Virus record (IMG/VR): IMGVR_UViG_3300042923_000569
Span: 124,001 to 188,000 of that record
Strand: one strand, 5' to 3'
Length of the DNA: 64,000 nucleotides
Shown here: piece after piece, positions 1 through 64,000 of the stretch
How the letters are laid out: each line of letters starts with the position of its first letter
Numbering within the stretch: position 1 is the first letter of the stretch
Notes under the pieces: model-generated
What the model was told of the DNA's origin: nothing
Database searches by the model: none
Seen by the model: only the letters and a program-made list of their open reading frames with translations
Made by a program: the position numbers and the translations under genes

Positions 1-328
1 GATAAGGTTCTAAGTTATTTCGAACGTGAAGTAGAGCTTCCGACCATTGTAATAGACTTCCGATTTCAAATAAAAGTACTTGTGGCTGAATACCACGCTT
101 GCATTTAAAATCAAACATCCAAATCTCACCACAGTCAAGATTGTAAAAATCAATTGGGTTAGATTGGAAAATTGTTTTCTTTAAAGGACCAACTTCAAAA
201 GCGTCATATCGATCAGTAAGTCGTGCTACGACTTTATGTAATTCTTCGGAGCTTGGCTCACACGCAAATTTTACACGATATGAATATTCTGGAGTAAGGT
301 CGGTTAATATTTTTTGTAATTTATTCAT
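1..328 (-). CDS. hypothetical protein, probably virion-associated (partial, runs off window start)
   Basis: Manual translation from ATG at 328: MNKLQKILTDLTPEYSYRVKFACEP..., open to position 1; lies in the structural cluster. Confidence 0.7.
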   Translation of the reverse strand, partial: MNKLQKILTDLTPEYSYRVKFACEPSSEELHKVVARLTDRYDAFEVGPLKKTIFQSNPIDFYNLDCGEIWMFDFKCKRGIQPQVLLFEIGSLLQWSEALLHVRNNLEPY

Positions 329-355
329 GTTAACTCCGAGTCACAGTAATTTAAT

Positions 356-919
356 TTATTTATTACGTTTCATTGATGCAAGTAGCTCGTTGCGGGATTT
401 TACTGCCACAACCTTCTCACCTTCAATTGCGTTCGGGTCTGTTCCACCTAATGATACTGGTGTTTTGGATTTTTGATTTAATTCGATTTCCATTTTGTCT
501 TTTTTAATCTGCATATCAATTAACTTAATATCAGAATCGATTACTTTTGAATGTGCGTCTAAGGCAATCTTAAGCATAGCATTTGCAGCATTAATCATTT
601 CTGATGCAAATCTGTCTTCGCAATTAAAAGCACGGTCAAAAATATCTTCAAATTTATCTTCTGCCATTTTAGCCAAACGGTCTAAATGTGATTTACGACT
701 TGTAATATCAGGAATGTCTTTCAACTGTTCACGATATTCTTTCAGTTGTTGCATTGAACGTCTAGCTTTATCAACATCAACACCTGATATTTCAGTACTT
801 TCATCTTCGTCATCATCTGAATATAAGTCGTTCTCGTCATAGTCTTCACCAAGTAGTTTCTGTATATCTTCAGTACTAGCTAGACCTAGTGCTTCTTCAA
901 CACCACGTTTTACTTTCAT
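356..919 (-). CDS. hypothetical helical protein, possibly terminase small subunit (gp16-like)
   Basis: 187 aa; acidic N-terminus, helical core and C-terminal KSRNELLASM loosely resemble T4-like gp16; weak. Confidence 0.35.
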   Translation of the reverse strand: MKVKRGVEEALGLASTEDIQKLLGEDYDENDLYSDDDEDESTEISGVDVDKARRSMQQLKEYREQLKDIPDITSRKSHLDRLAKMAEDKFEDIFDRAFNCEDRFASEMINAANAMLKIALDAHSKVIDSDIKLIDMQIKKDKMEIELNQKSKTPVSLGGTDPNAIEGEKVVAVKSRNELLASMKRNK

Positions 920-920
920 A

Positions 921-2470
<1,550 letters not shown>

Positions 2471-2480
2471 AATTTATTCC

Positions 2481-3254
2481 TTATAGTGTCGCACCACCAA
2501 ATATTCTATCAACAATATCCAATGCATTATCTACTTTATCTGGTAGTAATGAGCTGATACGATCAGAATACATTTCCTCAATCATGTCATACTGTACACA
2601 ATTGTCTGGTTTAATTGTTAATTTAATAGTTAAGTACTGAGATGAACCATAATCAAGTGAGTCCCATGCTATATCAGTAATGATACAGCCATAGCATACC
2701 CAACGATCTAACGTACTTATTGCATTATATCCTTTACCACCAACAAAATCGTCAATAGCATTTACAAGTCCTGCATTATTTGTTATTGCAGTTGCAGAAT
2801 CCACTGCGGTATCACGAATTAGATTATTAAGAGAATCATCAGGGTTTGCACCACCAGTTGTTTCTATCATCATGCGGAATTTATAACCAGCAAATGCTTG
2901 TTCTGATTTTGCTGAAATTCTGCGTTGAAAATCTAATTGTTTTTGTAGCTGGCGAATTATCGCCTTTGCTGAATTATTGTCCACTGAATCGCGAATAGTA
3001 ATAGTGATCGGTTTCCAATCCCAACGACCTACATATGATGTATTAGTGGCGAATTGGTATAACTGATGTGTTTCAAAAGAAATACTTGGACGGTCAACTG
3101 ACTCTACATCAAGGGCAATATGGTCTTTCTCATCTATGTCTATACCAAAATTATAAACAACCACTCTAAACTTATGTTTAATTTTAGGTTGACCCATTGT
3201 TTTGTTACGACCACTAGGTAGAGGAACGCCGTATTTATCCATCATATTTGCCAT
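2481..3254 (-). CDS. tail tube-like protein (gp19 fold)
   Basis: N-terminus MANMMDKYGVP...QPKIKHKFRV nearly matches 3339..4028; WKPITITIRDSV motif. Confidence 0.68.
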   Translation of the reverse strand: MANMMDKYGVPLPSGRNKTMGQPKIKHKFRVVVYNFGIDIDEKDHIALDVESVDRPSISFETHQLYQFATNTSYVGRWDWKPITITIRDSVDNNSAKAIIRQLQKQLDFQRRISAKSEQAFAGYKFRMMIETTGGANPDDSLNNLIRDTAVDSATAITNNAGLVNAIDDFVGGKGYNAISTLDRWVCYGCIITDIAWDSLDYGSSQYLTIKLTIKPDNCVQYDMIEEMYSDRISSLLPDKVDNALDIVDRIFGGATL

Positions 3255-3301
3255 TATATTTTTCCCCTATTTAATATGGAATGTATAATTATATTTAGCA
3301 A

Positions 3302-3327
3302 TAAAAAAGCCCTGAACAAGTCAGGGC
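3302..3327 (-). terminator. intrinsic terminator
   Basis: GCCCUGA-CUUGU-UCAGGGC plus U-tract. Confidence 0.85.
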
Positions 3328-3338
3328 GATTATTAGTT

Positions 3339-4028
3339 TTATTGACCAGTATAGAAGTTAGAATCAGGTAGAGTCTCTGAGTTAATTGGTGTTGGACTAG
3401 TTGTAATCGCAACAGAATTCTTAGGAGTACCGTTACCAGCAACTTCATCACCAAGAGCTTGACCTTCAGGTCCAACTAGCACACAACCATCTGGTTGTAG
3501 TGACATGGTAATAACTTGAGCTTCAGAACTTGAATAATCCCATTCACCGAAATTAGAATCAGTAATGAAACATCCTTGACAGATCCAAGTATGTAAAGTA
3601 CCTTCATAAAGGTTAGTTAAGTTCTCACTATTTGAACCATCAAGTGCTTGAATCCACATTTCGAATTTGTACTGTGAAGCAGAGGTACGTGATTCTTGTG
3701 AATAGTAGTTAAATTCTTTACGCATTTGGTTCCAAAGAGCTTTCAATGACATGTTACCAACGGAGTCACGGAATGCAACTTCAATTGTTGACCAAGTATA
3801 TTTGCCTTTGTAGTGTGCAGAACTGTTATAACTGTGAACAGTTATATTTTCATGTTCAACATGTGGTGTACCAACAGTATTCGTATCCAATGTAATATAA
3901 TTCCCGTCTTCGGTATTACCGAATCCAAAGAAAACTACACGAAAGCGATACTTTGGCTTCGGTTGCTTCATTGGTGCACGGCTTGCACCTGGAATTGGAG
4001 CACCATATTTATCCAGTAAATTTGCCAT
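3339..4028 (-). CDS. tail tube protein (gp19-like)
   Basis: Directly downstream of sheath; PKPKYRFRV...YKGKYTWSTIEVAFRD...WDYSSSEAQVITMSLQPD; exact TATAAATA late promoter upstream. Confidence 0.78.
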   Translation of the reverse strand: MANLLDKYGAPIPGASRAPMKQPKPKYRFRVVFFGFGNTEDGNYITLDTNTVGTPHVEHENITVHSYNSSAHYKGKYTWSTIEVAFRDSVGNMSLKALWNQMRKEFNYYSQESRTSASQYKFEMWIQALDGSNSENLTNLYEGTLHTWICQGCFITDSNFGEWDYSSSEAQVITMSLQPDGCVLVGPEGQALGDEVAGNGTPKNSVAITTSPTPINSETLPDSNFYTGQ

Positions 4029-4067
4029 TAGTAAATCTCCTAAAATTTAAGGGAGTAATCTTTAATG

Positions 4068-4075
4068 TATTTATA
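4068..4075 (-). promoter_or_regulatory. T4-type late promoter TATAAATA
   Basis: Exact match upstream of the tube gene; the TAAATA core also precedes the sheath (~6843), neck (8670), 3254, i-spanin, ferritin-like, 38953 and Ig genes. Confidence 0.75.
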
Positions 4076-4109
4076 AACTTTCGAAGCTTGTCCGTGCATT
4101 AGTACAAAT

Positions 4110-4139
4110 AAAAAAAAAGGAGCCAATAGGCTCCTTTTT
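4110..4139 (-). terminator. intrinsic terminator after the sheath gene
   Basis: AGGAGCC-UAUU-GGCUCCU plus U-tract. Confidence 0.85.
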
Positions 4140-4140
4140 A

Positions 4141-6795
4141 TTATGAAGTTAAACTGTTTTCCAAACGGATTGGAATATAGATGAAGTTGATTGAACGAGT
4201 CGGAACAAGTGCAATATCCATCCACAATTCATTTGCGTCGATACGAGAAGTTGTGTTATTTGATTCATCACAAACTACTAGGAAGTCATAAAGACCATTT
4301 AGTTGAACAATTTCAGCTAGGAAGTTGTTAACAACTGAAGTGAACTCTTGACGAGTACTTGCTGTGTTCAAACGGAATAAGAACGGTTCAGCAAGAATTG
4401 CTAGTTGAGTACGGATGTATACAACAAGACGAGCAACGTTAACACGACTTAATGCAGAACTATCATCAGCAGCTAGTGTTTTATCACCATATACTAGAAG
4501 TCCACGGTTAGGACGCATTGCAATTGGGTTAATCTTGTTAACGTACATAGTGTCACGTTGACCTTGATTATATACTACTGGAGCATATTCACTTTCGTCA
4601 TTAATGTAACCTACAGATGCCGCATTTGTTACAACACCACGTTGTGTACCTGCTGGTGGATACCAAACATAACTTACGCTATCGCTATAAGCATATGTAC
4701 GCATCGCTACAGTACTACCAGGAACTGCAACTTCAGAACCATCAACGTTTGTACCTAAACACCATCCCATATACTGTGCCGCATATGAATAAGCAGTAGT
4801 ACGACCTACATCACCATTACTTGCAGCGTTGTTAGCATTGGTCGCCCAAGCTTGAACATCTGTAGCATTTGGTGCTAAACGTGCAGGAACATCAGTTACG
4901 ATGAAAGCAGTTTCTTTACGATCAGTATTAAGGGTAACTAGTTCGTCAAGTAGTTCAACATATCCAGGAGCACTCATTAGGTTGAATTGGATACTTTCAG
5001 CACGAATATCTTCGTTACTTACTACAACAGATGCTAGAGCTTCAACGATAATTTGACGTTGTGCTGCACGACCGAATAGGCCAGAACCATCTAGAGCTAC
5101 ACCACTTGCAACAGTCCAAACACCATCTTTCATCACTTTAACAACACCTTCAGTTGAACCCAAGTCCACTGCAAGCATTCCATTTTGATATAGTTCTGCA
5201 CTTGGAACATCACCAGTAGTGAAGTCTTCAAAGATTAGACCATTTAGTGTACTTTGGTCAGTACTATCAAGCTTAGTCCAAACACCACCTACGTTACGAT
5301 AGAATACATAACCATCGATGCCTTGTGATAGTGGTTGTACCCAAAAATCACGGTCAGCAGCAGGTTCATCTAACTGAACATACATGTTAGTTGTTGGGTC
5401 GATTAGATCCCAAGTTTCAGTAGAAACGTTAGCAACATATAATTTCACATCTAGTGAATCAGAGTTACTGAAGTTATACCAGTAAGTACCATTAGCTGCT
5501 TTAGCAGTTGGTGTACTTGAATCGACACGTAAATTTGCAACATTAACTAATGAATAGTTGCTGCTATCTACGGTTAGTTTTGCTAGTTCAACAGAACTAA
5601 AAATTTGTTGTCCAGAAGCAAGTGTTTTAAAACTGTAACCATTTTTATTAGTAACGATTAAAGAGTTAGTACCTGTAAAGGTAAATCCTGCGTTAATTAG
5701 GTCTGAACTTTTGTTAAGGTTAGTAATTAAAGATGCAACGTTAACAATCTCACCAGATTTAACTGCAACAACAGTTACTGATTTATTTAAGTACTTGATA
5801 GTTAGTGAACCATCAGCAGTAGCTACTGTACCAGCAGACTGACCAATTGGTGTTGCACCAGCACTGATTGCTGCGTCAGAACCAGACTGACGATAAAGTG
5901 AGAAGCTTTTGCTATCTTCATCAAATAGAGCACCGAAATATGTGTTACCGAAAGTACCAGATTTAGCTTCAATTTCATAGAAACTATTACCTGTCCAAAC
6001 ATTTACTTCAGTCCATACGGAAGTTAGTGAAGCGAAACGTTTTAGAACAAAGCGAGTACCAAAATAGGTAGAACCATTTTTAGTATAACCATCACGAATC
6101 CAAACATTACCTGCTTCGATTGTAGAACCGGTTGGAACTTTGTTGATTGGTGATAGATAAGTTTCAACTTGAACTAGACCAACTGCTTCGTATTTGTACA
6201 TAAGCATTTGACCAGTACTTGGAATATGACGTAGTACTAGGTCGTCTACATTTAATCCAGTGGTGATAACATCTTCAATTCTTTCGTTACTTACGATTGT
6301 TACTGGTTTAACAGCCCAATCATAGAAACTTGTTGGGTTTGCAATCTTAGCAACATATGCTTCGATTTGCGTTGCACTTGTGTCTAACCACAATGTACCG
6401 TTAGACACTGGACCAGTTGGCTCAGTTCCTGATGGTGCAAGTTGTGCTAGATCGATATCTGCACGAACAACGTATGCACGGTTTGCAATACCCATATAGC
6501 TATATAGAGCATGTAAACCATATTCGTTAAGTTCGTCGCCTTGAACTACAGAACCATTACTTGATTGAAATATTGGTGATCCGTAAGTTTCAAGAGCATT
6601 TCTTTGAGATGTAATAAGTTTAAGTGTACCTGCGTTAGCTTTAGTAGTACCGGTAGCAACTGAAGTGCTTCCAGTTACAAGCTTGTCTTGTGCAGTTGCT
6701 ATGAAAAACAAAGGCACGGTTCCGTTAGCACTTGTAGCACTAATAGTTTCATCGGTAACTGTTACACTAACACCAGGTGATTGTAAATCAGCCAT
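4141..6795 (-). CDS. tail sheath protein (gp18-like)
   Basis: 884 aa; N-terminal LQSPGVSVTVTDE; C-terminal WYPPAGTQRG, YGDKTL, LSRVNVARL, FLVVCDESNNT, INFIYIP motifs. Confidence 0.93.
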   Translation of the reverse strand: MADLQSPGVSVTVTDETISATSANGTVPLFFIATAQDKLVTGSTSVATGTTKANAGTLKLITSQRNALETYGSPIFQSSNGSVVQGDELNEYGLHALYSYMGIANRAYVVRADIDLAQLAPSGTEPTGPVSNGTLWLDTSATQIEAYVAKIANPTSFYDWAVKPVTIVSNERIEDVITTGLNVDDLVLRHIPSTGQMLMYKYEAVGLVQVETYLSPINKVPTGSTIEAGNVWIRDGYTKNGSTYFGTRFVLKRFASLTSVWTEVNVWTGNSFYEIEAKSGTFGNTYFGALFDEDSKSFSLYRQSGSDAAISAGATPIGQSAGTVATADGSLTIKYLNKSVTVVAVKSGEIVNVASLITNLNKSSDLINAGFTFTGTNSLIVTNKNGYSFKTLASGQQIFSSVELAKLTVDSSNYSLVNVANLRVDSSTPTAKAANGTYWYNFSNSDSLDVKLYVANVSTETWDLIDPTTNMYVQLDEPAADRDFWVQPLSQGIDGYVFYRNVGGVWTKLDSTDQSTLNGLIFEDFTTGDVPSAELYQNGMLAVDLGSTEGVVKVMKDGVWTVASGVALDGSGLFGRAAQRQIIVEALASVVVSNEDIRAESIQFNLMSAPGYVELLDELVTLNTDRKETAFIVTDVPARLAPNATDVQAWATNANNAASNGDVGRTTAYSYAAQYMGWCLGTNVDGSEVAVPGSTVAMRTYAYSDSVSYVWYPPAGTQRGVVTNAASVGYINDESEYAPVVYNQGQRDTMYVNKINPIAMRPNRGLLVYGDKTLAADDSSALSRVNVARLVVYIRTQLAILAEPFLFRLNTASTRQEFTSVVNNFLAEIVQLNGLYDFLVVCDESNNTTSRIDANELWMDIALVPTRSINFIYIPIRLENSLTS

Positions 6796-6885
6796 TTAAT
6801 CCTCCAAAAATCTTGGGTTTATTCGAATATTCGTATAATGTTATTTATTGGAGGATGAAGGGTATGGTCTTATAACGGGGGTTTA

Positions 6886-7521
6886 CTATTGGATAGAATC
6901 GATGATATTGTATGCTTGTTGATGTAATTGTTCTAACGTACCGTTATTATCTACAATGAAATCAGGCTTATTAATACCAACCCACCCATATTCAGAACTA
7001 TGAATATCAGTTAAAGATTTAGGTAAAATTAAATCACATGAGTCACGATGCAAATTATACTGATAAGCATCATAGTACCATGAAGGTAATACACGCTGAA
7101 CTTCAATAATAATTCCCGATTTATCACGAACTAGTTGTATTTCATTAGGGAAACGACAATCAGTAATGATAATTTTATCACTGTCTGAATTTAGAATACG
7201 TTTTTCTAAACTGAACAACCAGATATTGTCATGGAAATGTTTTCTAAGAACATCTGTACCCAAATTTTGTAATACCCATCGTGGAGTAACAGGGCGTCCC
7301 ATTTTATGGGACCAGAATTCATCTTCTTGTTCACGTATTGCACGAGATTCATCAGTGTTACCTTCTAACATTTCTCGATCCCAACCAAATATCACACTTA
7401 CTGCATCTTTTAATGATTCAGCAAATGATACTCGATGATAACCTTCATTGATAAAAACTTTAGCAAATGTATCTTTTCCTGAACCTATTGTTCCATTAAT
7501 TGCAACTATTTTACGTTCCAT
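6886..7521 (-). CDS. deoxynucleoside monophosphate kinase (T4 gp1-like)
   Basis: GTIGSGKDT P-loop, SFAESLKD, TPRWVLQNLGTD, IITDCRFPNE, HSSE. Confidence 0.92.
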   Translation of the reverse strand: MERKIVAINGTIGSGKDTFAKVFINEGYHRVSFAESLKDAVSVIFGWDREMLEGNTDESRAIREQEDEFWSHKMGRPVTPRWVLQNLGTDVLRKHFHDNIWLFSLEKRILNSDSDKIIITDCRFPNEIQLVRDKSGIIIEVQRVLPSWYYDAYQYNLHRDSCDLILPKSLTDIHSSEYGWVGINKPDFIVDNNGTLEQLHQQAYNIIDSIQ

Positions 7522-7555
7522 GTTTATATTCCTTTAAACGAAAAAAGGAAGAACC

Positions 7556-7813
7556 TTATTCAGATTCTTCCAATAATTCCCAGCTATACTCATAAAATTG
7601 AATCAAAAACAAACCTTCAGCCCACGCTGGGAAGTGCACTGAGATAAAATACATATTACATGTGTTAATTACTTCTTCGATTATTTCAAATGTTCCAGTA
7701 CTTCCATTAGTATCAGCCACAGACATGAGAAAGTTATGAACTTTTTCACTTAGCTCACCAGATTCACCACTGTATAAAACATCTTCATTACCTAAAAAAG
7801 CCATATATTTCAT
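7556..7813 (-). CDS. hypothetical protein
   Basis: 85-aa ORF filling the gap in a co-oriented gene run. Confidence 0.6.
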   Translation of the reverse strand: MKYMAFLGNEDVLYSGESGELSEKVHNFLMSVADTNGSTGTFEIIEEVINTCNMYFISVHFPAWAEGLFLIQFYEYSWELLEESE

Positions 7814-7851
7814 ATAATCACCACAACGTTTTTAATCATGGTGTATTTATA

Positions 7852-8637
7852 TTAACCAATAATGAACCCTAAAGGTGTACTACCATCTTCATAACGACGA
7901 AGGCGATCACGAAGTTCCTGTTGCATACGAATTGCGTTAGTAAGCAAATCAGCACCATCAAGAGAGAATGAACCTTGTGGTCCAGGAAGTGTTGCGAATT
8001 TAGAACGGTTACGACCTAAAATCATCATGGCTTCAGATAAAGCCCAATCACGTAACCAAGGATAAGTACTTTGAGTTTTGAATAAAAGTGGTTCTGGTTT
8101 ATTGTGATAAACGTGTAGAAGTACTTCTTCTTCACCTCGAATATCACGTTCCAATGTTAGCTTCTTAGTTACAGAATTCCATAAGAACATAATTTCACGA
8201 CCGAACATACGACCAACAGTTTCATCAAATTGATGGTACAAGTCATAAGTTAATAGACCACCACCAGTACTTCCACGAACTGCACTTAATAGATATGTAT
8301 TACTGTATGCTAATGAGAATGGGTCAACTGTAGAACCTGAACCTGAAACAACACCATTACCACGGCGATATATTCTACGAACAATTTCTACTTCTGTAGG
8401 TAGTTCATAAACTGAGTCTGATTCATAAAACTTCATGTGTAAGAATGCTTCTTCTTTAGAGGCACCCGCCCATGCACGATAGTTTGCTACTGCATTATCA
8501 ATACAAATTTCAAGTTGTTCATCAGTGATTTCAACTTCGATTGCACCTGCACCTAACATTACTGTAATAACACGTTTCATTTCTTCACGGTGATCGTACT
8601 GTGGAGAATCTGGATTACCAGCATAATTGTATGACAT
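7852..8637 (-). CDS. neck / head-tail connector protein (gp13-like)
   Basis: LGAGAIEVEITDEQLEICIDNA...WLRDWALSEAMMILGRNRSKF...GPQG..SLDG pattern of T4-like neck proteins; late promoter upstream. Confidence 0.68.
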   Translation of the reverse strand: MSYNYAGNPDSPQYDHREEMKRVITVMLGAGAIEVEITDEQLEICIDNAVANYRAWAGASKEEAFLHMKFYESDSVYELPTEVEIVRRIYRRGNGVVSGSGSTVDPFSLAYSNTYLLSAVRGSTGGGLLTYDLYHQFDETVGRMFGREIMFLWNSVTKKLTLERDIRGEEEVLLHVYHNKPEPLLFKTQSTYPWLRDWALSEAMMILGRNRSKFATLPGPQGSFSLDGADLLTNAIRMQQELRDRLRRYEDGSTPLGFIIG

Positions 8638-8686
8638 AAAAAAATACCCCTAAACATGTTTATATATCATATTTAGGGGTATAGTA

Positions 8687-9049
8687 TTAAAACGAAGTAC
8701 AGTTTTGAGTGAAGTACTTCAGACGTTCTGAATCAAATGGACCGATGACCATAATTTTAGTTTCAGTTTCACCAGAAATAAAATTAGTTGGTGCACCTTC
8801 TAAATTACAGTAGTATTCAATTTCGTCTAGTAGTTCTGAATTATCAGCTACGAATAGCTTTTGTTCACATTCTGAATCAACCCACTCATCAAAATCTTTC
8901 TTGAAAAGTTTGTGTTCGTTCGGCCCAGCATAAGCTGAACGCGTAGGGTCGAACTGATTCATAATTTCCATCCCAGCACGTACTGACATACGTACTAAAT
9001 CCATTGGTGATTGTCCTTTAACAACCACAATTGCCTGATGTACACTCAT
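8687..9049 (-). CDS. peptidyl-tRNA hydrolase 2 (Pth2)-like protein, catalytic motifs degenerate
   Basis: QAIVVVK...FDEWV...QKLFVA...EL...MVIGP layout matches Pth2; the GK-x2-AQ-x2-H and DAG motifs are not recognisable. Confidence 0.45.
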   Translation of the reverse strand: MSVHQAIVVVKGQSPMDLVRMSVRAGMEIMNQFDPTRSAYAGPNEHKLFKKDFDEWVDSECEQKLFVADNSELLDEIEYYCNLEGAPTNFISGETETKIMVIGPFDSERLKYFTQNCTSF

Positions 9050-9059
9050 TAGTTACCTA

Positions 9060-9401
9060 TTATACGATGATTTTATTGCTAGGAACAAAGATCTGAGATT
9101 CAGTTGTTTTACTAGCTTCTAGTGCTTCAATTGCACTGACATATGCCTCTGCGATCTGGTCTGAAGGTACAGAAACAGAAACGATGTTGTATTTGAAGAA
9201 AATAGTATGTTCGTCTGCATTAGTGATACCTTCTAGATAATCACGAATGATCATTTCACCATTTTCATCTAGACCGAACTGGCATGGATTACTAACAACA
9301 GTTGCATCGCTAGTATCGCTTTGAATAGTTGTGATTAGTGGGCCAATGCCGTTAATGAAAATGATTTTTACATTACTTGCTACTTTTGACATTTTTAACA
9401 T
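9060..9401 (-). CDS. hypothetical protein
   Basis: 113-aa ORF in co-oriented run. Confidence 0.6.
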   Translation of the reverse strand: MLKMSKVASNVKIIFINGIGPLITTIQSDTSDATVVSNPCQFGLDENGEMIIRDYLEGITNADEHTIFFKYNIVSVSVPSDQIAEAYVSAIEALEASKTTESQIFVPSNKIIV

Positions 9402-9416
9402 CCTTGTTATTTGAAC

Positions 9417-9911
9417 TTATAGTTCGTATAGATTCTTAGTTGCGTTTGTTACACGAGAGTCGATTATTTCAGCAATAACATTCCAGTTACCTCCGCCTAA
9501 ATCTGAGCCGATTTTAGGGAAGTGAAAATGTACGTCTCGAATTCCTGATAATTTCTTTAGTAGTGATGCTGTGTTATCTAAATCAATAAACACATTATCA
9601 ATTGCATCGTAACTTACATATTTAGCACCGTCTCGACCATAGTATTCTTGGGTCACTGCGTTGCAAATAATTAGATTTGTTGATTCTGCATGATAAATTA
9701 CCGAGCCAACCTTTAAATGATTGTTTCCATCTGAATATGCTTTATCATATTCATGATATGCGGAGGGAAAACGTCTCCGAAGTTCTTTAGCAAATCCAGT
9801 ACCCATTCTACCTTGAGCATTACAGCCATGAATAATAAAATGTACAGAACTTTCATCTTCCGTAATTGGAGTTAGGTAATCAAATAAGTTACCTTTAAAA
9901 ACTTGTATCAT
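9417..9911 (-). CDS. macrodomain protein (ADP-ribose binding/hydrolase, T4 Tk.4-like)
   Basis: KGNLFD...IIHGCNAQGRMGTGFA...FPKIGSDLGGGNW. Confidence 0.88.
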   Translation of the reverse strand: MIQVFKGNLFDYLTPITEDESSVHFIIHGCNAQGRMGTGFAKELRRRFPSAYHEYDKAYSDGNNHLKVGSVIYHAESTNLIICNAVTQEYYGRDGAKYVSYDAIDNVFIDLDNTASLLKKLSGIRDVHFHFPKIGSDLGGGNWNVIAEIIDSRVTNATKNLYEL

Positions 9912-9923
9912 AAAACCTCAGTG

Positions 9924-9950
9924 AAAAAGGACTTCCGAAGAAGTCCTTTT
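9924..9950 (-). terminator. intrinsic terminator
   Basis: AAAAGGACUUC-UUCG-GAAGUCCUUUU. Confidence 0.85.
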
Positions 9951-9952
9951 AA

Positions 9953-10192
9953 TTATAATCCGAAACGGATTCGCTTTATCTCTTTACGACTTTTTCTTGC
10001 AGTATTACTTTGGTGAAGTCTTAATGCTCGTTTATGGTCTTTCGACAAATACCACGTATCTTCTGGTACATCAAAATCACAATAACCGTCTTCCGTAATT
10101 GTTCCTAAGAAAGCTGACTTTTTAGGAATATCCACAGATGATTTAACACTTTCAAAAATGCCTTTAGCTAATTTTTCTCTGAAACTAAGCAT
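9953..10192 (-). CDS. hypothetical protein
   Basis: 79-aa ORF with basic C-terminus, followed by a terminator. Confidence 0.6.
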   Translation of the reverse strand: MLSFREKLAKGIFESVKSSVDIPKKSAFLGTITEDGYCDFDVPEDTWYLSKDHKRALRLHQSNTARKSRKEIKRIRFGL

Positions 10193-10239
10193 AATTTATC
10201 TCCCAAATTGTAATACGAAGGAATCTGTTTCCTTCAATG

Positions 10240-10584
10240 TTATTTAGGGTCGTTCAAATGTTCCGAAATAAATTGTAATACTTCTTCAGGAGTGCATACT
10301 GAAAGTACTTGACCAAGAATATTATCATAAAACTCTTTGTTTTCATGATACTTCTGAATAAGTTCAGTACGTTCAATAATAGACTCTGCCGTTGGGAGAC
10401 ATGGAGTATATTCAACTCCTAAGCTTGCAGCCAAATCTTTAACTTTTTGTAACCGTGCTGCATTACGATCATGCATTTCACGTAGTTTACGTTCACCTAA
10501 AGTAAAGTGAGATTTATTAACTTTAAAATGTGTTTCTTCATCTAAAATATAAGCATTAATCTCTGACGAATCCGGTCGTTTCAT
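10240..10584 (-). CDS. hypothetical protein
   Basis: 114-aa ORF in co-oriented run. Confidence 0.6.
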   Translation of the reverse strand: MKRPDSSEINAYILDEETHFKVNKSHFTLGERKLREMHDRNAARLQKVKDLAASLGVEYTPCLPTAESIIERTELIQKYHENKEFYDNILGQVLSVCTPEEVLQFISEHLNDPK

Positions 10585-10585
10585 A

Positions 10586-10993
10586 TTAAGCTCCTAGCTG
10601 ACCGAAAATAACATTCGCATCTTTACCATTATACTGACCATCATAATTAGCTTTAAGGTAAGGGAACATATTTTTCTTTTCTGCCATTGCTGGATTTTCT
10701 GAAATAGCTGCTTGCATAATTGCAAGTAGTTCATCATTAGAAAGTTGCTTAGGTAGGAGATTTTCTAGAAGTACTTTTTCAGCTTCTAGTACTTCATTAG
10801 TACTGTACTTAATAGAGTCATTAACACTTTCAAGTAGTTTCTTGATAGATTGAAGTACTACAGTATCTTCAACATCTTGTGCAGTAGTTTTACGTTGGAT
10901 CTCAGCAATGATTACACCAAATAGGCTATATTTTACTTTATCATTACCTAATGCTTTTTGTCGTTCCGTTTGAATGGTCTGGTAAAGACTCAT
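10586..10993 (-). CDS. GatB/YqeY domain protein
   Basis: MSLYQTIQ...EAEKVLLENLLPKQLSNDEL...YDGQYNGK pattern of YqeY. Confidence 0.75.
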   Translation of the reverse strand: MSLYQTIQTERQKALGNDKVKYSLFGVIIAEIQRKTTAQDVEDTVVLQSIKKLLESVNDSIKYSTNEVLEAEKVLLENLLPKQLSNDELLAIMQAAISENPAMAEKKNMFPYLKANYDGQYNGKDANVIFGQLGA

Positions 10994-10994
10994 A

Positions 10995-11231
10995 TTATTC
11001 TCCTTTTAGAAATGCTTCAAACTTATCACAGCCTCCTACATACTGTTCATCTACGAAAATTTGTGGTACTTGCCTTACGGGTTGTCCTACAATTTCTGCC
11101 AGATCAGCAGCAGTTAGACCTAGTGCGTCAATATCAATAAACTCTAATTCAAACCCATTGATTTCACAAATGAGTTTAGCACGATCACAAAATTTACATC
11201 CTTGTGCACGACCATACATTTTTACATTCAT
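10995..11231 (-). CDS. glutaredoxin (NrdC/NrdH-like)
   Basis: CKFC active site, VPQIFVD, VGGCD. Confidence 0.92.
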   Translation of the reverse strand: MNVKMYGRAQGCKFCDRAKLICEINGFELEFIDIDALGLTAADLAEIVGQPVRQVPQIFVDEQYVGGCDKFEAFLKGE

Positions 11232-11251
11232 AATATTCCCTTATTATGTAA

Positions 11252-11683
11252 TTAATCTTGTTTTACTTCCATGAATTGCGTAACAGCTTTTACGATACTA
11301 TTACACATACGTTCAGTCAGGTATAATTCACAATCTTCTACATCAATATACATAAACTTATCTAGTTCAGGTTTTTCTTGACCATAACGATTTGTATAAG
11401 TACTGATACACTGCAAGTCATCGACTTCAGGTTTATCAGGTGCAGTATAAAAGAAAAGAACCAGCCGTTTACCCTTTCTGTAAGAAACTTCACCTATTAA
11501 AAGTAAATCTTCTTCACATATGGAGAAGCCGGTTTCTTCGTAGCATTCCCTAACTGCGGCCTCTTCATAAGTCTCTCCTTCCTCAGTTTTACCTTTAGGG
11601 AGATCCCAATGAGATTGACCAGTAGTATGTCCTATAAGTATCTGACCGTCGCGGTAAAAAATTATTCCACACGTATGACGCAT
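11252..11683 (-). CDS. Nudix hydrolase
   Basis: Nudix box WDLPKGKTEEGETYEEAAVRECYEETG. Confidence 0.92.
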   Translation of the reverse strand: MRHTCGIIFYRDGQILIGHTTGQSHWDLPKGKTEEGETYEEAAVRECYEETGFSICEEDLLLIGEVSYRKGKRLVLFFYTAPDKPEVDDLQCISTYTNRYGQEKPELDKFMYIDVEDCELYLTERMCNSIVKAVTQFMEVKQD

Positions 11684-11716
11684 ATGAATTTCCTACTAAA
11701 ATTATCAGATACCTAT

Positions 11717-11745
11717 AATATACCATATTTTTTTATTGCGTTTCA
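11717..11745 (-). promoter_or_regulatory. early-type promoter TGAAAC-N17-TATATT
   Basis: One of five copies with identical geometry and an extended TG. Confidence 0.7.
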
Positions 11746-11748
11746 GAT

Positions 11749-12864
11749 TTATGCAAACATCTTTTTGACTTCAGTTAATTGAATTCCTTTAACATAAGTC
11801 CTGATATTTGAAGATTCAAGTTTACCATTTTTAACCATCTCCTGAATGTCACCAACTGGTGCATCAGTAAACCGATCAAATACTTTGATAATTAGGTCTT
11901 CAAGCTCATTATCAATTTCACGACGAATAATAAAGTACTCGGTCAACTTATAAAGAAAATCTTCACCACCATTATTTTTGATATTCATAGTACTAAAAAG
12001 TTCTACCATATCTTCAGGTTTCTTCTTCCTGAATTTAATCAAACTTTCTGAATGCAATTTAACGAAATTGCTGAATTTAACCATCCGTGCAGGTAGTTTA
12101 ATTGAACCTGCTACATAATCTTTATCAGCAGTCATATTAGAAAGAATAACACTCCAGATAAATTCGTCTCGATGTTCAACAGTACTGTTATCTGCAATAG
12201 AATCAATTAGGTCTAATTCTTTTTGTGTTGCAGTAAAACCTGGAAGAAGAATAGCTAACGCACCAACACTTTTTAAGTACTTCAAAAAGATACTTGGCTT
12301 TTCTTCAGAGAATGCTTTTTCAAATTCTACATATACACGCTCTTTAGTAAGATGATTAATCTCACCAGCGGCAACCATCTGACGCACCATTGCATCAGTG
12401 TCTTTGTGTACGCTGAAATCAGCATAACGGGCCGCAAAACGTGCTAGACGAAGCACACGTAGCGGGTCTTCTTTAAACGCGTCAGAGACGTGTTTAAGCA
12501 CCTTATTTTTGAGATCTTCTTTACCATTATATGGGTCAACGTGTGTCTTTGTAATAATATCCCACGCAATGGCATTGATAGTTAGATCTCGACGAAATAG
12601 ATCCTGTTCTAAAGTTACACCCTGAGTTTCAACGGTGAAACCATCATAACCAGTACCAGTTTTTCTTTCAATACGTGCTAGTGCATACTCATCACCATCT
12701 GGTGATAGAAATACAGGGAAGTCTGCACCAACTTGTTTGTATCCAATACTCTCAAGATATGCAATATCTTTTGGTTTTGCACCAACAAGTACGTAATCTT
12801 TGTCTTTTGGTTTAAGACCTAAAAGTTTATCGCGAACAAAGCCGCCTACAATATATTTTTTCAT
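11749..12864 (-). CDS. cca: tRNA nucleotidyltransferase (CCA-adding enzyme, class II)
   Basis: YIVGGFVRD, DKDYV, DLFRRDLTINAIA, EDPLRVLRLARF. Confidence 0.95.
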   Translation of the reverse strand: MKKYIVGGFVRDKLLGLKPKDKDYVLVGAKPKDIAYLESIGYKQVGADFPVFLSPDGDEYALARIERKTGTGYDGFTVETQGVTLEQDLFRRDLTINAIAWDIITKTHVDPYNGKEDLKNKVLKHVSDAFKEDPLRVLRLARFAARYADFSVHKDTDAMVRQMVAAGEINHLTKERVYVEFEKAFSEEKPSIFLKYLKSVGALAILLPGFTATQKELDLIDSIADNSTVEHRDEFIWSVILSNMTADKDYVAGSIKLPARMVKFSNFVKLHSESLIKFRKKKPEDMVELFSTMNIKNNGGEDFLYKLTEYFIIRREIDNELEDLIIKVFDRFTDAPVGDIQEMVKNGKLESSNIRTYVKGIQLTEVKKMFA

Positions 12865-12865
12865 T

Positions 12866-13120
12866 TTACATCCTAGAGTATCGTGATGGGGGTGGTTCAG
12901 GCATTTTAGGTGGTTCAGGTATTGGTGGAAGGTTAATTATATCTTCTTTAATAATTTCTCCCCAAAAGCCCGTAAGTATTTCTGGTGTTTTTTCTGGTCT
13001 ATTTCCGATATCACCTTTTTGTCGGTGGCTCTGATGACGTAGTAATGCTACTTCTTCAGCAAGAGAATCTTCGCCAACCCAAAAACCATAATTCTCATCA
13101 TACAAATTAATCTCTTGCAT
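12866..13120 (-). CDS. hypothetical protein with Pro-rich tail
   Basis: 84 aa; PPIPEPPKMPEPPP; shares FWGEII / FWGNII motif with the upstream ORF. Confidence 0.55.
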   Translation of the reverse strand: MQEINLYDENYGFWVGEDSLAEEVALLRHQSHRQKGDIGNRPEKTPEILTGFWGEIIKEDIINLPPIPEPPKMPEPPPSRYSRM

Positions 13121-13505
13121 TTAATAATTCACCTACTATTATATTACCCCAAAAGTTACTAGATAATGAATCTAAAAGTTCCTTTCTCTCAGCAGCTTCG
13201 GTAATTTGTTTAATACGGTCGGGGTAATCGCCTAGCGATCTATGCCGTGGAAGATTATTTTCAATATAATTTGAGCCGCCACCTTCTTCAAAAAAAGCCA
13301 TATTATATCCACTCTTTTTTAATTTTTGTAATATAAATTCATAAACTTTTAGTGGGTCATCTTGAATATTATTTTCAATGTATGTACGACAAAATCTAGC
13401 ATCATCCATTGTAATAGTATGGGTTCCATGTTCAATGAAAAACATATCATGGGGACTACCATAAAAACATGCTTTCAAACCATAAATTCTAAAAACCGAA
13501 CTCAT
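13107..13505 (-). CDS. hypothetical protein
   Basis: 132-aa ORF downstream of a TTGACA-type promoter. Confidence 0.65.
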   Translation of the reverse strand: MSSVFRIYGLKACFYGSPHDMFFIEHGTHTITMDDARFCRTYIENNIQDDPLKVYEFILQKLKKSGYNMAFFEEGGGSNYIENNLPRHRSLGDYPDRIKQITEAAERKELLDSLSSNFWGNIIVGELLNARD

Positions 13506-13561
13506 ATTTAAATTCCAGTTAAAATATAAAAAAAGGACAGTGCATTTCTGCCCGTCCTTAT

Positions 13562-13590
13562 AATGTATCAGATTTTTACTTAGCTGTCAA
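13562..13590 (-). promoter_or_regulatory. sigma70-like promoter TTGACA-N17-TACATT
   Basis: Canonical -35, 17-nt spacer, TGn extended -10. Confidence 0.65.
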
Positions 13591-13597
13591 GGGTTTA

Positions 13598-14530
13598 TTA
13601 AATGCTACTCAATAACATATCCACTCGGTTTCCACCTACTTGAGTATACCACAGAGAGTTTTTAATTTCCTTCTTGAAACGGTGTGAATTGCTGTTCTGC
13701 ACACTTTTCCACAGTTTATTGAACCTGGATAGTTTGTCACAGCCCATTGTATACGCCATTTCAAATAGGACACGTTGCTGATCTAATGTCAGGTCAACAG
13801 CCTTTTTCCGCTGTAAAAGTAGTACGAAGTCGTTTTTAGTACGCTCCATGTCTTGTAATAGCATATCATGTGCTTGCCTTTTGCTGATACCATTACGATA
13901 TTTTACTGCATCTCTTTCGCTCTTACCCAAGTAATGACCATATCCAATAGTGAAATGACCAGTACTGTCACGATACGGGTAGAACTTTCCATTTTTAAAA
14001 GATGGACCAACTTTACCGCCAAGTAACTTTCTCTTAATTGCTGATTGAGATTCACTTGTTCCTTCTGCTGTTTTGAGATGATCGATCATAGTTTGATCCC
14101 TAATATCTAACTCTTCAGTGATATTTGGAAGTACTATCTCTTTCAAATCAATATCGCTTGGAATGTCAAACATTGTACCCGGATGTAATACTACATCCTT
14201 ATTAACCATTTGAAGTATTTTGACATAATCTTTTACCTCAACATTGTCTGGTTTAATTTTAGTAGCTACGGTCCAGAGACTATCACCACTAAGTACTTTG
14301 TATTGCTTTCTGCTTACAGTTAGTTCAGTTTCACTCTGAACAACTGGCGGTTGCTTTTGAATTTTTATAACGGGTTCTGTTTGTACCACTGCCTCTTCGA
14401 CAGAGACTGATGATGTAGTACGATCATGTGAGTTTAAACCTAATCCAAATGCAGCGGCAAGCAACAGAAAACCTACTAAGATATATTTTAACTTAGCACG
14501 AGTCTTGAGTTCTTGTATCGCTTTATACAA
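13598..14530 (-). CDS. membrane-anchored LysM + lysozyme (GH24-like) peptidoglycan hydrolase; TTG start
   Basis: N-terminal hydrophobic helix; LysM YKVLSGDSLWTVA...LHPG; lysozyme E(G)...PYRDSTGHFTIGYGH. Confidence 0.78.
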   Translation of the reverse strand: MYKAIQELKTRAKLKYILVGFLLLAAAFGLGLNSHDRTTSSVSVEEAVVQTEPVIKIQKQPPVVQSETELTVSRKQYKVLSGDSLWTVATKIKPDNVEVKDYVKILQMVNKDVVLHPGTMFDIPSDIDLKEIVLPNITEELDIRDQTMIDHLKTAEGTSESQSAIKRKLLGGKVGPSFKNGKFYPYRDSTGHFTIGYGHYLGKSERDAVKYRNGISKRQAHDMLLQDMERTKNDFVLLLQRKKAVDLTLDQQRVLFEMAYTMGCDKLSRFNKLWKSVQNSNSHRFKKEIKNSLWYTQVGGNRVDMLLSSI

Positions 14531-14643
14531 AATTTCTCCTTATTACACATTTTGGTGCTTCTTTTGCGTAATAAAGCTTACACTTTATGCGGCGGCTTTA
14601 TTTGCACAAAGTCGCTTTTGGACTTTCTACGTTAGTACGAATA

Positions 14644-15231
14644 CTACTTCGAAATTTTATTTTCTCTACTTCGAATCAACCCTTCAATGTCATACATTTT
14701 AAGTTGTTCAGTAGATGCTGTCAACGATATTGAACCTAAAGTATCTAGGTCACAGCCCTTGATACCGACACTCCTAAATTCTTCAATACTTTGAAGCATA
14801 TGAGGCGGTATCAACTCAGACAGTATAGGCTGATATTTATCATAAGTCAATATAAATTCAATAAATTCAGGCCGAACGATCATAAATCCATCAGAAACAC
14901 ACGTTTTTAAAATAACTCTGACATAATTCACATTTTCTTCAAGATCTGGATTAGCCATCACAGAATTTATTTGAAAGTTTTTAACAGGTGTTATATTATA
15001 TGGACATAGGCGATATTCTTCTATCACTAATCTTTCAACATCCACATAAAATCCAGCCTTAGTACACATACTTTGTGCATTGCAAATATAAGTAAGTGCT
15101 TCTGCATAGCTATAGTATTCAGAACCTAGAGTACTAGAAACCAAATCACCATTTGCCGAAATTACATATATAAACTGTCCGGTTATTCTATCACGAATCT
15201 TGAATTTTTCAATCATAGTAGGTTCTTCCAA
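14644..15231 (-). CDS. hypothetical protein
   Basis: 195-aa ORF. Confidence 0.6.
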   Translation of the reverse strand: MEEPTMIEKFKIRDRITGQFIYVISANGDLVSSTLGSEYYSYAEALTYICNAQSMCTKAGFYVDVERLVIEEYRLCPYNITPVKNFQINSVMANPDLEENVNYVRVILKTCVSDGFMIVRPEFIEFILTYDKYQPILSELIPPHMLQSIEEFRSVGIKGCDLDTLGSISLTASTEQLKMYDIEGLIRSRENKISK

Positions 15232-15634
15232 TAGTTATGTGGAATTCAGGAAATACCGGAAGACCTAATTCACGACGAACTTCTACTAATTCTGGACATT
15301 CAAAGTTTATAATAAAGAAGCTGCCTGGTTTTTTTCTATCTTTTACTTCAATGATATTAGGATAGAATCTGAACGTAAATTTCTTTCTGTGATATTTTTT
15401 CCACAGATGAATGTGTTCTTCATCTGGTTTTTCCCCACGAATAATACTTACGTGAGCACCCCACGCAGGCATATCGAGTATAACATGTTTTTCTTTTTGT
15501 ACGAAGTACTGGTAGTATCTTACCAAATCGTTAGGTAATTGTAATACGCACCAGTACTCAGTTCGTTTCTTCATATCTTTCCGGTCAGGGTCATATTCAA
15601 GATACCCTTCCAGTTCAATATATTCGGTAGTCAC
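15209..15634 (-). CDS. putative 2H phosphoesterase
   Basis: Two Hx(S/T)x motifs, AHVSI and FHITI, with 2H-type spacing. Confidence 0.55.
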   Translation of the reverse strand: MTTEYIELEGYLEYDPDRKDMKKRTEYWCVLQLPNDLVRYYQYFVQKEKHVILDMPAWGAHVSIIRGEKPDEEHIHLWKKYHRKKFTFRFYPNIIEVKDRKKPGSFFIINFECPELVEVRRELGLPVFPEFHITIGRTYYD

Positions 15635-15647
15635 AACTCACCTATTA

Positions 15648-15788
15648 TTATAATCCAAATATTTTAGCTACAGTTATTGCAAAAGCACCAACAATTACGG
15701 TCCCAATAGTAGTTAAAATAGGGTTCACTGCAAAAGATGTTTTATACATCAATACAGCACCAAAAATTTTGTTACGTATATCTTTCAT
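15648..15788 (-). CDS. small membrane protein (46 aa, not in ORF track)
   Basis: Manual translation MKDIRNKIFGAVLMYKTSFAVNPILTTIGTVIVGAFAITVAKIFGL; fills the intergenic gap exactly. Confidence 0.6.
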   Translation of the reverse strand: MKDIRNKIFGAVLMYKTSFAVNPILTTIGTVIVGAFAITVAKIFGL

Positions 15789-15789
15789 T

Positions 15790-15990
15790 TTATTCTTCCC
15801 AATAACTAATAGCTTCTTTTACTGCATCTGCTGGTGAAGTGGATTTCCAATCTAATAGTTCATCATCTACCCAAGGTGAAATTTCACCTTCAACAGTACT
15901 AAACCAATGTTCTGGTGGAGTATTAATTGATTTTAAAAATGTTATAAAATGAAAAGCAAAATGTAGTTTCCATTCTTCAAATGTATTCAT
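15790..15990 (-). CDS. hypothetical protein
   Basis: Start moved to MNTFEEW (AAGGA RBS); the longer ORF start overlaps a terminator. Confidence 0.6.
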   Translation of the reverse strand: MNTFEEWKLHFAFHFITFLKSINTPPEHWFSTVEGEISPWVDDELLDWKSTSPADAVKEAISYWEE

Positions 15991-16044
15991 AATAATTCCT
16001 TTTAAATGAAAAAACCCCACCGAAGTGAGGCTTTTGTGGTTATA

Positions 16045-17559
16045 TTAACCTAGTACTTGATAGCGTGGACTATCAATAGTACGTAACATTACTTGTACTG
16101 GATCTACATCCTCACCACTTAGTACTGCTTCTAATACACTTGGGCTGAATCCACTTACTAGTGCAACACCTGCGGTGTCAAACTTAACTGGATTGTTACC
16201 TGGACGTGCATTTAGATTCCAGAATACTACGGTTGGTAGTTCATATCCTGCACTTTCAAAGTCTGCTTTAGCAACTTCATATGCTGTACCATTCCAACCA
16301 CCATTACGAGCGTTAAACTCCATATCAGTTAGTACAATTAGGTTCTTTGGCATTTCGTCTGCTGGTACTTGTTGCTGAACACATACGCGTAGAATTTCTT
16401 TAAAAGCCAATTCAATGTTTGTGCTACCAGACCAGTACTGATTGCCCTGATAACGCTCAAGATCAAACTTCTTCTCAGCAATATTCGAACCTTTAAGTTC
16501 AAAGATTTGTGGACGAGTACTGAAGTTTAAGAATAGATCTTTGAAAGCACCTTCTTGTTTATCAGCAATGTACAAACCTAATGAAATAGCAACATCCATA
16601 CATGTCATACTGGTTGAACCAGCAGAAGTACCCATAGAGCCAGAGGTATCTACCATTGGGATTGATTTAGAATCACCCATGAAGTTACGTAAAGCTTCCC
16701 ATTGTGCCACAGCTAGTGCAGTACTTTCGGTGTTATAACGATTAAGCTTAGTGGTAATATCATATGGATACAATGCACCAGCATTTACCTTAGCTTCACC
16801 TTTTGCAAGAGATGCTAGATATTCACGATAACGACCTTCATCATGTTTCATGAATGCTGGTAGGTAACGTGAACTAGCAACTGATGGTAGTTTACCATAA
16901 TCAATTTCAGACCATTCACTTGCACACATTTTCTGTTCAACGGTGTTGCTCATTGAAGATAGTAGTTTGCGGTACTGACGTTCATTGATATTCATCACAG
17001 CCATTAAATCTCGTGCAATTTTGTTGTTACTTGCACGGTTTTGGTTTGCTACGGTATTCATGTCAACTTTGCCTTGTGCGTTCTTTTTGAACTTATAGAC
17101 GCGAGGCATCCATTTAGCACATAGACCATTACCGGACTTTAGTGCTTCCGCAATAGTCTGGTACGCAAGAGTTTTGGACTCTGGATTTTTAAAGATTAAC
17201 AGATCGTCCCAACGACCGAATTCTGCAAGTACAGGGATAATACGTAAAACTTCTTCTGGATGTTTAGACTCAACATACTTTAGTAATTCGCGTGGGGTAT
17301 TACGTTCACCAGCACCACCGCGAATATCCCTAGCCCAAAGGATCATCTGCAATGCTAATGTTGAATTAGCTGCATATGCCGCGTCAAAAGATGCTTTGTA
17401 CGCGTTGATGTTTTTGTTACGTAGAGAACCAATCATAAAGAACAGATCTACTAACGGATTTAGGGTACTTTTTAAGGATTCCCCACCATTCGCGGTGCGA
17501 GAGCGGTTATCAGATACTGTGGTGTTTAAATTGTTTACTGCGTTTTTAAATGCTGACAT
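16045..17559 (-). CDS. DUF2828-type vWA-domain protein (Ro60/TROVE-like architecture)
   Basis: WARDIRGGAGER, GRWDDLL, AKWMPR; MIDAS DTSGSM; LTDMEF; VFWNL; LVSGFS. Confidence 0.82.
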   Translation of the reverse strand: MSAFKNAVNNLNTTVSDNRSRTANGGESLKSTLNPLVDLFFMIGSLRNKNINAYKASFDAAYAANSTLALQMILWARDIRGGAGERNTPRELLKYVESKHPEEVLRIIPVLAEFGRWDDLLIFKNPESKTLAYQTIAEALKSGNGLCAKWMPRVYKFKKNAQGKVDMNTVANQNRASNNKIARDLMAVMNINERQYRKLLSSMSNTVEQKMCASEWSEIDYGKLPSVASSRYLPAFMKHDEGRYREYLASLAKGEAKVNAGALYPYDITTKLNRYNTESTALAVAQWEALRNFMGDSKSIPMVDTSGSMGTSAGSTSMTCMDVAISLGLYIADKQEGAFKDLFLNFSTRPQIFELKGSNIAEKKFDLERYQGNQYWSGSTNIELAFKEILRVCVQQQVPADEMPKNLIVLTDMEFNARNGGWNGTAYEVAKADFESAGYELPTVVFWNLNARPGNNPVKFDTAGVALVSGFSPSVLEAVLSGEDVDPVQVMLRTIDSPRYQVLG

Positions 17560-17651
17560 TATATCTTCCTTTCAGAAATGGTTTAATTATGTTGTTGACA
17601 CACTTCTCTTAAAACTTATTGATTGTGCATACATTGCTTATCAATAAGACT

Positions 17652-17680
17652 ATTATACCACAATTTTAAATCTTGTTTCA
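17652..17680 (-). promoter_or_regulatory. early-type promoter TGAAAC-N17-TATAAT
   Basis: aaaaaTGAAACaagatttaaaattgTGgTATAAT, upstream of the vWA gene. Confidence 0.78.
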
Positions 17681-17722
17681 TTTTTCTCAATTAAAAACAG
17701 CACCTTGCAGTGCTGTATAATA

Positions 17723-18988
17723 TTAATCTTCCGACTTTAGTAGATACTTGTTGTTAATAACTTTAAAGTGAACAGTACTGCCATTTACTTTTACAGTGCT
17801 TTTATATACATCACCTTCTGCGATAGGGTGAGTAATACTCGCATGATCAGCAGATGCTAGTGCTTCTTTAATAGATTCAAATTCTTTAAAGAAATAAACA
17901 ATATCACCTTGTGGAACCGTAGTAACACCTAGTGCAGCAGTAATTTCTAGGAAATCTGCATCATCTAAGAAGTTTTGATTATCGATATCCCAAATACGGA
18001 AACAATAGAACTGATGTTCTTCTAGCTGTTCGCGGTTACCCTGAATACCCGGTCCCATACATTCACCTTGCAAAGCAAGCTGGCGATCATACTTTTCGCA
18101 GTACTCTTTGAGACGTGCTGGAATATCATCTTTTAGTGCAGCTTTCCAGAATGCAGTACTTTCATCGAACTTCAATGCAAGATTGCGTGAGCAAACTACT
18201 ACTTGAGATTCCTGCCATTGGAACGGATAAGGTTTAACTTCAAGTACTTTAAGTTCTTGTAGTTCTTCATCCCACTCAACGACTTCATCATCAACTTTCT
18301 CAACAAAGAAATCTGGATTATTAAAGTACGCGATAGTCTGGCTAGAACCATCTAGTTTTAGAGACTTACGGAATGGAACATCCTGCATAGTCTGGCTAAA
18401 TTTACCAAATACGTTCTGAATACGATCTTCATCAGTTTTTGGAACTACTAGTGGGAAGTTGCCAGCAACTTTAGCTTTACCGGCACCAGTACCACCATTA
18501 CGTTCATCTGGACGTTCGTACTTAGTAACGTTTAAGTACTGCTCAATACCATGACGATTTTCTTCAAGATCACGAAGAATATCTTTTGCATTACCCATAA
18601 TAGTTTCAGCACTTGGCTGAAAGCAATACCTTACATTAGAATTAATACGATAGAAGAAATCTGCAAATGCAATTACTGGAAGTGCAAGTCCCTGGGAAAG
18701 TTGTTTCCTGAGCTTGATTGATTTCAACCGAATACGTTCAACACCATGTTCATCAGTTTTAGTTCCATTCTTAGAAAGGAAAGAAAAACGAGGATCATTT
18801 GCCGGAAGGAATGAATCAATCTCAAAGAATACACAGTAATCGCCGGGTGCAAATTCACCCTTTTTGATTACTACCTGCCAACCATCAATAGTTGCAACTT
18901 CAATTGCATCTGCACCATCAATAGGATTAACTTCTAGTACTTTGCGAATAGTTACTAGTTTGCGGCCTTCAGTTACTAACTCTGTCAT
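17723..18988 (-). CDS. RNA ligase, DRB0094/Rnl2-like family
   Basis: RKLVTIRKV, KLRKQLSQGL, KTDEDRIQN, KLDGSS (motif I), QGECMGPGIQGN, EGDVYK, FKVINNKYLL; start placed at MTELV. Confidence 0.9.
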   Translation of the reverse strand: MTELVTEGRKLVTIRKVLEVNPIDGADAIEVATIDGWQVVIKKGEFAPGDYCVFFEIDSFLPANDPRFSFLSKNGTKTDEHGVERIRLKSIKLRKQLSQGLALPVIAFADFFYRINSNVRYCFQPSAETIMGNAKDILRDLEENRHGIEQYLNVTKYERPDERNGGTGAGKAKVAGNFPLVVPKTDEDRIQNVFGKFSQTMQDVPFRKSLKLDGSSQTIAYFNNPDFFVEKVDDEVVEWDEELQELKVLEVKPYPFQWQESQVVVCSRNLALKFDESTAFWKAALKDDIPARLKEYCEKYDRQLALQGECMGPGIQGNREQLEEHQFYCFRIWDIDNQNFLDDADFLEITAALGVTTVPQGDIVYFFKEFESIKEALASADHASITHPIAEGDVYKSTVKVNGSTVHFKVINNKYLLKSED

Positions 18989-19005
18989 TATTTTTCTCTT
19001 TTTAA

Positions 19006-19335
19006 TTATTTTGTAGGAACTCGACGGTTCCACTTTTGCATTACTTCTTCCATTGAATCACCAATCAAAGACGCACCACAACCAAATTCACTTTCAAGAC
19101 AATTAAATGTCCAGTACATTCCACGTTCGGTAATATCTTTTTCTGAAACAAGTTGTAATGGAGAATGATGTGAATGCTTAATATCTAAATCTTCCCCAAA
19201 GCAATGAATATCCAATGGCGGGCATTTATACCAATGCATTCCCGTTGGATGTAAACTATCATGCAAGTTGTAGTGTCCAGGTTGGTTTCCACAAAACGGA
19301 CACGGCTTTATTTCACCTTTATAATGATGTTCCAT
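19006..19335 (-). CDS. Lar-like (restriction alleviation) zinc-ribbon protein
   Basis: IKPCPFCG...CGAS...EEVMQKWNRR. Confidence 0.5.
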   Translation of the reverse strand: MEHHYKGEIKPCPFCGNQPGHYNLHDSLHPTGMHWYKCPPLDIHCFGEDLDIKHSHHSPLQLVSEKDITERGMYWTFNCLESEFGCGASLIGDSMEEVMQKWNRRVPTK

Positions 19336-19377
19336 ATTATAGTTTTCCTACTGGAATATGTGAAAGTTTCTTTTTAA

Positions 19378-19713
19378 TTAATCTTTATTACTATTAACTG
19401 GAATATCAGAAAGTTCTTTTTGTAGATTATGCTTTTCGTTGAATTGTTCAATATTAAGATAAACACGAATAGCAACCTTTACATCTTTAATTCTAGAACG
19501 TTTTACCTTTGAGGTAAAAGTCACTGGTACGTGTACCATCTTACTGAACTCATGGCGGCGATACGCATCTTCTACTTTATAAGTCCTAATGTACTTATGA
19601 CTCTTTTTGAATAATTCCATAGGGTTACCAAGTGTAAGTAAGTAGTAAATTTTATTTTTCAAACGCTCGGTATACTTTTTCTTATTCTTCTGGATTATCT
19701 TGCGTTTCATCAT
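19378..19713 (-). CDS. hypothetical basic protein (true start probably 19620)
   Basis: The 5' extension overlaps a separate 55-aa ORF. Confidence 0.5.
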   Translation of the reverse strand: MMKRKIIQKNKKKYTERLKNKIYYLLTLGNPMELFKKSHKYIRTYKVEDAYRRHEFSKMVHVPVTFTSKVKRSRIKDVKVAIRVYLNIEQFNEKHNLQKELSDIPVNSNKD

Positions 19714-19849
19714 TACCCTTCAATTTTTTCCGAAGTACTGAAGAAGATGAAAAGTTTTTAGTCTTTTCAAATTCAGATTTTTTATCTTTATATTCTCCAG
19801 CAAAAGACTGAAGAATTTTCTTTGCACGTTTCTGGAATTTACTAGGCAT
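19682..19849 (-). CDS. hypothetical protein (55 aa, not in ORF track)
   Basis: Manual translation MPSKFQKRAKKILQSFAGEY...NDETQDNPEE; fills a gap. Confidence 0.55.
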   Translation of the reverse strand: MPSKFQKRAKKILQSFAGEYKDKKSEFEKTKNFSSSSVLRKKLKGNDETQDNPEE

Positions 19850-19970
19850 CATAGATTACCAATGCACCGATGATTAGCCAAAATCCCCAATAATTCAAAT
19901 CTTGACTGAAACCATATGCACCGACACCACATAGTGCAGCACCAGCTAAAACCTTAGCTACTTTATACAT
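19842..19970 (-). CDS. small membrane protein (42 aa)
   Basis: MYKVAKVLAGAALCGVGAYGF...WLIIGALVIYDA, two hydrophobic segments. Confidence 0.6.
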   Translation of the reverse strand: MYKVAKVLAGAALCGVGAYGFSQDLNYWGFWLIIGALVIYDA

Positions 19971-19971
19971 T

Positions 19972-20517
19972 TTATTTTCCATGTAGTGGATTATTACTTT
20001 GGAAGTAATGAGTTTCATTACTAGTTTCGATAGAGAAACTTTTCTGACAAAGTTTTTTAGCAAGAATATAAGCAAAATCACGAGCTTCTTTTAAAAGTAC
20101 TTCATCACTTTTTGGGAAACGTGGATAACAGATTACTCGTGCAGTAATACCACATTCTTTACCACCAGTGTAAACATAATCACATGGAGTAATCTGGAAA
20201 CAAGCACCATGTTCATAAGTATATTCGCGTGCACACTGAATAGCAGTTTGAAGTTCACCCGCCATATGAATAGTTACATATGAAGTTTTAACCGATGCGA
20301 CCAAATCAAAGTCAGGATTAAATTCAGCAAAGATTTCCTTTTTAAAGGGTTGATTATCATATAACTCCTGAACGAACGAAGCCACACGATCAATATCAAG
20401 TTCTGTATAATTATTATGTAAACGATTAAAAGTCTCTCGACTTTTTTCAAGCCATTCATTTTCAGTTTTACAACTTTCATAAATGCTTTTTAGTTCTCTG
20501 CGAATATCACTAATCAT
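19972..20517 (-). CDS. hypothetical protein
   Basis: 181-aa ORF; C-terminal YVYTGGKE...YPRFP motif. Confidence 0.65.
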   Translation of the reverse strand: MISDIRRELKSIYESCKTENEWLEKSRETFNRLHNNYTELDIDRVASFVQELYDNQPFKKEIFAEFNPDFDLVASVKTSYVTIHMAGELQTAIQCAREYTYEHGACFQITPCDYVYTGGKECGITARVICYPRFPKSDEVLLKEARDFAYILAKKLCQKSFSIETSNETHYFQSNNPLHGK

Positions 20518-20519
20518 TC

Positions 20520-21095
20520 TTATTTTACCTTAATATTTTTATTTTTTAATCTTTTTACCGGATCAGAATAGGATTCTTCAAAATCTACAACCCGCAAAAA
20601 CGTATATAAAGACAAAAAGCCATATTGTGAACAGCCGTGTGGATTATCACGTGAATAATAAAGATTACCATATCCATAATACTTATTTGAAATCCAAATA
20701 CTATCACCATTTGAAAAATCCATAGTATGGGTTCCAATTTCTACATCAAGTTCATCGTTTTCTGCTGATACAATAATTCTCATTATATAACGATCAATGC
20801 GGTCGTCAATTTCCCTAAAACTTCTTTTATAACCCTTAACTGCTTGTGGGTATTTTTTACTTAAGTACTTACAGTGTTCTTCTGTGGTCATTGATATAGT
20901 AGGAGTAGCTTCTGACATAACATCAAAAGAATCACTATCTTTCACTATGTAATTTTCAGTTTGTTTAACTGGTGGGTGTACTAATTCAATGGGTTTAGAT
21001 TTTCTTTTAAGTTTAAATGAATTATAAAAAATACCAGCACCCAACGCACTAACATGACTTGTTAACAATCCAACTACGATAATAATATCAATCAT
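20520..21095 (-). CDS. membrane-anchored hypothetical protein
   Basis: N-terminal hydrophobic helix. Confidence 0.65.
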   Translation of the reverse strand: MIDIIIVVGLLTSHVSALGAGIFYNSFKLKRKSKPIELVHPPVKQTENYIVKDSDSFDVMSEATPTISMTTEEHCKYLSKKYPQAVKGYKRSFREIDDRIDRYIMRIIVSAENDELDVEIGTHTMDFSNGDSIWISNKYYGYGNLYYSRDNPHGCSQYGFLSLYTFLRVVDFEESYSDPVKRLKNKNIKVK

Positions 21096-21574
21096 GATAA
21101 ATGTACATCCTCATTCTTACGTTTCGCCCACCATCCAAGTTTCGGATTAATTGGTTCATTTCGTAATTCTTTCACTAAAGATACTAGCTCTTTATATGCC
21201 TTGTTATTAATCTTGTATGACTTAATAGACACTGTGTTTTCAATAGTTGTGTGGTGCAATGGTTCATCAGTTATGCAACCAAAAGAACGAGAATCCTCTT
21301 TAGCTATGTTTACGTAGAAAGTATTTTCTGGAAATTTAATTGTGGGTAGAGAACCATTAACCCATTTAGTAAACATAATACTATTGTTATAGTGACTGAA
21401 CTGAACGGTAAATTCACCATTTTTATAACGTTGGATAATACGATACAAGCGTTCACTTTCTTCATTATCAAAGGTGAACCATTCAAGCCTGCGTTTAAAA
21501 CTAACACCAAACCATCCACGAAGCCCAGCAGAGATCAAAAACCAGAGCAGTGAAATCACACTCATAATTATCAT
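21092..21574 (-). CDS. membrane-anchored hypothetical protein
   Basis: N-terminal hydrophobic helix. Confidence 0.6.
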   Translation of the reverse strand: MIIMSVISLLWFLISAGLRGWFGVSFKRRLEWFTFDNEESERLYRIIQRYKNGEFTVQFSHYNNSIMFTKWVNGSLPTIKFPENTFYVNIAKEDSRSFGCITDEPLHHTTIENTVSIKSYKINNKAYKELVSLVKELRNEPINPKLGWWAKRKNEDVHLS

Positions 21575-21631
21575 TTTCTTTATCCTAGAAATAAGCTATG
21601 GGCGAGATTGTATCAACTGCTCATGGCCTTG

Positions 21632-22207
21632 TCAAGCTTTATTTTTCATAAAGTTACGATAACAATGTCTGCACATACTTTGATACATGTCGTTGCCTCC
21701 AATTACTACCTGTTCAGTACTGCTAGTTAAACGGGCATTGAATATTGCTTTCTTTCCACATGAACAAATGTTTTTCAACTCTTCAGTACTGTCTGCGATT
21801 TCAAAAAGTCGTTTTGAACCAGTAAACAAATTTGATTCAAAATCAGTTTTTATTCCATAGCAGAATACTGGAATATTAAACACATCAACAATATCACCTA
21901 AAATATCAATCTGTTCTTTCGACATGAACTGACATTCATCTACGAATACTGCTTTGATATCCTGTTGTAGAATTTCAATTGCAATATTGCTTAGTACTGT
22001 TAAATCGTCTTTAGGGATGATTATTGCATCACTGTTAATACCAATCCTGGATGTTACTCTACCAGTACCATATCGATCATCCAATGCTGATGTTAATACA
22101 ATAACGTTATATCCACGTTCCCTGTAGTTAAATGCAGTTTGTAGTAAGCTAGTACTTTTACCACAACTCATAGCACCATAATAATAAAAAAGTCCTTTTT
22201 CTTCCAT
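21632..22207 (-). CDS. tk: thymidine kinase
   Basis: YGAMSCGKST P-loop, VFVDECQF, YGIKTDF, Zn motifs ICSCG and CRHC. Confidence 0.95.
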   Translation of the reverse strand: MEEKGLFYYYGAMSCGKSTSLLQTAFNYRERGYNVIVLTSALDDRYGTGRVTSRIGINSDAIIIPKDDLTVLSNIAIEILQQDIKAVFVDECQFMSKEQIDILGDIVDVFNIPVFCYGIKTDFESNLFTGSKRLFEIADSTEELKNICSCGKKAIFNARLTSSTEQVVIGGNDMYQSMCRHCYRNFMKNKA

Positions 22208-22494
22208 TAGTGTTCCAGTTGTTTAATCTTATCCATATTTTGTAGTACGTATGCTTTCATATCTTCTGGTTCTTCAGCACACAATAAAGTTGCAATCTCA
22301 GTAAGATTCAACTCACCAGAATCATATTCCTGATAGATCATAATAAAGTTACTATCAGGGTATCCATCCCACGAACTATATGAGGGATGTACATTCAAAT
22401 CGATAAACTCTAATTCACAAGCTCGTGATTTAATAAAGTCTTCCAATTCTACTTCAACATCAACAGTAGTTACTTTACGAATTGTTATTTTCAT
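22207..22494 (-). CDS. hypothetical protein
   Basis: 95-aa ORF, stop overlaps tk start. Confidence 0.6.
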   Translation of the reverse strand: MKITIRKVTTVDVEVELEDFIKSRACELEFIDLNVHPSYSSWDGYPDSNFIMIYQEYDSGELNLTEIATLLCAEEPEDMKAYVLQNMDKIKQLEH

Positions 22495-22966
22495 TGTATT
22501 TCCTTACTTGATGATGTGGAATTCTAATTTCTCTATTGTTAATGTCCAAACTTAATTGGATATAATATGGGTCATCTAATAATGTTACGACACCGCTCAT
22601 CTCTTTTTTAGAAAGTAAACCCCATGAAAATGAATCACTGTCAACTAGTACTTTATCACCAAGTACGGCATACCCGCCATCAGAATAAATTGCTTGTTGA
22701 ACTTCAAAAAAACCTAACGTTTCTTCTAAATCCAACCAATCCATCCAGTCATTAGGCAACTCTTGATAATTTTCAATATCTTCTACAACCTTTTCCAGTT
22801 CAATTGAATCTGGATAAGTTATAAATTCGACGTATAAATCAAGAGTTCCAGAGTCTATTCCTTTCTGATACGTTACTGCTGAAAGGTAATCAGATATAAT
22901 TTCAGGATTGTGATAAAACGTTCCGTGTTGATCAGATTCGACTGCAACTGCTACTAATTGTTTCAT
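22475..22966 (-). CDS. hypothetical acidic protein
   Basis: 163-aa ORF. Confidence 0.6.
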   Translation of the reverse strand: MKQLVAVAVESDQHGTFYHNPEIISDYLSAVTYQKGIDSGTLDLYVEFITYPDSIELEKVVEDIENYQELPNDWMDWLDLEETLGFFEVQQAIYSDGGYAVLGDKVLVDSDSFSWGLLSKKEMSGVVTLLDDPYYIQLSLDINNREIRIPHHQVRKYNENNNS

Positions 22967-23008
22967 TTTGTACCTATAAAAGAAAAGGAGGCGATTGCCT
23001 CCTTATAA

Positions 23009-23674
23009 TTAATCCTTAGAATCTTCATCTTTTCCGCTATAATCGTATGAGTCATAACCCTGATCAAAAGTTTCATCAAAATAAGAATCGTGTTCATCGG
23101 CCTCATCTTGTTCATCTTCATCATAGTCATAATCATTCCAACGATATGCATCATAGCGTTCATCTTCGGTATTTTCAATCTCCACTGTAATTCCATGCTT
23201 CTGAAGATAAGAAACAAAACTATCAGGATTATTAAGATCTAATGCATACTCATAGAACGTATAGTACTTGTCTTCGTACTCACGGCTACGATAATAATCA
23301 TATTCCCAATAAGTATCCCAATCAGTATCTTTAGGCCAGGAAGCCCATGTTGGATGCAAATTACGATCCGTTAAACCACGATCAACAATATTTTCTTTAT
23401 ATCGTTGTTCAAGTTCTGAATTAGTAGATCGTTCCTTCCATTCAGGCCGGGGAATTGTAAAGCCAATACCCTCTAGTCTAGAGAACACTTCCTCTACCAT
23501 ATAATGGTAATCAGCTTCTTCCATATCATAACAGTGAGCACCAGTACCAGTACTGATAGTTTCGAATTTCTTGTGTGTTTCACAAGTAACCGTAATAATA
23601 TCATTACTGTAGCTTCCGCAATCTTCACAGTCAGAATAACTATCGTGGATATTGAAATTTAATGTAACGGACAT
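23009..23674 (-). CDS. hypothetical acidic protein with CxxC
   Basis: 221 aa; DCEDCG; D/E-rich tail; bounded by terminators. Confidence 0.65.
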   Translation of the reverse strand: MSVTLNFNIHDSYSDCEDCGSYSNDIITVTCETHKKFETISTGTGAHCYDMEEADYHYMVEEVFSRLEGIGFTIPRPEWKERSTNSELEQRYKENIVDRGLTDRNLHPTWASWPKDTDWDTYWEYDYYRSREYEDKYYTFYEYALDLNNPDSFVSYLQKHGITVEIENTEDERYDAYRWNDYDYDEDEQDEADEHDSYFDETFDQGYDSYDYSGKDEDSKD

Positions 23675-23718
23675 ATTTTTCTCCCAAAAGAAAAGGACAC
23701 GAAATGTGTCCTCATTGA

Positions 23719-24159
23719 TTATTGTAGTACTTTAAGTTTATATAATATGCTCTCAACAAAACTCATTATATCTTCGAGTGTGTTTACAGAGCCAAATTCA
23801 TCAAGACTTTCCAATATTTCATGTATCTTGGTACAATGTTTTACGTACTCTTCCAACAAAGGAATTGCTGCCTCAATTGGTTGAAATACATACGAACTAC
23901 CAGTACTAAAAATTGGACCACGTTCTGCCATCATTCCTTCAATAAAGGAATCAACATATTCTGGAAGCTCTTTATATAATTCATCCAGTTCCATATGTTT
24001 TGAATAGTTTCTGCATTGTAAATGCCAGTGGTGTGCTTGTGATTCAAGAAAAATACTATTCTCAACGAATTTAATTAATACATCTTCGTGAGTGTCGTCT
24101 GATATTTCTACATAATCAATCATACTTCGTATGTCATTAGGATCAAAAGGTTCGCTCAT
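23719..24159 (-). CDS. ferritin/Dps-like four-helix protein
   Basis: QAHHWHLQ...YSKHMELDELY...VDSFIE...ILYKLKVL pattern. Confidence 0.65.
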   Translation of the reverse strand: MSEPFDPNDIRSMIDYVEISDDTHEDVLIKFVENSIFLESQAHHWHLQCRNYSKHMELDELYKELPEYVDSFIEGMMAERGPIFSTGSSYVFQPIEAAIPLLEEYVKHCTKIHEILESLDEFGSVNTLEDIMSFVESILYKLKVLQ

Positions 24160-24192
24160 TAATTATCATCCTTCAGGTTGTCAATACTATAT

Positions 24193-24558
24193 TTAGCAGT
24201 AGAAAACAAACTTAGGATTGTAGTAATTGCACAAATTTTTGACAGTATGATAATCAATTACTCCATAGATAAAGAGAAAATCGCATGGCAATGATGCCGA
24301 ATACAAAGTCTTTTTATCAATGAAGTTTAAATTATCTTGGTGTTCTACTTCAATATGCTTGTCAAAATTAACACAAATAACTGAAAAATCATCTAAAGAA
24401 ATCTCTTTCATGGCACTTAAAATACCAGATGCTTTGTCATCATTATGTCGTACTAATCGAATGATATTCTGTCGAAAGACATATAGATTCATCTCAATTA
24501 AAATTAGAAAATACTTACTCATTACATCAGAGAAGTACTTGTTATCGGATAGGTTCAT
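24193..24558 (-). CDS. hypothetical protein
   Basis: 121-aa ORF. Confidence 0.55.
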   Translation of the reverse strand: MNLSDNKYFSDVMSKYFLILIEMNLYVFRQNIIRLVRHNDDKASGILSAMKEISLDDFSVICVNFDKHIEVEHQDNLNFIDKKTLYSASLPCDFLFIYGVIDYHTVKNLCNYYNPKFVFYC

Positions 24559-24701
24559 TGCCTAACTCCGTTAGTCAAGAATTTCGTTGTTCTGTACTCG
24601 TTATCACTCGTACTGAATCAACTCAATTCAATTTATTACGTTTAACACTTTATATTGACGGGGTTTGTTGATCCAATTGCATCCCCCCGCAAGGGAGAAC
24701 G

Positions 24702-24727
24702 AAAAAAAAAGCCAGAATAAATCTGAC
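24702..24727 (-). terminator. intrinsic terminator closing the ncRNA candidate
   Basis: GUCAGA-UUUAU-UCUGGC-U9. Confidence 0.75.
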
Positions 24728-25200
24728 GGTGGTAGTCTTACCTCTGAATTTGTAGATTTTACTCAAATTTTGGACGCAACTTTACTGTCCAATTTAAGTA
24801 GTAAACACTGGCGGGTTGTCCGGTTTCCAGTTACTACAGTCGCATACAACGGTCGGGGTCTTAATCATCATCCCGCATCAGTACTCGCTAATTCAGCAAC
24901 AAGCACTGTGATATTCTAATAGAATATCTCCCTTTCAACAGGGTTGAGTATGCACTCAATATGTCTATCAAGGGCGTTTATGTTTTCTTACACGCCTTTA
25001 TTGTGCCGCATTGCCGTGATTCGTAGACTTAAGTCGCTTTGTATGACTGCTAGTACTCTAACGGGTTTCATTTGCACATCGTACTGATTGAACTACTCAT
25101 CTGCCATCTACTTGTCGATAGGATCAGGGTTTAACTATTCCTTGTTAAAGGATCAATCAGAGTTATATAAAACAAAAGGGAAGGTCAACTAAGACCTTCC
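24702..25200 (-). ncRNA. candidate large structured non-coding RNA (~460-500 nt), family unassigned
   Basis: ORF-free gap (24559-25236) with higher GC than flanks; promoter at 25206-25234; at least eight hand-found helices; 3' terminator GUCAGA-UUUAU-UCUGGC-U9 at 24702-24727. Confidence 0.7.
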
Positions 25201-25205
25201 CCTAT

Positions 25206-25234
25206 ATTATACCACAATTTTTAAAGTTGTTTCA
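25206..25234 (-). promoter_or_regulatory. early-type promoter TGAAAC-N17-TATAAT
   Basis: aaaaTGAAACaactttaaaaattgTGgTATAAT, upstream of the ncRNA candidate. Confidence 0.78.
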
Positions 25235-25236
25235 TT

Positions 25237-25500
25237 TTATTCATCTTTATAAAAAGAATCATTGTAGCGTTGGGTTTGAACCAGATATTTGGGATCGATA
25301 TTATCTAGATTGATATTATCATTTAAGAATTTGATAGCTTTTTCTTCTGTACTAAAGTACAAACGTTCTTCAGTACCTTTTGCACAAAGAAAACGACTAT
25401 GGTCATAGTCCATTTCGTCATGATCTTGCATACAAACAACTGTCAAAATATTATCGTCTTCACCAATACGAATAATACGATAATATACATCATTCCACAT
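25237..25500 (-). CDS. hypothetical protein
   Basis: 87-aa ORF. Confidence 0.6.
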   Translation of the reverse strand: MWNDVYYRIIRIGEDDNILTVVCMQDHDEMDYDHSRFLCAKGTEERLYFSTEEKAIKFLNDNINLDNIDPKYLVQTQRYNDSFYKDE

Positions 25501-25511
25501 TTTTATTTACC

Positions 25512-26006
25512 TTATAGAAAAATACGTTTAAGTTTGTCATCAGTTCTATTAAAAAATGTTTCTACAAAGTTTAAATCTTCAAAGATGCTTGGTTCTAATT
25601 CCCGGTCGAAAAACACCTTCTTGGAGTAACGTTCATCTCCATTTCGGTAAGCTACTTTGATTGGCAAAGTAATCTGTTCGTTTTCATTTTGAGTGTAAGA
25701 ACAACTAAGTTTAATATGTTTACCTGTATCAAAAAGAATAATTTCTTGTGCTAACTTTTCAATACCAGTTAAATGTGAAAAAGAATCTGATTCTTTAATC
25801 ATGGTAATTGTCACGATTACATCTTTAGTGTTACCTAAATCATTAATATTCTTAGTTGCACTGATAACTTCCAGATTACCAAAATCAATATCTTTAAGCA
25901 TTAAAAACTCCAAAAACAAAAAAAGGAAATCTCTCGATTTCCTATATTCTACTCTTTGTGCCTGAAAAGTCAAGCTATTTTTTAGGTACAGACTTAATTT
26001 GCTCAA
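25512..26006 (-). CDS. hypothetical protein
   Basis: 164-aa ORF. Confidence 0.55.
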   Translation of the reverse strand: MSKLSLYLKNSLTFQAQRVEYRKSRDFLFLFLEFLMLKDIDFGNLEVISATKNINDLGNTKDVIVTITMIKESDSFSHLTGIEKLAQEIILFDTGKHIKLSCSYTQNENEQITLPIKVAYRNGDERYSKKVFFDRELEPSIFEDLNFVETFFNRTDDKLKRIFL

Positions 26007-26289
26007 GACCAGTGATGGTTTCTACAAGCTTGTTGTGCATTCCTGCACACTTATTGTAAAACGTCTGCCAATCTCTTAGTACTGTGTATAGTTCTTTACC
26101 ATCATACACTTTTTCACCATTTTCATTCAACGTGAAATTGACAGGAATTGGTGTATCAGTACTGCAAAGTTGTAGTAAAGTAGTCTGTTCGATAATAGGT
26201 TTGTTATTAACGGGAACAGTACTACATCCTGTGATCGCGAACGAAACCGCAAGAATCGTTGCAATGAAAAACATTTTAATCTTTTTCAT
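25975..26289 (-). CDS. outer-membrane spanin (Rz1-like lipoprotein)
   Basis: Signal peptide with lipobox AITGC; follows an i-spanin-like gene. Confidence 0.75.
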   Translation of the reverse strand: MKKIKMFFIATILAVSFAITGCSTVPVNNKPIIEQTTLLQLCSTDTPIPVNFTLNENGEKVYDGKELYTVLRDWQTFYNKCAGMHNKLVETITGLEQIKSVPKK

Positions 26290-26291
26290 GA

Positions 26292-26657
26292 TTACTTTTT
26301 CTTCCCATTGATGATTAAAGCAGATTCTTGTTTGTATCGAGTTAATTCATCAACCCCATCCTGATCCATACATTTCTGTAGGTAGATTGGTTTTTCTAGG
26401 ATTGTTTTTTCTCGGATAATGGTATTAGTGGCTGCACCGGCTAATAGGGCTTTCTGGTCTTCAAAACCTTGTGCCTGTTTGCGTTGATAGTCACTGATAC
26501 CATCGTTCACAATCTTTTCTACTTTTTGATTTAAACTATCTTGATACCCATTGTAGTAGGTATGGACTTGCCATCCAGCAAAAACTGTCAGTACTGTGTA
26601 CAAAAAGAACGCAACAATTCCTATTGGAAGTTTGTATAACTTAATAAAATTTAACAT
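26292..26657 (-). CDS. inner-membrane spanin (Rz-like)
   Basis: N-terminal TM helix, coiled coil, EKPIYLQKC; paired with lipoprotein; TAAATA late motif upstream. Confidence 0.72.
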   Translation of the reverse strand: MLNFIKLYKLPIGIVAFFLYTVLTVFAGWQVHTYYNGYQDSLNQKVEKIVNDGISDYQRKQAQGFEDQKALLAGAATNTIIREKTILEKPIYLQKCMDQDGVDELTRYKQESALIINGKKK

Positions 26658-26727
26658 GGTAGCACCTCTCGAAATGCTTGGGTATATACCATATTTAATA
26701 CAACTATTAAGTTTTTCAGCTTATATT

Positions 26728-27192
26728 TTAGCCTTTTTTAGTAACTAAATCTATCAGACATTGTATTGTTGTACAACTTTCAGCAGCATCATCCGAAATT
26801 TCAATCTCGAATTCTTCTTCAAGTGCCATTACAGTTTCAACCATATCAAGTGAGTCAAAACCAAAATCATCATAAACAACCTTTAAAAGAATATTATTTT
26901 TAATAACTTCAGAAACATACTCAGTTGAAAGACCAGATTGCCATGACACAATAGTAATAATACGATTCAATGCATCTTTAGCAACCACTTCTGAAATATT
27001 ATCAGTGACCGTATTAGTAACTGTATCAGTACTTTTATCGAATAAATCAATATTATTGATAGTTGATTGACGTAGTTCTTTTACAAGTTCTTCGACTTCA
27101 TTAAGTATCTGAAAGCGTTCAATTGTATTATTAGATTTGTTATATACACGTGAAAGTGCATTACGAACTAGATATAGATCTGGATTTGACAT
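26728..27192 (-). CDS. protein with C-terminal acyl carrier protein (ACP) domain
   Basis: [43 protein letters not shown] closely matches bacterial AcpP; DSL serine intact. Confidence 0.85.
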
Positions 27193-27739
27193 TTGCAATT
27201 CTCTCTTTAAATCCAGCAGTAACACGTATTAGTAAACGCTGGCAGTTGGTTTCAACTAGTGGACAATTGTGTAGTACTTTACTGGTATATTTGTGTGCAA
27301 CACCAGGAGCACCAACTTTCTCTACTAGTACTTCATTAGTAAGAATATCTTGAATTAAAGTATAGTCTTTAATGTTTATTGGGTTAGTAATGAAACTCGT
27401 ACCTTGGACAGTACCAAAAATGATATGTGTCTCAGGTTCAAAATCGTCATGAATATCATTACAACAGTCAAGATGATAACCGTAAATCTGAGAACCACTA
27501 TCACCAGCCGATAATTCTCTCACGCGGTAATCAACTACAATTGAACGGTCATCGTACTTTTTAATTTCTTCTATCATCCGATTTAGTAATTCTGCCATAT
27601 CGGACGGTATGCTGTCAAGTACTTTTTGAGGTGCTGCGTATTTAAATTCCTGTATTGGAAGGTTCGCTGGAACCTCCCAACTAAACAGATTCATCTCAAT
27701 ACTACCCACTGGATTTAGTGTGTTAGTATCCACTTTCAT
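27161..27739 (-). CDS. putative 2OG-Fe(II) dioxygenase-fold protein
   Basis: GYHLD (HxD)...VLHNCP (distal H)...RLLIR. Confidence 0.45.
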
Positions 27740-28196
27740 ACGGGTTTACAGTTACCTTAATTTCATCAGCTAATTCAATAACAATTTGGAAGTTAGTTTC
27801 AAAAACTGTTTCCAGACAATCTTCAAAATCAGCAGTTCTAAGAATTTGATGGATTTCCTGTCCTTCGCTCTCTGTCAAGTTTGTATTAACTGTTAAGAAA
27901 TCGTCAGGAACTTGTTCTTCATCCCAATACATACGATCCACATATTCATACATGTCATCACAACGAGACTCAGGAAAGTTTGTAATATATACATTTGAAG
28001 AGTGCAAGCACTCTTCGCCATCATTCCATTCTGGAGTACTGCCAATTACGAAAATAGCATCAAGATTTGGGAATTTATTTTTAAGTTCTTTCATATCCAA
28101 TTTTAATTGAGAGATGAAAATATTTTGTATTTCCTTTTTCATTTTCTCAATTTCATTAAGATAATCTTTTACTGCATTCTTTGTATTAGTAAACAT
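27723..28196 (-). CDS. hypothetical protein, tandem paralog family A (copy 3)
   Basis: GSTPEWNDGEECLH...YESGY. Confidence 0.75.
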   Translation of the reverse strand: MFTNTKNAVKDYLNEIEKMKKEIQNIFISQLKLDMKELKNKFPNLDAIFVIGSTPEWNDGEECLHSSNVYITNFPESRCDDMYEYVDRMYWDEEQVPDDFLTVNTNLTESEGQEIHQILRTADFEDCLETVFETNFQIVIELADEIKVTVNPYESGY

Positions 28197-28197
28197 A

Positions 28198-28710
28198 TTA
28201 GTGTCCACAATCGTAATATTCATGATCAATTTTAGGTTCATCACCAGTTAAATCGATATAAACGATATAATCAGTGTGATAAATTTCTTCAATTAGGTAA
28301 TCAATTTGACTAACTAGGTAATCAACTTTTTCATTATCTTCAACTGAATAGGTATTGATTATATCGAAACCATCCCAATCACGTAGTTCTTCATCTTCTT
28401 CAATTTCACCATCAGTAAGAAAATATGCAATACCAATTCCGTATTCAGATAGCTCACTGAAATCATTCCATTTACTACGTTGTGTACATGAGTAATATGG
28501 TTCACTTGAATGAGTACATGCATCTCCATTATTGAAGCTTGGAGTATAACCTTTGATGATTAGTTTATTAAATCCTTCAACTGTTTTAAGTTCATCTACA
28601 GCAGTCTTAAGTAAATCTTTCTTATGAAGGTGAATGAAATTTCCGAGTTCACTCTCTGCTTTATAAGCAGTATCTTTTAGTACTTTGTATTGTTCGAATA
28701 GTGTAGTCAT
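28198..28710 (-). CDS. hypothetical protein, tandem paralog family A (copy 2)
   Basis: GYTPSFNNGDACTH...YDCGH. Confidence 0.75.
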   Translation of the reverse strand: MTTLFEQYKVLKDTAYKAESELGNFIHLHKKDLLKTAVDELKTVEGFNKLIIKGYTPSFNNGDACTHSSEPYYSCTQRSKWNDFSELSEYGIGIAYFLTDGEIEEDEELRDWDGFDIINTYSVEDNEKVDYLVSQIDYLIEEIYHTDYIVYIDLTGDEPKIDHEYYDCGH

Positions 28711-28711
28711 A

Positions 28712-29140
28712 TTAGTATCCACAGTCGTAATAGCCAGTTTTAAATGTAATTGTTCCATCAACGATAACGAAAGCGAATTGGTAATTTGTACCTTCTTTTT
28801 CTTCTAAAATAACATCAACAAGACCTAGCTCAGTTTCGATAGCACGTGCTTCTTCACTAGTAAGATTATTAGTTTCGAAATCACTTTCTTCAATATCTAA
28901 GCTATCAAGTACTTGACCTAATGCTTCTTCATTCATATCTAGTACTTCGATATTGGTCCAGTGCTCACAAGGTTCTCCATCATTAAAAGATGGTGTATAT
29001 CCTACGATAGTACCACAAGTTAGACCTGGATAACGGATACCAAGGTCTTTAATAATTTCCTTGATAATAGCATCAGAATGCTGATTGACCATACCAAGAT
29101 ATACTTCACGTGCCGTTTTAAATTGTTCTAGAATATTCAT
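28712..29140 (-). CDS. hypothetical protein, tandem paralog family A (copy 1)
   Basis: GYTPSFNDGEPCEH...YDCGY. Confidence 0.75.
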   Translation of the reverse strand: MNILEQFKTAREVYLGMVNQHSDAIIKEIIKDLGIRYPGLTCGTIVGYTPSFNDGEPCEHWTNIEVLDMNEEALGQVLDSLDIEESDFETNNLTSEEARAIETELGLVDVILEEKEGTNYQFAFVIVDGTITFKTGYYDCGY

Positions 29141-29142
29141 AA

Positions 29143-30384
29143 TTATTTCCCATACCATTGCATTTCACGAAGTTCAATTAGTAGCTTAGCTGCTTTATGA
29201 ATATCTGGTGCACGTGGTAAATCAGTTTGTTTATATAGTACTTCTCGGATATAGATATCTTTTTCTGTCCAGTAAGCCATCATCTCATCAAATGACCATG
29301 AACCATTTCTGATCGCTAATAGTTCAGCAGCATCAGGACGTTTAACATGAACTTCACCGGTAGTTAATGCTTCTTCGGCAGTTCGTAGTAAACGTACAAC
29401 ATGCATTGCATGTTTTGTATCATAACCGTTGAGTTGCTCTAATTCAGAACGAGCCTCATTACGGTTTTCTTTCCAGCTATGATAGTTATGACGGTTATCA
29501 GAACTCTTCTCGTATTCTTCTTTGTTGAATTTTACAATAAGTTTTGGCTGTTCTTTCACTTCTTCTAATGTCATAACAGAGGTGTCAATACGATTGATAC
29601 TACCATCATAATTGATAGTTTTAGCACCTTCTTTTGGAACTAGACCAAAGATGTTATCACCATATGGAACAAGCTGATAATCATCCCTGTAATTAAGAAT
29701 GTTGAAATCACGATCTAGTACTTGATGTTCGAAATAGTTATGTACCAATTTAACAAAATGATATTGTTTAAGTGGTAAAGTACTGATCATTTGTAATGAA
29801 GCATTACGCATGAATTTTTCGAAATCAATAATAGTTTTTATGTACTGACCTTTCGCCGCTTCAACATTAACAAGATTCATAATGTATGAAGGGAATGAAT
29901 CACCAATCCATTGAACCATTTGCTCACATGGATATTGGTCAATTAGTTCCTGAAGAATACGAACTCCAGTACGTTCTTTATCCATCCAGCCGTGATGATT
30001 TTTCATACGTTTAGCTTGGTTATGAGCATAACCAGTGTATGTAAATGCAATTTTTGAGGATAGAAGGTCGGAACGTGCTGCACGAAGATGATCATACATT
30101 TCAGTTTTGAAAGTAATATCACCTTCATCAACCCATAGTGATTCAAGAATATTTGGGTTAGCAGTAAGATAGAGTTGCATGTAGTTATTCAACTCATAGT
30201 ACTTTGTATCTTCTTCTTTGACGTCACTTACTTCATTAACTTTGAAGAAAGGAGTAATGATGAATTCTTTATCAGCAACAAAGATTCCGCGAAAGTCGGT
30301 ATCAGATGTTGGAGTACTAGTTCCGTAAGCCTGGCTACCTGCCAAGTGTCGGACAATTAAATTGTCTAAATGATTATTTTTCAA
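29143..30384 (-). CDS. pol-beta superfamily nucleotidyltransferase (RNA-repair-associated RlaP-like family)
   Basis: GSQAYGTSTPTSDTDFRG, NPNILESLW, YDTKHAMHVVRLL. Confidence 0.85.
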   Translation of the reverse strand: MKNNHLDNLIVRHLAGSQAYGTSTPTSDTDFRGIFVADKEFIITPFFKVNEVSDVKEEDTKYYELNNYMQLYLTANPNILESLWVDEGDITFKTEMYDHLRAARSDLLSSKIAFTYTGYAHNQAKRMKNHHGWMDKERTGVRILQELIDQYPCEQMVQWIGDSFPSYIMNLVNVEAAKGQYIKTIIDFEKFMRNASLQMISTLPLKQYHFVKLVHNYFEHQVLDRDFNILNYRDDYQLVPYGDNIFGLVPKEGAKTINYDGSINRIDTSVMTLEEVKEQPKLIVKFNKEEYEKSSDNRHNYHSWKENRNEARSELEQLNGYDTKHAMHVVRLLRTAEEALTTGEVHVKRPDAAELLAIRNGSWSFDEMMAYWTEKDIYIREVLYKQTDLPRAPDIHKAAKLLIELREMQWYGK

Positions 30385-30403
30385 GTTATCCCTTTATTAT
30401 TTT

Positions 30404-30970
30404 TTACGTATAATACTTCGCTAGAAGAGTCTCCTTACGATTTAATATACGTTGTTTTTCTTCATGTACTCTTTGCATTTCTAACAGCTTTTCTTCTGCG
30501 TCTTTTGCTTCACGCAGGGAAAGATATACTCCTTTAAACCATTCGTGGTCGGCACCTTCAAATAAAACAATATCATCAACTATTGTTACATCTCTAGTAA
30601 GGATGAAATAGATCCCATGAATTTTATCGAAAATAACTTCAGGATCTACTTCTTTTGAGTTTGCCCCGTACTTTTGCGAGTCAGGTAAGCATTCCATGAT
30701 TACTTTATCATTAATTACCAAACTTACATCGTCCGAACCCTTTTTAAATTTACGGGTTGCTTCTATGATTTCAAAGCGATGTAATTCAGTAGCAATAGTT
30801 TTGACCAACATAAATTGAGAATGCTTTAAAGATGAAAGCTTTCTCTTAACATCAATTATCTGTTTCCTTCTGCGTGTCTTTACGTCAGGAGTTTTTATAT
30901 CGTTAACAAACTCTTTAAGCATTTTGCTGTTTTTACGTAAGAGTAAAAACATCATAGTATTTTCATTCAT
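30404..30970 (-). CDS. hypothetical protein, paralog family B
   Basis: LLRKNSKML...IIDVKRKLS...HRFE. Confidence 0.65.
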   Translation of the reverse strand: MNENTMMFLLLRKNSKMLKEFVNDIKTPDVKTRRRKQIIDVKRKLSSLKHSQFMLVKTIATELHRFEIIEATRKFKKGSDDVSLVINDKVIMECLPDSQKYGANSKEVDPEVIFDKIHGIYFILTRDVTIVDDIVLFEGADHEWFKGVYLSLREAKDAEEKLLEMQRVHEEKQRILNRKETLLAKYYT

Positions 30971-31422
30971 TAACGATACTCCGTTAAAATATCAAGACGT
31001 TCTTGTTCTTTTGTATGTTTGATCATTGTTTCCTCAAGGTGTTTTTTAGCCCTGATTAGGCAATGAAATGCTACAGCAAAGCCCTTATGGTTGGTATCAT
31101 TAAACACAGTAATAGAGTCAACATCAATCGAATTTTGTTTGATTGTAAATGTTGTACCAGTTTTAGTATCAATCAATTTAGGTTCGAGCGTTCCTGTACC
31201 GAGTAATACTTTACTCAGTACTTCATCTGAACCATATACTGTTTCAAAGCGATCAATATCAGTTGCCATGATACGCATAAGATTACGCAAACTACTGTCG
31301 AGTTTAGAGTACTCGTACTTAATATTAATTAAGAATTTACGATCATTATTAGTAGTAATGCCATCCTTTAGTACCGTGCGACTTTTACGAAGCAAAGCAA
31401 ACAGCATATCTGACTTGTTCAT
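30970..31422 (-). CDS. hypothetical protein, paralog family B
   Basis: LLRKSRTVL...LINIKYEYSKL...DRFE. Confidence 0.65.
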   Translation of the reverse strand: MNKSDMLFALLRKSRTVLKDGITTNNDRKFLINIKYEYSKLDSSLRNLMRIMATDIDRFETVYGSDEVLSKVLLGTGTLEPKLIDTKTGTTFTIKQNSIDVDSITVFNDTNHKGFAVAFHCLIRAKKHLEETMIKHTKEQERLDILTEYR

Positions 31423-31427
31423 TATTA

Positions 31428-31730
31428 TTAGCCTTTTATCATTTCAACTATTTCGTTGAACACTTCAATAATCACATTTCCATGACATGGAAGAGGTGTA
31501 CACGAGCACCCAATTCTTTTACCGGAAAGACTTAAAATATCATTTATTGTAATTCTACCATCTTCGATACATTCATACAAATGTTCGCGGTACATTTCAA
31601 TAGAAACAAGTCGAGAAATCCCCTGTCCTAAATCAATAGGATGAGGATTTCCCCAAATAGTACCACGACCGATATAAATGTCAAATTCACCTTTATGTCT
31701 ATTGACAAGTACTGGTGTGATATATTCCAT
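31428..31730 (-). CDS. DUF4326-like protein
   Basis: DIYIGRGTIWGNP...LSGKRIGCSCTPLPCHGNVI. Confidence 0.85.
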   Translation of the reverse strand: MEYITPVLVNRHKGEFDIYIGRGTIWGNPHPIDLGQGISRLVSIEMYREHLYECIEDGRITINDILSLSGKRIGCSCTPLPCHGNVIIEVFNEIVEMIKG

Positions 31731-32233
31731 CAGTTATATGCTGCCTCTACTTTCGATTTCATTACTTGATTTTCACGTTCACGCTCGAACTTTTGAATAT
31801 TATTTTTAATGTACATAATTCCTTTCACTGCCATTATGAACATCTTATAATCTACTAATAGTTTAGAAATATTAGTACCGTCACTTAGCTCAATATTGTG
31901 ATTAGAATCATAGCTATGAGACTCAAATTTGTAATTAGTACTTTTATCATGTACTTTATAATAAAGATAGTCTTCACCAAGCATATCATCTATCCATACA
32001 TCAAATGTTTCCATTTGCTTATACATCTTGATAATAATAGTTCTTACCAGATTACTACAACGACTTAATGCATACTTAATATCGATTATATCTTTTCTTG
32101 CAGCATCTTTGCCTTGTGGATGTTCATTTATATAACTATTAAGGGAAGCAATGCTTCCCTTCATCAAAAATGCTATAATATAATCTGATTCTGTTGGTCT
32201 ATAATGTCGTTTTAGAATCATCAGTATCTCCAA
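31730..32233 (-). CDS. hypothetical protein, paralog family B
   Basis: LMKGS...IIDIKYALSRC...ETFD. Confidence 0.6.
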   Translation of the reverse strand: MEILMILKRHYRPTESDYIIAFLMKGSIASLNSYINEHPQGKDAARKDIIDIKYALSRCSNLVRTIIIKMYKQMETFDVWIDDMLGEDYLYYKVHDKSTNYKFESHSYDSNHNIELSDGTNISKLLVDYKMFIMAVKGIMYIKNNIQKFERERENQVMKSKVEAAYN

Positions 32234-32978
32234 AAATTAACTGTACTTTTTCTTCAGTACTCAAATCTGAAAACTTACGATCTGGAATAACTTCGTCAAT
32301 CTTAGAACGGGTAACTTCATTTCCTTCGTGTTCTTTAATATAAGTTACACGTTGGAAGAAAGTACCTTCTTTGAATAATTTAGGATATTCATTCCAGTTG
32401 ATACCCTTCTCAATTAGAAGCATATCTAATTTTTCATTAGTACTTTTACCCTGCAATGAACTGTGGCTGAAGTTCGCATATGCAGCCATCGAAATACTAT
32501 TACGCACTGCATCCTGATTACGCCATACGAAACAGTTCACAGCTTCAATTTTAGAAGGAACCTGGAACATTCGGCAATCAAATACAGGAAGACTTTTTGA
32601 ACATTCTTCGGGATATGCTTTAAGTGCAAGTTCAATAAACTTTGCAGTTGCAAGAGCAGACAGTACTGAAACCATCTTTTGTTTCTTACCACTGAAGAAA
32701 ACATCACTTTCCATACTTTTCTGCAAATACACAAGACTGATTTCATCAGACTGAGTATACCCAATACATGCACCAGTTTCTTTTACAAGATACTTAGTTA
32801 CTTCCTGCATGATGATGGACATATCCATATCAAAAGGTTTCTTCATTGTACGTGTAAAATTACTGAAAGAACGCCCATCAATACGAGCGTAGATTGGCAG
32901 TAACGGCATGAATTTATCTGAAGTTTCAGCCTTTTCATAAAGCTTAATACGATCACCAAGTTGCATGAATTTTTCCAA
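32199..32978 (-). CDS. thg1: tRNA-His guanylyltransferase (Thg1-like)
   Basis: RIDGRSFSNFT, YTQSDEISL, FDCR, WRNQDAVRNSI. Confidence 0.92.
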   Translation of the reverse strand: MEKFMQLGDRIKLYEKAETSDKFMPLLPIYARIDGRSFSNFTRTMKKPFDMDMSIIMQEVTKYLVKETGACIGYTQSDEISLVYLQKSMESDVFFSGKKQKMVSVLSALATAKFIELALKAYPEECSKSLPVFDCRMFQVPSKIEAVNCFVWRNQDAVRNSISMAAYANFSHSSLQGKSTNEKLDMLLIEKGINWNEYPKLFKEGTFFQRVTYIKEHEGNEVTRSKIDEVIPDRKFSDLSTEEKVQLIFGDTDDSKTTL

Positions 32979-33285
32979 TTAATTTGTTAGGTAGTTCAAT
33001 ATCGATATAAAACATCGTCCGGCTTGTTAACGCCTTGATGTTTGCAAATACACGTTCGCCTGAATTAACTATCATCTCAACTGAGACAATATGTGTAATT
33101 CCATCAGCGTTTGTTTGAACATGATGTACTAATACATCATCAACACCTGAGAAATTTCTTTTAATATGACTACTAAACAGAGCACTATAAAGTTCGTCAG
33201 CCTTGTAGTTTTTCATTCGTGTAGATTTGAAAGACACGATTTTGTTCCTCAAGTGATTTAAGTTCTTCTTGTAGCTCGTATTCAT
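32953..33285 (-). CDS. hypothetical protein
   Basis: 110-aa ORF. Confidence 0.55.
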   Translation of the reverse strand: MNTSYKKNLNHLRNKIVSFKSTRMKNYKADELYSALFSSHIKRNFSGVDDVLVHHVQTNADGITHIVSVEMIVNSGERVFANIKALTSRTMFYIDIELPNKLIGKIHATW

Positions 33286-33799
33286 TCTTTTTCATTATCT
33301 TCAAAGATTGAAATACCCTAGCCATCATTAATGTTTCATTGGGATTAAGAAATTTTTCACCATTTATATAAACTGATGGATTTCTTATTCTATTTTCCTG
33401 GCCAAAATCTGAATTGAAATTGTAATAGTTAAACCTTACCTTTGTAACCGTATCTACAATATGAGTAGAAGAAGTTAAAGATTCTTTTATTTCAAAACGT
33501 TTTGGGTCTTTTGCCATAGAGAATAGCATAGCAATGACTTCAGCCCTGCATTTACTAATATCATATTTCAATGTAATTAATTCACGTACTGCATCTTTTG
33601 AGTTCACAAAACAATCACAGTACTGCTGAAGTTTACGAGAACTCTTGCGTATCATAAGTACCGGAAGATGCATGACAATTTCTTCATGCTTATCAGGATT
33701 GCTAATCTTTATTTCCGGTTCTTTGTGTACGCGAGTCATTTTTGGTATGTATCCCATCAACTTTTCCCACATGGTATATAAAAATCCCTCCGTTGTCAA
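33197..33799 (-). CDS. hypothetical protein, paralog family B (start probably ~33757)
   Basis: IRKSSRKL...LITLKYDISKC...KRFE. Confidence 0.6.
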   Translation of the reverse strand: MTTEGFLYTMWEKLMGYIPKMTRVHKEPEIKISNPDKHEEIVMHLPVLMIRKSSRKLQQYCDCFVNSKDAVRELITLKYDISKCRAEVIAMLFSMAKDPKRFEIKESLTSSTHIVDTVTKVRFNYYNFNSDFGQENRIRNPSVYINGEKFLNPNETLMMARVFQSLKIMKKNEYELQEELKSLEEQNRVFQIYTNEKLQG

Positions 33800-33859
33800 G
33801 GACTTTTTTGTTTTATTTTAAAAGTTTAAATTTCTCACTGAGAGACATTGTAACAGACG

Positions 33860-33886
33860 AAAAAAAAGCGGTCAAGTGACCGCTTA
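33860..33886 (-). terminator. intrinsic terminator after the family C tail genes
   Basis: AAGCGGUC-ACUU-GACCGCUU plus U-tract. Confidence 0.85.
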
Positions 33887-33889
33887 AAA

Positions 33890-35596
33890 TTAATTCCAAC
33901 GTGTGCCAGGAGCAGACGGAACGCCTGTGCTGGTGGGTATAGCCGAACCTTTCTTAGTCGTACTGGTACGATAAGTTAAGAATCTAGTGACCTTTTCAAT
34001 GGAAATAGTACTGATAGAACTTGCTCCAGTAACAACAGTACCAATATATACTCTCCATAATTCTTCAGAAAGTAATGTAGTACTGATAAAGTAATTAGCT
34101 TCTCCTTCCAAATTAACAACATAAACGTAAAATGTTTTGTTTGCTGGCGACGAATCAATTGTAGTTAAATCTACAATAGTCTTAGACAACTGATAAAAAG
34201 AACCATTTATTAAAACTGGCATATCCTGATTAAAAAACAGTTTAAAACCAATTGGTTCGTTATTAGATTCAACAACTATATTTGAATTAATAATATCTGA
34301 AAGAGTTCTATCGTTTACATTTAAACTATTATATAAAGTTGTGAAATTATCTATTTTACCTCTAATAACACTGTAATAATCATAATCAACATACCTTGCA
34401 TTAGAACTAAAGACTATCCCATCGTCGGTTTGGAATAATGAAGTACCTGCATTGATATTAGAATTATAGCCATTATAATTCTCTAAATCAAAGCTATATG
34501 GATTATCTATTTCTATTACATTATTTGTTGATTCAATTTTTATAGAACCATTATTCAATGTATCAAATGAATATGATTTAGTATCTATGTTATATGTAAA
34601 ACTAATACCATACGTATCTGACTTGGAACCAAAACTAGCTTCCGCGTAAAATCTATGAACTATTGAAACTCTAACATCAGAGTTAGACTCATTGCACTCT
34701 GCATTTAATAAACCATAACTTGTTATATAAAATGGGTTAGCATTGGTGTTGTCATCTTCCAATATTAAGGGTGAATCAGTCGAAGACTTGCTAACAATAG
34801 TGTTAACTACATTAATATGATTTGAATTAGATACCACGCTTCCAAATAAATTATTACCAGATATTCCTGAAACTGCATTTAATGAGGCAGTACTACCATT
34901 AATAACATCAGATGTGTTTAACGTGTATAAACTTATATTAAATGCATCATCTTTGTTGTATGAATCTATACACCATATATAGATCAAATCCCCTACAATG
35001 TGTATGTAATTGGGATTGGTATTTGGTATCAACGATCTATCAAATTCTAGAAAAGAGTGATAGTCTTGGTCAAATGTTCCATTAGTTAATGCAATAGCAT
35101 ATGTTAAGTTACTGCCATTGATGATTTTCATCATTAGTACTTGATCTGATTTACTAGCTATGAAATCATCAATCTGATATGAGCTTGTAAAAAAACTTGG
35201 TCTATATTCTAAATTAGTGTTGATGGGAGTAAGATCATCCGCAATTCTGGCGTTTTTCAAATATGAGTAGTAAAAACGTTCAGTACTTCCATTATTAGTA
35301 GGTCGAATAATAACTAACGTCCCATTATTTTCCAATATTGTAGGGAAACTGTTTTTGGATGTTGATGTTGTCGGAACTGCTGCTGAACTCACATTTATTG
35401 GTAGATAATCTTGAGTCCCTACGCGAGTAAGTGGAGACATAGAGATCATATTTTCGATGTAAAGCTTATCATAATAGGGGATATTAATATCCCCTGTTGA
35501 GTCTGCTTGGAGATCATTAATCTCTCTGATAGTGTTCAAACCATTGATTTGAATATTACCAGATGAGCTTAAATCACCGTATATTTTTTTTGCCAT
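33890..35596 (-). CDS. tail fibre/baseplate-associated protein, family C (568 aa)
   Basis: S/T/N-rich beta-strand protein sharing N- and C-terminal modules with its two neighbours. Confidence 0.6.
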   Translation of the reverse strand: MAKKIYGDLSSSGNIQINGLNTIREINDLQADSTGDINIPYYDKLYIENMISMSPLTRVGTQDYLPINVSSAAVPTTSTSKNSFPTILENNGTLVIIRPTNNGSTERFYYSYLKNARIADDLTPINTNLEYRPSFFTSSYQIDDFIASKSDQVLMMKIINGSNLTYAIALTNGTFDQDYHSFLEFDRSLIPNTNPNYIHIVGDLIYIWCIDSYNKDDAFNISLYTLNTSDVINGSTASLNAVSGISGNNLFGSVVSNSNHINVVNTIVSKSSTDSPLILEDDNTNANPFYITSYGLLNAECNESNSDVRVSIVHRFYAEASFGSKSDTYGISFTYNIDTKSYSFDTLNNGSIKIESTNNVIEIDNPYSFDLENYNGYNSNINAGTSLFQTDDGIVFSSNARYVDYDYYSVIRGKIDNFTTLYNSLNVNDRTLSDIINSNIVVESNNEPIGFKLFFNQDMPVLINGSFYQLSKTIVDLTTIDSSPANKTFYVYVVNLEGEANYFISTTLLSEELWRVYIGTVVTGASSISTISIEKVTRFLTYRTSTTKKGSAIPTSTGVPSAPGTRWN

Positions 35597-35605
35597 AAGT
35601 TATCC

Positions 35606-38362
35606 TTACCAATTTATTGTTCCGGTTTGTGCTGGGTTACCAGTACTAACAGGGAATGCAGAACCAATTTGTGTCTCACTTGGTCGGTAAATTCCGAAGC
35701 GTGAAACCTTGCTAATATTTAGGTCAGAAACTTTTGTACCATCAGTCTGAATATTACCAATGTACATATTAGTTAGACTTTCAGGAATTTCAGTTAAACT
35801 AACTTTATATTGTGGTGTCCCTGAACTTGAATCAACGTAAACGTAGAACTTTGTATTGCCGGGATTACTTTTAATTGTGCTTAAATCAATTGAAGTTATT
35901 GGCATTTCAAAGAATTTACCATTCATTAGTACTGGAGTGACTTCAGTGAAATATAAGTAAAATCCTTGAACAACATCCTGTGCTAGTATAACAGTAGGTG
36001 TAGAAGTTCCTATTGAAGCATCATTACCAGCAGGCATATTATTTTGGAATTCTGCCAAGGTTTTTCCTCTGTAATCAAATACCAATTTAGTACCTCTGTC
36101 TGTTTTCTCAAACATATAAAACCCAAATCCATAATTAGGAATATAGCTATATTCTCTTGCAGTAGGATATAAATCAGGAGCATGATAACTGTTACTTTGT
36201 TTAAGGGAAGTTAAAGTACTACCAGATTTTACACCTGCATATGAATATTCTTGGCTGTCTCCAGGAACGGTCACATTTATTGCATGTGGTAAAGAAACGT
36301 ATGTAAAATCACTATAAACAGCAACACACATGCCTCCATGTCGTACCATTTCAGATGTAAATTTACCATTACCAGTTACTGTAGTAATATCATTATTCAC
36401 ATAATTATTAATTATTGTATTCAATGAAATTGCAGTAATTGCATCACCAGTTAACGTAACATTAACTGACGCAATAATTTGATTTCCACCTAAACCAGAG
36501 GTATTAACAGTACTGATACATAAAATACTATTGAAATATGAAGTATCTGGTGAAAAATACAAACCTGCCAAACTAGCAGAAACACTTAAACCCAATGACG
36601 ATATAATTGAATTTTTGATATTTGTTAGTAGTTGGTTAGATACTGTTATAGTTCTATCGTATGTTAAAGTCGATGGATTTAATTTATATCCACATGATAG
36701 AATATCATTCTCAATAAACAAAGTACCATAAAATGATACATTACCAGAAGCATCACAATAAGAAACTCCGCCATATGTATTCGGCATTAAAGGAACTCTA
36801 TCAATTTGTGGAGCATAACCAGTCATCGTACCGCTTGTAAACGAATTATAATTATAAGTTCTGGTAGTTCCAATCTCGGAAACACCTTTTTTGTATTTTG
36901 TGTATGGTATTCCTTCATATGTTCCAGTCCCACTAAAAATAATTTTAGAGGTATCAATAGGAATTCCACCCATCAATTGGTCACCAACACGTGATGCATA
37001 ATCAGAAGATACTATATATACACTAGGATTATTAAATGTTCTATTTCTGAAATTATACGCATCCACCTTATTTGTAAATGAAGCAATTTTACCAGAGTAC
37101 ACATTATAATTATCACTTAAAACATATTTCTCTCTAATATAGTACTGTGTACCGTTGCTAGTTATGTAAATTGTTCCATGTAAACTATCAGAAAATGCAT
37201 TATCAAATCCATATAAATTCTGACTTGTTATTGAATATGGATTAGTGTAAGTAATAGCACCGGTATTCCCACCTATACTAGTAATAGGTGTGTTTGATAA
37301 ATCTGTTGTAAATGTGTTAGTACTAATATTATATTTCGTGACAAATGAATAATATGTATCATATCTATTTGTTTCATTGGTACAAAACATATTTGTTGAG
37401 AAGTTAATATTAATATTTGTCCCATCAAAAATACACTTAGCCATTCCTGGCATAGAATAAGTATATGGTGATATATTTGAAAACACCGAATTATATTTTA
37501 TAAATGAATTTGATGAAGTACCAATAGTACTAGCCCATGCATCTGCAATTCTTATAAATGGCTGAGAACCCTGTGCACCGTACATAGTATTACCGTTTAT
37601 TCCAGTAACACGTTCTACTGTATTAATAGTCCCAGCATTTATTTCAGAAACTGGAATTCTATAAAGAATGAATTCAAATGGATCTGAAATATTATATTGT
37701 ACATTGTATGGAAAGTTGGAATTAAAAACCGAACTATATAAACACACAATGTATACATACGAACCAGCAACAGTTGCAGTTAGAATGCTATACGGAGTGA
37801 GTGACCGTGTATAAGTGGCTGATTTATGTAAATCTTTATCCATAGTTCCATTAGTAAGAACAACATGAACTACATTATTACCAACTTCTTCATATACTAA
37901 ACAATTTGATGTATCTGAATCATTGAAAAGAATATTATTCCATGAACCTTCATAGTACTTATTGATTGTAGTATAAGGTCGCATAGATGAATCTGGATTA
38001 TTGATATAAGTATAGTAGTAGTTAATAGTACTACCGTTTGTACCGGGACGTAAGTACACCAATGAACCATCATTTTCAAGAAGAACTGGCATAGCTGCAT
38101 AATATGAAACTGTACTACCACCATCAAATGTACCAGCAACACCAGGGCTGTTATTATTCAATGCACCATATTGTGAAAATGGTAACTGGTCGAATACATT
38201 ATCAATACTATCTTTGAGATCGATAGGCAATTCAATAACACCATCAGTTTCAGGTGTATATGTAATATTGTTGCCGGTTAATTTAACATTTAAACCAGGT
38301 TGTTTACCTTGAACTATCATAGTTCCGGTGGTTTTAACGTCACCTTTAATATTATAAGACAT
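35606..38362 (-). CDS. tail fibre/baseplate-associated protein, family C (918 aa)
   Basis: PVLLENDGSLVYLRP matches PTILENNGTLVIIRP of the 568-aa copy; C-terminus GSAFPVSTGNPAQTGTINW. Confidence 0.6.
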   Translation of the reverse strand: MSYNIKGDVKTTGTMIVQGKQPGLNVKLTGNNITYTPETDGVIELPIDLKDSIDNVFDQLPFSQYGALNNNSPGVAGTFDGGSTVSYYAAMPVLLENDGSLVYLRPGTNGSTINYYYTYINNPDSSMRPYTTINKYYEGSWNNILFNDSDTSNCLVYEEVGNNVVHVVLTNGTMDKDLHKSATYTRSLTPYSILTATVAGSYVYIVCLYSSVFNSNFPYNVQYNISDPFEFILYRIPVSEINAGTINTVERVTGINGNTMYGAQGSQPFIRIADAWASTIGTSSNSFIKYNSVFSNISPYTYSMPGMAKCIFDGTNININFSTNMFCTNETNRYDTYYSFVTKYNISTNTFTTDLSNTPITSIGGNTGAITYTNPYSITSQNLYGFDNAFSDSLHGTIYITSNGTQYYIREKYVLSDNYNVYSGKIASFTNKVDAYNFRNRTFNNPSVYIVSSDYASRVGDQLMGGIPIDTSKIIFSGTGTYEGIPYTKYKKGVSEIGTTRTYNYNSFTSGTMTGYAPQIDRVPLMPNTYGGVSYCDASGNVSFYGTLFIENDILSCGYKLNPSTLTYDRTITVSNQLLTNIKNSIISSLGLSVSASLAGLYFSPDTSYFNSILCISTVNTSGLGGNQIIASVNVTLTGDAITAISLNTIINNYVNNDITTVTGNGKFTSEMVRHGGMCVAVYSDFTYVSLPHAINVTVPGDSQEYSYAGVKSGSTLTSLKQSNSYHAPDLYPTAREYSYIPNYGFGFYMFEKTDRGTKLVFDYRGKTLAEFQNNMPAGNDASIGTSTPTVILAQDVVQGFYLYFTEVTPVLMNGKFFEMPITSIDLSTIKSNPGNTKFYVYVDSSSGTPQYKVSLTEIPESLTNMYIGNIQTDGTKVSDLNISKVSRFGIYRPSETQIGSAFPVSTGNPAQTGTINW

Positions 38363-38371
38363 TATTTTCCC

Positions 38372-38953
38372 TTACCACGTAATATTCCCTGTTTGTGATG
38401 GCAATCCAGTACTTACAGGGAACGAAGCTCCTGCTGCTGTAGTGCTTGGACTAAACACATCTAATCTAGAACGTGAAATTATGTTTGTTGCTGAAATTCC
38501 AGAAATGTTTGTTGTAATCGTTCCAATCCAGAATATATTGTATGCATTAGCCCCTTCTTCAGCAATTACTGATGTAGTAATCAAGTACTTTGGAAGCCCT
38601 TGTGACATAGTTACATATACATAGAATGTACTACTTGCTGGATTGGTTTTTATTTTTGTTAAATCAATGGTTGTAATTGGAAGCATTAGGAAATTACCAC
38701 TTAACAGTGCTGGGTTAGCAGAGTTAAATGTTACATTGTATCCCGTATACGTAACAAGACCTGAATTGGGTACAAAGTTAGAAACAGGTAAAACACTAAT
38801 CATCTCAATTAATTGGTCTGATGTATAAGCGTCTACTGTGAAACCATTTGTTGCTGTATCACGTGCAGTTCCGTTTATCGATGTAATTACTGCTTTACCA
38901 TCCGAATATGCGGTTTTTCCAACGTTTAACGTCCCTTTAATTATTTTCGACAT
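38372..38953 (-). CDS. tail fibre/baseplate-associated protein, family C (193 aa)
   Basis: Only the shared N-cap and C-terminal module (GASFPVSTGLPSQTGNITW); late promoter upstream. Confidence 0.6.
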   Translation of the reverse strand: MSKIIKGTLNVGKTAYSDGKAVITSINGTARDTATNGFTVDAYTSDQLIEMISVLPVSNFVPNSGLVTYTGYNVTFNSANPALLSGNFLMLPITTIDLTKIKTNPASSTFYVYVTMSQGLPKYLITTSVIAEEGANAYNIFWIGTITTNISGISATNIISRSRLDVFSPSTTAAGASFPVSTGLPSQTGNITW

Positions 38954-39006
38954 AATATATCCCTTTATTTAAGATATGCGTTAATGTATTTATTGGGGGT
39001 ATAAAC

Positions 39007-39036
39007 AAAAAAGGCACCCATGAAGGGTGCCTTTTT
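39007..39036 (-). terminator. intrinsic terminator after nrdG
   Basis: AGGCACCC-UUCAU-GGGUGCCU plus U-tract. Confidence 0.85.
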
Positions 39037-39039
39037 CTA

Positions 39040-39546
39040 CTAATAATCTTTAGTTTTTATCAATATTCTCTGATTTTCCGAACCACGGAATGGGAGATTT
39101 AGATTTTTAAACTCTTCCATAAATTTACCATCAACCAATACATCAATGTAATTGAGAATATCTTTTGCATGATTTTCCAAAACTTCTTCCAATGTATATC
39201 CTGTCCAGCACCAAATATTTTTATTAGGAAATTTACCTTTTACTATCTTGCATAGTTCATAAACAGTACTAATATTTTTCGGCATCAATGCGTCTCCACC
39301 GAGTAAGGTTAAACCTTCAACGTAAGGTTTTGATAATTCCGTCAGTATAATATCTATTTGCTCTTTACCAAAAACAGATCCAGAACGATAATCCCAAGCT
39401 TCTTCGTTAAAGCAACCAGGACATCCATGACTACATCCTGATACATATAGCGTCACTCTAACACCAGTTCCGTTTATTAAATCATCTTTTACAATAGTTT
39501 GATAATTCATATTACGACTCGATTTTGGTATGTTTGGTTCGTTCAA
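39040..39546 (-). CDS. nrdG: anaerobic ribonucleotide reductase activase (radical SAM)
   Basis: GVRVTLYVSGCSHGCPGCFN; FRGSENQR. Confidence 0.95.
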   Translation of the reverse strand: MNEPNIPKSSRNMNYQTIVKDDLINGTGVRVTLYVSGCSHGCPGCFNEEAWDYRSGSVFGKEQIDIILTELSKPYVEGLTLLGGDALMPKNISTVYELCKIVKGKFPNKNIWCWTGYTLEEVLENHAKDILNYIDVLVDGKFMEEFKNLNLPFRGSENQRILIKTKDY

Positions 39547-41329
39547 TCACTTCAGCTTGTTTTCCAGAATTAAATGAACGACTGTTTGGTGCACTTAGAT
39601 AACCTGACACTCGTCGAATAACTGACATAGTACCTTCTTCCCGGTTATCACAAGACGGACAGTGGAATCCAATTTTATCAACAGAAAACTCACCTTCAAA
39701 ATTGCATTTATAACATTTATCTACCGGTTGGTTAATACCAAAATACGGAATTCTATTATATGCATAGTCGATTAATGTTTCAAGACCCTTGATATTATTG
39801 GATAGATTTGGTGTTTCGATATAACTTATATTACCGCCATTACTCAAATAAGCAAAGCTTTCCTCATAATCCCATTTACTGAATGGAGTACTTTCTATCC
39901 ATACTGGTTGGTGGAATGAGTTGGTAATATAGTTTCGCTTAAGAATATTTGGGAATTTTAATTCAATACATCTTGCAAATTTATAACATAAACTTTCAGC
40001 AGGAGTACCATATAGACTAAAAGCTATTTTACTGTCTTCCTTAAACTGTTCACATTTATATTTCATGTAATGAAGAATTGATTTGCAATAGTCTTTATTA
40101 AGATTACCTTTCATAATTTCTGAACATTCTGCTAATCCGACAAATCCAATACTAATACTTGCATATCCATTGTAAAATAGAGTATCAATTGTTTGATTTG
40201 CGTCCAATCGAGATATAGCACCTTCCATAAACATAGTAGGATTTTGTCTTGCTTTCATCGATTTAAGACGCTCAACACGGTTCATTTGTGCTCTATATGC
40301 CATATTCATATGATGATCTATTTTGTCAAAGAAATCACCATCAGATTCAGATTCTAATGCAATAAGTGGTAAATTAATTGACACTACTCCAAGATTGAAC
40401 CGACCATCATATTGTTCATTTCCGTTTTCATCTTCCCATCTACTTAAGAAAGATCTGCATCCCATTGGAGAAACTGCAATAGTATTCGAACCAGTTACTT
40501 TACTGTTTAATGGAACCGAAACAAAATCAGGATAAATTCGTTTTGATGCAGTAATCATTGCCTGTTCTTTCAAGAAATAGTTAGGATCAGTTGGTTTAAG
40601 ATTAACCCCATCTTCAAGGAAGAAAACAACCTTTGGAAATACTGGAGTACTTTTATCAATACCTAATCCATTTTCATGAACTTTTAAGTATGATTGAGTT
40701 ATCATTTGTCCAAATTTAGATTGGTTTAAACCCATTGATATTGTTACGAATGGAGTTTGACCATTACTTGAAGTGATTGTATTAACCTGATATAAAAGGG
40801 CTTGCATTGCATCGTAAACCTCCTTCTGTAAAGACTTTTCAACATATTCATCTGGTAGGTTAAATTCTTTTTGAAGCTCTTGAAGCTTCTCGTAGGACTT
40901 CTGAACATATGGTTCTAGACCAAAATCTATATGTGCTAGTGTTTGTCCACCGTACTGACTTGCAGAGACTGCTAGTACTATTTGAGTTAGAATGGTACTA
41001 GCAACACCTATGCTATTTGGTGTTCCAACCTGTGCATTACCAATTTTAAATCCATTTTCTAACATATCTCTGTAATTTACTAAACAGCAATTGGTCAATG
41101 GGCTTATAAAATAATCTAAGTCATGTATATGACCATATCCATTATTATGCCATTGCATTAGATCTTCCGACAGTTCATCTTCCGACCAATTTTTTGAAAG
41201 TATTCCTGCAAGTAAATCACGATGTGTATTAACTATCTTCGCATCTTTATTGGCATTTTCATTAAGAAGATCTTTATTACTCTGATTCAGAAAATCAGTA
41301 ATTTCACTATAAAGTTTATTAGTATTCAT
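39512..41329 (-). CDS. nrdD: anaerobic ribonucleoside-triphosphate reductase (class III)
   Basis: NENANKD, HIHDLDY, TNCCL, PMGCRS, Zn motif, glycyl-radical RRVSGYL. Confidence 0.97.
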   Translation of the reverse strand: MNTNKLYSEITDFLNQSNKDLLNENANKDAKIVNTHRDLLAGILSKNWSEDELSEDLMQWHNNGYGHIHDLDYFISPLTNCCLVNYRDMLENGFKIGNAQVGTPNSIGVASTILTQIVLAVSASQYGGQTLAHIDFGLEPYVQKSYEKLQELQKEFNLPDEYVEKSLQKEVYDAMQALLYQVNTITSSNGQTPFVTISMGLNQSKFGQMITQSYLKVHENGLGIDKSTPVFPKVVFFLEDGVNLKPTDPNYFLKEQAMITASKRIYPDFVSVPLNSKVTGSNTIAVSPMGCRSFLSRWEDENGNEQYDGRFNLGVVSINLPLIALESESDGDFFDKIDHHMNMAYRAQMNRVERLKSMKARQNPTMFMEGAISRLDANQTIDTLFYNGYASISIGFVGLAECSEIMKGNLNKDYCKSILHYMKYKCEQFKEDSKIAFSLYGTPAESLCYKFARCIELKFPNILKRNYITNSFHQPVWIESTPFSKWDYEESFAYLSNGGNISYIETPNLSNNIKGLETLIDYAYNRIPYFGINQPVDKCYKCNFEGEFSVDKIGFHCPSCDNREEGTMSVIRRVSGYLSAPNSRSFNSGKQAEVIERTKHTKIES

Positions 41330-41435
41330 TGACGCTCCATGTCTTATTATGTGATTTATTTACAGACTTAAAAATGAAAAAACCCCAAATAATGGGGTAA
41401 ATTAATTGATATAAATCAATATAAAGTGAGAAAAG

Positions 41436-41849
41436 TTAACCAAACTTCTCTTTTAGTTTTTCCAAATCGATACTGTATCTTTTACCTTCCCACTGAACAG
41501 GGTCGTCACCGTGTGGGTCAAGTCGAGTATGCATAGCACCTCCCCAATAATGGGTATTCCAAAGTTTACGCTTTGAGCAGCATCCTTTAAGATTTAATTT
41601 ATGAAGTACTTGTCTGACTAAATTGATATGTACGTTGCATTCAACTGAAAGTTTTTCTGCGTACCAGATATAATCAACTGATGGATGTAAACCTTTACCA
41701 TCCAGAAGACCGGCAACTATTACATCAAACGCTTTTTCCAAACTCATTTTCTTACCATCTGGAAAATGCATTTTTGGTCGTTTCTGACCTTTATAGTTGT
41801 TACCGTCAAAAATCCATCGACGGTAACACTTTTCGTTCTCCCTACTCAT
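41436..41849 (-). CDS. hypothetical protein
   Basis: 137-aa ORF. Confidence 0.6.
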   Translation of the reverse strand: MSRENEKCYRRWIFDGNNYKGQKRPKMHFPDGKKMSLEKAFDVIVAGLLDGKGLHPSVDYIWYAEKLSVECNVHINLVRQVLHKLNLKGCCSKRKLWNTHYWGGAMHTRLDPHGDDPVQWEGKRYSIDLEKLKEKFG

Positions 41850-41974
41850 TATTTTTCCTTACTAATAAAAATTTCATTAAAGATAAAAATAAAAAATGAA
41901 ATAGCAATTAATCCAATACCAGCAAGTGCTATTCCATAGAACCAAGCTAGAAAAATTAAAATATCATGTAACAT
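41849..41974 (-). CDS. small membrane protein (41 aa, not in ORF track)
   Basis: MLHDILIFLAWFYGIALAGIGLIAISFFIFIFNEIFISKEK; start and stop overlap both neighbours. Confidence 0.65.
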   Translation of the reverse strand: MLHDILIFLAWFYGIALAGIGLIAISFFIFIFNEIFISKEK

Positions 41975-42525
41975 CAGTGTGTCTCAAAAATGAATTTTCG
42001 GCTAAGTACTTCTAAAATACGTTCAGGCATTTCTTCATGTGTGTACTGACGCATATCGATAAATGGAATATTCATATCTACTAGAGTTTGAACGAATAGA
42101 TCATCAATGACCTTTGCTTCTTCTAGTGTTTGTGTGCGTCCATATGCATCATATTCTGGTTTACGTGGTAGTAGAAATACAATATTATCATACTGGCGGT
42201 AAAGCTCAAATGCTATTTCTGTACTGATATTATCGGGATCTTCATAAAATTCGTTGTAGATGATACCATTTAGTAATGATGCATCAGATACAACAAAATC
42301 CACCTTACCAGCTAAACGGAAAAGGCGGTGATTTTGTTGTGCAGTGATTAGTACCTGATCCTGCATTGCCATTTTGTTTTCATCGTATACATAATCTTTA
42401 ATGACTTCTGTTACGATTTCAACTTTCTTATTGGTGTGCAACTTCATTTTAGCAAATAGACCTGCTGCTGTGGTGCTTTTACCACAGCATGGACCGCCAA
42501 CTAAATTAATTATTACTGTATCCAT
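41974..42525 (-). CDS. NadR-like P-loop kinase/ATPase (AAA_28-type)
   Basis: INLVGGPCCGKSTTA, VTEVIKD, VVSDASLL, GRTQTLEEA. Confidence 0.75.
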   Translation of the reverse strand: MDTVIINLVGGPCCGKSTTAAGLFAKMKLHTNKKVEIVTEVIKDYVYDENKMAMQDQVLITAQQNHRLFRLAGKVDFVVSDASLLNGIIYNEFYEDPDNISTEIAFELYRQYDNIVFLLPRKPEYDAYGRTQTLEEAKVIDDLFVQTLVDMNIPFIDMRQYTHEEMPERILEVLSRKFIFETH

Positions 42526-42545
42526 ATATTATCCTTATATTTTTA

Positions 42546-43595
42546 TTAATACCGGTTCGCTTCTGTAATCGTATAATTCTTTCGGTCAGCGTGTTGAGTA
42601 AGTCCTAATAGTTCTACTAGTACTTTGTCAATTTCTGGACCCCAAGCTGGACCTAATGCAACATTACCAGTATAGGTATTAATGTTAGTAATATTAGATG
42701 GTAATGCAATTAGCATAGGATCAAAAATATCCCATTGAATTTGTGCACGAGCTTCTTGAAATTGCTGTTCCATTTGTCGTTCACGTGCTGCTTGTTCTGC
42801 AATTTGAATACGTTGCTGTGTTAATTCTTCTTGTAACCGATCAATTTGTTGCTGCTGTTGTACTAGAGTTTGGCGAATATTATTCAACTCAGTACTCATA
42901 TTATCAACTTTTTTACTTAAGCTTTCAATCTGCGTAATCATACCAATTAACATAGGTAGAATAATTTTGATTGAAGTGAAGGCTTGTCTAACAGAAGAGG
43001 GAACAAAAAACTCATATGTCAAATCTTTAGCATGTCGTTCAATGTTGTAGTACTGGATAGGACACACCAACCATGCATTCATATGGTTACTTTTAGTATG
43101 AGAGACGAATCTATCATAAAAGTTAATTACTTGTCGTGAGTATCCATTATCATCATAACGGTCACGCTCAACTAATGTTTTATTGACATATTGTTCAGGA
43201 ATAATAAGAAGACCTAGTTTCTCTGCCACTTCAATAATATTTTCCATTTTTGCACGAGGTGCATTATGAATTTTAGGATTATATAGTTTATGTCGAAAAG
43301 TGGTATCATACGTTGAGAACTCAATATTCTGGATAGCTTTAGATACTTTCATATCTAAAAAATCAGTACCTTTACGATTTTCAAGTAATGTGTTATTGAA
43401 TTTTTCAACTAACTCTTCAACCGCACTGTTCACAGCTCTTCGAGAATTTTGGTCACCATGAGTTTTAACCAAATCCAAAAATTGTTTAGTAGTGGATTCA
43501 AATGACTCAACTTGATTTCGTATCTCTTCTTCGTACTTTGATGCTTTCTTACTGTTTCCATATGAAATATCTTTTACTAAATCTACTAAAATCAT
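42546..43595 (-). CDS. hypothetical coiled-coil protein
   Basis: 349 aa with a Q/E-rich heptad segment. Confidence 0.7.
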   Translation of the reverse strand: MILVDLVKDISYGNSKKASKYEEEIRNQVESFESTTKQFLDLVKTHGDQNSRRAVNSAVEELVEKFNNTLLENRKGTDFLDMKVSKAIQNIEFSTYDTTFRHKLYNPKIHNAPRAKMENIIEVAEKLGLLIIPEQYVNKTLVERDRYDDNGYSRQVINFYDRFVSHTKSNHMNAWLVCPIQYYNIERHAKDLTYEFFVPSSVRQAFTSIKIILPMLIGMITQIESLSKKVDNMSTELNNIRQTLVQQQQQIDRLQEELTQQRIQIAEQAARERQMEQQFQEARAQIQWDIFDPMLIALPSNITNINTYTGNVALGPAWGPEIDKVLVELLGLTQHADRKNYTITEANRY

Positions 43596-43861
43596 TCTTT
43601 ATCTCCATGTAATCCAATGAAACGGCGATACCACGAAAGTAGTGGTCCATTAAAATCTGCATTGTATCTTGATGAACGCAAGCGTGCATGAATTGAAATA
43701 GCACTTTGAAAGTACTTTGTCATTTCGAATGTTTCATTTGCTTTTTCTTCAAGAATCTGTTTGAATAGAAACTTCACGGTATCAATGTAAAGTTCAGATT
43801 CATTACCTTGTTCAAATATATCTACAATCTGTTTTAGATAAACATCTTCAAGTGTACTCAA
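43592..43861 (-). CDS. hypothetical protein
   Basis: 89-aa ORF. Confidence 0.6.
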   Translation of the reverse strand: MSTLEDVYLKQIVDIFEQGNESELYIDTVKFLFKQILEEKANETFEMTKYFQSAISIHARLRSSRYNADFNGPLLSWYRRFIGLHGDKE

Positions 43862-44213
43862 CTTCTTTTACTCCAAAAGCTTCAATAGCTTTTTCACAAA
43901 TAGGGCATGGTTTAGCTGGAAGTGGATTACCTTCACAATCTACCCTAGCGATTAACAACTTATGTACTACTTTTTTTGCTGCAATCAGTGTTGCAATCTC
44001 TGCATGAAGAAAGATTGCCTCTGGTCGTCCAACTTGAACTGCGAAATGTTTTTGCAGGGGATGTGAACAATCATAATCATTAGTTTTCATTGAAAGTACT
44101 TTACCTTTTTTATCTAAAGCACATGCAATGATTTTATACTTCTTTCGAGTATTCTTTACCTGTAATAAGGACGGCATATCCTTCAATATGCCGATTAACT
44201 TTTTCATTTTCAT
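43848..44213 (-). CDS. zinc-dependent cytidine/CMP deaminase-fold protein
   Basis: HAE...PCPIC motifs. Confidence 0.8.
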   Translation of the reverse strand: MKMKKLIGILKDMPSLLQVKNTRKKYKIIACALDKKGKVLSMKTNDYDCSHPLQKHFAVQVGRPEAIFLHAEIATLIAAKKVVHKLLIARVDCEGNPLPAKPCPICEKAIEAFGVKEVEYT

Positions 44214-44851
44214 TTTGGAAAGCCGTAGCGATCCACATCATATCCAGCTTCCAATGAAGCTCGTGCAATCTTGAGGTCGTGGTCTAGGGCAAAATGCTCA
44301 CATTCAATTTCGTAATACTCTGTCATTGAAATTGATTTATCCGAACCTTTTTCACGCAAAACTTCTTCATACTTTTTCATTGTATCAATTTCGTTACGAA
44401 GTTCTACGATTTCTTCCATTGTGTACATTACTGGTTCTGCATATTCATAATCTGCATCACCTACTGGAATTGTTTTAACCGAAGCCATGAATGCATCTAA
44501 GTTGAAACCTTTCATTGATTCTTCACGATGTTTATCTAAATCTTCTTTTGTATAATCACCGTATGCAGCCAACACACCTTGATATAGTGCTTCTACTGCT
44601 TCTTCCCATGAATCACCACCACAATCTAATTTCCATTCATGTGCGTGATTTTCCATTTCGAATTGTTCATCGTAATTTGGAACCATCAACTCAACCCAAA
44701 ATTGTAATTTGGTGTTCACTGACTGGATACGTTCAACACGATTTGTTTCTGGACAAACCATGTGTGGGGTGATTTCAATGATTGCATCACGACCGAATGG
44801 TACATATGCTGGATGGTTTGTAATCCAATAATACTTATCACAGATGTTCAT
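44210..44851 (-). CDS. hypothetical protein
   Basis: 213-aa ORF. Confidence 0.65.
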   Translation of the reverse strand: MNICDKYYWITNHPAYVPFGRDAIIEITPHMVCPETNRVERIQSVNTKLQFWVELMVPNYDEQFEMENHAHEWKLDCGGDSWEEAVEALYQGVLAAYGDYTKEDLDKHREESMKGFNLDAFMASVKTIPVGDADYEYAEPVMYTMEEIVELRNEIDTMKKYEEVLREKGSDKSISMTEYYEIECEHFALDHDLKIARASLEAGYDVDRYGFPK

Positions 44852-44863
44852 TTAATTTCCTCT

Positions 44864-45097
44864 TTACCATTGACCTGGTAAGCCAATGTTTTCGCCTGAT
44901 TCTTGATAGTAATCCCAATCTTGGGTATTACCAGAATAGTAATCGCTTTGTTCCTGAGTACGGACTTTGTTTTTAATCTTTTTAGTTTGTTTTTTAGAAA
45001 AAAGGCAAGTACCGTCAGTCAATCGACCAACGGCTTGTTCACCACTTTTTACTTGACGCCCTTTATTCTTCCACTGTTTGTATGTACGATAACTCAT
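44864..45097 (-). CDS. hypothetical protein
   Basis: 77 aa; TYKQWKNKGRQVKSGE motif. Confidence 0.6.
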   Translation of the reverse strand: MSYRTYKQWKNKGRQVKSGEQAVGRLTDGTCLFSKKQTKKIKNKVRTQEQSDYYSGNTQDWDYYQESGENIGLPGQW

Positions 45098-45514
45098 TTA
45101 TTTCCTTCGTTTATCTGGCTTAATTCCAAAGAAGTAAATGGACTCGCCAACATTAATCGTACTTTTGTCATACCTTGCACGATCTTCCGGTGATAATTTA
45201 TTATATCCATCTTCATATTCACTACTGTTTTCAATGCCAGTTAGATTGAATAATTCAATTGCGAAGCGACCTTGACCATAGCTGAATGGGATATGGCGGC
45301 TTTTTCCTGGAGATATGGTATTTTTTGAAAGATATTCATCACAAATCTTGCGACCATGTTCACGTAGTATCAAGTCACGTTCTTCATATGAGGATGCTAG
45401 CATTTGGTTAGCTTGTTTAGAAGCATCACGAATTTCATTTGTAATGAGTTTTTCCTTATATCCTTTAGAACGAGTTCCAGCCCATACAATATTACCACCG
45501 TTACTGAATGACAT
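45098..45514 (-). CDS. hypothetical protein
   Basis: Start placed at MSFSNGG after a GAGG RBS. Confidence 0.6.
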   Translation of the reverse strand: MSFSNGGNIVWAGTRSKGYKEKLITNEIRDASKQANQMLASSYEERDLILREHGRKICDEYLSKNTISPGKSRHIPFSYGQGRFAIELFNLTGIENSSEYEDGYNKLSPEDRARYDKSTINVGESIYFFGIKPDKRRK

Positions 45515-45672
45515 TTTCAACCTCTCTTCTCTCAATTAAAAAGAAATACAACGCCCTGGAATTTTGGTAGTTACGTTGAGTAGGGATATTCCAGTACTAG
45601 CATTGCAGCGTAAACGGTCTTACATCTGGTTTTTGCCAGAAAGCACGGCTTTATATTTCTCAGTTCTTTATT

Positions 45673-46938
45673 TTACCGACGACGATTCTCAATAATGATA
45701 AATGTGTTTTTACCACGTTGTAGAACAAAATACTTGTCATCGATAATATTAACATCTTCAGTGAAGACTAACTCTTTAGTATCATAAAATTCATTTGCCT
45801 TGCGACCATTAATTTTAATCGCACCGTTATCAATGAATTCACGAGCCATTTTACGAGACGTGGCAATACCAGAATCTACCAATAATGATACTAATTCTAG
45901 TGAATCAGTACTGCCCTCTACTTCAAAGCCACTATCAATCATCATCTTAACAGCTTCTTCTGTTAAGTCAATAGTATCGCCAAATAAAAATGAACTAATA
46001 TCACGAGCCAGATCCGCAGCAAGTTCACCATGAATAGTTTCGGTCATTTTGTAGGCGAACTGAAGTTTAACGAAATTTGGGTTAACTTTCATTTCACGTT
46101 CAATATCTTTTACATCAAATCCAAATGGTTTAAAGTACTGGTACAACTTCGGTACTTCTGCATCATCCACATTACGCCAGAACTGGAAGAAATGGAATGG
46201 TGAAGTACGCTTTGAACCTAACCAAATAGTACCAGATTCTGATTTACCGAATTTAGTACCGTCAGCTTTAGTTACCAAAGGTAGAGTAATAACACCACAC
46301 TGAGCATCATTTCCATGAAGTTTATGAATCAAGTCAGTTCCTGCAATCATATTACCCCATTGATCCGATCCACCGATTTGAATTTTACAATTAAGCATAT
46401 CATACAGTAATTCGAAATCCATTCCCTGAAGAATTGGATAGGCGAACTCAGTAAATGAAATTCCCTGATCTGGTCGTTCAATACGAGAACGTACTGATTC
46501 TTTATTAATCATGTTATTCACAGTAAATGCCTTACCGTAATCACGTAGGAAGTCTAACATATTAATGTCTTTCATCCAACTTTGATTGTTTACGATCTGA
46601 ACATCATTACCAAGAATGGAATTGATTACAGAAATGATACCTGCGATATTTTTGTCAATTGTATCCCAATCCATCATAGAACGTTCTTCGGATTTAAAGC
46701 TTGGATCGCCAATTGAACCGGTAGCTCCACCGACCAACGCAATAACATTTACACCGTGTTTCTTGAACACTTTCATTACTGTAAGTGGAAGGAGACTACC
46801 AATATGCAATGAATCAGCAGTTGGATCGAACCCACAATAAACTGCGGAACCTTCATCTAATAGTTTAGAAAGTACTTCAATATCAGTACTTTGATTAATA
46901 AGACCACGTTCTTTTAATTCTACCAATGCTGAATGCAT
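45673..46938 (-). CDS. tyrS: tyrosyl-tRNA synthetase
   Basis: YCGFDPTADSLHIGS (HIGH), QIGGSDQWGN, KFGKS, C-terminal S4 domain (AREFIDNGAIKING). Confidence 0.96.
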   Translation of the reverse strand: MHSALVELKERGLINQSTDIEVLSKLLDEGSAVYCGFDPTADSLHIGSLLPLTVMKVFKKHGVNVIALVGGATGSIGDPSFKSEERSMMDWDTIDKNIAGIISVINSILGNDVQIVNNQSWMKDINMLDFLRDYGKAFTVNNMINKESVRSRIERPDQGISFTEFAYPILQGMDFELLYDMLNCKIQIGGSDQWGNMIAGTDLIHKLHGNDAQCGVITLPLVTKADGTKFGKSESGTIWLGSKRTSPFHFFQFWRNVDDAEVPKLYQYFKPFGFDVKDIEREMKVNPNFVKLQFAYKMTETIHGELAADLARDISSFLFGDTIDLTEEAVKMMIDSGFEVEGSTDSLELVSLLVDSGIATSRKMAREFIDNGAIKINGRKANEFYDTKELVFTEDVNIIDDKYFVLQRGKNTFIIIENRRR

Positions 46939-46949
46939 ATTATTAAACC

Positions 46950-47234
46950 TTATTCTTCTGAGTTATCTTCAACAATACCAAGAATACATTCTTCTGGCAT
47001 TATCATAATATATTCACCATCAATCTTTTCACGATGAATACGACTGTCACCTTCAATATAGGTAACAATATCACCTTGATTGATTTGGGCTTGAACACCG
47101 GGACCAACAGAAACAACTTCTGCATGGGTAGTGTTGTCTTCACCAGTTGCAGTAAGGATGATTCCACCTGCACTTTTAGCTTCACGAATTACTTTTTTCA
47201 CAATTAAGTGGAAATGTACTGGACGAATGTTCAT
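46950..47234 (-). CDS. groES: GroES-like co-chaperonin
   Basis: MNIRP...SAGGIIL...EVVSVGPG...EECILGIV. Confidence 0.88.
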   Translation of the reverse strand: MNIRPVHFHLIVKKVIREAKSAGGIILTATGEDNTTHAEVVSVGPGVQAQINQGDIVTYIEGDSRIHREKIDGEYIMIMPEECILGIVEDNSEE

Positions 47235-47238
47235 TATA

Positions 47239-47850
47239 TTATTCCTCAATCTTACGGAATTCAACAGTAAGTCCTGCTGCTTCAGCAGCTTTAATGCCGT
47301 ATTCCATCCCTTTACTAATACCACGATCAATATAAACTACTGAACCTTGTGCAACTTCTTTCCATGCTAGACCTGCATCAATTCCCCATTGACGTTCTTC
47401 TGGAATATCATCATCCAAAATCCCATCTTGGGTATAAAGTAAATGGCTAGCAATTGGTGCTTCACCTAAAGAAAGAGAATGTCTTACACATTTACGAGCG
47501 TATTCAATATTTTCTTCTACTGTGTACTCATTGGTTGCAGCAAATGGGGATTCTAGAATAACTAATTTCTTCTCAACATTTGTATACTCAACCGAACTAA
47601 GTCTATCATACTGTTCAATAAATTGCAAGGCTACCGCCGCAACTTGAATCAATTCTTCTCGTGCCGTGCCTGCGTGAGAGCCACCAAATTCATCGTGAAG
47701 AATCGCTTGACAAACCTCGCCAACCTCTTCACCTAAAATTGTGTTCCATACGAAAGGATGTTGGTCACGATCTGCTCCCCATTTTTCATCCTGGCTATTC
47801 ATTTCTGCAATAACGTCCTGTAACGCTTTTGTTTTTGCATGTTTTGTCAT
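47239..47850 (-). CDS. MazG-like NTP pyrophosphatase fused to a nucleoside 2-deoxyribosyltransferase-like domain
   Basis: ILGEEVGEVCQAI...REELIQVAAVA; C-terminal VILESPFA...PIASHLLY...GMEYGI. Confidence 0.7.
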   Translation of the reverse strand: MTKHAKTKALQDVIAEMNSQDEKWGADRDQHPFVWNTILGEEVGEVCQAILHDEFGGSHAGTAREELIQVAAVALQFIEQYDRLSSVEYTNVEKKLVILESPFAATNEYTVEENIEYARKCVRHSLSLGEAPIASHLLYTQDGILDDDIPEERQWGIDAGLAWKEVAQGSVVYIDRGISKGMEYGIKAAEAAGLTVEFRKIEE

Positions 47851-47852
47851 TT

Positions 47853-48173
47853 TTAATTCCCTTTAATAAAAGTACTGGCACGTTCCCTTCGTGCAGTTGG
47901 TACAAAGTTCCAGTACCCATCTTTGCAATTTTTATTTTTACGTGTTCTTCCATTAGAACAGAACACTTTATTGTAAGTACTTTTCACAATAGCTTTATTA
48001 CAGAACGGACAACGAATAGTAGTACCAGTTTCTGCGTTTTTAGCATCATTATAACGCTTACACATTTCTGTTCTTTTATTCTCAGTATATAAAAATTTCT
48101 GTTCTGCTTCTTGTTCTTCGAAATGATCTTCAGCTTGTCTGCCCCAATCTTCGTCATCCATTCCATAACCCAT
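47853..48173 (-). CDS. hypothetical zinc-finger protein
   Basis: CPFC...FCS...C. Confidence 0.65.
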   Translation of the reverse strand: MGYGMDDEDWGRQAEDHFEEQEAEQKFLYTENKRTEMCKRYNDAKNAETGTTIRCPFCNKAIVKSTYNKVFCSNGRTRKNKNCKDGYWNFVPTARRERASTFIKGN

Positions 48174-48174
48174 A

Positions 48175-48993
48175 TTACTTACCTACAATAGTACGCCACT
48201 TTTGTAACTTCTTATTCATGTACTTAATAAATTCAATTTCAATTTCTTTTGCTGATGATCCTGGGAATTGAAGTGCAAACATATCCATTGCACAAATTGC
48301 CAAATCCACGGCTTCTCCAGCAACACCATCAGAACCAGCATCTTTATAAGAAAGACCTAATTCAATTTGGTCTTCAAGGGCCATTTCGCCTAGTTCTTCC
48401 ATGCATTTTTTGAATACATAATCATTAGTTCTAAACTGGTTTTCACCGTTAGTACCTAATTCAACAGATAATTCAAACATTGGTGCTAGTGTAATATCAA
48501 GAACATTATTATCGGTAGTATTTTCATATGTTGCATTTTTAACTGTCTGCAACGCCCAAATCTGTGTTTTGTAATAATGTTGATATGCTTCTTGTTCTTC
48601 TGCTGTTAGTAGTTTTACAAGTGGATCAATTTCATTTTCATCGTAACGTTTTAGAATGGTATAAATGTTAGAACCTTGTGCAACAAAATCGGCTTCATCT
48701 GAAATACCATTATTCCATAGTTCTGCTAGTGTTTGGCATTGAGCCAGTACTGAACCTAATTCGGTTAGCTTAATAAAATATACTTCATTATCAACAGTGA
48801 ATTGATGAATGTCATATGAAATAATTAATCCAGTCTGAATTAAATTTTCAATTACATTTCCATTAAATTTTTGAAATCCTAAACATTCATTATCAAGGTA
48901 CTGTACTGTAATAGTAGATAATTTTTCGTACATTAGTTTCAGTAATTCACGTGCCAAACCGACTTCGGATGAATCAAGTTTAATATTTTCCAT
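48175..48993 (-). CDS. protein with C-terminal MazG-like domain
   Basis: KCMEELGEMA...GEAVDLAICAMD...KKLQKW. Confidence 0.6.
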   Translation of the reverse strand: MENIKLDSSEVGLARELLKLMYEKLSTITVQYLDNECLGFQKFNGNVIENLIQTGLIISYDIHQFTVDNEVYFIKLTELGSVLAQCQTLAELWNNGISDEADFVAQGSNIYTILKRYDENEIDPLVKLLTAEEQEAYQHYYKTQIWALQTVKNATYENTTDNNVLDITLAPMFELSVELGTNGENQFRTNDYVFKKCMEELGEMALEDQIELGLSYKDAGSDGVAGEAVDLAICAMDMFALQFPGSSAKEIEIEFIKYMNKKLQKWRTIVGK

Positions 48994-49020
48994 TTTGTAC
49001 CAATAAAAGAAAAGGAAGCA

Positions 49021-49569
49021 TTAGCTTCCTTTGTGTTGACGTTTACGTTTTGTGCAATCTTTCCATGAAAGGCTTCGGCGGGTAATGATATCATCCCACG
49101 GATTAGGAATGCAGCGACGGCGACCGCGAAATTCTGGTTCACCTTCTTCTTTAACGACTCCAGCAATAGCCCTACGTTCAGCCATAGTTTCCATACGACG
49201 ATCATATGTAGTACTGTGACTTTTACCGCCACGATTACAACGCCAAGCCAAACTATACGGATAAATGTACGATCTATCGAAGTGCTTTTCATTATGACTT
49301 TTATATTCACCTTTGAATAACTCTGGTGAAATCATCATATTATTTTCAGTATAAAGATAGAAACTACGATGCAAGATAGTATCATTGTACTTATTGTAGT
49401 AGTGATAATTCCAGAAAGGAGTTTTCTCGTAATTACATAACCACTTCATACGATAATAGAATTCTTGTACACCACCATAAAAATTAGTACTGATCCAGTT
49501 TAATAAATCACTAGTTTCTACTATTTTACCATCATCAAAGAAGATTTTAAAAGTTTGTTTAAAGAACAT
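49021..49569 (-). CDS. hypothetical phage protein
   Basis: C-terminal RRCIPNPWDD...SWKDCTKRKRQ motif. Confidence 0.65.
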   Translation of the reverse strand: MFFKQTFKIFFDDGKIVETSDLLNWISTNFYGGVQEFYYRMKWLCNYEKTPFWNYHYYNKYNDTILHRSFYLYTENNMMISPELFKGEYKSHNEKHFDRSYIYPYSLAWRCNRGGKSHSTTYDRRMETMAERRAIAGVVKEEGEPEFRGRRRCIPNPWDDIITRRSLSWKDCTKRKRQHKGS

Positions 49570-49644
49570 ATGTTCCTCCTTATTATGTTAATATCATAAT
49601 CGGAAAGTCATACGCCCCTTTATTAGTTTAATCATTTTATTTCC

Positions 49645-49791
49645 TTAACAAATATAAGCCCAATATCCAAATGCTGCTAAACATACCAGTACTAAAAAGA
49701 TGATAAGAATAGTACAACCAGTTGCACTCATTGCCATCAGCTCAATAATAATTTCTAATGCAGCAAAAATAATTTCAGCAATAATTTCCAT
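49645..49791 (-). CDS. small membrane protein (48 aa, not in ORF track)
   Basis: MEIIAEIIFAALEIIIELMAMSATGCTILIIFLVLVCLAAFGYWAYIC. Confidence 0.6.
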   Translation of the reverse strand: MEIIAEIIFAALEIIIELMAMSATGCTILIIFLVLVCLAAFGYWAYIC

Positions 49792-49794
49792 CAG

Positions 49795-50016
49795 TTAACT
49801 CACAATAACAGTAAATGGTGCATAAGTGAATGCTAACCATAACAAGAAACCACCAATAGCAAACTGTGAAATTGGGAACAACCAACCACCGTTTCCGAAA
49901 GCTGCAACCATACGACATACGAATAGTCCAGTGATTATCATTCCTAAACCGACAATACTAAGTATTACAAATCCAATCCATGCTAAAATCATTTTAAACC
50001 TTCTTAGGGAAATCAA
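49795..50016 (-). CDS. small membrane protein
   Basis: Two TM segments; start probably ~49992. Confidence 0.65.
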   Translation of the reverse strand: MISLRRFKMILAWIGFVILSIVGLGMIITGLFVCRMVAAFGNGGWLFPISQFAIGGFLLWLAFTYAPFTVIVS

Positions 50017-50689
50017 TACGGAACTGAGTCATTAGTGAATTATGCAGTGGTTTGAACATTTCAATCATCTCTGCACAACGTTCTTCGATAGTACCAGTAG
50101 TTTCTTCGTACTTCGTTACTATTAGATTATGAATTTCATTGAGAGTTAAAATATCAATCTCTTTTTCAGTTTCGGAAACAGTTTTAATATAAAACCAGCG
50201 TGCATACAAAGGAAACTTGAAAGCGTGGAATAGATTTTTTAATCCAAGTACTTTATCGTAATCTTCAACTACTTGTAATTTCTTTTTACCTTTATCAAAG
50301 GCTTTAGATGTAATAGAACTAATACACGAACGAACTTCATGTAGTTCTTTACTTGATAATGCAAAATCAATATCTTTTTGCATTCCTGGGTTAGCCAGAC
50401 ATATAAAGTACTTAGGCTGAAGACTATTAAGTTCAGCTTCAAACGACTTACGTTGCATGAACTCTACATTAATAGTTAGTCCAGTAAATCCTAAAAAGAA
50501 GGACTTGTGACGCGGTTCAGGAGGTTCTTCATCTACGACAATGGTAACGTCAATATCATTAGGAACAACGTCAAAACCATGCATACGTTCGACATATGAG
50601 CCATATATGATGATATTATGGAAGCCTAATTCGTTGAAGTAATCAAAGATATGGTCAATAACAAACTGCTCTGATGGGTTAATCTTCAT
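49994..50689 (-). CDS. pol-beta superfamily nucleotidyltransferase
   Basis: IYGSYV...NDIDV; C-terminal KGKKK...LKNLFHAF helical domain. Confidence 0.7.
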   Translation of the reverse strand: MKINPSEQFVIDHIFDYFNELGFHNIIIYGSYVERMHGFDVVPNDIDVTIVVDEEPPEPRHKSFFLGFTGLTINVEFMQRKSFEAELNSLQPKYFICLANPGMQKDIDFALSSKELHEVRSCISSITSKAFDKGKKKLQVVEDYDKVLGLKNLFHAFKFPLYARWFYIKTVSETEKEIDILTLNEIHNLIVTKYEETTGTIEERCAEMIEMFKPLHNSLMTQFRIDFPKKV

Positions 50690-50701
50690 TTTATTTTTCC
50701 A

Positions 50702-50725
50702 ATAAAAAAGGCCGCAGAAGCGGCC
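50702..50725 (-). terminator. intrinsic terminator
   Basis: GGCCGC-UUCU-GCGGCC plus U6. Confidence 0.85.
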
Positions 50726-50837
50726 TAGTAAAGAGTAAACAACATGGAGTCAAATATTGTTATTATTATGACTTATTTATGCTGTTTAGAATCTACTGAG
50801 CCGGAAATGGAGAGCCATTTAGCTAGTTAATACTCGT

Positions 50838-50866
50838 ATTATACCATAAATTAATTTTGTGTTTCA
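50838..50866 (-). promoter_or_regulatory. early-type promoter TGAAAC-N17-TATAAT
   Basis: tTGAAACacaaaattaatttaTGgTATAAT. Confidence 0.75.
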
Positions 50867-51048
50867 AGTATTTTATTCAAATTATCACACAAAGTATTCA
50901 TTTCTTTTTGCAATCCATAATGGATACGCTTGTAGTACGTAATAAAGAACCACTGCTTTACTTCATATAGTGTATAGAAAACAAATTCCCCATCACCAAG
51001 CTGAAGATCGCATTCTGTTTCGTATCTTATAGTTTTTGAATTAAACAT
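50851..51048 (-). CDS. hypothetical protein
   Basis: 65-aa ORF. Confidence 0.5.
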   Translation of the reverse strand: MFNSKTIRYETECDLQLGDGEFVFYTLYEVKQWFFITYYKRIHYGLQKEMNTLCDNLNKILETQN

Positions 51049-51467
51049 TATTTTTTACTAACTTTACAAATTCGGTCAACCTTATCACCATCGAATGGAA
51101 CTACATCAATTGAAATAATTTCAAGACCCGTAACAGTTTCGTCTGGTAGTAAGGTAACAGTACCTTTAAGGCTGAACATTAGCTTAATATCACTCGCTAA
51201 TTCTTTTACCTTTTTACCGTTGATGGTATCAATAACATTAACTTCAGCATAAACAGTTTCATCTTGAACATAAAGACTAGTCACTACACCACCGATATTA
51301 TCAAGATTAACTTGAATAGTACGTTCAAGTGGTAGAAACTCTGATAGTTTTGTTGGTTTCTTATTGAATTTTTCGATAGCTGCTAGAGTAGATTCTCTGT
51401 CATATATTCTACCGTTTGCATTTGGTTTATCAAGGTAAAGTACTTTACCAGTTATCATAGTATCCAT
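51048..51467 (-). CDS. prohead-protease (gp21)-like protein, probably catalytically inactive
   Basis: PNANGRIY...VNLDNIGGVVTSL...TINGKKVKEL...FSLKG; the conserved ELGHP His is replaced (EFLPL). Confidence 0.6.
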   Translation of the reverse strand: MDTMITGKVLYLDKPNANGRIYDRESTLAAIEKFNKKPTKLSEFLPLERTIQVNLDNIGGVVTSLYVQDETVYAEVNVIDTINGKKVKELASDIKLMFSLKGTVTLLPDETVTGLEIISIDVVPFDGDKVDRICKVSKK

Positions 51468-51468
51468 G

Positions 51469-51711
51469 TTATTCCTTATATTTTGAACACAGTTGTCTTA
51501 ACTTCCTATTCAATTCTTCCGATGTACTGGCTGTAATTGAACCTATCTTTTTTGATTCAGATATTGTTCCCATTCGCACATCGAATTTATTATTATCAAA
51601 TGAATCAACAAACACGTACTTATTACTTGTGGTTGATTTAAATGAAGCAGAGTTATGTTCAATGCACATATCAAATTTAAACATTATTTTCTCAATTAAA
51701 AAGGGGAACAT
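51469..51711 (-). CDS. hypothetical protein
   Basis: 80-aa ORF. Confidence 0.55.
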   Translation of the reverse strand: MFPFLIEKIMFKFDMCIEHNSASFKSTTSNKYVFVDSFDNNKFDVRMGTISESKKIGSITASTSEELNRKLRQLCSKYKE

Positions 51712-51727
51712 AAAGTTCCCCTAACTG

Positions 51728-53155
51728 TTATAGATTTTCTTCTGCGAATGCAGCTAGAGGTGAACGTACTACACCTTCTAATTCAATGATACGACAACCT
51801 TCCCAATCTTTGAACTTTTCAGTTACATAAGTCAAACCACTATTAGTAGGACTGATGAACTTATTATCAATCTGAGATAAGTTACCCATGATGATCACTT
51901 TACAGTTTTCACCAGCACGAGTTAAAATAGTCTTTGCTTGAGCTGGCGTAATGTTCTGGAATTCATCAACAATCAAAATTGTATTAATGAAACTACGACC
52001 ACGAACAAAGTTCAATGCTTTAAACTGGAAGACATTACGTTTCATAATTTCTTCAATTGAACCTTGTGGATTTGCATCATCTTTATGCAAGTACTCTAAT
52101 GCATCAACTGCTGCACCACAGAATGGCATAACTTTTTCCATCTCTGAACCAGGTAAGAAACCAATTTCTTCAAATTGTGAATCCTGAGTTTTGGAGAAGA
52201 TAATGCGGTCATATTTCTTCTTCTCTAGAATTAACTCTAAAGAAGTTGCGATAGCGATTAATGTTTTACCTGTACCTGCTGAACCAAGAAGAATTGTAAT
52301 ATGTACATCTTTGTCCATGATACTGTTAATTGCCATTGCTTGCTGAATGTTCTTGGCTTTAATACCCCAAACTTTACGCGACAATGCTTTAGTCTGACCA
52401 ATGTCGTTTAAACAAACCATATCTCGGTCATCGTCATGTTCTAGTACTGAAGCATAACCTTCAAATACAAACAGACCATCAGCTTCATCATATAGATAAT
52501 CGCCAATACAAATATTATCTGGAAGAAGATGTTTGATATTTTCTTCTGGAATCATTTGTAGTAGCTTGTGACTATCCTGATTAGCATAGACTGTGCCACC
52601 GATTTGATCCCATAGTTTACCAGTAATTTCATGGTGTCCAGTATGGATTAGATCCGAATCTTCGATTGTTACATCATGACGATAATCCTGAACTTCTACA
52701 CCATATGCTAGTGCCTTGATACGCATGTTAATATCACGTGTTACAAGTACAGCTTGGGATAGTCGAGCAACTAGAATAATCTTGTCATCAGGTACAGTAC
52801 TTTTTACTAGAGTATCAAGCTTGTCATCATAGTTTTCACTTAGATGTGCAATTGCTTGAAGTTCCTCAACAGTTAGTACAAATAACTTTGTTTCGGGATT
52901 AATGTGAGGGTGAGTTTTGAAAATTTCAACACCAGTAGTTGAAATTTCTTCATGTGTTGCGTTTTCAAGAATAGTACTAATATTGCGGATTGCAACACGA
53001 GCATCACGTGAAATATCAACTTTACGACTCTTAATGGAATCTAATTCTTCAAGTACAGTGAACGGAAGAATTACATGTGCTCCATCAAATGCTAGGATTG
53101 CATGTGGATCACCAAGAATCACGTTTGTGTCAAGAACATATTTTTTCATAAACAT
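51728..53155 (-). CDS. phoH: PIN-PhoH (PhoH2-type) ATPase/RNase
   Basis: N-terminal PIN YVLDTNV; GSAGTGKT; RGRS; IVDEFQN. Confidence 0.93.
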   Translation of the reverse strand: MFMKKYVLDTNVILGDPHAILAFDGAHVILPFTVLEELDSIKSRKVDISRDARVAIRNISTILENATHEEISTTGVEIFKTHPHINPETKLFVLTVEELQAIAHLSENYDDKLDTLVKSTVPDDKIILVARLSQAVLVTRDINMRIKALAYGVEVQDYRHDVTIEDSDLIHTGHHEITGKLWDQIGGTVYANQDSHKLLQMIPEENIKHLLPDNICIGDYLYDEADGLFVFEGYASVLEHDDDRDMVCLNDIGQTKALSRKVWGIKAKNIQQAMAINSIMDKDVHITILLGSAGTGKTLIAIATSLELILEKKKYDRIIFSKTQDSQFEEIGFLPGSEMEKVMPFCGAAVDALEYLHKDDANPQGSIEEIMKRNVFQFKALNFVRGRSFINTILIVDEFQNITPAQAKTILTRAGENCKVIIMGNLSQIDNKFISPTNSGLTYVTEKFKDWEGCRIIELEGVVRSPLAAFAEENL

Positions 53156-53220
53156 CCTTTTTTTTGTTGAGTGTTAAAACACTTTGTTTTCCTAACAGTA
53201 TTTAATGTTCCTTTAAACTG

Positions 53221-53520
53221 TTAGTTTGAGCTGGGTTCGTAATTAACGTAGCAGCGATTACCTTTCGCTTCTTCGTACCAGCATTCTTGATAAACCAATT
53301 GGCCTATGCTAACTGGTTTATCGGTAGTACCATACTTCAGTTCATTGTTTTTGTCAGTGTATTGGTATGAACATTCACTCCCTTTACACTGACCCGTTGC
53401 AACAACCCGACCAACGTTATACGTCACATTGGTATGTTTACCACTTGGTATTTGCATTAACCCATACATGAATGATGTAAATACTACCGCATAGATTACA
53501 GACCAAATGAGACGTTTCAT
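53221..53520 (-). CDS. membrane-anchored hypothetical protein
   Basis: N-terminal TM helix; Cys-containing beta domain. Confidence 0.65.
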   Translation of the reverse strand: MKRLIWSVIYAVVFTSFMYGLMQIPSGKHTNVTYNVGRVVATGQCKGSECSYQYTDKNNELKYGTTDKPVSIGQLVYQECWYEEAKGNRCYVNYEPSSN

Positions 53521-53523
53521 AAC

Positions 53524-54417
53524 TTACAAACTCCGAATAAAATTAAAGGCATTATCTAAGTACGAAGAAATGTTCTTCGCACCAACAGGATTAGCACTAT
53601 GGACATTATATCCAAATACTTTTGCAATCTGTCGATCCATCATATAATCGATAAGATACTTACAGAATGTATAACCAGTTTCTTCATTTTCATTATCGGT
53701 ATCACCCAAATCATGGTCAAAAGAAACAAATTCAGGTAAACCATGTTGTTCAACGTACTTAACAGCTTCCTGATGAGTACGACAAACAACGAAACCTTCA
53801 CCTGGATAGTACTGTTCAACATCACGCAAATCATCCAAAAACATTTTGTATGACTGCTGTGTTTCACCAGTATAATCAATAAGAAGATTATTATCTTCTA
53901 CAAGTTTAATAAGTTCTTTCTTGGAGGTTCCTACGAAGTTCTGCTCCATAAGAACATTCCAGCCACATTCTACTTTACTCGCCTTAAGATAACGACAAAT
54001 ATGTAGTAAATTCACTCCAGCATTTTCAGCAGGAAAATGTTCACCGGTTACTGCGTTATTACGAATTTCCAGAAGTTCTTCATAAGATACCTCTAAAGAA
54101 AATGCATGATTGTGTACGTTAGTTGCCATGTTTTTATAGCTAACTAATGGTTTTAAACGTTCGATAGGAAGGTCATAGTTAATTTCTTCCTTAGCTTCTC
54201 GAACTACGGCAATTTCTAAACTTGGGTCATCTTTTTCTACTAAACCACCAACTGCACCTAATAAACCATCGAACCGTAATTCTGCAAGTACTAGACTTAC
54301 GTTAGGAATATCATTGTATGGATAATTTTTATATGGATTACAGTTCTTAGAAAAGATCCATACAAAGGCACAATCATAACGATTAGAGCGGGTGCCGAAA
54401 GGAATTTCCTGGTACAT
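53524..54417 (-). CDS. NUDT16-like Nudix hydrolase fused to a cyclic-phosphate-processing receiver-like domain
   Basis: LRFDGLLGAVGGLVE...SLEIAVVREAKEEI resembles NUDT16; C-terminal MFLDDLR...VSFDHDLG...VHSANPVG. Confidence 0.78.
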   Translation of the reverse strand: MYQEIPFGTRSNRYDCAFVWIFSKNCNPYKNYPYNDIPNVSLVLAELRFDGLLGAVGGLVEKDDPSLEIAVVREAKEEINYDLPIERLKPLVSYKNMATNVHNHAFSLEVSYEELLEIRNNAVTGEHFPAENAGVNLLHICRYLKASKVECGWNVLMEQNFVGTSKKELIKLVEDNNLLIDYTGETQQSYKMFLDDLRDVEQYYPGEGFVVCRTHQEAVKYVEQHGLPEFVSFDHDLGDTDNENEETGYTFCKYLIDYMMDRQIAKVFGYNVHSANPVGAKNISSYLDNAFNFIRSL

Positions 54418-54425
54418 ATATTGCC

Positions 54426-55199
54426 TTAATTATTTGTTGACATACGAGCAGTTACGTAGTCATTTAATGTTCCAAGAACATCACCAATTGGACTGTAAAG
54501 ATTGTAACTGAAATGATCGTCTTTATCATGTGGTTCTGGATTAATATTAACAGTTTGTGAAGCTGTTGCTAATCCTGCATATACTGACCACGGAATTACA
54601 CTATCAGATGAACCGATAATAATGAAAGTATCGCGTGCATTTGCACTATCAAGTACTTTATAAAGTTCGTTATAGATTGGTTTACGAACACCATTGTCAA
54701 ACCAGAATGTTTCACCAAACATTACAATATTAGGTTTAGAAACAATACCTGGGGTTGGTGTAAATTCAGTATAACCAATATCAGTCACTTCATAATCTTC
54801 AGAGTTTACTGAAAACGGACTAACTACCTCAGTTAAACGACCATGAACATGCATTGCAGATCCACCAGCACGTTCAGCTAAGTCATCAACATTAGCAGTA
54901 ATATGAATTACTCGGTCATCACCATATAGTTTCTGCATACGTTCAATGAAATAATGTCCTGGGTTTGGTTCAAAATTTTGAAGGCCAACACGCATTTTAT
55001 TATAAAAGTTATGTACTGCATCGTAGTGAGTCATGAAGTGTGCAATATTACAAACAATATCAACACTTACGTTATCCCACAATCCATCACCTGCTGCATC
55101 ACGGAAAGTAGGGATACCAGATTCTTTTGACAGACCCGCTCCAGTACAGAAAATCAGTCGTGGCGTTTCATTATTTTGCAAAAAACTATTGAGATTCAT
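54426..55199 (-). CDS. sirtuin (Sir2/CobB family) NAD+-dependent enzyme
   Basis: TGAGLSKESGIPTFRD, HITANVDDLAERAG, HVHG, PNIVMFGE, IIGSS, INP. Confidence 0.93.
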   Translation of the reverse strand: MNLNSFLQNNETPRLIFCTGAGLSKESGIPTFRDAAGDGLWDNVSVDIVCNIAHFMTHYDAVHNFYNKMRVGLQNFEPNPGHYFIERMQKLYGDDRVIHITANVDDLAERAGGSAMHVHGRLTEVVSPFSVNSEDYEVTDIGYTEFTPTPGIVSKPNIVMFGETFWFDNGVRKPIYNELYKVLDSANARDTFIIIGSSDSVIPWSVYAGLATASQTVNINPEPHDKDDHFSYNLYSPIGDVLGTLNDYVTARMSTNN

Positions 55200-55207
55200 T
55201 GTTTACC

Positions 55208-55426
55208 TTAAAGGTGTGAAAAGTAAAGTCGGCAACCACAGTTTGGACATTGTGGTTCCTTAATATAATATCCGTCAGTACCGGGTACGGAACGCGGAGC
55301 ATCTTTTATTACATAAACTTTGAAGCACTTAAAACAAGTAACTTCTTTATCGGCTTGGGGATGATCATCAACCCAATCACCACTATAAAGCCATTTCTGA
55401 TGTTCCGTTAAATCCCCATACTTCAT
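55208..55426 (-). CDS. small zinc-ribbon protein
   Basis: CFKC...CPNCG. Confidence 0.6.
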   Translation of the reverse strand: MKYGDLTEHQKWLYSGDWVDDHPQADKEVTCFKCFKVYVIKDAPRSVPGTDGYYIKEPQCPNCGCRLYFSHL

Positions 55427-55437
55427 TATAAGCTCAC

Positions 55438-55884
55438 TTAAATTGTAGTCTTATTATATTCATTACCAAAGATTAGTTCTTCTGGTAATACGCCAAGTTT
55501 ATAAATTAGTTCAATTAAATCTTCGTCAGTATCTTTTGGTTGGTACACAATACTCATATGGCATTTGTAACCGGGAAATTTATGTGTAAATCCAGCATTA
55601 AGTAATTCTTTATGACGCTGTTCAATTTCAGGTGAATCAAGAAGTAGTACTATTGCTTCCCATTCCCCACCGGGTTTTCCCAACCTTTCAATTCCAGTAA
55701 TCTTCGCTTTATATGTACTATCATTTTGAAGTAAATTTATTTGAGGATTGCTTTCATCTTGCATTAAGGTAACATGAAATTTAGCTGCTGTCAAGCAATC
55801 AATGCCCGCTAGTTTAAATATTTTTCTGATTTCTTTAGCCTGATCAATATCAAGCTTTAGGCTTACAAATCCTTTTCCAGCCAT
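55438..55884 (-). CDS. acb1: anti-CBASS 2H phosphodiesterase (Acb1 / T4 gp57B-like)
   Basis: FHVTL...IVLLLDSPEIEQRH...GFTHKFPGYKCHMSIVY aligns by eye with T4 Acb1 IHST...LVLDSEYLRCRH...GATHDFDDYTPHITLSY. Confidence 0.82.
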   Translation of the reverse strand: MAGKGFVSLKLDIDQAKEIRKIFKLAGIDCLTAAKFHVTLMQDESNPQINLLQNDSTYKAKITGIERLGKPGGEWEAIVLLLDSPEIEQRHKELLNAGFTHKFPGYKCHMSIVYQPKDTDEDLIELIYKLGVLPEELIFGNEYNKTTI

Positions 55885-55896
55885 GAGTAATATCCT

Positions 55897-56091
55897 TTAC
55901 ATAGTTAAAATTAAATAACCTAACAATACTACAAGGATACCTGCAATAATTGCAAGTAAAACTGCACTAACTACATATAGTACTTTTTTATTTTTAGTAA
56001 ATGTAGAACGCTTAGCTTTATATTCAGAGAATGTAAGCCAAAGTATAATTACATACGTAATAACAGATACAACTAGCATTGTGGTTAACAT
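55897..56091 (-). CDS. small membrane protein
   Basis: Two TM segments. Confidence 0.65.
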   Translation of the reverse strand: MLTTMLVVSVITYVIILWLTFSEYKAKRSTFTKNKKVLYVVSAVLLAIIAGILVVLLGYLILTM

Positions 56092-56112
56092 ATTTAATAG
56101 TCTCGTCTAAGT

Positions 56113-56138
56113 TAAAAAGAAGGGGGCATAAGCCCCCT
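56113..56138 (-). terminator. intrinsic terminator after nampt
   Basis: AGGGGGC-UUAU-GCCCCCU plus U-rich tail. Confidence 0.8.
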
Positions 56139-56143
56139 AAAAA

Positions 56144-57628
56144 TTACAAACCTTTGTTTGCACGTTCACGTACTTCATCGAAGTTACTGAGATTCATAAT
56201 CTCACCATTAACGTACACATCAACCATCATATCACGTAGGAATGGGTTGACTTCTTGTAGTTCAATACGCTCTGCAATAATCTTGTGAGTATTAGTACAC
56301 TCATAAGTAGTGACACGACCACGTAAAGAACGCTTGCCTACATCAGTGATCGGATCTTTGAATAAATCTTCCCAAACACCAGTGTTTAGCTGTTGTGCTG
56401 AACCTTTCATTGCGAAGCTGTAAGTATCGCGACCTTTTTCTGGATGTACTAACTTACCACCCATACCAAATACGATGTTAGAAAGACAAATCTTTTTAGC
56501 TTCAATATTTGCAACAATCTGACGGATACTGTCTTCGTTGATACCATCACCCTGAATCACTCCAATGAATGAAGGTAATTCTTTATAACCATTTGCGTTT
56601 ACAGTAGAACCAAACTTCTCCATCAAAATCTCAGTGATTTCAATTGGCATTGTTAGTGGATCACCGCTATCTGGACGAAGAACTAACTTAGCTCCAGGGC
56701 AAAGTGCTGCGATTTCCATAATGGTAGCTTTCAAACGAGTACCAATGTATTCGCGGGTAAAACGATATGCATCATAGGTATCAATCACTACTGATACGAT
56801 TGGTGGAACACCAATTGAACCTTTAGCAATATATGCACGTACTTTCATTTCCCACAAACGAACCATCTTAACTGCCATATTAAAGTCGTCGCGTTTGTCT
56901 GCGTCTGAGTTAGAACATGTTGCACTATGCTCACTCGCAGTAACTGAACTCAAATATGCATTAGTTGTGTGGTAGTATTGTTTAATGTAACGGTTAGCAC
57001 TTAGACAATCAGAACCGTTGAACAATGCCGCATGTGCCATACCTGCAATAATTGCAGATTCGAAGCTTGAAGCTCCGCGATCACCGAAGTTATGCAAGTG
57101 ATAGTCCACAAAGCGAGAGCCAGTATGACGCTCCATTGTATCAGCTAAGAATTCTTTAATGCTACGTGCATTACTAGCAACTGTAGTTGGGAACCAAACA
57201 CCACGCTGAAGCTGAGTTTCAATGTAGCTTGCAATTACACAAACACGCGGATCAGTACTGAAAGAACGTACTAATGGACTACCAACAGGAACTAACGTAC
57301 CTTCTGGAATTGCACGAATATGTAATGGAATTTTACCTCCATGTACTTCTACAATGTGTTCCCAAAAACCGCGATCAAAATCATCGCCACGTTGTTCAGT
57401 TTCTAGCTGTGCTTCGTCAATGTCATCAGTAGTGATGCTAATATCTAAGTACTCTTGTAGATAGTACTGTAGACCCATCATCACAACATGTGTTGCGTAC
57501 TTACTTGGTTTACGTGCAATGATATTTGATTCAAGAGCTACAACACCCTCTTTCATCATAAAACCGTGACCAGTTTTGTACGAATCGACATTTAAAATAA
57601 AGTTTACATTTTTGTTAATTTTGTTCAT
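56144..57628 (-). CDS. nadV: nicotinamide phosphoribosyltransferase (Nampt/NadV)
   Basis: NVDSYK, HNFGDRG, ASEHS, VVIDTYD, LVLRPDSG, VIQGDG, VFGMGG, KDPITDVGKRS. Confidence 0.95.
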   Translation of the reverse strand: MNKINKNVNFILNVDSYKTGHGFMMKEGVVALESNIIARKPSKYATHVVMMGLQYYLQEYLDISITTDDIDEAQLETEQRGDDFDRGFWEHIVEVHGGKIPLHIRAIPEGTLVPVGSPLVRSFSTDPRVCVIASYIETQLQRGVWFPTTVASNARSIKEFLADTMERHTGSRFVDYHLHNFGDRGASSFESAIIAGMAHAALFNGSDCLSANRYIKQYYHTTNAYLSSVTASEHSATCSNSDADKRDDFNMAVKMVRLWEMKVRAYIAKGSIGVPPIVSVVIDTYDAYRFTREYIGTRLKATIMEIAALCPGAKLVLRPDSGDPLTMPIEITEILMEKFGSTVNANGYKELPSFIGVIQGDGINEDSIRQIVANIEAKKICLSNIVFGMGGKLVHPEKGRDTYSFAMKGSAQQLNTGVWEDLFKDPITDVGKRSLRGRVTTYECTNTHKIIAERIELQEVNPFLRDMMVDVYVNGEIMNLSNFDEVRERANKGL

Positions 57629-57674
57629 ACTAAGACTCCCTTAGATATTAAGTGTTGAAAGCTACATCGCTTTC
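57629..57674 (-). promoter_or_regulatory. two-hairpin leader of nampt (NAD leader, copy 1)
   Basis: GAAAGC-GAUGUA-GCUUUC, N12, CUAAG-GGAGU-CUUAG, U, AUG. Confidence 0.72.
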
Positions 57675-57686
57675 GATTATTTTGGT

Positions 57687-58202
57687 TTATACCAAATTCT
57701 GTACTAAAATTTTTGGAATTAATGCCATTAGATTGTGTGGTTCAAACATATACTCACCAAATCTTACGTAAGAATACATTGCATATGGATTAATCTTTTC
57801 AATTGCGATTTCATCAATAGAAAAAGCATATGTATCACCAAACTCATCATAAGTAGTGAATAACATTTCATCATCGACAAAAATTATATCGCTTCGTCGA
57901 GGTTTTGCGATGTATACAAAAGCACTATCTGAAAATGCAAAGTAAACCTGCATAAATTTATGTTCTTTACTTACTTCAAGTGAGTTGTAAACACCATATG
58001 TTCTAATAGCAAATATTTTATTATCTTCATTATCTGCCGGTTGATTAACTATCATCTGCAACAGATATGAAATTGGTTCTATGTGTGTAATACCAGTTGG
58101 TAGTTTATATTCAGACAAAGATAACTTTTGTAAAAAAGTTTGCTGATTATCTGAAATGTACTTCATTTCATGATAAAAACTATCTGGCTGGCAGTACAAC
58201 AT
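57687..58202 (-). CDS. hypothetical protein between the two NAD salvage genes
   Basis: 171-aa ORF. Confidence 0.6.
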   Translation of the reverse strand: MLYCQPDSFYHEMKYISDNQQTFLQKLSLSEYKLPTGITHIEPISYLLQMIVNQPADNEDNKIFAIRTYGVYNSLEVSKEHKFMQVYFAFSDSAFVYIAKPRRSDIIFVDDEMLFTTYDEFGDTYAFSIDEIAIEKINPYAMYSYVRFGEYMFEPHNLMALIPKILVQNLV

Positions 58203-58245
58203 AAAAACCTCTTAATTAAAAGGAGTACCGAAGTACTCCGATAAC

Positions 58246-59361
58246 TTAAAGAATACCTAAGAAAGTATCAATAATACTTAAATGATCTTCAAAGAACTTA
58301 TCACGGTTCTGAACTAATTCACCAAGTGGCATCCAGAATGCTTTTTCAGCATCATCTGCACCTTTAACTTTAGGTAATGTATTATCCTGAAGTTGAATGT
58401 ATGCACATTTAGTAATGATACGCCAGCGTTGGGAACGATTGAAATCACCAAACTCCATACTTTCACGGATTGAACCTTCAAGTACTTTCATTGGAACATC
58501 AATCTTTGTTTCTTCTTTTAATTCACGTAAAGCAGTTTGAATTTGATCTTTATCCTGCCAAGCGTCAAAGAACCCACCGGGTAGAGCATATAAACCTTTA
58601 CCTGGGAAAGTGCGGCGTTTAACAAGAAGAATGTGACCTGCACTGATTACCATTGCGTCACCCGTTAAGAACGGAATGTTGTTATATGGTAAACGTTCAT
58701 TCATCTCTGCACGATAACGTTGAACAAAGTTAAACTCGCCAATTAGATTATCAAAAATTACTGGTTTAGTTTGCATGAACTTACCAAGAAATTCTTGTGT
58801 TTCTTCTGGTAATGATTCAGGAATCTGTTTAGTACTGAAAAATTGATTACGAACTTCGGTACTATTAATCGTAATAGGATTTGATTCTGCGTCCTTCTCA
58901 CGATATTGCTGAGGAATACCAGCTTGCGATTTCTTAACTTCACCAATGAAATCCTGTTGCCATTGTGGGAAGAAGTTAAGATAAAAAGTACTTTCATCTG
59001 CTTCTTTCTGACAACCAGTAATTACAATGTTATCGCTTGAAGTAACGGACTTAACTTGTTCGTGTACTTCCATCAACCATTTGCTGTTGTTATATACATA
59101 ATCGTGGATTGGTAAGATATTAATCTTAACCGAACGCCCTTTAGCCCACTCTTCTTGAACTAAACGATTAGACATAGCATCCAGTACCTGACGGCGTTCT
59201 TCAAACGAAAACGGATTTTTTGAATCACGTGCAAGCTCCGAACTACCAACAAGAATTACCAAACGGTCTGCATTTTCTAATGCATGTTTAATGGTTGCTT
59301 CATGACCTGTGTGTGCCATTTGGAAACGACCAATATACACATATACTTTTTCTTTACTCAT
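58246..59361 (-). CDS. nadM: bifunctional NMN adenylyltransferase / ADP-ribose pyrophosphatase (NadM-Nudix)
   Basis: YIGRFQMAHTGH (HxGH), KNPFSFEER, NSTEVR; Nudix LPGGF...ALRELKEET; DDAEKAFW. Confidence 0.94.
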   Translation of the reverse strand: MSKEKVYVYIGRFQMAHTGHEATIKHALENADRLVILVGSSELARDSKNPFSFEERRQVLDAMSNRLVQEEWAKGRSVKINILPIHDYVYNNSKWLMEVHEQVKSVTSSDNIVITGCQKEADESTFYLNFFPQWQQDFIGEVKKSQAGIPQQYREKDAESNPITINSTEVRNQFFSTKQIPESLPEETQEFLGKFMQTKPVIFDNLIGEFNFVQRYRAEMNERLPYNNIPFLTGDAMVISAGHILLVKRRTFPGKGLYALPGGFFDAWQDKDQIQTALRELKEETKIDVPMKVLEGSIRESMEFGDFNRSQRWRIITKCAYIQLQDNTLPKVKGADDAEKAFWMPLGELVQNRDKFFEDHLSIIDTFLGIL

Positions 59362-59407
59362 TCTAAGACTCCCTTAGCTATTTGTTATTCAAGGCTACAT
59401 CACCTTG
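59362..59407 (-). promoter_or_regulatory. two-hairpin leader of nadM-Nudix (NAD leader, copy 2)
   Basis: CAAGGU-GAUGUA-GCCUUG, N12, CUAAG-GGAGU-CUUAG, A, AUG. Confidence 0.72.
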
Positions 59408-59414
59408 TATTCAT

Positions 59415-59443
59415 ATTATATCACAAAAAAGTTCAATGTTTCA
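59415..59443 (-). promoter_or_regulatory. early-type promoter TGAAAC-N17-TATAAT
   Basis: aaaaTGAAACattgaacttttttgTGaTATAAT, upstream of nadM-Nudix. Confidence 0.78.
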
Positions 59444-59598
59444 TTTTTTATTTTGTGTATAAACTCGTTAAGTACAGAAATCATAACAGAAATTTTCAAT
59501 TTTGCAAGTACTTTTTGTTAAAAAGTAAATATTAATAGAGGTGCCTAATTTTTAACATCTCAATAAATACATAATATAACTTTCTTAGGAGACTAAAA

Positions 59599-60504
59599 AT
59601 GGGAAAACCAATTGCTGGTCGTAATAAATCCCCATTCGGAGTAGATGGCATTAATGTTGATGCTGCTGTACTTGCCGATGGTACAAAATTAACTAATATT
59701 CGTATTAGTAAACAACGTTCTGCTAACGTATTTGATCTAATGAGTGTTGATGGACTAACTGTATATCCGTTCATCGAAATCACTGGTGTTGATAAAAATG
59801 GTGCAGCGTTAGACGTTTCTGCAACAGCCGCAGATCTTTCTGATAGTATTTCTCCAGGAAGTTTCTGTATTAGTGCTGTAGATTCAAATGGTGATGTTGC
59901 TGGATTCGCAGTGAAACTATTACTTAATAAAGTAATTCTACAAAATGGTAGTGCTTTGTTTATGACTGATTATACTAGTCAAGGTCAGGTAATTGTTGCT
60001 GTAACTTCAGTAGCTGTATCTCCACTTACTGCTGCTATCCGTGTAGGGGCAACTCAACAACTTACTGCTACTATTGCACCTGCTGATGCAACTAATAAGT
60101 CTGTAACTTGGGTTTCAAGTGCACCTGCTATCGCTACTGTAAGTGCTACCGGTTTAGTATCTGGTGTTGCTAACGGTACTGCTAACGTAACTGTTACCTC
60201 TGTTGATGGTTCATTTACTAGTGTTTCTGCTATTACTGTAAGTACTGCCGTAACTGGTGTTACTATGACTCCAGATACCGTAACTTTAAGTCTAGCTGGT
60301 ACAACTACACAACAACTAACAGCTACTGTAGCTCCTGCTTCAGCATCTGTTAAGACTGTTACTTATGTTTCATCAGCACCTGCTGTTGCAACTGTAAGTG
60401 CATCTGGTCTAGTTACTGCTGTTTCTGCCGGAACTGCAACTATTACTGTTACAACTACTGATGGTTCATTCACTGACACTACTTCAGTTACTGTTACTGC
60501 ATAA
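59599..60504 (+). CDS. virion surface protein with two tandem Ig-like (Big_2) domains
   Basis: Only credible plus-strand gene; QQLTATIAPADATNKSVTWVSS and QQLTATVAPASASVKTVTYVSS; AGGAG RBS, TAAATA motif, terminator. Confidence 0.88.
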   Translation: MGKPIAGRNKSPFGVDGINVDAAVLADGTKLTNIRISKQRSANVFDLMSVDGLTVYPFIEITGVDKNGAALDVSATAADLSDSISPGSFCISAVDSNGDVAGFAVKLLLNKVILQNGSALFMTDYTSQGQVIVAVTSVAVSPLTAAIRVGATQQLTATIAPADATNKSVTWVSSAPAIATVSATGLVSGVANGTANVTVTSVDGSFTSVSAITVSTAVTGVTMTPDTVTLSLAGTTTQQLTATVAPASASVKTVTYVSSAPAVATVSASGLVTAVSAGTATITVTTTDGSFTDTTSVTVTA

Positions 60505-60517
60505 TAAAATATATACC

Positions 60518-60549
60518 AAAAAAAAGGGAGCCAATTGGCTCCCTTTTTT
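60518..60549. terminator. bidirectional terminator between convergent genes
   Basis: A8-GGGAGCC-AATT-GGCTCCC-T6. Confidence 0.88.
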
Positions 60550-60811
60550 AATTTAATTTCTGAACAACAAACTCGGCTTTGGGTTTATCAGTATAATAAA
60601 TGCGATTACCCATCCAGTTAGTAACATCTTCATCATGTGTATCTAACTGATTAGCGATGTAGTACTTCTCCTTTGCTGGATCAAATCGCACTACAAAGTT
60701 ACGTACATTCTTTTTAGTTGAGCGTGGATTTCCACCAAAGGCAACCTTAATGAATGTAAACACGATTCCAATCAGAACAACTGCGTAAAAAATTAAAATT
60801 AAAGTTTTCAT
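60548..60811 (-). CDS. membrane-anchored hypothetical protein
   Basis: N-terminal TM helix. Confidence 0.65.
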   Translation of the reverse strand: MKTLILIFYAVVLIGIVFTFIKVAFGGNPRSTKKNVRNFVVRFDPAKEKYYIANQLDTHDEDVTNWMGNRIYYTDKPKAEFVVQKLN

Positions 60812-60813
60812 TA

Positions 60814-61293
60814 TTATTCCTCTAAATCCGATAGTCTTTCTACGATTATACCAGCATTTCTAAGCACGTCAAGGGCTTGAACTGGAGTTCTGTGATATTC
60901 TGTATCAAAAATCACTCTTTTTATTCCCGATCCTGCAATTAAAAGTGAACAAACATAGCAAGGTTGTAGAGTACAATACAAAGTTGCCCCTTCTCGATCT
61001 GCTGGATTTGCAAACAATAATGCGTTGTGTTCTGCATGGAGTTCATGTAGCTGACTCCATTCATGATGATGGTGTCTTGCTTCATCTGAAACCCAATTCT
61101 GGAATTCATTATCATGTACTAAATGTGAATTTGCATCACAACAATTTTCTTGTTTAGCTGGTGAGCCATTATATCCAGTACTGACAATGCGATCATTTTT
61201 AACTATAACCGCACCTACATGCTGAGATATACACTTACTTTCATCAGCTACTATTTTTGCTATCTTCATCCAAGTTGAATGCTTCATAATCAA
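60814..61293 (-). CDS. cd: dCMP deaminase
   Basis: VGAVIVKNDRIVSTGYNG, HAEHNAL, TLQPCYVC. Confidence 0.92.
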   Translation of the reverse strand: MIMKHSTWMKIAKIVADESKCISQHVGAVIVKNDRIVSTGYNGSPAKQENCCDANSHLVHDNEFQNWVSDEARHHHHEWSQLHELHAEHNALLFANPADREGATLYCTLQPCYVCSLLIAGSGIKRVIFDTEYHRTPVQALDVLRNAGIIVERLSDLEE

Positions 61294-61747
61294 TCCCTAA
61301 TCTTTTAGCTATTTGTTGAGATAATAAATGAAACTTGTGCATACTTTGATAAAATATTACATCATTTTCATTAATCTGAAATGGCTTTGAAGCATACTTG
61401 CTCCAACGTTCCTGAGTTCTTAGTAACTTTTCTTCCTTATATTCACACTCTACATAAAGTCGAAGATCATTTTCTGCATATGTTAATTCATCTAAGTGAC
61501 GAAGTTTAAAATATCCACCATATGGATACGGAATACCACTATAAGGAGTTAGCCAATATCCATCAGAATCGTAAAAGAAACGTCGCCATCCAGTAAGATA
61601 ACGTTCCTTGTACTGAGTATCCATCAAAGTTTTACGGTCATTCCAAGTAGAACATAATTTTTCAGCAAGGCCAATAACTTTATTTAAGTTACCAATCCAA
61701 ATATCAGTATCTTCTTGTGTTAATATATCATAGTTCATATGAAACAC
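61244..61747 (-). CDS. hypothetical protein, tandem paralog family D
   Basis: C-terminal YASKPFQINENDV. Confidence 0.7.
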   Translation of the reverse strand: MFHMNYDILTQEDTDIWIGNLNKVIGLAEKLCSTWNDRKTLMDTQYKERYLTGWRRFFYDSDGYWLTPYSGIPYPYGGYFKLRHLDELTYAENDLRLYVECEYKEEKLLRTQERWSKYASKPFQINENDVIFYQSMHKFHLLSQQIAKRLGIDYEAFNLDEDSKNSS

Positions 61748-62258
61748 CCAATAGATTTAATAATTCGATACGCTCAAGGTTTTCTTTTTTAACAACTCGG
61801 TACAAATCAAGTACTTCAGAATCTACTACATAAGGAATAGAACCATATTCTACTAGATTATCATAAAGTTTAGCTACTTTATTAGGTTTATCACCGAAGA
61901 TATATGGAGAATCTAACGCAGCATGAACAACCTGATTTGCAATAGCTTCATCATGTACTTTAAGATACATTAACTTTTTAATACTTAGTCGTGCTTTGTT
62001 ATAAGAATAAACGTACTTGTTACCAGCGACTACGGTATTAGTACTCGCATGAATATTAGTATTTCCTTGTGAAATACGATCAAAGAAACGTTCACGCTTC
62101 ATAGGTTTGAAAAAACCAGTATGGTTTTTACAATAATTTCGATAGTAACGTTCAAGTATATCATAAGCTTCTACGTGAATTAGTCGGATGATTTCACGAT
62201 AAGAGCCAAAGTGTTTTAGAATATCTTGAGATTGTTCTTCTGTTAGTTTGAATTCCAT
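61728..62258 (-). CDS. hypothetical protein, tandem paralog family D
   Basis: C-terminal YGSIPYVVDSEVL. Confidence 0.65.
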   Translation of the reverse strand: MEFKLTEEQSQDILKHFGSYREIIRLIHVEAYDILERYYRNYCKNHTGFFKPMKRERFFDRISQGNTNIHASTNTVVAGNKYVYSYNKARLSIKKLMYLKVHDEAIANQVVHAALDSPYIFGDKPNKVAKLYDNLVEYGSIPYVVDSEVLDLYRVVKKENLERIELLNLLGVSYEL

Positions 62259-62791
62259 TTAATAGCCCTGTTATATAAAAGATCTATTTGTTCTAACCAT
62301 TTAATATCAGATTCATCAAACTCAAATGGCTTTGATGCATAGTTAATCAAAGTACTGTACTTGGTATGAAGTTCATAATTAAAAATGAAATAATCTGTAA
62401 GTATTGCAGCTTCTTCAAGCATATCCAGTTCACTTTCAGTGAATCCGGGAACACCATAACTGGTAAAGATAGTATCAAATATCTTAGAATGAAATGTATG
62501 TCTGAAAACTTTAAATGGTTTATTGAAAAAAGTTTTATCAAATAATGATGGATAGTTATGATTAAAATCTGTAAATCTTACACCCGACCAAGATAAATGT
62601 TTACAGAATTTTTCAAAATCACAGGGTTTCCAAGTAAATAAACTAATTTTAAAATTATCAATATAATCATAGTACTTTGATAAAATTAGAAGATGTACTT
62701 TTTCACTAATAGCGTACTGATAATCTGCAATAAGTGAGAACTTACTTATCAGTTCATTAGTTTCTGCTGGTGTATACGGACGTAGTTTCAT
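62243..62791 (-). CDS. hypothetical protein, tandem paralog family D
   Basis: C-terminal YASKPFEFDESDI. Confidence 0.7.
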   Translation of the reverse strand: MKLRPYTPAETNELISKFSLIADYQYAISEKVHLLILSKYYDYIDNFKISLFTWKPCDFEKFCKHLSWSGVRFTDFNHNYPSLFDKTFFNKPFKVFRHTFHSKIFDTIFTSYGVPGFTESELDMLEEAAILTDYFIFNYELHTKYSTLINYASKPFEFDESDIKWLEQIDLLYNRAIKWNSN

Positions 62792-62833
62792 ATTTTCCTT
62801 AAAAATAAAGCCGCAATTAAGCGGCTTTAATAA

Positions 62834-63280
62834 TTACTTCGCAATGTAGTTGTATTTGCTTAGATCGTTACTGTCAAGGATGCCGCAATCATATCCGTAC
62901 TGTAAAATAATATCAAAACCTTCATCAACTTTACGCACAACATCTGCATAACGTTTGATATCAGAAGAATTGTCTTCTACTGATTTGATTAGCATATTAA
63001 GTACTGGTGCCATATGAGGTGCATGTAACTTCTGAAAGCGAGGTCGGCGTGTCGCTGCAAGAATATCATTCCATGAAGGAACAAAAGTCTCACCGCGAGT
63101 AGGAATATTCGCAAGAGTTATAGGAAAACTGCGATTATTACGCTTCATGAAATCTTCTTGTGCCGTGCGATAACCTCGACGGAACAATGGATGCATCTGC
63201 TTTAGTTGTTCATTTGAAAGTACTTCATTCTTCTTTTCCTGGAAGAATTCATATCCAAGATTATAATGGTTGGTGCTCAT
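62834..63280 (-). CDS. hypothetical protein
   Basis: 148-aa ORF. Confidence 0.6.
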   Translation of the reverse strand: MSTNHYNLGYEFFQEKKNEVLSNEQLKQMHPLFRRGYRTAQEDFMKRNNRSFPITLANIPTRGETFVPSWNDILAATRRPRFQKLHAPHMAPVLNMLIKSVEDNSSDIKRYADVVRKVDEGFDIILQYGYDCGILDSNDLSKYNYIAK

Positions 63281-63285
63281 CTATC

Positions 63286-63573
63286 TCAATCCTTTAGTAC
63301 TGCAACTTTCGTATTGAAAGCTCCTTTAGTATTACGTAATTCTATTGCATGTTCGAAAAGATAATCAGAATCAATATTCTTCGCCACAAGAAACTGACAA
63401 ACTAAATCTAGAATATCAGCCATTGCGTCTAGTACTGGTTCTGCTTCATCTGCATCTTTAATGCTAAGTGCAGTACTGGAAATTTGTTCCAATGCAACAC
63501 TCATAAACTCTGAAGTACTTATTGACTCGGAGTTGTTGGGAACATCATTTCCCCGAACTAAAGTTTTATTCAT
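63286..63573 (-). CDS. degenerate PRA-PH/MazG-like protein
   Basis: KTLVRG...MADILDL...RNTKGAF resembles the KLVRD...LADLLEV...RGGF family. Confidence 0.45.
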   Translation of the reverse strand: MNKTLVRGNDVPNNSESISTSEFMSVALEQISSTALSIKDADEAEPVLDAMADILDLVCQFLVAKNIDSDYLFEHAIELRNTKGAFNTKVAVLKD

Positions 63574-63583
63574 AATTTATATT

Positions 63584-64000
63584 TTAAACCCAATCGAAAG
63601 AACCATCACGGCGTTTAACTTTGTACTGACCTAGTTCATTACGTTCACCCACAAGAATTCCATCAACGAAACCTTTAGTACCGTAGTTTAGAGATTCTTC
63701 TGCGTTCAACCACAAATCACGGTCAACATCTACTAAGAACTGTTTGTATGGTACACCAACAGCTTCAGCGATTTGTGAAGTTAAAAGTTCATTCAAACGG
63801 TCAGAGTGTGCTAGTGCAATTTTCTGATCAGTAATTAGACCTTTAGTACCTGATGATACTTGGTGTGCCATAATGAATGAATCTGCACCCATCAAACGCA
63901 TACCTGGAGTACCCATTACTGATTGAGTATAGCAACCCATACTTGCAGCATAACCCATTACAATAGTTTTAATAGGTGAACGACAGTTTTTAACTACATC
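63584..64000 (-). CDS. clpP: ClpP-like protease (5' end outside the window)
   Basis: ...IKTIVMGYAASMG (Ser), IMAHQ (His), DRDLW (Asp); frame stays open to the window edge. Confidence 0.9.
   Translation of the reverse strand, partial: DVVKNCRSPIKTIVMGYAASMGCYTQSVMGTPGMRLMGADSFIMAHQVSSGTKGLITDQKIALAHSDRLNELLTSQIAEAVGVPYKQFLVDVDRDLWLNAEESLNYGTKGFVDGILVGERNELGQYKVKRRDGSFDWV

What the first reader, a model, noticed from the sequence alone, without database searches (positions are those of the whole stretch)
53524..54417. NUDT16-like Nudix hydrolase fused to a cyclic-phosphate-processing receiver domain
Seen in sequence: the N-terminal LRFDGLLGAVGGLVE...SLE..VVREAKEEI and the later NFVGTSKKEL segment resemble animal NUDT16 more than typical bacterial Nudix proteins. 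The C-terminus (FLDDLR...VSFDHDLG...HSAN) is a receiver-like domain predicted to act in RNA end processing. Established: NUDT16 decaps RNA and trims protein ADP-ribosylation. Inference: a phage enzyme that reverses ADP-ribosylation or capping by host defences and heals RNA ends. I am not aware of this fusion being characterised.
Basis: partly seen in the sequence, partly recalled or inferred. Interest (0 to 1): 0.62.

Follow-up and report, generated by a model that had tools for sequence, protein, structure and literature searches.

The report
Phage NUDT16-like Nudix fused to cREC
A jumbo phage gene really does fuse an animal-NUDT16-type Nudix pyrophosphatase to a stripped-down receiver-like "cREC" domain, but this fusion and its sirtuin-linked neighbourhood were already described computationally in a close relative in 2022, and its biochemistry is still untested.

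Summary
ORF 53524-54417 (minus strand, 297 aa) has a NUDT16-family Nudix domain (residues 31-179) and a cREC domain (190-289), both far above the Pfam cut-offs. Sequence and fold searches put human NUDT16 and Xenopus X29 well ahead of any bacterial Nudix. cREC is a four-strand receiver-like fold, and no close homologue has a solved structure. The fusion is genuine. About 20 fused homologues exist, four independent metagenomes show no indels in the ORF, and relatives with separate genes keep them adjacent.

It is not new as an architecture. Iyer, Burroughs, Anantharaman and Aravind (Viruses 2022) describe this neighbourhood (sirtuin, 2H, Nudix, cREC, PIN) and the fusion in Serratia phage BF, whose protein is 71% identical. 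I found no experimental work on cREC.

Context favours a sirtuin-linked, NAD-dependent role in RNA-end or ADP-ribose-phosphate processing. An unrelated phage (Murica) has RNA ligase, cREC, Sir2 and a non-homologous pyrophosphohydrolase in one operon. A T5-like phage pairs the same sirtuin clade with an RNA-repair HAD phosphatase. Other phages pair cREC with polynucleotide-kinase-like genes.

NUDT16-type cleavage leaves a phosphoribosyl stub, so it trims rather than reverses. Interest is moderate.

The parts
53524..54417 (-). Whole gene: 297-aa Nudix-cREC fusion protein (P0001)
   Evidence: ORF list and translation; Pfam; intact with no indels in contigs from 4 independent studies
53881..54327 (-). 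NUDT16-family Nudix domain, residues 31-179
   Evidence: PF22327 66 bits; phmmer human NUDT16 E 5e-10; Foldseek top 39 hits all NUDT16/X29/TIRR; phrog_9999 nudix hydrolase E 6e-87
54178..54258 (-). Nudix box, residues 54-80 (GAVGGLVEKDDPSLEIAVVREAKEEIN). R73, E74, E77 and E78 are invariant.
   Evidence: Invariant in 18 homologues. They align to NUDT16 R75, E76, E79 and E80 in the phmmer alignment. E131 aligns to NUDT16 E136.
53851..53880 (-). Inter-domain linker, residues 180-189
   Evidence: pLDDT below 50 at residues 185-187. It corresponds to the stop codon, 21-nt spacer and new start in phage 121Q, where the two halves are separate genes.
53551..53850 (-). cREC domain, residues 190-289. 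Conserved pocket residues are D195, D196, D234, H235, D236, H273, S274 and N276.
   Evidence: PF20274 81.5 bits; invariant columns in 45 cREC sequences; AF2 pLDDT 94.5; receiver-like fold with VIA Z 9.3 and Foldseek E 1.7e-3
54426..55199 (-). CobB-like sirtuin, 8 nt upstream of the fusion gene. It keeps GAGxSxESGIPTFR and HVHG but lacks the zinc-ribbon cysteines.
   Evidence: PF02146 E 1e-23; E. coli CobB E 2.5e-24 with alignment; adjacent in BF and 121Q
53221..53520 (-). 99-aa membrane protein, 3 nt downstream; conserved member of the module
   Evidence: phrog_14661 membrane protein E 4e-39; conserved in BF and 121Q
51728..53155 (-). PIN-PhoH fusion (PhoH2-like RNase/ATPase); last gene of the unit
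   Evidence: PF13638 PIN_4 E 3e-22 and PF02562 PhoH E 5e-45; conserved in BF and 121Q
55438..55884 (-). Acb1-family 2H phosphoesterase, in the same terminator-bracketed unit
   Evidence: PF23474 Acb1 58.5 bits; PDB Acb1 9q2g E 4e-5; phrog_755
55208..55426 (-). 72-aa phage zinc-binding protein between Acb1 and Sir2
   Evidence: PF23903 E 2e-22
56144..57628 (-). NAMPT (nicotinamide phosphoribosyltransferase); first enzyme of a NARP2-type pair
   Evidence: PF04095 and PF18127; NARP2 defined in bioRxiv 10.1101/2024.02.11.579819
58246..59361 (-). NMNAT-Nudix bifunctional enzyme; second NARP2-type enzyme and a second, ordinary Nudix
   Evidence: PF01467 and PF00293; 81% identical to BF_0106, annotated NMNAT/ADP-ribose pyrophosphatase
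56121..56138 (-). Terminator-like hairpin after NAMPT; upstream boundary of the seven-gene unit
   Evidence: Consensus scan, 7 pairs with 6 GC
51702..51722 (-). Terminator-like hairpin after PIN-PhoH; downstream boundary of the unit
   Evidence: Consensus scan, 8 pairs with 5 GC

Best explanation
The gene encodes a two-domain enzyme of a GAP32/CBB-like jumbo phage. The enzyme belongs to a conserved module made of a sirtuin, a Nudix, cREC, a small membrane protein and PIN-PhoH. Shown: the N-terminal half is a NUDT16-family Nudix pyrophosphatase with an intact catalytic glutamate set. The C-terminal half is a cREC domain, a four-strand receiver-like fold with an invariant Asp/His/Ser pocket. The two halves are either fused or encoded by adjacent genes in all relatives found. 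Inferred: the module is an NAD-dependent system for processing RNA ends and ADP-ribose phosphates, as Iyer et al. proposed in 2022. [quoted passage not shown] The NUDT16-like half then cleaves the ADP-ribose pyrophosphate to give AMP and a phosphoribose derivative. That would clear the by-product and could feed the neighbouring NAMPT/NMNAT NAD-salvage genes. Fusing the two halves would channel two consecutive steps on one ADP-ribose-phosphate molecule.
For: Domain identity and intact catalytic residues. Coupling of the two halves: about 20 fused and 20 split homologues. The split genes are adjacent in 121Q and RaK2-type phages. The tree shows at least two fusion/fission changes, with the main split clade nested among fused lineages. 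The sirtuin is always immediately upstream, with 8-nt and 3-nt gene spacings inside a unit bracketed by terminator-like hairpins. Independent contexts in unrelated phages: Vequintavirus Murica has T4-type RNA ligase, cREC (E 2e-14), Sir2 and a non-homologous nucleotide pyrophosphohydrolase (phrog_671) in one operon, with a divergent PNK-like AAA_33 kinase and a calcineurin-type phosphoesterase. T5-like Bf23 pairs the same Sir2 clade with the RNA-repair phosphatase HAD_SAK_2. Acinetobacter phage 313 has an NAD-salvage pair, cREC and a polynucleotide kinase. Aeromonas T4-like phages have a CCA-adding enzyme, cREC and a Walker-A kinase-like protein. The phage's own genome encodes Rnl1 and Pnkp. 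NUDT16 cleaves the ADP-ribose pyrophosphate whatever it is attached to (PMC8883491, PMC12879935). The proposal itself is in PMC9503650 and PMC7824862.
Against: No enzyme of the module has been assayed; everything about substrates is guilt by association. In this phage Rnl1 and Pnkp lie about 23 kb away, not in the module. T4-type Pnkp already removes 2',3'-cyclic phosphates on its own (established knowledge), so a second route is not obviously needed. The sirtuin is closest to CobB deacylases, and nothing shows that it can ADP-ribosylate an RNA phosphate. PIN nucleases leave 3'-OH ends rather than cyclic phosphates (established knowledge). The '2H' neighbour now matches the anti-CBASS Acb1 family, which weakens its reading as an RNA-repair part. 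Synteny among BF, GAP32 and 121Q may partly reflect shared ancestry. The sirtuin clade occurs in 1,002 phage records but cREC matches in only 136, so most of these sirtuins work without cREC.
Confidence: 0.4

Rival explanations
1. One reading: the enzyme is a counter-defence eraser. The NUDT16-like half trims ADP-ribose or NAD-type caps that host defences such as DarT or CmdT put on phage DNA, RNA or protein. cREC removes the remaining terminal phosphate or heals the RNA ends.
For: The Nudix half belongs specifically to the NUDT16 family. NUDT16 acts on conjugated ADP-ribose whatever the linkage, including on DNA. The gene shares a transcription unit with an Acb1-family anti-CBASS enzyme and lies next to a NARP2-type anti-NADase pathway.
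Against: NUDT16-type cleavage leaves a phosphoribosyl stub, so it does not restore the target. Known counter-DarT enzymes are Macro (DarG) or NADAR types, as cited. This hypothesis does not explain the invariant link to the phage's own sirtuin. In 121Q the module lacks the Acb1 and NARP2 neighbours.
Confidence: 0.18
2. The enzyme degrades immune signals. The Nudix half cleaves the pyrophosphate of NAD-derived second messengers (Thoeris gcADPR isomers, His-ADPR, N7-cADPR), with cREC processing a phosphate-containing product. This would parallel Acb1 acting on CBASS signals.
For: It is co-transcribed with Acb1. PMC7824862 also suggested that cREC processes cADPr or cyclic nucleotides. Phages are known to use enzymes and sponges against such signals (list).
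Against: No known signal-degrading enzyme is of the Nudix or cREC type in the papers found. cREC's contexts in unrelated phages are RNA ligase, kinase and phosphoesterase genes. The partnership with the sirtuin is left unexplained.
Confidence: 0.12
3. The enzyme does housekeeping for a deacylating sirtuin. The CobB-like Sir2 deacylates host or phage proteins. The Nudix-cREC enzyme then destroys the O-acyl-ADP-ribose by-product, replacing the Macro or Ysa1-type enzymes used elsewhere, and nicotinamide is recycled by NAMPT.
For: The sirtuin's best matches are CobB deacylases, with the canonical NAD-binding and HG motifs. Hydrolysis of O-acetyl-ADP-ribose by Nudix enzymes is established for Ysa1 and NUDT5 (my own knowledge). 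No Macro gene is linked to the module (noted in PMC9503650). NAMPT is adjacent.
Against: It gives no role to an Asp-based receiver-like phosphoesterase. It does not explain why cREC and the sirtuin sit beside RNA ligase and PNK-like kinases in other phages. The phage already has an ADP-ribose-type Nudix fused to NMNAT.
Confidence: 0.12
4. The enzyme is an RNA decapping and turnover factor. Like NUDT16, X29 or RppH, the Nudix half would convert NAD-capped or triphosphate 5' ends to 5'-monophosphate. cREC would trim 3' phosphates. Together with PIN-PhoH this would speed host mRNA decay or prepare ends for ligation.
For: NUDT16 and X29 are decapping enzymes (titles of the top PDB hits). The module ends in a PIN-PhoH RNase/ATPase. 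A NARP2 pathway that raises NAD levels could increase NAD-capping; that last step is my inference.
Against: No RNA-binding feature was tested. The sirtuin's role is unexplained. In Murica a MazG-like pyrophosphohydrolase occupies the Nudix position, and that family is known for free-nucleotide substrates (my own knowledge).
Confidence: 0.1

Closest known systems
Nudix-cREC fusion of Serratia phage BF (BF_0113, AQW88638.1) and its Sir2/2H/Nudix/cREC/PIN neighbourhood, described in Iyer et al., Viruses 2022 (PMC9503650, section 3.7.3, Fig. 5f)
   Same: It is an orthologue at 71% identity over the full length. The gene order is the same: NMNAT-Nudix, NAMPT, 2H/Acb1, Zn-binding protein, Sir2, Nudix-cREC, membrane protein, PIN-PhoH.
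   Different: Nothing of substance differs; the window is another phage of the same group. It is closest to Pectobacterium phage CBB and Cronobacter phage GAP32 at about 78%. The 2022 paper does not mention the NUDT16 affinity of the Nudix half (0 occurrences).
Human NUDT16 and Xenopus X29 (U8 snoRNA-decapping enzyme; PDB 3COU, 2XSQ, 5W6X, 6X7U, 1U20)
   Same: The fold matches (TM 0.8 on the target, E 1e-14), and the sequence match is direct (E 5e-10). The Nudix-box glutamates, the RFDG motif and the extra glutamate (E131 aligned to E136) are conserved.
   Different: Identity is only about 22-24%. NUDT16 Q170 aligns to a Glu here. The host is a phage, the domain is fused to cREC, and no activity is known.
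Stand-alone phage cREC proteins (PF20274), for example in Vequintavirus Murica, Aeromonas T4-like phages, Acinetobacter phages, and the split gene of 121Q/RaK2
   Same: The conserved DD, FD(H/N)D and H(S/T)xNP motifs are the same, and so is the predicted fold (ESM Atlas TM 0.88).
   Different: Here the domain is fused to a Nudix. Elsewhere it is a protein of about 100-130 aa next to RNA ligase, kinase or phosphoesterase genes.
Response-regulator receiver domains (CheY, Spo0A, PhoP)
   Same: The flavodoxin-like fold is shared, with acidic residues at the C-terminal ends of strands 1 and 3 (VIA Z 8-9.3, rmsd 2.2-2.8 over about 88 residues).
   Different: cREC has only four beta/alpha units, and alignments stop near receiver residue 100. 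There is no conserved Lys. Invariant His and Asn residues are added. Identity is 7-18%, and Foldseek gives only E 2e-3.
T4 Pnkp (kinase plus HAD phosphatase) and yeast/plant Trl1-Tpt1-Cpd1 tRNA ligation chemistry
   Same: The proposed logic is analogous: an Asp-based phosphoesterase heals the 3' end, and an NAD-dependent step removes a 2'-phosphate and produces ADP-ribose cyclic phosphate (PMC6097658 abstract).
   Different: The folds are unrelated: cREC versus HAD or 2H, and sirtuin versus Tpt1. None of these steps has been shown for the phage proteins.

Membership tests
NUDT16-like Nudix family (Pfam PF22327) | Profile match above the curated gathering score | tested here: met
   66 bits against a cut-off of 27, covering profile positions 13-161 of 161
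NUDT16-like Nudix family (Pfam PF22327) | Nudix fold closest to NUDT16/X29 rather than other Nudix clades | tested here: met
   Foldseek ranks 1-39 are all NUDT16, X29 or TIRR at E 2e-14 to 8e-11; the next hit (CoA pyrophosphatase) scores 2.5e-7. phmmer gives NUDT16 5e-10 against 0.49 for the best bacterial Nudix.
NUDT16-like Nudix family (Pfam PF22327) | Catalytic Nudix-box REx2EE glutamates plus the extra metal-binding Glu (NUDT16 E76, E79, E80, E136) | tested here: met
   R73, E74, E77, E78 and E131 are invariant in 18 homologues and align to those NUDT16 positions. This separates the protein from the inactive paralogue TIRR only by inference.
NUDT16-like Nudix family (Pfam PF22327) | Pyrophosphatase activity on caps, IDP or (conjugated) ADP-ribose | not testable with these tools
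   Needs enzyme assays
cREC (Pfam PF20274, cyclic-phosphate processing receiver domain) | Profile match above the curated gathering score over the whole model | tested here: met
   81.5 bits against a cut-off of 27, profile positions 1-88 of 88
cREC (Pfam PF20274, cyclic-phosphate processing receiver domain) | Conserved acidic pair after strand 1, the FD(H)D motif after strand 3, and HSxNP after strand 4 | tested here: met
   D195, D196, D234, D236, H273, S274 and N276 correspond to invariant columns in 45 sequences. H235 is replaced by Asn in Murica and in the tandem paralogues.
cREC (Pfam PF20274, cyclic-phosphate processing receiver domain) | Receiver-like Rossmannoid fold | tested here: met
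   AF2 pLDDT 94.5. Almost all of the VIA top 50 are receiver domains, Z up to 9.3. Foldseek hits are all receivers but weak.
cREC (Pfam PF20274, cyclic-phosphate processing receiver domain) | Cyclic-phosphate phosphoesterase activity (the function in the family name) | not testable with these tools
   It is a prediction in PMC7824862 and PMC9503650. I found no experimental paper.
Two-component response-regulator receiver (signalling REC) | Five beta/alpha units with a conserved Lys after strand 5, and a histidine-kinase partner | tested here: not met
   The model has four strands and four helices. Structural alignments end near receiver residue 100. No invariant Lys is present. No kinase gene lies in the neighbourhood.
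Sirtuin-centred phage RNA-repair neighbourhood, type 1 (Iyer et al. 2022) | [quoted passage not shown] | tested here: met
   All five lie within 51728-55884 on one strand, in the same order as in phage BF.
Sirtuin-centred phage RNA-repair neighbourhood, type 1 (Iyer et al. 2022) | Actual function in RNA repair (ligase-coupled end healing) | tested here: inconclusive
   Rnl1 and Pnkp exist in the genome but about 23 kb away. The type 2 (Murica) and type 3 (Bf23) contexts do link the sirtuin and cREC to RNA ligase and an RNA-repair HAD phosphatase. No biochemistry is available.

The most novel reading that the evidence does not exclude
Nudix-cREC could be a new kind of RNA end-healing enzyme, the functional counterpart of T4 Pnkp for blocked ends. 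In this reading the NUDT16-like half converts NAD-, ADP-ribose- or polyphosphate-capped 5' ends to ligatable 5'-monophosphates. cREC, an Asp-based receiver-fold phosphoesterase with no characterised member, converts 2',3'-cyclic or 2'/3'-phosphate ends to hydroxyls. The adjacent sirtuin replaces Tpt1/KptA. Together they would give phages a yeast-like, NAD-dependent RNA repair route built from unrelated folds.
Probability: 0.15. Interest if true: 0.75.

Novelty: new member of a known kind. Interest (0 to 1): 0.4.

Why it matters
cREC is reported in up to 18% of jumbo phages (PMC9503650), and I found no experimentally characterised member and no solved structure of a close homologue. The partner sirtuin clade occurs in about 1,000 sequenced phages, including T5-like and rV5-like model phages. 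A defined activity for this fusion would assign function to a widespread phage module at the meeting point of NAD metabolism, RNA damage and anti-phage defence. It would also test whether a receiver fold has been re-used as a hydrolase.

Tried and rejected
- Pfam scans of ten unannotated genes flanking stand-alone cREC in eight unrelated phages gave no hits.
- I suspected that the ~250-aa neighbours in Aeromonas and Acinetobacter phages were divergent sirtuins. BLASTP showed no similarity to the window's Sir2. The Aeromonas protein instead starts with a Walker A motif, and the Acinetobacter one stays unknown.
- The two tandem cREC paralogues at genome position ~300 kb lie among unknown small genes, so their context says nothing.
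- The ESM Atlas feature and shape searches returned only cREC clusters and one cREC+DUF5522 fusion, with no functional lead.
- The NARP3 paper and the Klebsiella vB_KP_P4 paper proved irrelevant to this gene.
- RtcB is absent from the genome.
- No run listed as holding this stretch is on record as RNA, so expression could not be checked.
- I did not run the 1.84-billion-protein profile search.
- I did not run complex prediction, because I do not claim a physical complex.
- I did not use the third word search. The full-length and cREC-only searches already covered the length ranges of fused, split and stand-alone forms.
- Inter-domain geometry could not be judged. pTM is 0.65 and the tool returns no PAE or coordinates.
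Full report
**Observation**

All the motifs quoted are present at residues 47-61, 73-78, 160-169, 193-198, 232-238 and 273-276. Pfam assigns residues 31-179 to Nudt16-like (PF22327, 66 bits, cut-off 27). It assigns residues 190-289 to cREC_REC (PF20274, 81.5 bits, cut-off 27). The generic NUDIX model matches only weakly (E 3e-6). These matches are far beyond chance.

**Is the Nudix half really NUDT16-like?**

Yes, by two independent tests.

- Sequence: phmmer against all PDB chain sequences finds human NUDT16 at E 5e-10, aligned over residues 34-179 of the query and 36-181 of the 195-residue enzyme. Xenopus X29 scores 8e-7 and the inactive paralogue TIRR 5e-3. The best bacterial Nudix reaches only E 0.49.
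- Structure: an AlphaFold2 model built on 21 homologues has mean pLDDT 86. Foldseek ranks 1-39 are exclusively NUDT16, X29 or TIRR/syndesmos (E 2e-14 to 8e-11, TM about 0.8 normalised on the target). After that the scores jump to 2.5e-7 for a CoA pyrophosphatase.

In the phmmer alignment R73, E74, E77 and E78 match NUDT16 R75, E76, E79 and E80. R48-F49-D50-G51 match R50-F51-D52-G53, and E131 matches E136. All of these residues are invariant in 18 phage homologues. The domain therefore looks catalytically competent, unlike TIRR.

**What is the C-terminal half?**

An alignment of 45 cREC sequences has 12 invariant columns. In full-length numbering the polar ones are D195, D196, D234, D236, H273, S274 and N276, and the window's protein has every invariant residue. 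The domain folded alone gives pLDDT 94.5 and four beta/alpha units.

Foldseek finds only response-regulator receiver domains, and those weakly (best E 1.7e-3). An exhaustive VIA-align search of 48,161 chains again returns almost only receivers (Z up to 9.3, rmsd 2.2-2.8 over about 88 residues). The alignments end near receiver residue 100.

So the fold is receiver-like, but the domain is not a signalling receiver. The fifth beta/alpha unit and the conserved Lys are missing, invariant His and Asn residues are added, and no histidine kinase is nearby. No close homologue has a solved structure. The activity in the family's name, 'cyclic-phosphate processing', is a prediction from comparative genomics (PMC7824862 and PMC9503650). 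Four literature searches found no experimental work on it.

**Is the fusion real?**

- The word search finds about 20 fused proteins of 293-310 aa and about 20 Nudix-only proteins of 184-191 aa, all from large phage contigs.
- Complete genomes of Pectobacterium phage CBB, Cronobacter phage GAP32 (both about 78% identical), Erwinia phage pEa_SNUABM_47, Serratia phage BF and the Yersinia fHe-Yen9 phages carry the fused gene.
- In 121Q/PBECO4-type phages (Asteriusvirus) and in RaK2 the same two halves match two adjacent annotated genes. In 121Q the two genes are 21 nt apart.
- A maximum-likelihood tree of the Nudix halves places the main split clade (18 sequences, support 99/97) inside the fused lineages. 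Well-supported branches force at least two changes of state. The root is a midpoint root only, and two long-branch split sequences are poorly placed.
- Contigs from four independent studies (runs found in soil, phyllosphere, food, insect-gut and plant samples) cover the whole ORF with substitutions only. Every indel lies in the 53158-53213 spacer downstream.
- The model's low-confidence linker (residues 185-187) coincides with the position of the intergenic spacer in the split forms.

**Genome and neighbourhood**

The window is positions 124,001-188,000 of a complete 357,873-bp phage genome with direct terminal repeats. In transcription order on the minus strand the genes are:

| Coordinates | Gene |
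|---|---|
| 58246-59361 | NMNAT-Nudix |
| 57687-58202 | unknown |
| 56144-57628 | NAMPT |
| 55897-56091 | 64-aa hydrophobic protein |
| 55438-55884 | Acb1-family 2H phosphoesterase |
| 55208-55426 | phage zinc-binding protein |
| 54426-55199 | sirtuin |
| 53524-54417 | the fusion gene |
| 53221-53520 | 99-aa membrane protein |
| 51728-53155 | PIN-PhoH |

Spacings around the fusion gene are 8 and 3 nt. Terminator-like hairpins lie just after NAMPT (56138-56121) and just after PIN-PhoH (51722-51702). They bracket a seven-gene unit; this is a consensus scan only.

NAMPT plus NMNAT is the composition of the experimentally defined NARP2 pathway, which rebuilds NAD against NAD-depleting defences (bioRxiv 10.1101/2024.02.11.579819). 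The sirtuin is closest to E. coli CobB (E 2.5e-24). It keeps the GAGxSxESGIPTFR and HxHG motifs but has lost the zinc-ribbon cysteines. It is not of the defence-NADase type.

Comparing the window with BF and 121Q, the conserved core is Sir2, Nudix and cREC, membrane protein, PIN-PhoH. The NAD-salvage genes and Acb1 are adjacent only in the BF/GAP32-like lineage.

**Prior description**

Iyer, Burroughs, Anantharaman and Aravind (Viruses 2022, PMC9503650, section 3.7.3 and Fig. [quoted passage not shown] The window's protein is 71% identical to that BF protein, in the same gene order. The same group named cREC in 2021 (PMC7824862). GAP32's orthologue already carries the cREC name in UniRef. The architecture is therefore known. 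This gene is a further member, and what remains open is the biochemistry. The 2022 paper does not mention NUDT16, so the specific NUDT16 affinity of the Nudix half is a small addition that Pfam already captures.

**Independent contextual tests made here**

- In Vequintavirus Murica one operon reads T4-type RNA ligase (PF09511), cREC (PF20274, E 2e-14), Sir2, and a nucleotide pyrophosphohydrolase (phrog_671, no Nudix). A divergent PNK-like AAA_33 kinase and a calcineurin-type phosphoesterase sit beside it. This is a Sir2 + cREC + pyrophosphatase trio rebuilt with a non-homologous pyrophosphatase. It is the strongest evidence that the three activities belong together and relate to RNA ligation.
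- In the T5-like phage Bf23 the same sirtuin clade sits two genes upstream of a HAD_SAK_2 'Swiss-army-knife' RNA-repair phosphatase, with no cREC in between. This suggests that cREC and a HAD phosphatase fill equivalent roles.
- In Acinetobacter phage 313 cREC lies between an NAD-salvage-type pair and a polynucleotide kinase.
- In Aeromonas T4-like phages cREC lies between a CCA-adding enzyme with an HD hydrolase and a protein that starts with a Walker A motif.
- Other stand-alone cREC genes lie near calcineurin-type phosphoesterases, a Macro-domain gene or phosphoribosyltransferases.
- The window's own genome encodes T4-type Rnl1 and Pnkp, but about 23 kb from the module. It also has a PF09414 ligase and no RtcB.
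- The sirtuin clade is present in 1,002 phage records, against 136 with a cREC match, so most of these sirtuins work without cREC.

**Mechanism**

The best-supported reading (confidence 0.4) is the sirtuin-centred, NAD-dependent processing of RNA ends and ADP-ribose phosphates proposed in 2022.

- The sirtuin acts as a Tpt1/KptA analogue on a 2'-phosphate.
- The NUDT16-like half cleaves the ADP-ribose pyrophosphate.

Shown here: domain identities, conserved active-site residues, obligatory adjacency or fusion, and recurrent association with RNA ligase, kinase and phosphatase genes. Inferred: every substrate and the order of steps. NUDT16's known ability to cut the ADP-ribose pyrophosphate whatever the ADP-ribose is attached to fits an enzyme that must handle ADP-ribose carrying extra phosphates or still attached to RNA.

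Points against this reading:

- The ligase is distant in this phage.
- T4-type Pnkp already heals cyclic ends.
- The sirtuin is CobB-like.
- PIN nucleases leave hydroxyl ends.
- The '2H' neighbour now matches the anti-CBASS Acb1 family.

Four rivals keep appreciable weight:

- degradation of NAD-derived immune signals (0.12);
- disposal of O-acyl-ADP-ribose from a deacylating sirtuin (0.12);
- RNA decapping for turnover (0.1).

**Verdict**

The gene is a new member of a known, computationally described but experimentally uncharacterised kind. Interest is moderate at 0.4. A specialist would recognise the module, but a first activity and structure for cREC, and a test of the sirtuin-as-Tpt1 idea, would be worthwhile and are directly testable in culturable relatives.

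Noticed in passing
Own genome G000:C1:299955-300607 (locus L018 6887-7608, minus strand); outside the window: Two further stand-alone cREC paralogues lie in tandem (119 and 121 aa; PF20274 E 8e-10 and 3e-8). They keep the DD pair and H-S but have D-N in place of D-H-D. The surrounding small genes have no family match.
   Followed up: partly
window 56144-57628 and 58246-59361 (minus strand): NAMPT and a bifunctional NMNAT-Nudix together match the composition of the experimentally defined NARP2 NAD-reconstitution pathway. Each is followed by its own terminator-like hairpin.
   Followed up: partly
window 55438-55884 (minus strand): The 148-aa 2H phosphoesterase matches the Acb1 anti-CBASS family (Pfam 58.5 bits; PDB Acb1 9q2g E 4e-5). 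The 2022 paper treated this '2H' gene as an RNA-repair part. It may instead be an anti-CBASS enzyme.
   Followed up: partly
window 53158-53213: All indels among contigs from four independent metagenomes cluster in this spacer between the 99-aa membrane gene and PIN-PhoH. The coding regions differ by substitutions only.
   Followed up: no
Own genome, locus L019 3207-5995 (G000 about 199.2-202.0 kb): A T4-type tRNA repair pair is present: Pnkp (AAA_33 kinase plus HAD_PNKP, E 1e-46) and Rnl1 (RNA_lig_T4_1 plus T4_Rnl1_C). A weak HD_4 match and a cytidylyltransferase-like gene lie nearby.
   Followed up: partly
Locus L018 3702-5135 (minus strand; G000 about 296.7-298.1 kb): A 477-aa phage protein ends in a YadA-like membrane anchor domain (E 1.4e-19). 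That domain is unusual for a phage gene.
   Followed up: no
window 17723-19033 (minus strand): A 436-aa ORF matches the PF09414 RNA_ligase family (E 5e-20). It could be an Rnl2-type or a DNA-ligase-type enzyme; I did not resolve which.
   Followed up: no
window 49994-50689 (minus strand): A 231-aa protein has weak Pol-beta nucleotidyltransferase and DUF6932 matches (E about 1e-3). It is conserved in phage BF at 60% identity.
   Followed up: no
window 59599-60504 (plus strand): An Ig-like (Big_2) protein is the only plus-strand gene in this otherwise minus-strand block. Its BF counterpart is annotated as an Ig domain-containing protein.
   Followed up: no
Locus L021 6496-7326 (Escherichia phage Bf23): Two tandem DUF7415 proteins follow the Sir2 and HAD_SAK_2 genes in this T5-like phage. 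They are of unknown function but may belong to the same sirtuin module.
   Followed up: no

Follow-up and report, generated by a model that had tools for sequence, protein, structure and literature searches.

Nampt and NadM together are the phage route that rebuilds NAD+ after host defence systems destroy it, which raises the question of how phages time or dose this pathway. We addressed it for a jumbo phage genome (IMG/VR record IMGVR_UViG_3300042923_000569), of which a stretch of 64 kb, hereafter called the window, was analysed. In this genome the nadM-Nudix and nampt genes are each preceded by a small two-hairpin leader that wraps the ribosome-binding site. The original prediction, made from the sequence alone, was that these leaders represent an undescribed RNA-level element, which is under structural selection and is shared by, and specific to, the two NAD+ salvage genes. 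Every test we could run supports this inference. The same architecture was found in dozens of unrelated phages and in several bacteria, it matches no Rfam family, and it is probably a pathway-specific switch on translation, although this function is inferred from sequence comparisons only.

Structure of the leaders in the window

Both leaders (Table 1) are composed of a 6-bp hairpin (HP1), a 12-nt A-rich spacer, a second hairpin (HP2) around the Shine-Dalgarno sequence, a single base (T before nampt, A before nadM) and the ATG codon. The HP1 stems differ by changes that preserve pairing (G-C to C-G, A-U to G-C, and C-G to U-G), exactly as originally described. On the other hand, the spacers (AACACTTAATAT in the nampt leader, AATAACAAATAG in the nadM leader) are 7/12 identical and both A-rich, hence their original description as "unrelated" is too strong. 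ViennaRNA predicts both hairpins as the MFE structure, with z -2.2 to -2.5 for the 49-nt leaders. The exact 15-mer of HP2 occurs only twice in the window, and only these two of 94 ORFs of at least 80 aa in the window carry such a hairpin over the Shine-Dalgarno sequence. Under a loose definition, hairpins with the Shine-Dalgarno sequence in the loop occur at 22 of 213 ORF starts, which is no more than at random ATGs with an SD-like triplet (18%), and thus they are not a general habit of this phage.

Table 1. Features of the NAD+ salvage locus, in the order of transcription; coordinates refer to the window.
Feature	Coordinates	Strand	Sequence or product	Supporting analysis
Promoter-like site of nadM	59415..59444	-	ATGAAA, 18 nt, TATAAT preceded by TG (extended -10; TG-n-TATAAT at 59423..59415); the -10 ends 7 nt before HP1	10 of 12 matches, TG present; an equivalent TATAAT lies 7-9 nt before HP1 in all eight relatives
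nadM-Nudix leader	59407..59362	-	HP1, spacer, HP2, one base	
HP1 of the nadM leader	59390..59407	-	CAAGGU-GAUGUA-GCCUUG (6 bp including a U-G pair, hexaloop)	-6.4 kcal/mol; covariation; hit of the model of unrelated phages at 59364-59407, E 0.024
Spacer of the nadM leader	59378..59389	-	AAUAACAAAUAG (A-rich, G-poor, single-stranded)	
HP2 of the nadM leader	59363..59377	-	CUAAG-GGAGU-CUUAG; Shine-Dalgarno GGAG in the loop, AUG after 1 nt	-2.2 kcal/mol
nadM-Nudix	58246..59361	-	bifunctional NMN adenylyltransferase / ADP-ribose pyrophosphatase, 371 aa	PF01467, PF00293; PDB 2qjo (E 4e-64), 2qjt
Terminator-like hairpin	58222..58239	-	GGAGUAC-UUCG-GUACUCC followed by a U run	present in seven of the eight relatives with loop changes, absent in Kae01
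ORF between nadM and nampt	57687..58202	-	171 aa, function unknown	phrog_25832; no Pfam family; found only in close relatives
Extra hairpin	57681..57696	-	UUUGGU-AUAA-ACCAAA, enclosing the UAA stop of the 171-aa ORF, 6 nt before HP1 of nampt	ViennaRNA fold; comparison with relatives
nampt leader	57674..57629	-	HP1, spacer, HP2, one base	
HP1 of the nampt leader	57657..57674	-	GAAAGC-GAUGUA-GCUUUC	-6.6 kcal/mol; covariation; hit of the model of unrelated phages at 57631-57674, E 0.011, best in the window
Spacer of the nampt leader	57645..57656	-	AACACUUAAUAU (A-rich)	
HP2 of the nampt leader	57630..57644	-	CUAAG-GGAGU-CUUAG, then U, then AUG	
nampt	56144..57628	-	nicotinamide phosphoribosyltransferase (NadV), 494 aa	PF04095, PF18127
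Terminator-like site	57387..57371	-		terminator scan
Terminator-like hairpin after nampt	56121..56138	-	AGGGGGC-UUAU-GCCCCCU plus a U run	terminator scan

Conservation in Rak2-like phages

In complete Rak2/GAP32/CBB-like genomes (about 350 kb) the HP2 15-mer plus AUG occurs exactly twice, before these two genes. The motif is present upstream of the orthologues in all eight Rak2-like relatives examined, although Kae01-like nampt leaders keep HP1 without the HP2 stem. HP1 is 100% paired in 20 distinct Rak2-like leaders, with double changes at 5 of 6 pairs. By contrast, HP2 is essentially invariant within this family: its only stem change is one flipped pair in RaK2 nadM, and Kae01-like nadM leaders change its loop (GAGUA), so the covariation in the family is in HP1. 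Reading the Rak2-like HP1 loop as a start-stop mini-ORF (AUG-UAG, UUG-UAG or GUG-UAG) does not fit the GAAGUA and GUAGUA variants or the pentaloop classes. The 171-aa ORF cannot be the general partner of the element, because it exists only in the close relatives.

Distribution in unrelated phages and in bacteria

The same architecture, with variable uninterrupted stems of 4-10 bp, an HP1 loop ANNGA, GWWGUA or GGAGU, an HP2 loop GGAGU and a spacer of 4-19 nt, precedes nadM, nampt and in two cases pnuC in unrelated phage contigs with a GC content of 27-64%. It occurs also in Pseudoalteromonas, Marinicella, alphaproteobacteria, a cyanobacterium and a Leptospiraceae MAG, and therefore it is not a phage speciality. 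For the statistical analysis of diverse leaders we used an ungapped 40-nt seed, since MAFFT alignments put the stems out of register. In 45 distinct leaders from unrelated phages and bacteria 96.4% of cells are paired, compared to 60.5% in shuffles and 24-57% in slid controls; the covariation is 0.914 against 0.197 (0 of 500 shuffles), and 9 of 10 pairs show double changes. Chance is further excluded by the finding that a model built only from unrelated phages, without any Rak2-like sequence, ranks the two leaders first and second in the whole window. The G-U pairs and the strand of the hits show that the element is read on the mRNA strand: all 46 hits at E<=0.02 are on the coding strand, and so are all 87 hits of a descriptor (86 on the + strand in loci oriented by nadM, while the one on the - strand is in the window, whose genes are on that strand).

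Of the 87 descriptor hits, 82 are before nadM or nampt, and one of the rest is before pnuC; a second pnuC case was found separately. The positive set was largely collected through NadM homology, so co-occurrence with NadM is partly by construction. A gene-agnostic DNA pattern (GGATAGACC-N10-24-AAGGAGTTTT) in IMG/VR gave 21 of 25 matches before nadM or nampt. Some nadM and nampt genes lack the motif, namely those of RB43, the KVP40-like VH7D, 44RR2.8t and phiCbK, and of the Nampt-only phages K, warpig and K5.

Possible mode of action

Several features point to the level of translation rather than to a function of the mRNA 5' end. The nampt copies are mostly operon-internal: a -10-like hexamer lies upstream in 3 of 30 nampt leaders against 20 of 52 nadM leaders, and in one locus HP1 overlaps the end of nadM. 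HP2 ends 0-3 nt before the start codon in 78 of 82 leaders, and it is uniformly weak (-3.0 +/- 1.3 kcal/mol), while HP1 is stronger (-7.8 +/- 3.3 kcal/mol). The distance from the HP1 loop to GGAG is 25-30 nt in 65 of 82 leaders, whatever the stem lengths, and it is kept (27 nt) even in Kae01-like nampt leaders, where the HP2 stem is lost. Interestingly, the two loops are alike (N-W-G flanked by G..U or A..A), and in alphaproteobacteria they are identical (GGAGU).

Based on these observations we propose, tentatively, that the leaders are copies of a conserved cis-acting element that controls translation initiation of the NAD+ salvage genes. HP2 holds the whole ribosome-binding site, with the first G of GGAG paired and GAG in a tight loop; on its own it would barely hinder the ribosome, but once stabilized it would block 30S binding. 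HP1, with its lineage-typical loop, would be the specificity determinant, and one trans-acting effector could contact both loops across the unstructured, G-poor spacer and clamp HP2 shut, so that one signal would set the output of nadM, nampt and, where present, pnuC together. We favour, without much confidence, a dimeric protein encoded with the pathway, i.e. NadM-Nudix itself acting as an autogenous repressor, possibly released or strengthened by its ligands (NMN, NAD+, ADP-ribose), even though no RNA-binding activity of NadM-Nudix is known to us. A protein rather than a metabolite is suggested by the HP1 loops, which differ between lineages (AUAGA, AGAGA/AGUGA, GWWGUA, GGAGU) but are mostly the same among the leaders of one genome, by the absence of any fixed nucleotide in the spacer, and by the lack of the motif in the three Nampt-only phages without NadM-Nudix that we checked. 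However, shared loop types within a genome could also reflect duplication or gene conversion of leaders, and two loci do show recent leader duplications. Besides, the nadM and nampt genes of RB43, VH7D, 44RR2.8t and phiCbK work without HP1, so NadM does not need the element. If the effector is NadM-Nudix, this would be a metabolic enzyme moonlighting as a translational repressor; irrespective of the effector, the element is a new RNA family and a marker for NAD+ salvage genes in viral metagenomes.

The closest alternative, which we regard as possible but somewhat less likely, is a riboswitch, in which a small ligand (NAD+, NMN, ADP-ribose or nicotinamide) is bound between or by the two loops and stabilizes or opens HP2, so that translation follows the NAD+ status of the infected cell. 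Association of one motif with one metabolic pathway in unrelated phages and in bacteria of several phyla, independent of host lineage, is the classic signature of a riboswitch; the motif is located at the ribosome-binding site, and the tight spacing of the loops fits a defined tertiary arrangement. The known NAD+ riboswitch classes cover only nadA and pnuC contexts; this would be a third, structurally unrelated and unusually small class. It is also possible, and hardly less likely, that phages use such a switch to turn on their NAD+ reconstitution enzymes exactly when a host NADase defence (Thoeris, SIR2 or DSR type) depletes NAD+ or floods the cell with ADP-ribose and nicotinamide, which would be a metabolite-gated counter-defence shared with the bacterial nadM-nadV-pnuC salvage genes. 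On the other hand, there are very few invariant unpaired nucleotides, the HP1 loop comes in at least four lineage-specific versions, which is unusual for a ligand pocket, and the spacer has no conserved position (the word AUAG is present in only 27% of leaders and at varying positions). There is no junction or internal loop. By eye we could not detect a kissing interaction or a pseudoknot between the HP1 loop and the HP2 loop, the spacer or the early coding region: the loops are not complementary to each other, and the one candidate partner did not covary with loop type. The conservation of the HP2 loop, in turn, is explained by the Shine-Dalgarno sequence itself.

It is unlikely that the leader is a constitutive expression element without any sensing, in which HP1 protects the mRNA as a 5'-terminal or processing-site hairpin, the spacer is a ribosome standby/S1 site and HP2 presents the Shine-Dalgarno sequence, the whole travelling with the cassette by descent and horizontal transfer. 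In agreement with this possibility, HP1 starts 3-11 nt after the -10-like hexamer in the 20 nadM leaders mentioned above, HP2 is too weak to block ribosomes alone, and the spacer is A-rich and G-poor (G at 1-12% per position over most of it), like translational enhancers. Public RNA runs gave only metatranscriptome contigs of relatives and no usable 5'-end data; one RNA-library contig of a relative ends exactly at 57674, the 5' end of nampt HP1, but this is a single contig and weak evidence. However, a generic expression module would be expected to spread to other genes, whereas the hits described above lie, with few exceptions, before three non-homologous NAD+ genes. Moreover, the loop sequences and the loop-to-SD distance are conserved while the stems turn over completely, and most nampt copies are internal.

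A target for an endoribonuclease that cuts at GGAG in ribosome-binding sites, as phage T4 RegB appears to do, with HP1 as an auxiliary determinant of a timed shut-off, is very doubtful, since GGAG, although displayed in a small loop in nearly all copies, is simply the Shine-Dalgarno sequence and the motif occurs also in bacterial chromosomes and in phages of many unrelated types, albeit we did not search for a RegB homologue. A DNA operator bound by a dimeric regulator such as NrtR or NadR is the least likely: both elements are inverted repeats near a promoter of NAD+ genes, and the Nudix domain of NadM resembles PDB entries 3gz5/3gz8 (deposited as MutT/nudix family protein, possibly NrtR), but the stem sequences change freely while pairing is kept, G-U pairs exist only on the sense strand, hits are on the coding strand only, and many copies lie inside operons, next to start codons.

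Comparison with known RNA elements

Searches of Rfam 15 revealed no match to the NAD+-I (nadA motif) or NAD+-II (pnuC motif) riboswitches or to any other family, neither in positions 56000-60000 of the window at E<=10, nor in 20 distant loci at the gathering score, nor in three leaders at E<=10, and we found no description of the motif in the literature. NAD+-I and NAD+-II are cis-regulatory RNAs that likewise lie in front of NAD+ metabolism genes, and NAD+-II precedes pnuC; two copies of the present motif do so too, but most precede nadM or nampt. NAD+-I, however, has tandem bulged stem-loops with a conserved ACANCCCC bulge (PMC7297122), whereas HP1 and HP2 have no bulges. The guanidine-II (mini-ykkC) riboswitch is a likely precedent for two short hairpins with covarying stems, conservation confined to the loops and closing pairs, a non-conserved linker, and control at the ribosome-binding site. 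Yet the loops described here are not ACGR, they are not self-complementary and, except in alphaproteobacteria, not identical to each other, the spacing is tight rather than free, and the genes concern NAD+ rather than guanidine.

Among protein-bound elements, the operators of the MS2/R17 coat protein (on the replicase start) and of T4 gp43 (on its own mRNA, an autogenous case) are probably likewise small, weak hairpins that contain or abut the Shine-Dalgarno sequence and AUG, with specificity in loop nucleotides. Here, in contrast, there are two hairpins at a fixed distance, and the element serves a small regulon of non-homologous metabolic genes across unrelated phages and bacteria. CsrA/RsmA sites also comprise two hairpin loops, one over the Shine-Dalgarno sequence, bridged by a protein dimer, and HP2 displays GGA; however, only about 5 of 82 HP1 loops contain GGA or AGG (GGAGU/GAGGU), while AUAGA, AGAGA, AGUGA and GWWGUA have none, and the motif is pathway-specific and occurs in phages of varied, unidentified hosts. 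In the pyr leaders, PyrR, an enzyme-related protein of the pathway, binds a purine-rich hairpin that may resemble the AGAGA class of HP1, modulated by pathway nucleotides, but PyrR acts by transcription attenuation with antiterminator switching, and the Rfam PyrR model does not match an AGAGA-class leader at E<=10. Neither hairpin has the appearance of an intrinsic terminator, as on the mRNA strand HP1 is followed by the A-rich spacer and HP2 by AUG, and the scan called terminator-like sites on this strand only at the three positions listed in Table 1. Interestingly, the extra hairpin upstream of the nampt leader is also conserved, with a compensatory version AUGGC-AUAA-GCCAU in phage BF and a U-G variant in fHe-Yen9-04.

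The leaders and their locus

On the minus strand the window encodes NadM-Nudix (PF01467 and PF00293), a 171-aa ORF of unknown function and Nampt (PF04095 and PF18127). The leaders of nadM and nampt read exactly as stated in the original prediction, which had described a shared two-hairpin architecture in front of both genes: HP1, a 6-bp stem with the loop GAUGUA, is followed by a 12-nt A-rich spacer, by HP2 (CUAAG-GGAGU-CUUAG), by one base, and then by AUG. The HP2 15-mer occurs only at these two places in the window, and both hairpins are the predicted minimum-energy structure. An extended -10 promoter-like site ends 7 nt before HP1 of nadM, while one terminator-like hairpin follows nadM and another follows nampt. 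An additional hairpin, UUUGGU-AUAA-ACCAAA, has the UAA stop codon of the 171-aa ORF in its loop and lies 6 nt before HP1 of nampt. Interestingly, phage BF has a compensatory version of this hairpin (AUGGC-AUAA-GCCAU), fHe-Yen9-04 has a U-G variant, and a relative seen in an RNA run has the loop AUGA. RNA-library data gave only contigs of relatives, which cover nadM and nampt at 85% identity or more but not the 171-aa ORF between them; that ORF is therefore the least conserved part of the locus. One of these contigs ends at the first base of nampt HP1, which is a hint at most.

Coordinates of features in the window and in other analyzed loci
Feature	Location	Coordinates	Strand
nadM-Nudix	window	59361..58246	-
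Terminator-like hairpin after nadM	window	58239..58222	
171-aa ORF of unknown function	window	58202..57687	-
Hairpin enclosing the UAA stop of the 171-aa ORF	window	57681..57696	-
First base of nampt HP1 (end of one RNA-library contig)	window	57674	
nampt	window	57628..56144	-
Terminator-like hairpin after nampt	window	56138..56121	
Locus with RNA-library contigs of related phages	window	56100..59600	
171-aa ORF region not covered by these contigs	window	57738..58205	
Run of NAD+/nucleotide-signal genes	window	53524..55884	-
Acb1-like anti-CBASS phosphodiesterase	window	55438..55884	-
SIR2-family protein	window	54426..55199	-
Nudt16-like Nudix fused to a cyclic-phosphate-processing receiver domain	window	53524..54417	-
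Nudix hydrolase	window	11252..11683	-
Third site with the same layout	window	10193..10236	-
79-aa ORF of unknown function (phrog_15319)	window	9953..10192	-
Macro-domain gene	window	9417..9911	-
Leader copies before unrelated neighbouring ORFs	L090	1300-1338, 1651-1695 and 2433-2477	
Leader copy before an unrelated neighbouring ORF	L039	1714-1759	
SD hairpin before nadM	L147 (RB43)	2961-2976	
SD hairpin before nampt	L154 (KMI9)	2478-2494	

Conservation in Rak2/GAP32/CBB-like phages

The window belongs to IMG/VR contig 3300042923_000569 (357,873 bp), and the region is about 81% identical to the Rak2/GAP32/CBB-like jumbo phages, namely Pectobacterium CBB, Cronobacter GAP32, Serratia BF, Yersinia fHe-Yen9-04, Erwinia Kaldavass and Xanthomonas XbC2, with Klebsiella fENko-Kae01 and RaK2 further away. 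Both genes carry the leader in all eight relatives examined, although the Kae01 nampt leader has HP1 without the HP2 stem. An exact scan of IMG/VR for the HP2 15-mer followed by AUG found exactly two copies per complete 350-kb genome, always nadM and nampt; RaK2 has one exact copy, because its nadM version is altered. In 20 distinct leaders of this family HP1 is paired in 100% of cells, with changes on both sides at 5 of 6 pairs, and the stem sequences include CAAGGU, CAAAGC, GAAAGC, GCCGAU, GACAGC, GAGAGU and GAGAAC. The HP1 loop keeps G-W-W-G-U-A, whereas HP2 is invariant apart from RaK2 nadM (CUUAG-GGAGUA-CUAAG, with the middle pair flipped) and Kae01-like nadM (loop GAGUA). Curiously, in the nadM leaders of Kae01-like phages (loci L007 (Kae01), L034, L035 and L038) the loop word (G/A)AUGUAG is present twice, once directly 5' of the HP1 stem and once as the loop plus the closing G, which gives a 12-nt tandem repeat, GAUGUAG-CCGAU-GAUGUAG-UCGGU. 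This may mean that the single-stranded word itself is what is recognised.

Distribution in unrelated phages and statistical support

The motif is far wider than this family. An unrelated 172-kb phage contig has the identical HP2 15-mer before a 38%-identical nadM, preceded by a 9-bp hairpin with the loop AUAGA. Retrieval of nadM relatives from IMG/VR gave 80 loci, with GC 27-64% and with NadM 34-41% identical among the distant ones. Most of them start with the same architecture: a variable stem capped by AUAGA, AGAGA, AGUGA, ACAGA or AAAGA, a 4-19-nt spacer, a 4-7-bp A/U-rich stem around GGAGU or GGAGC, and then AUG after 0-3 nt. A simple descriptor, run on both strands of collected loci and of the window, returned 87 distinct sites followed by an open frame, all of them on the coding strand: 52 before nadM, 30 before nampt, 1 before a PnuC transporter (PF04973), 3 before small unknown ORFs next to nadM, and 1 elsewhere in the window. 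A second pnuC case appeared in the search with the covariance model. Leader copies nearly identical to the nadM leader stand before unrelated neighbouring ORFs in two of the analyzed loci (L090 and L039): a repeat protein with a sub-threshold DUF6745 match, a 99-aa ORF, and a 213-aa phrog_1843 protein. These look like recent duplications of the leader onto other genes.

A covariance model built from an ungapped 13-sequence seed (R1) found 46 hits at E<=0.02 in 332 kb, all on the coding strand. On that alignment 96.4% of cells are paired, against 60.5% in shuffles and 24-57% when the partners are slid; the covariation score is 0.914 against 0.197 (0 of 500), and 9 of 10 pairs change on both sides. 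A second model (R2), rebuilt from those hits and containing no Rak2-like sequence, ranked the nampt and nadM leaders first and second in the whole 64-kb window (E 0.011 and 0.024), although E-values from the shortened calibration are rough. The positive set was gathered mainly through nadM homology, with the exception of a gene-agnostic DNA pattern (GGATAGACC, 10-24 nt, AAGGAGTTTT) scanned over all IMG/VR contigs, which matched 25 times: 11 before nadM, 10 before nampt, one coding sequence seen twice, and two unclear. In the window only these two of 94 ORFs of at least 80 aa have such an SD hairpin, and looser SD-in-loop hairpins are no more common at ORF starts than at random ATGs.

Bacterial members, and genes without the motif

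The motif precedes nadM, and in three loci also nampt, in bacterial genome records, including Pseudoalteromonas luteoviolacea, Marinicella meishanensis, a Cellvibrionaceae MAG, Robiginitomaculum, a Gloeomargaritaceae cyanobacterium, a Leptospiraceae MAG and a Sulfurovum MAG. Alphaproteobacteria (Methylosinus, Methylocystis, Jannaschia, Phyllobacterium and others) have the HP1 loops GGAGU, GAGGU or GAUGU, the same as or close to the HP2 loop. The motif is lacking in Polaromonas-type nadM genes, in RB43, the KVP40-like VH7D, 44RR2.8t and phiCbK, and in phages with Nampt and Prs but no NadM-Nudix (Staphylococcus K, Felix-O1-like warpig and Pseudomonas K5). Interestingly, in RB43-type T4-like phages nadM and nampt lie far apart in the genome, yet RB43 nadM and KMI9 nampt (loci L147 and L154) are each preceded by the same SD hairpin, AACGUG-GAG-YACGUU, directly before AUG and without a recognisable HP1. 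This HP2-only version may be a reduced form of the element.

Anatomy of the element

The distance from the first HP1 loop base to GGAG is 25-30 nt in 65 of 82 leaders, whatever the stem lengths, and it is still 27 nt in Kae01-like nampt leaders that have lost the HP2 stem. HP2 is uniformly weak (-3.0 +/- 1.3 kcal/mol; -2.2 in the window), whereas HP1 is stronger (-7.8 +/- 3.3). The spacer is A-rich, nearly free of G, and has no fixed position. The nucleotide after GGAG is U or C in 65 of 82, so the first G can pair and leave a GAG triloop; HP1 loops likewise read N-W-G flanked by A..A or G..U. A -10-like hexamer lies 3-11 nt before HP1 in 20 of 52 nadM leaders, in 3 of 30 nampt leaders and at 4.7% of random positions. 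The element therefore works both at mRNA 5' ends and inside operons, which points to translation rather than transcription initiation or 5'-end protection.

Possible mechanism and relation to known systems

The comparative evidence shows a structured mRNA element under selection that is specific for NAD+ salvage genes, and that sits so that the whole ribosome-binding site lies in a marginally stable hairpin. From this evidence alone, without functional measurements, we infer a translational operator in which an effector bridges HP1 and HP2 and clamps HP2. We tentatively favour a protein effector, with NadM-Nudix as the obvious candidate: the only strongly conserved unpaired bases are in two similar small loops, the HP1 loop type differs between lineages but is mostly shared by the leaders of one genome, and no junction or pseudoknot is evident. 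NadM itself is an ordinary homologue of PDB 2qjo and 2qjt. A metabolite riboswitch appears somewhat less likely but remains a serious rival, since the pathway-restricted, host-independent distribution is typical of riboswitches and a two-hairpin riboswitch has a precedent. A constitutive stability or translation module is unlikely, as the gene specificity and the conserved loops and spacing argue against it. We regard an RNase target as very improbable, and a DNA operator as more improbable still, given the strand-specific G-U pairs and the freely changing stems.

Rfam 15 has no family matching the leaders in searches at gathering score or at E<=10, and neither NAD+ riboswitch class nor PyrR appeared among the hits. 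Full-text literature searches and a look into the 224-motif survey likewise found no description of the motif. In its inferred mode of action the element is most like the MS2 and T4 gp43 operator hairpins, whereas in layout it most resembles the guanidine-II two-hairpin riboswitch, although it is not a member of that class.

Other sites and genes in the window

A third site in the window has the same layout: UGAAGGAA-ACAGA-UUCCUUCG, UAUUAC, AAUUUG-GGAGA-UAAAUU, AUG. It precedes the 79-aa ORF of unknown function (phrog_15319), which is followed by a terminator and the macro-domain (ADP-ribose-related) gene, and it is the third-best hit of model R2 in the window (E 0.095). In relatives the stems are conserved without covariation and the loop drifts (ACAAA, ACAA), so its membership is uncertain. 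The macro-domain protein and a separate Nudix hydrolase lie about 46 kb from the salvage genes, so further ADP-ribose-related functions are in the same window. Directly downstream of nampt, on the same strand, lies a run of NAD+/nucleotide-signal genes typical of counter-defence: an Acb1-like anti-CBASS phosphodiesterase, a SIR2-family protein and a Nudt16-like Nudix fused to a cyclic-phosphate-processing receiver domain.
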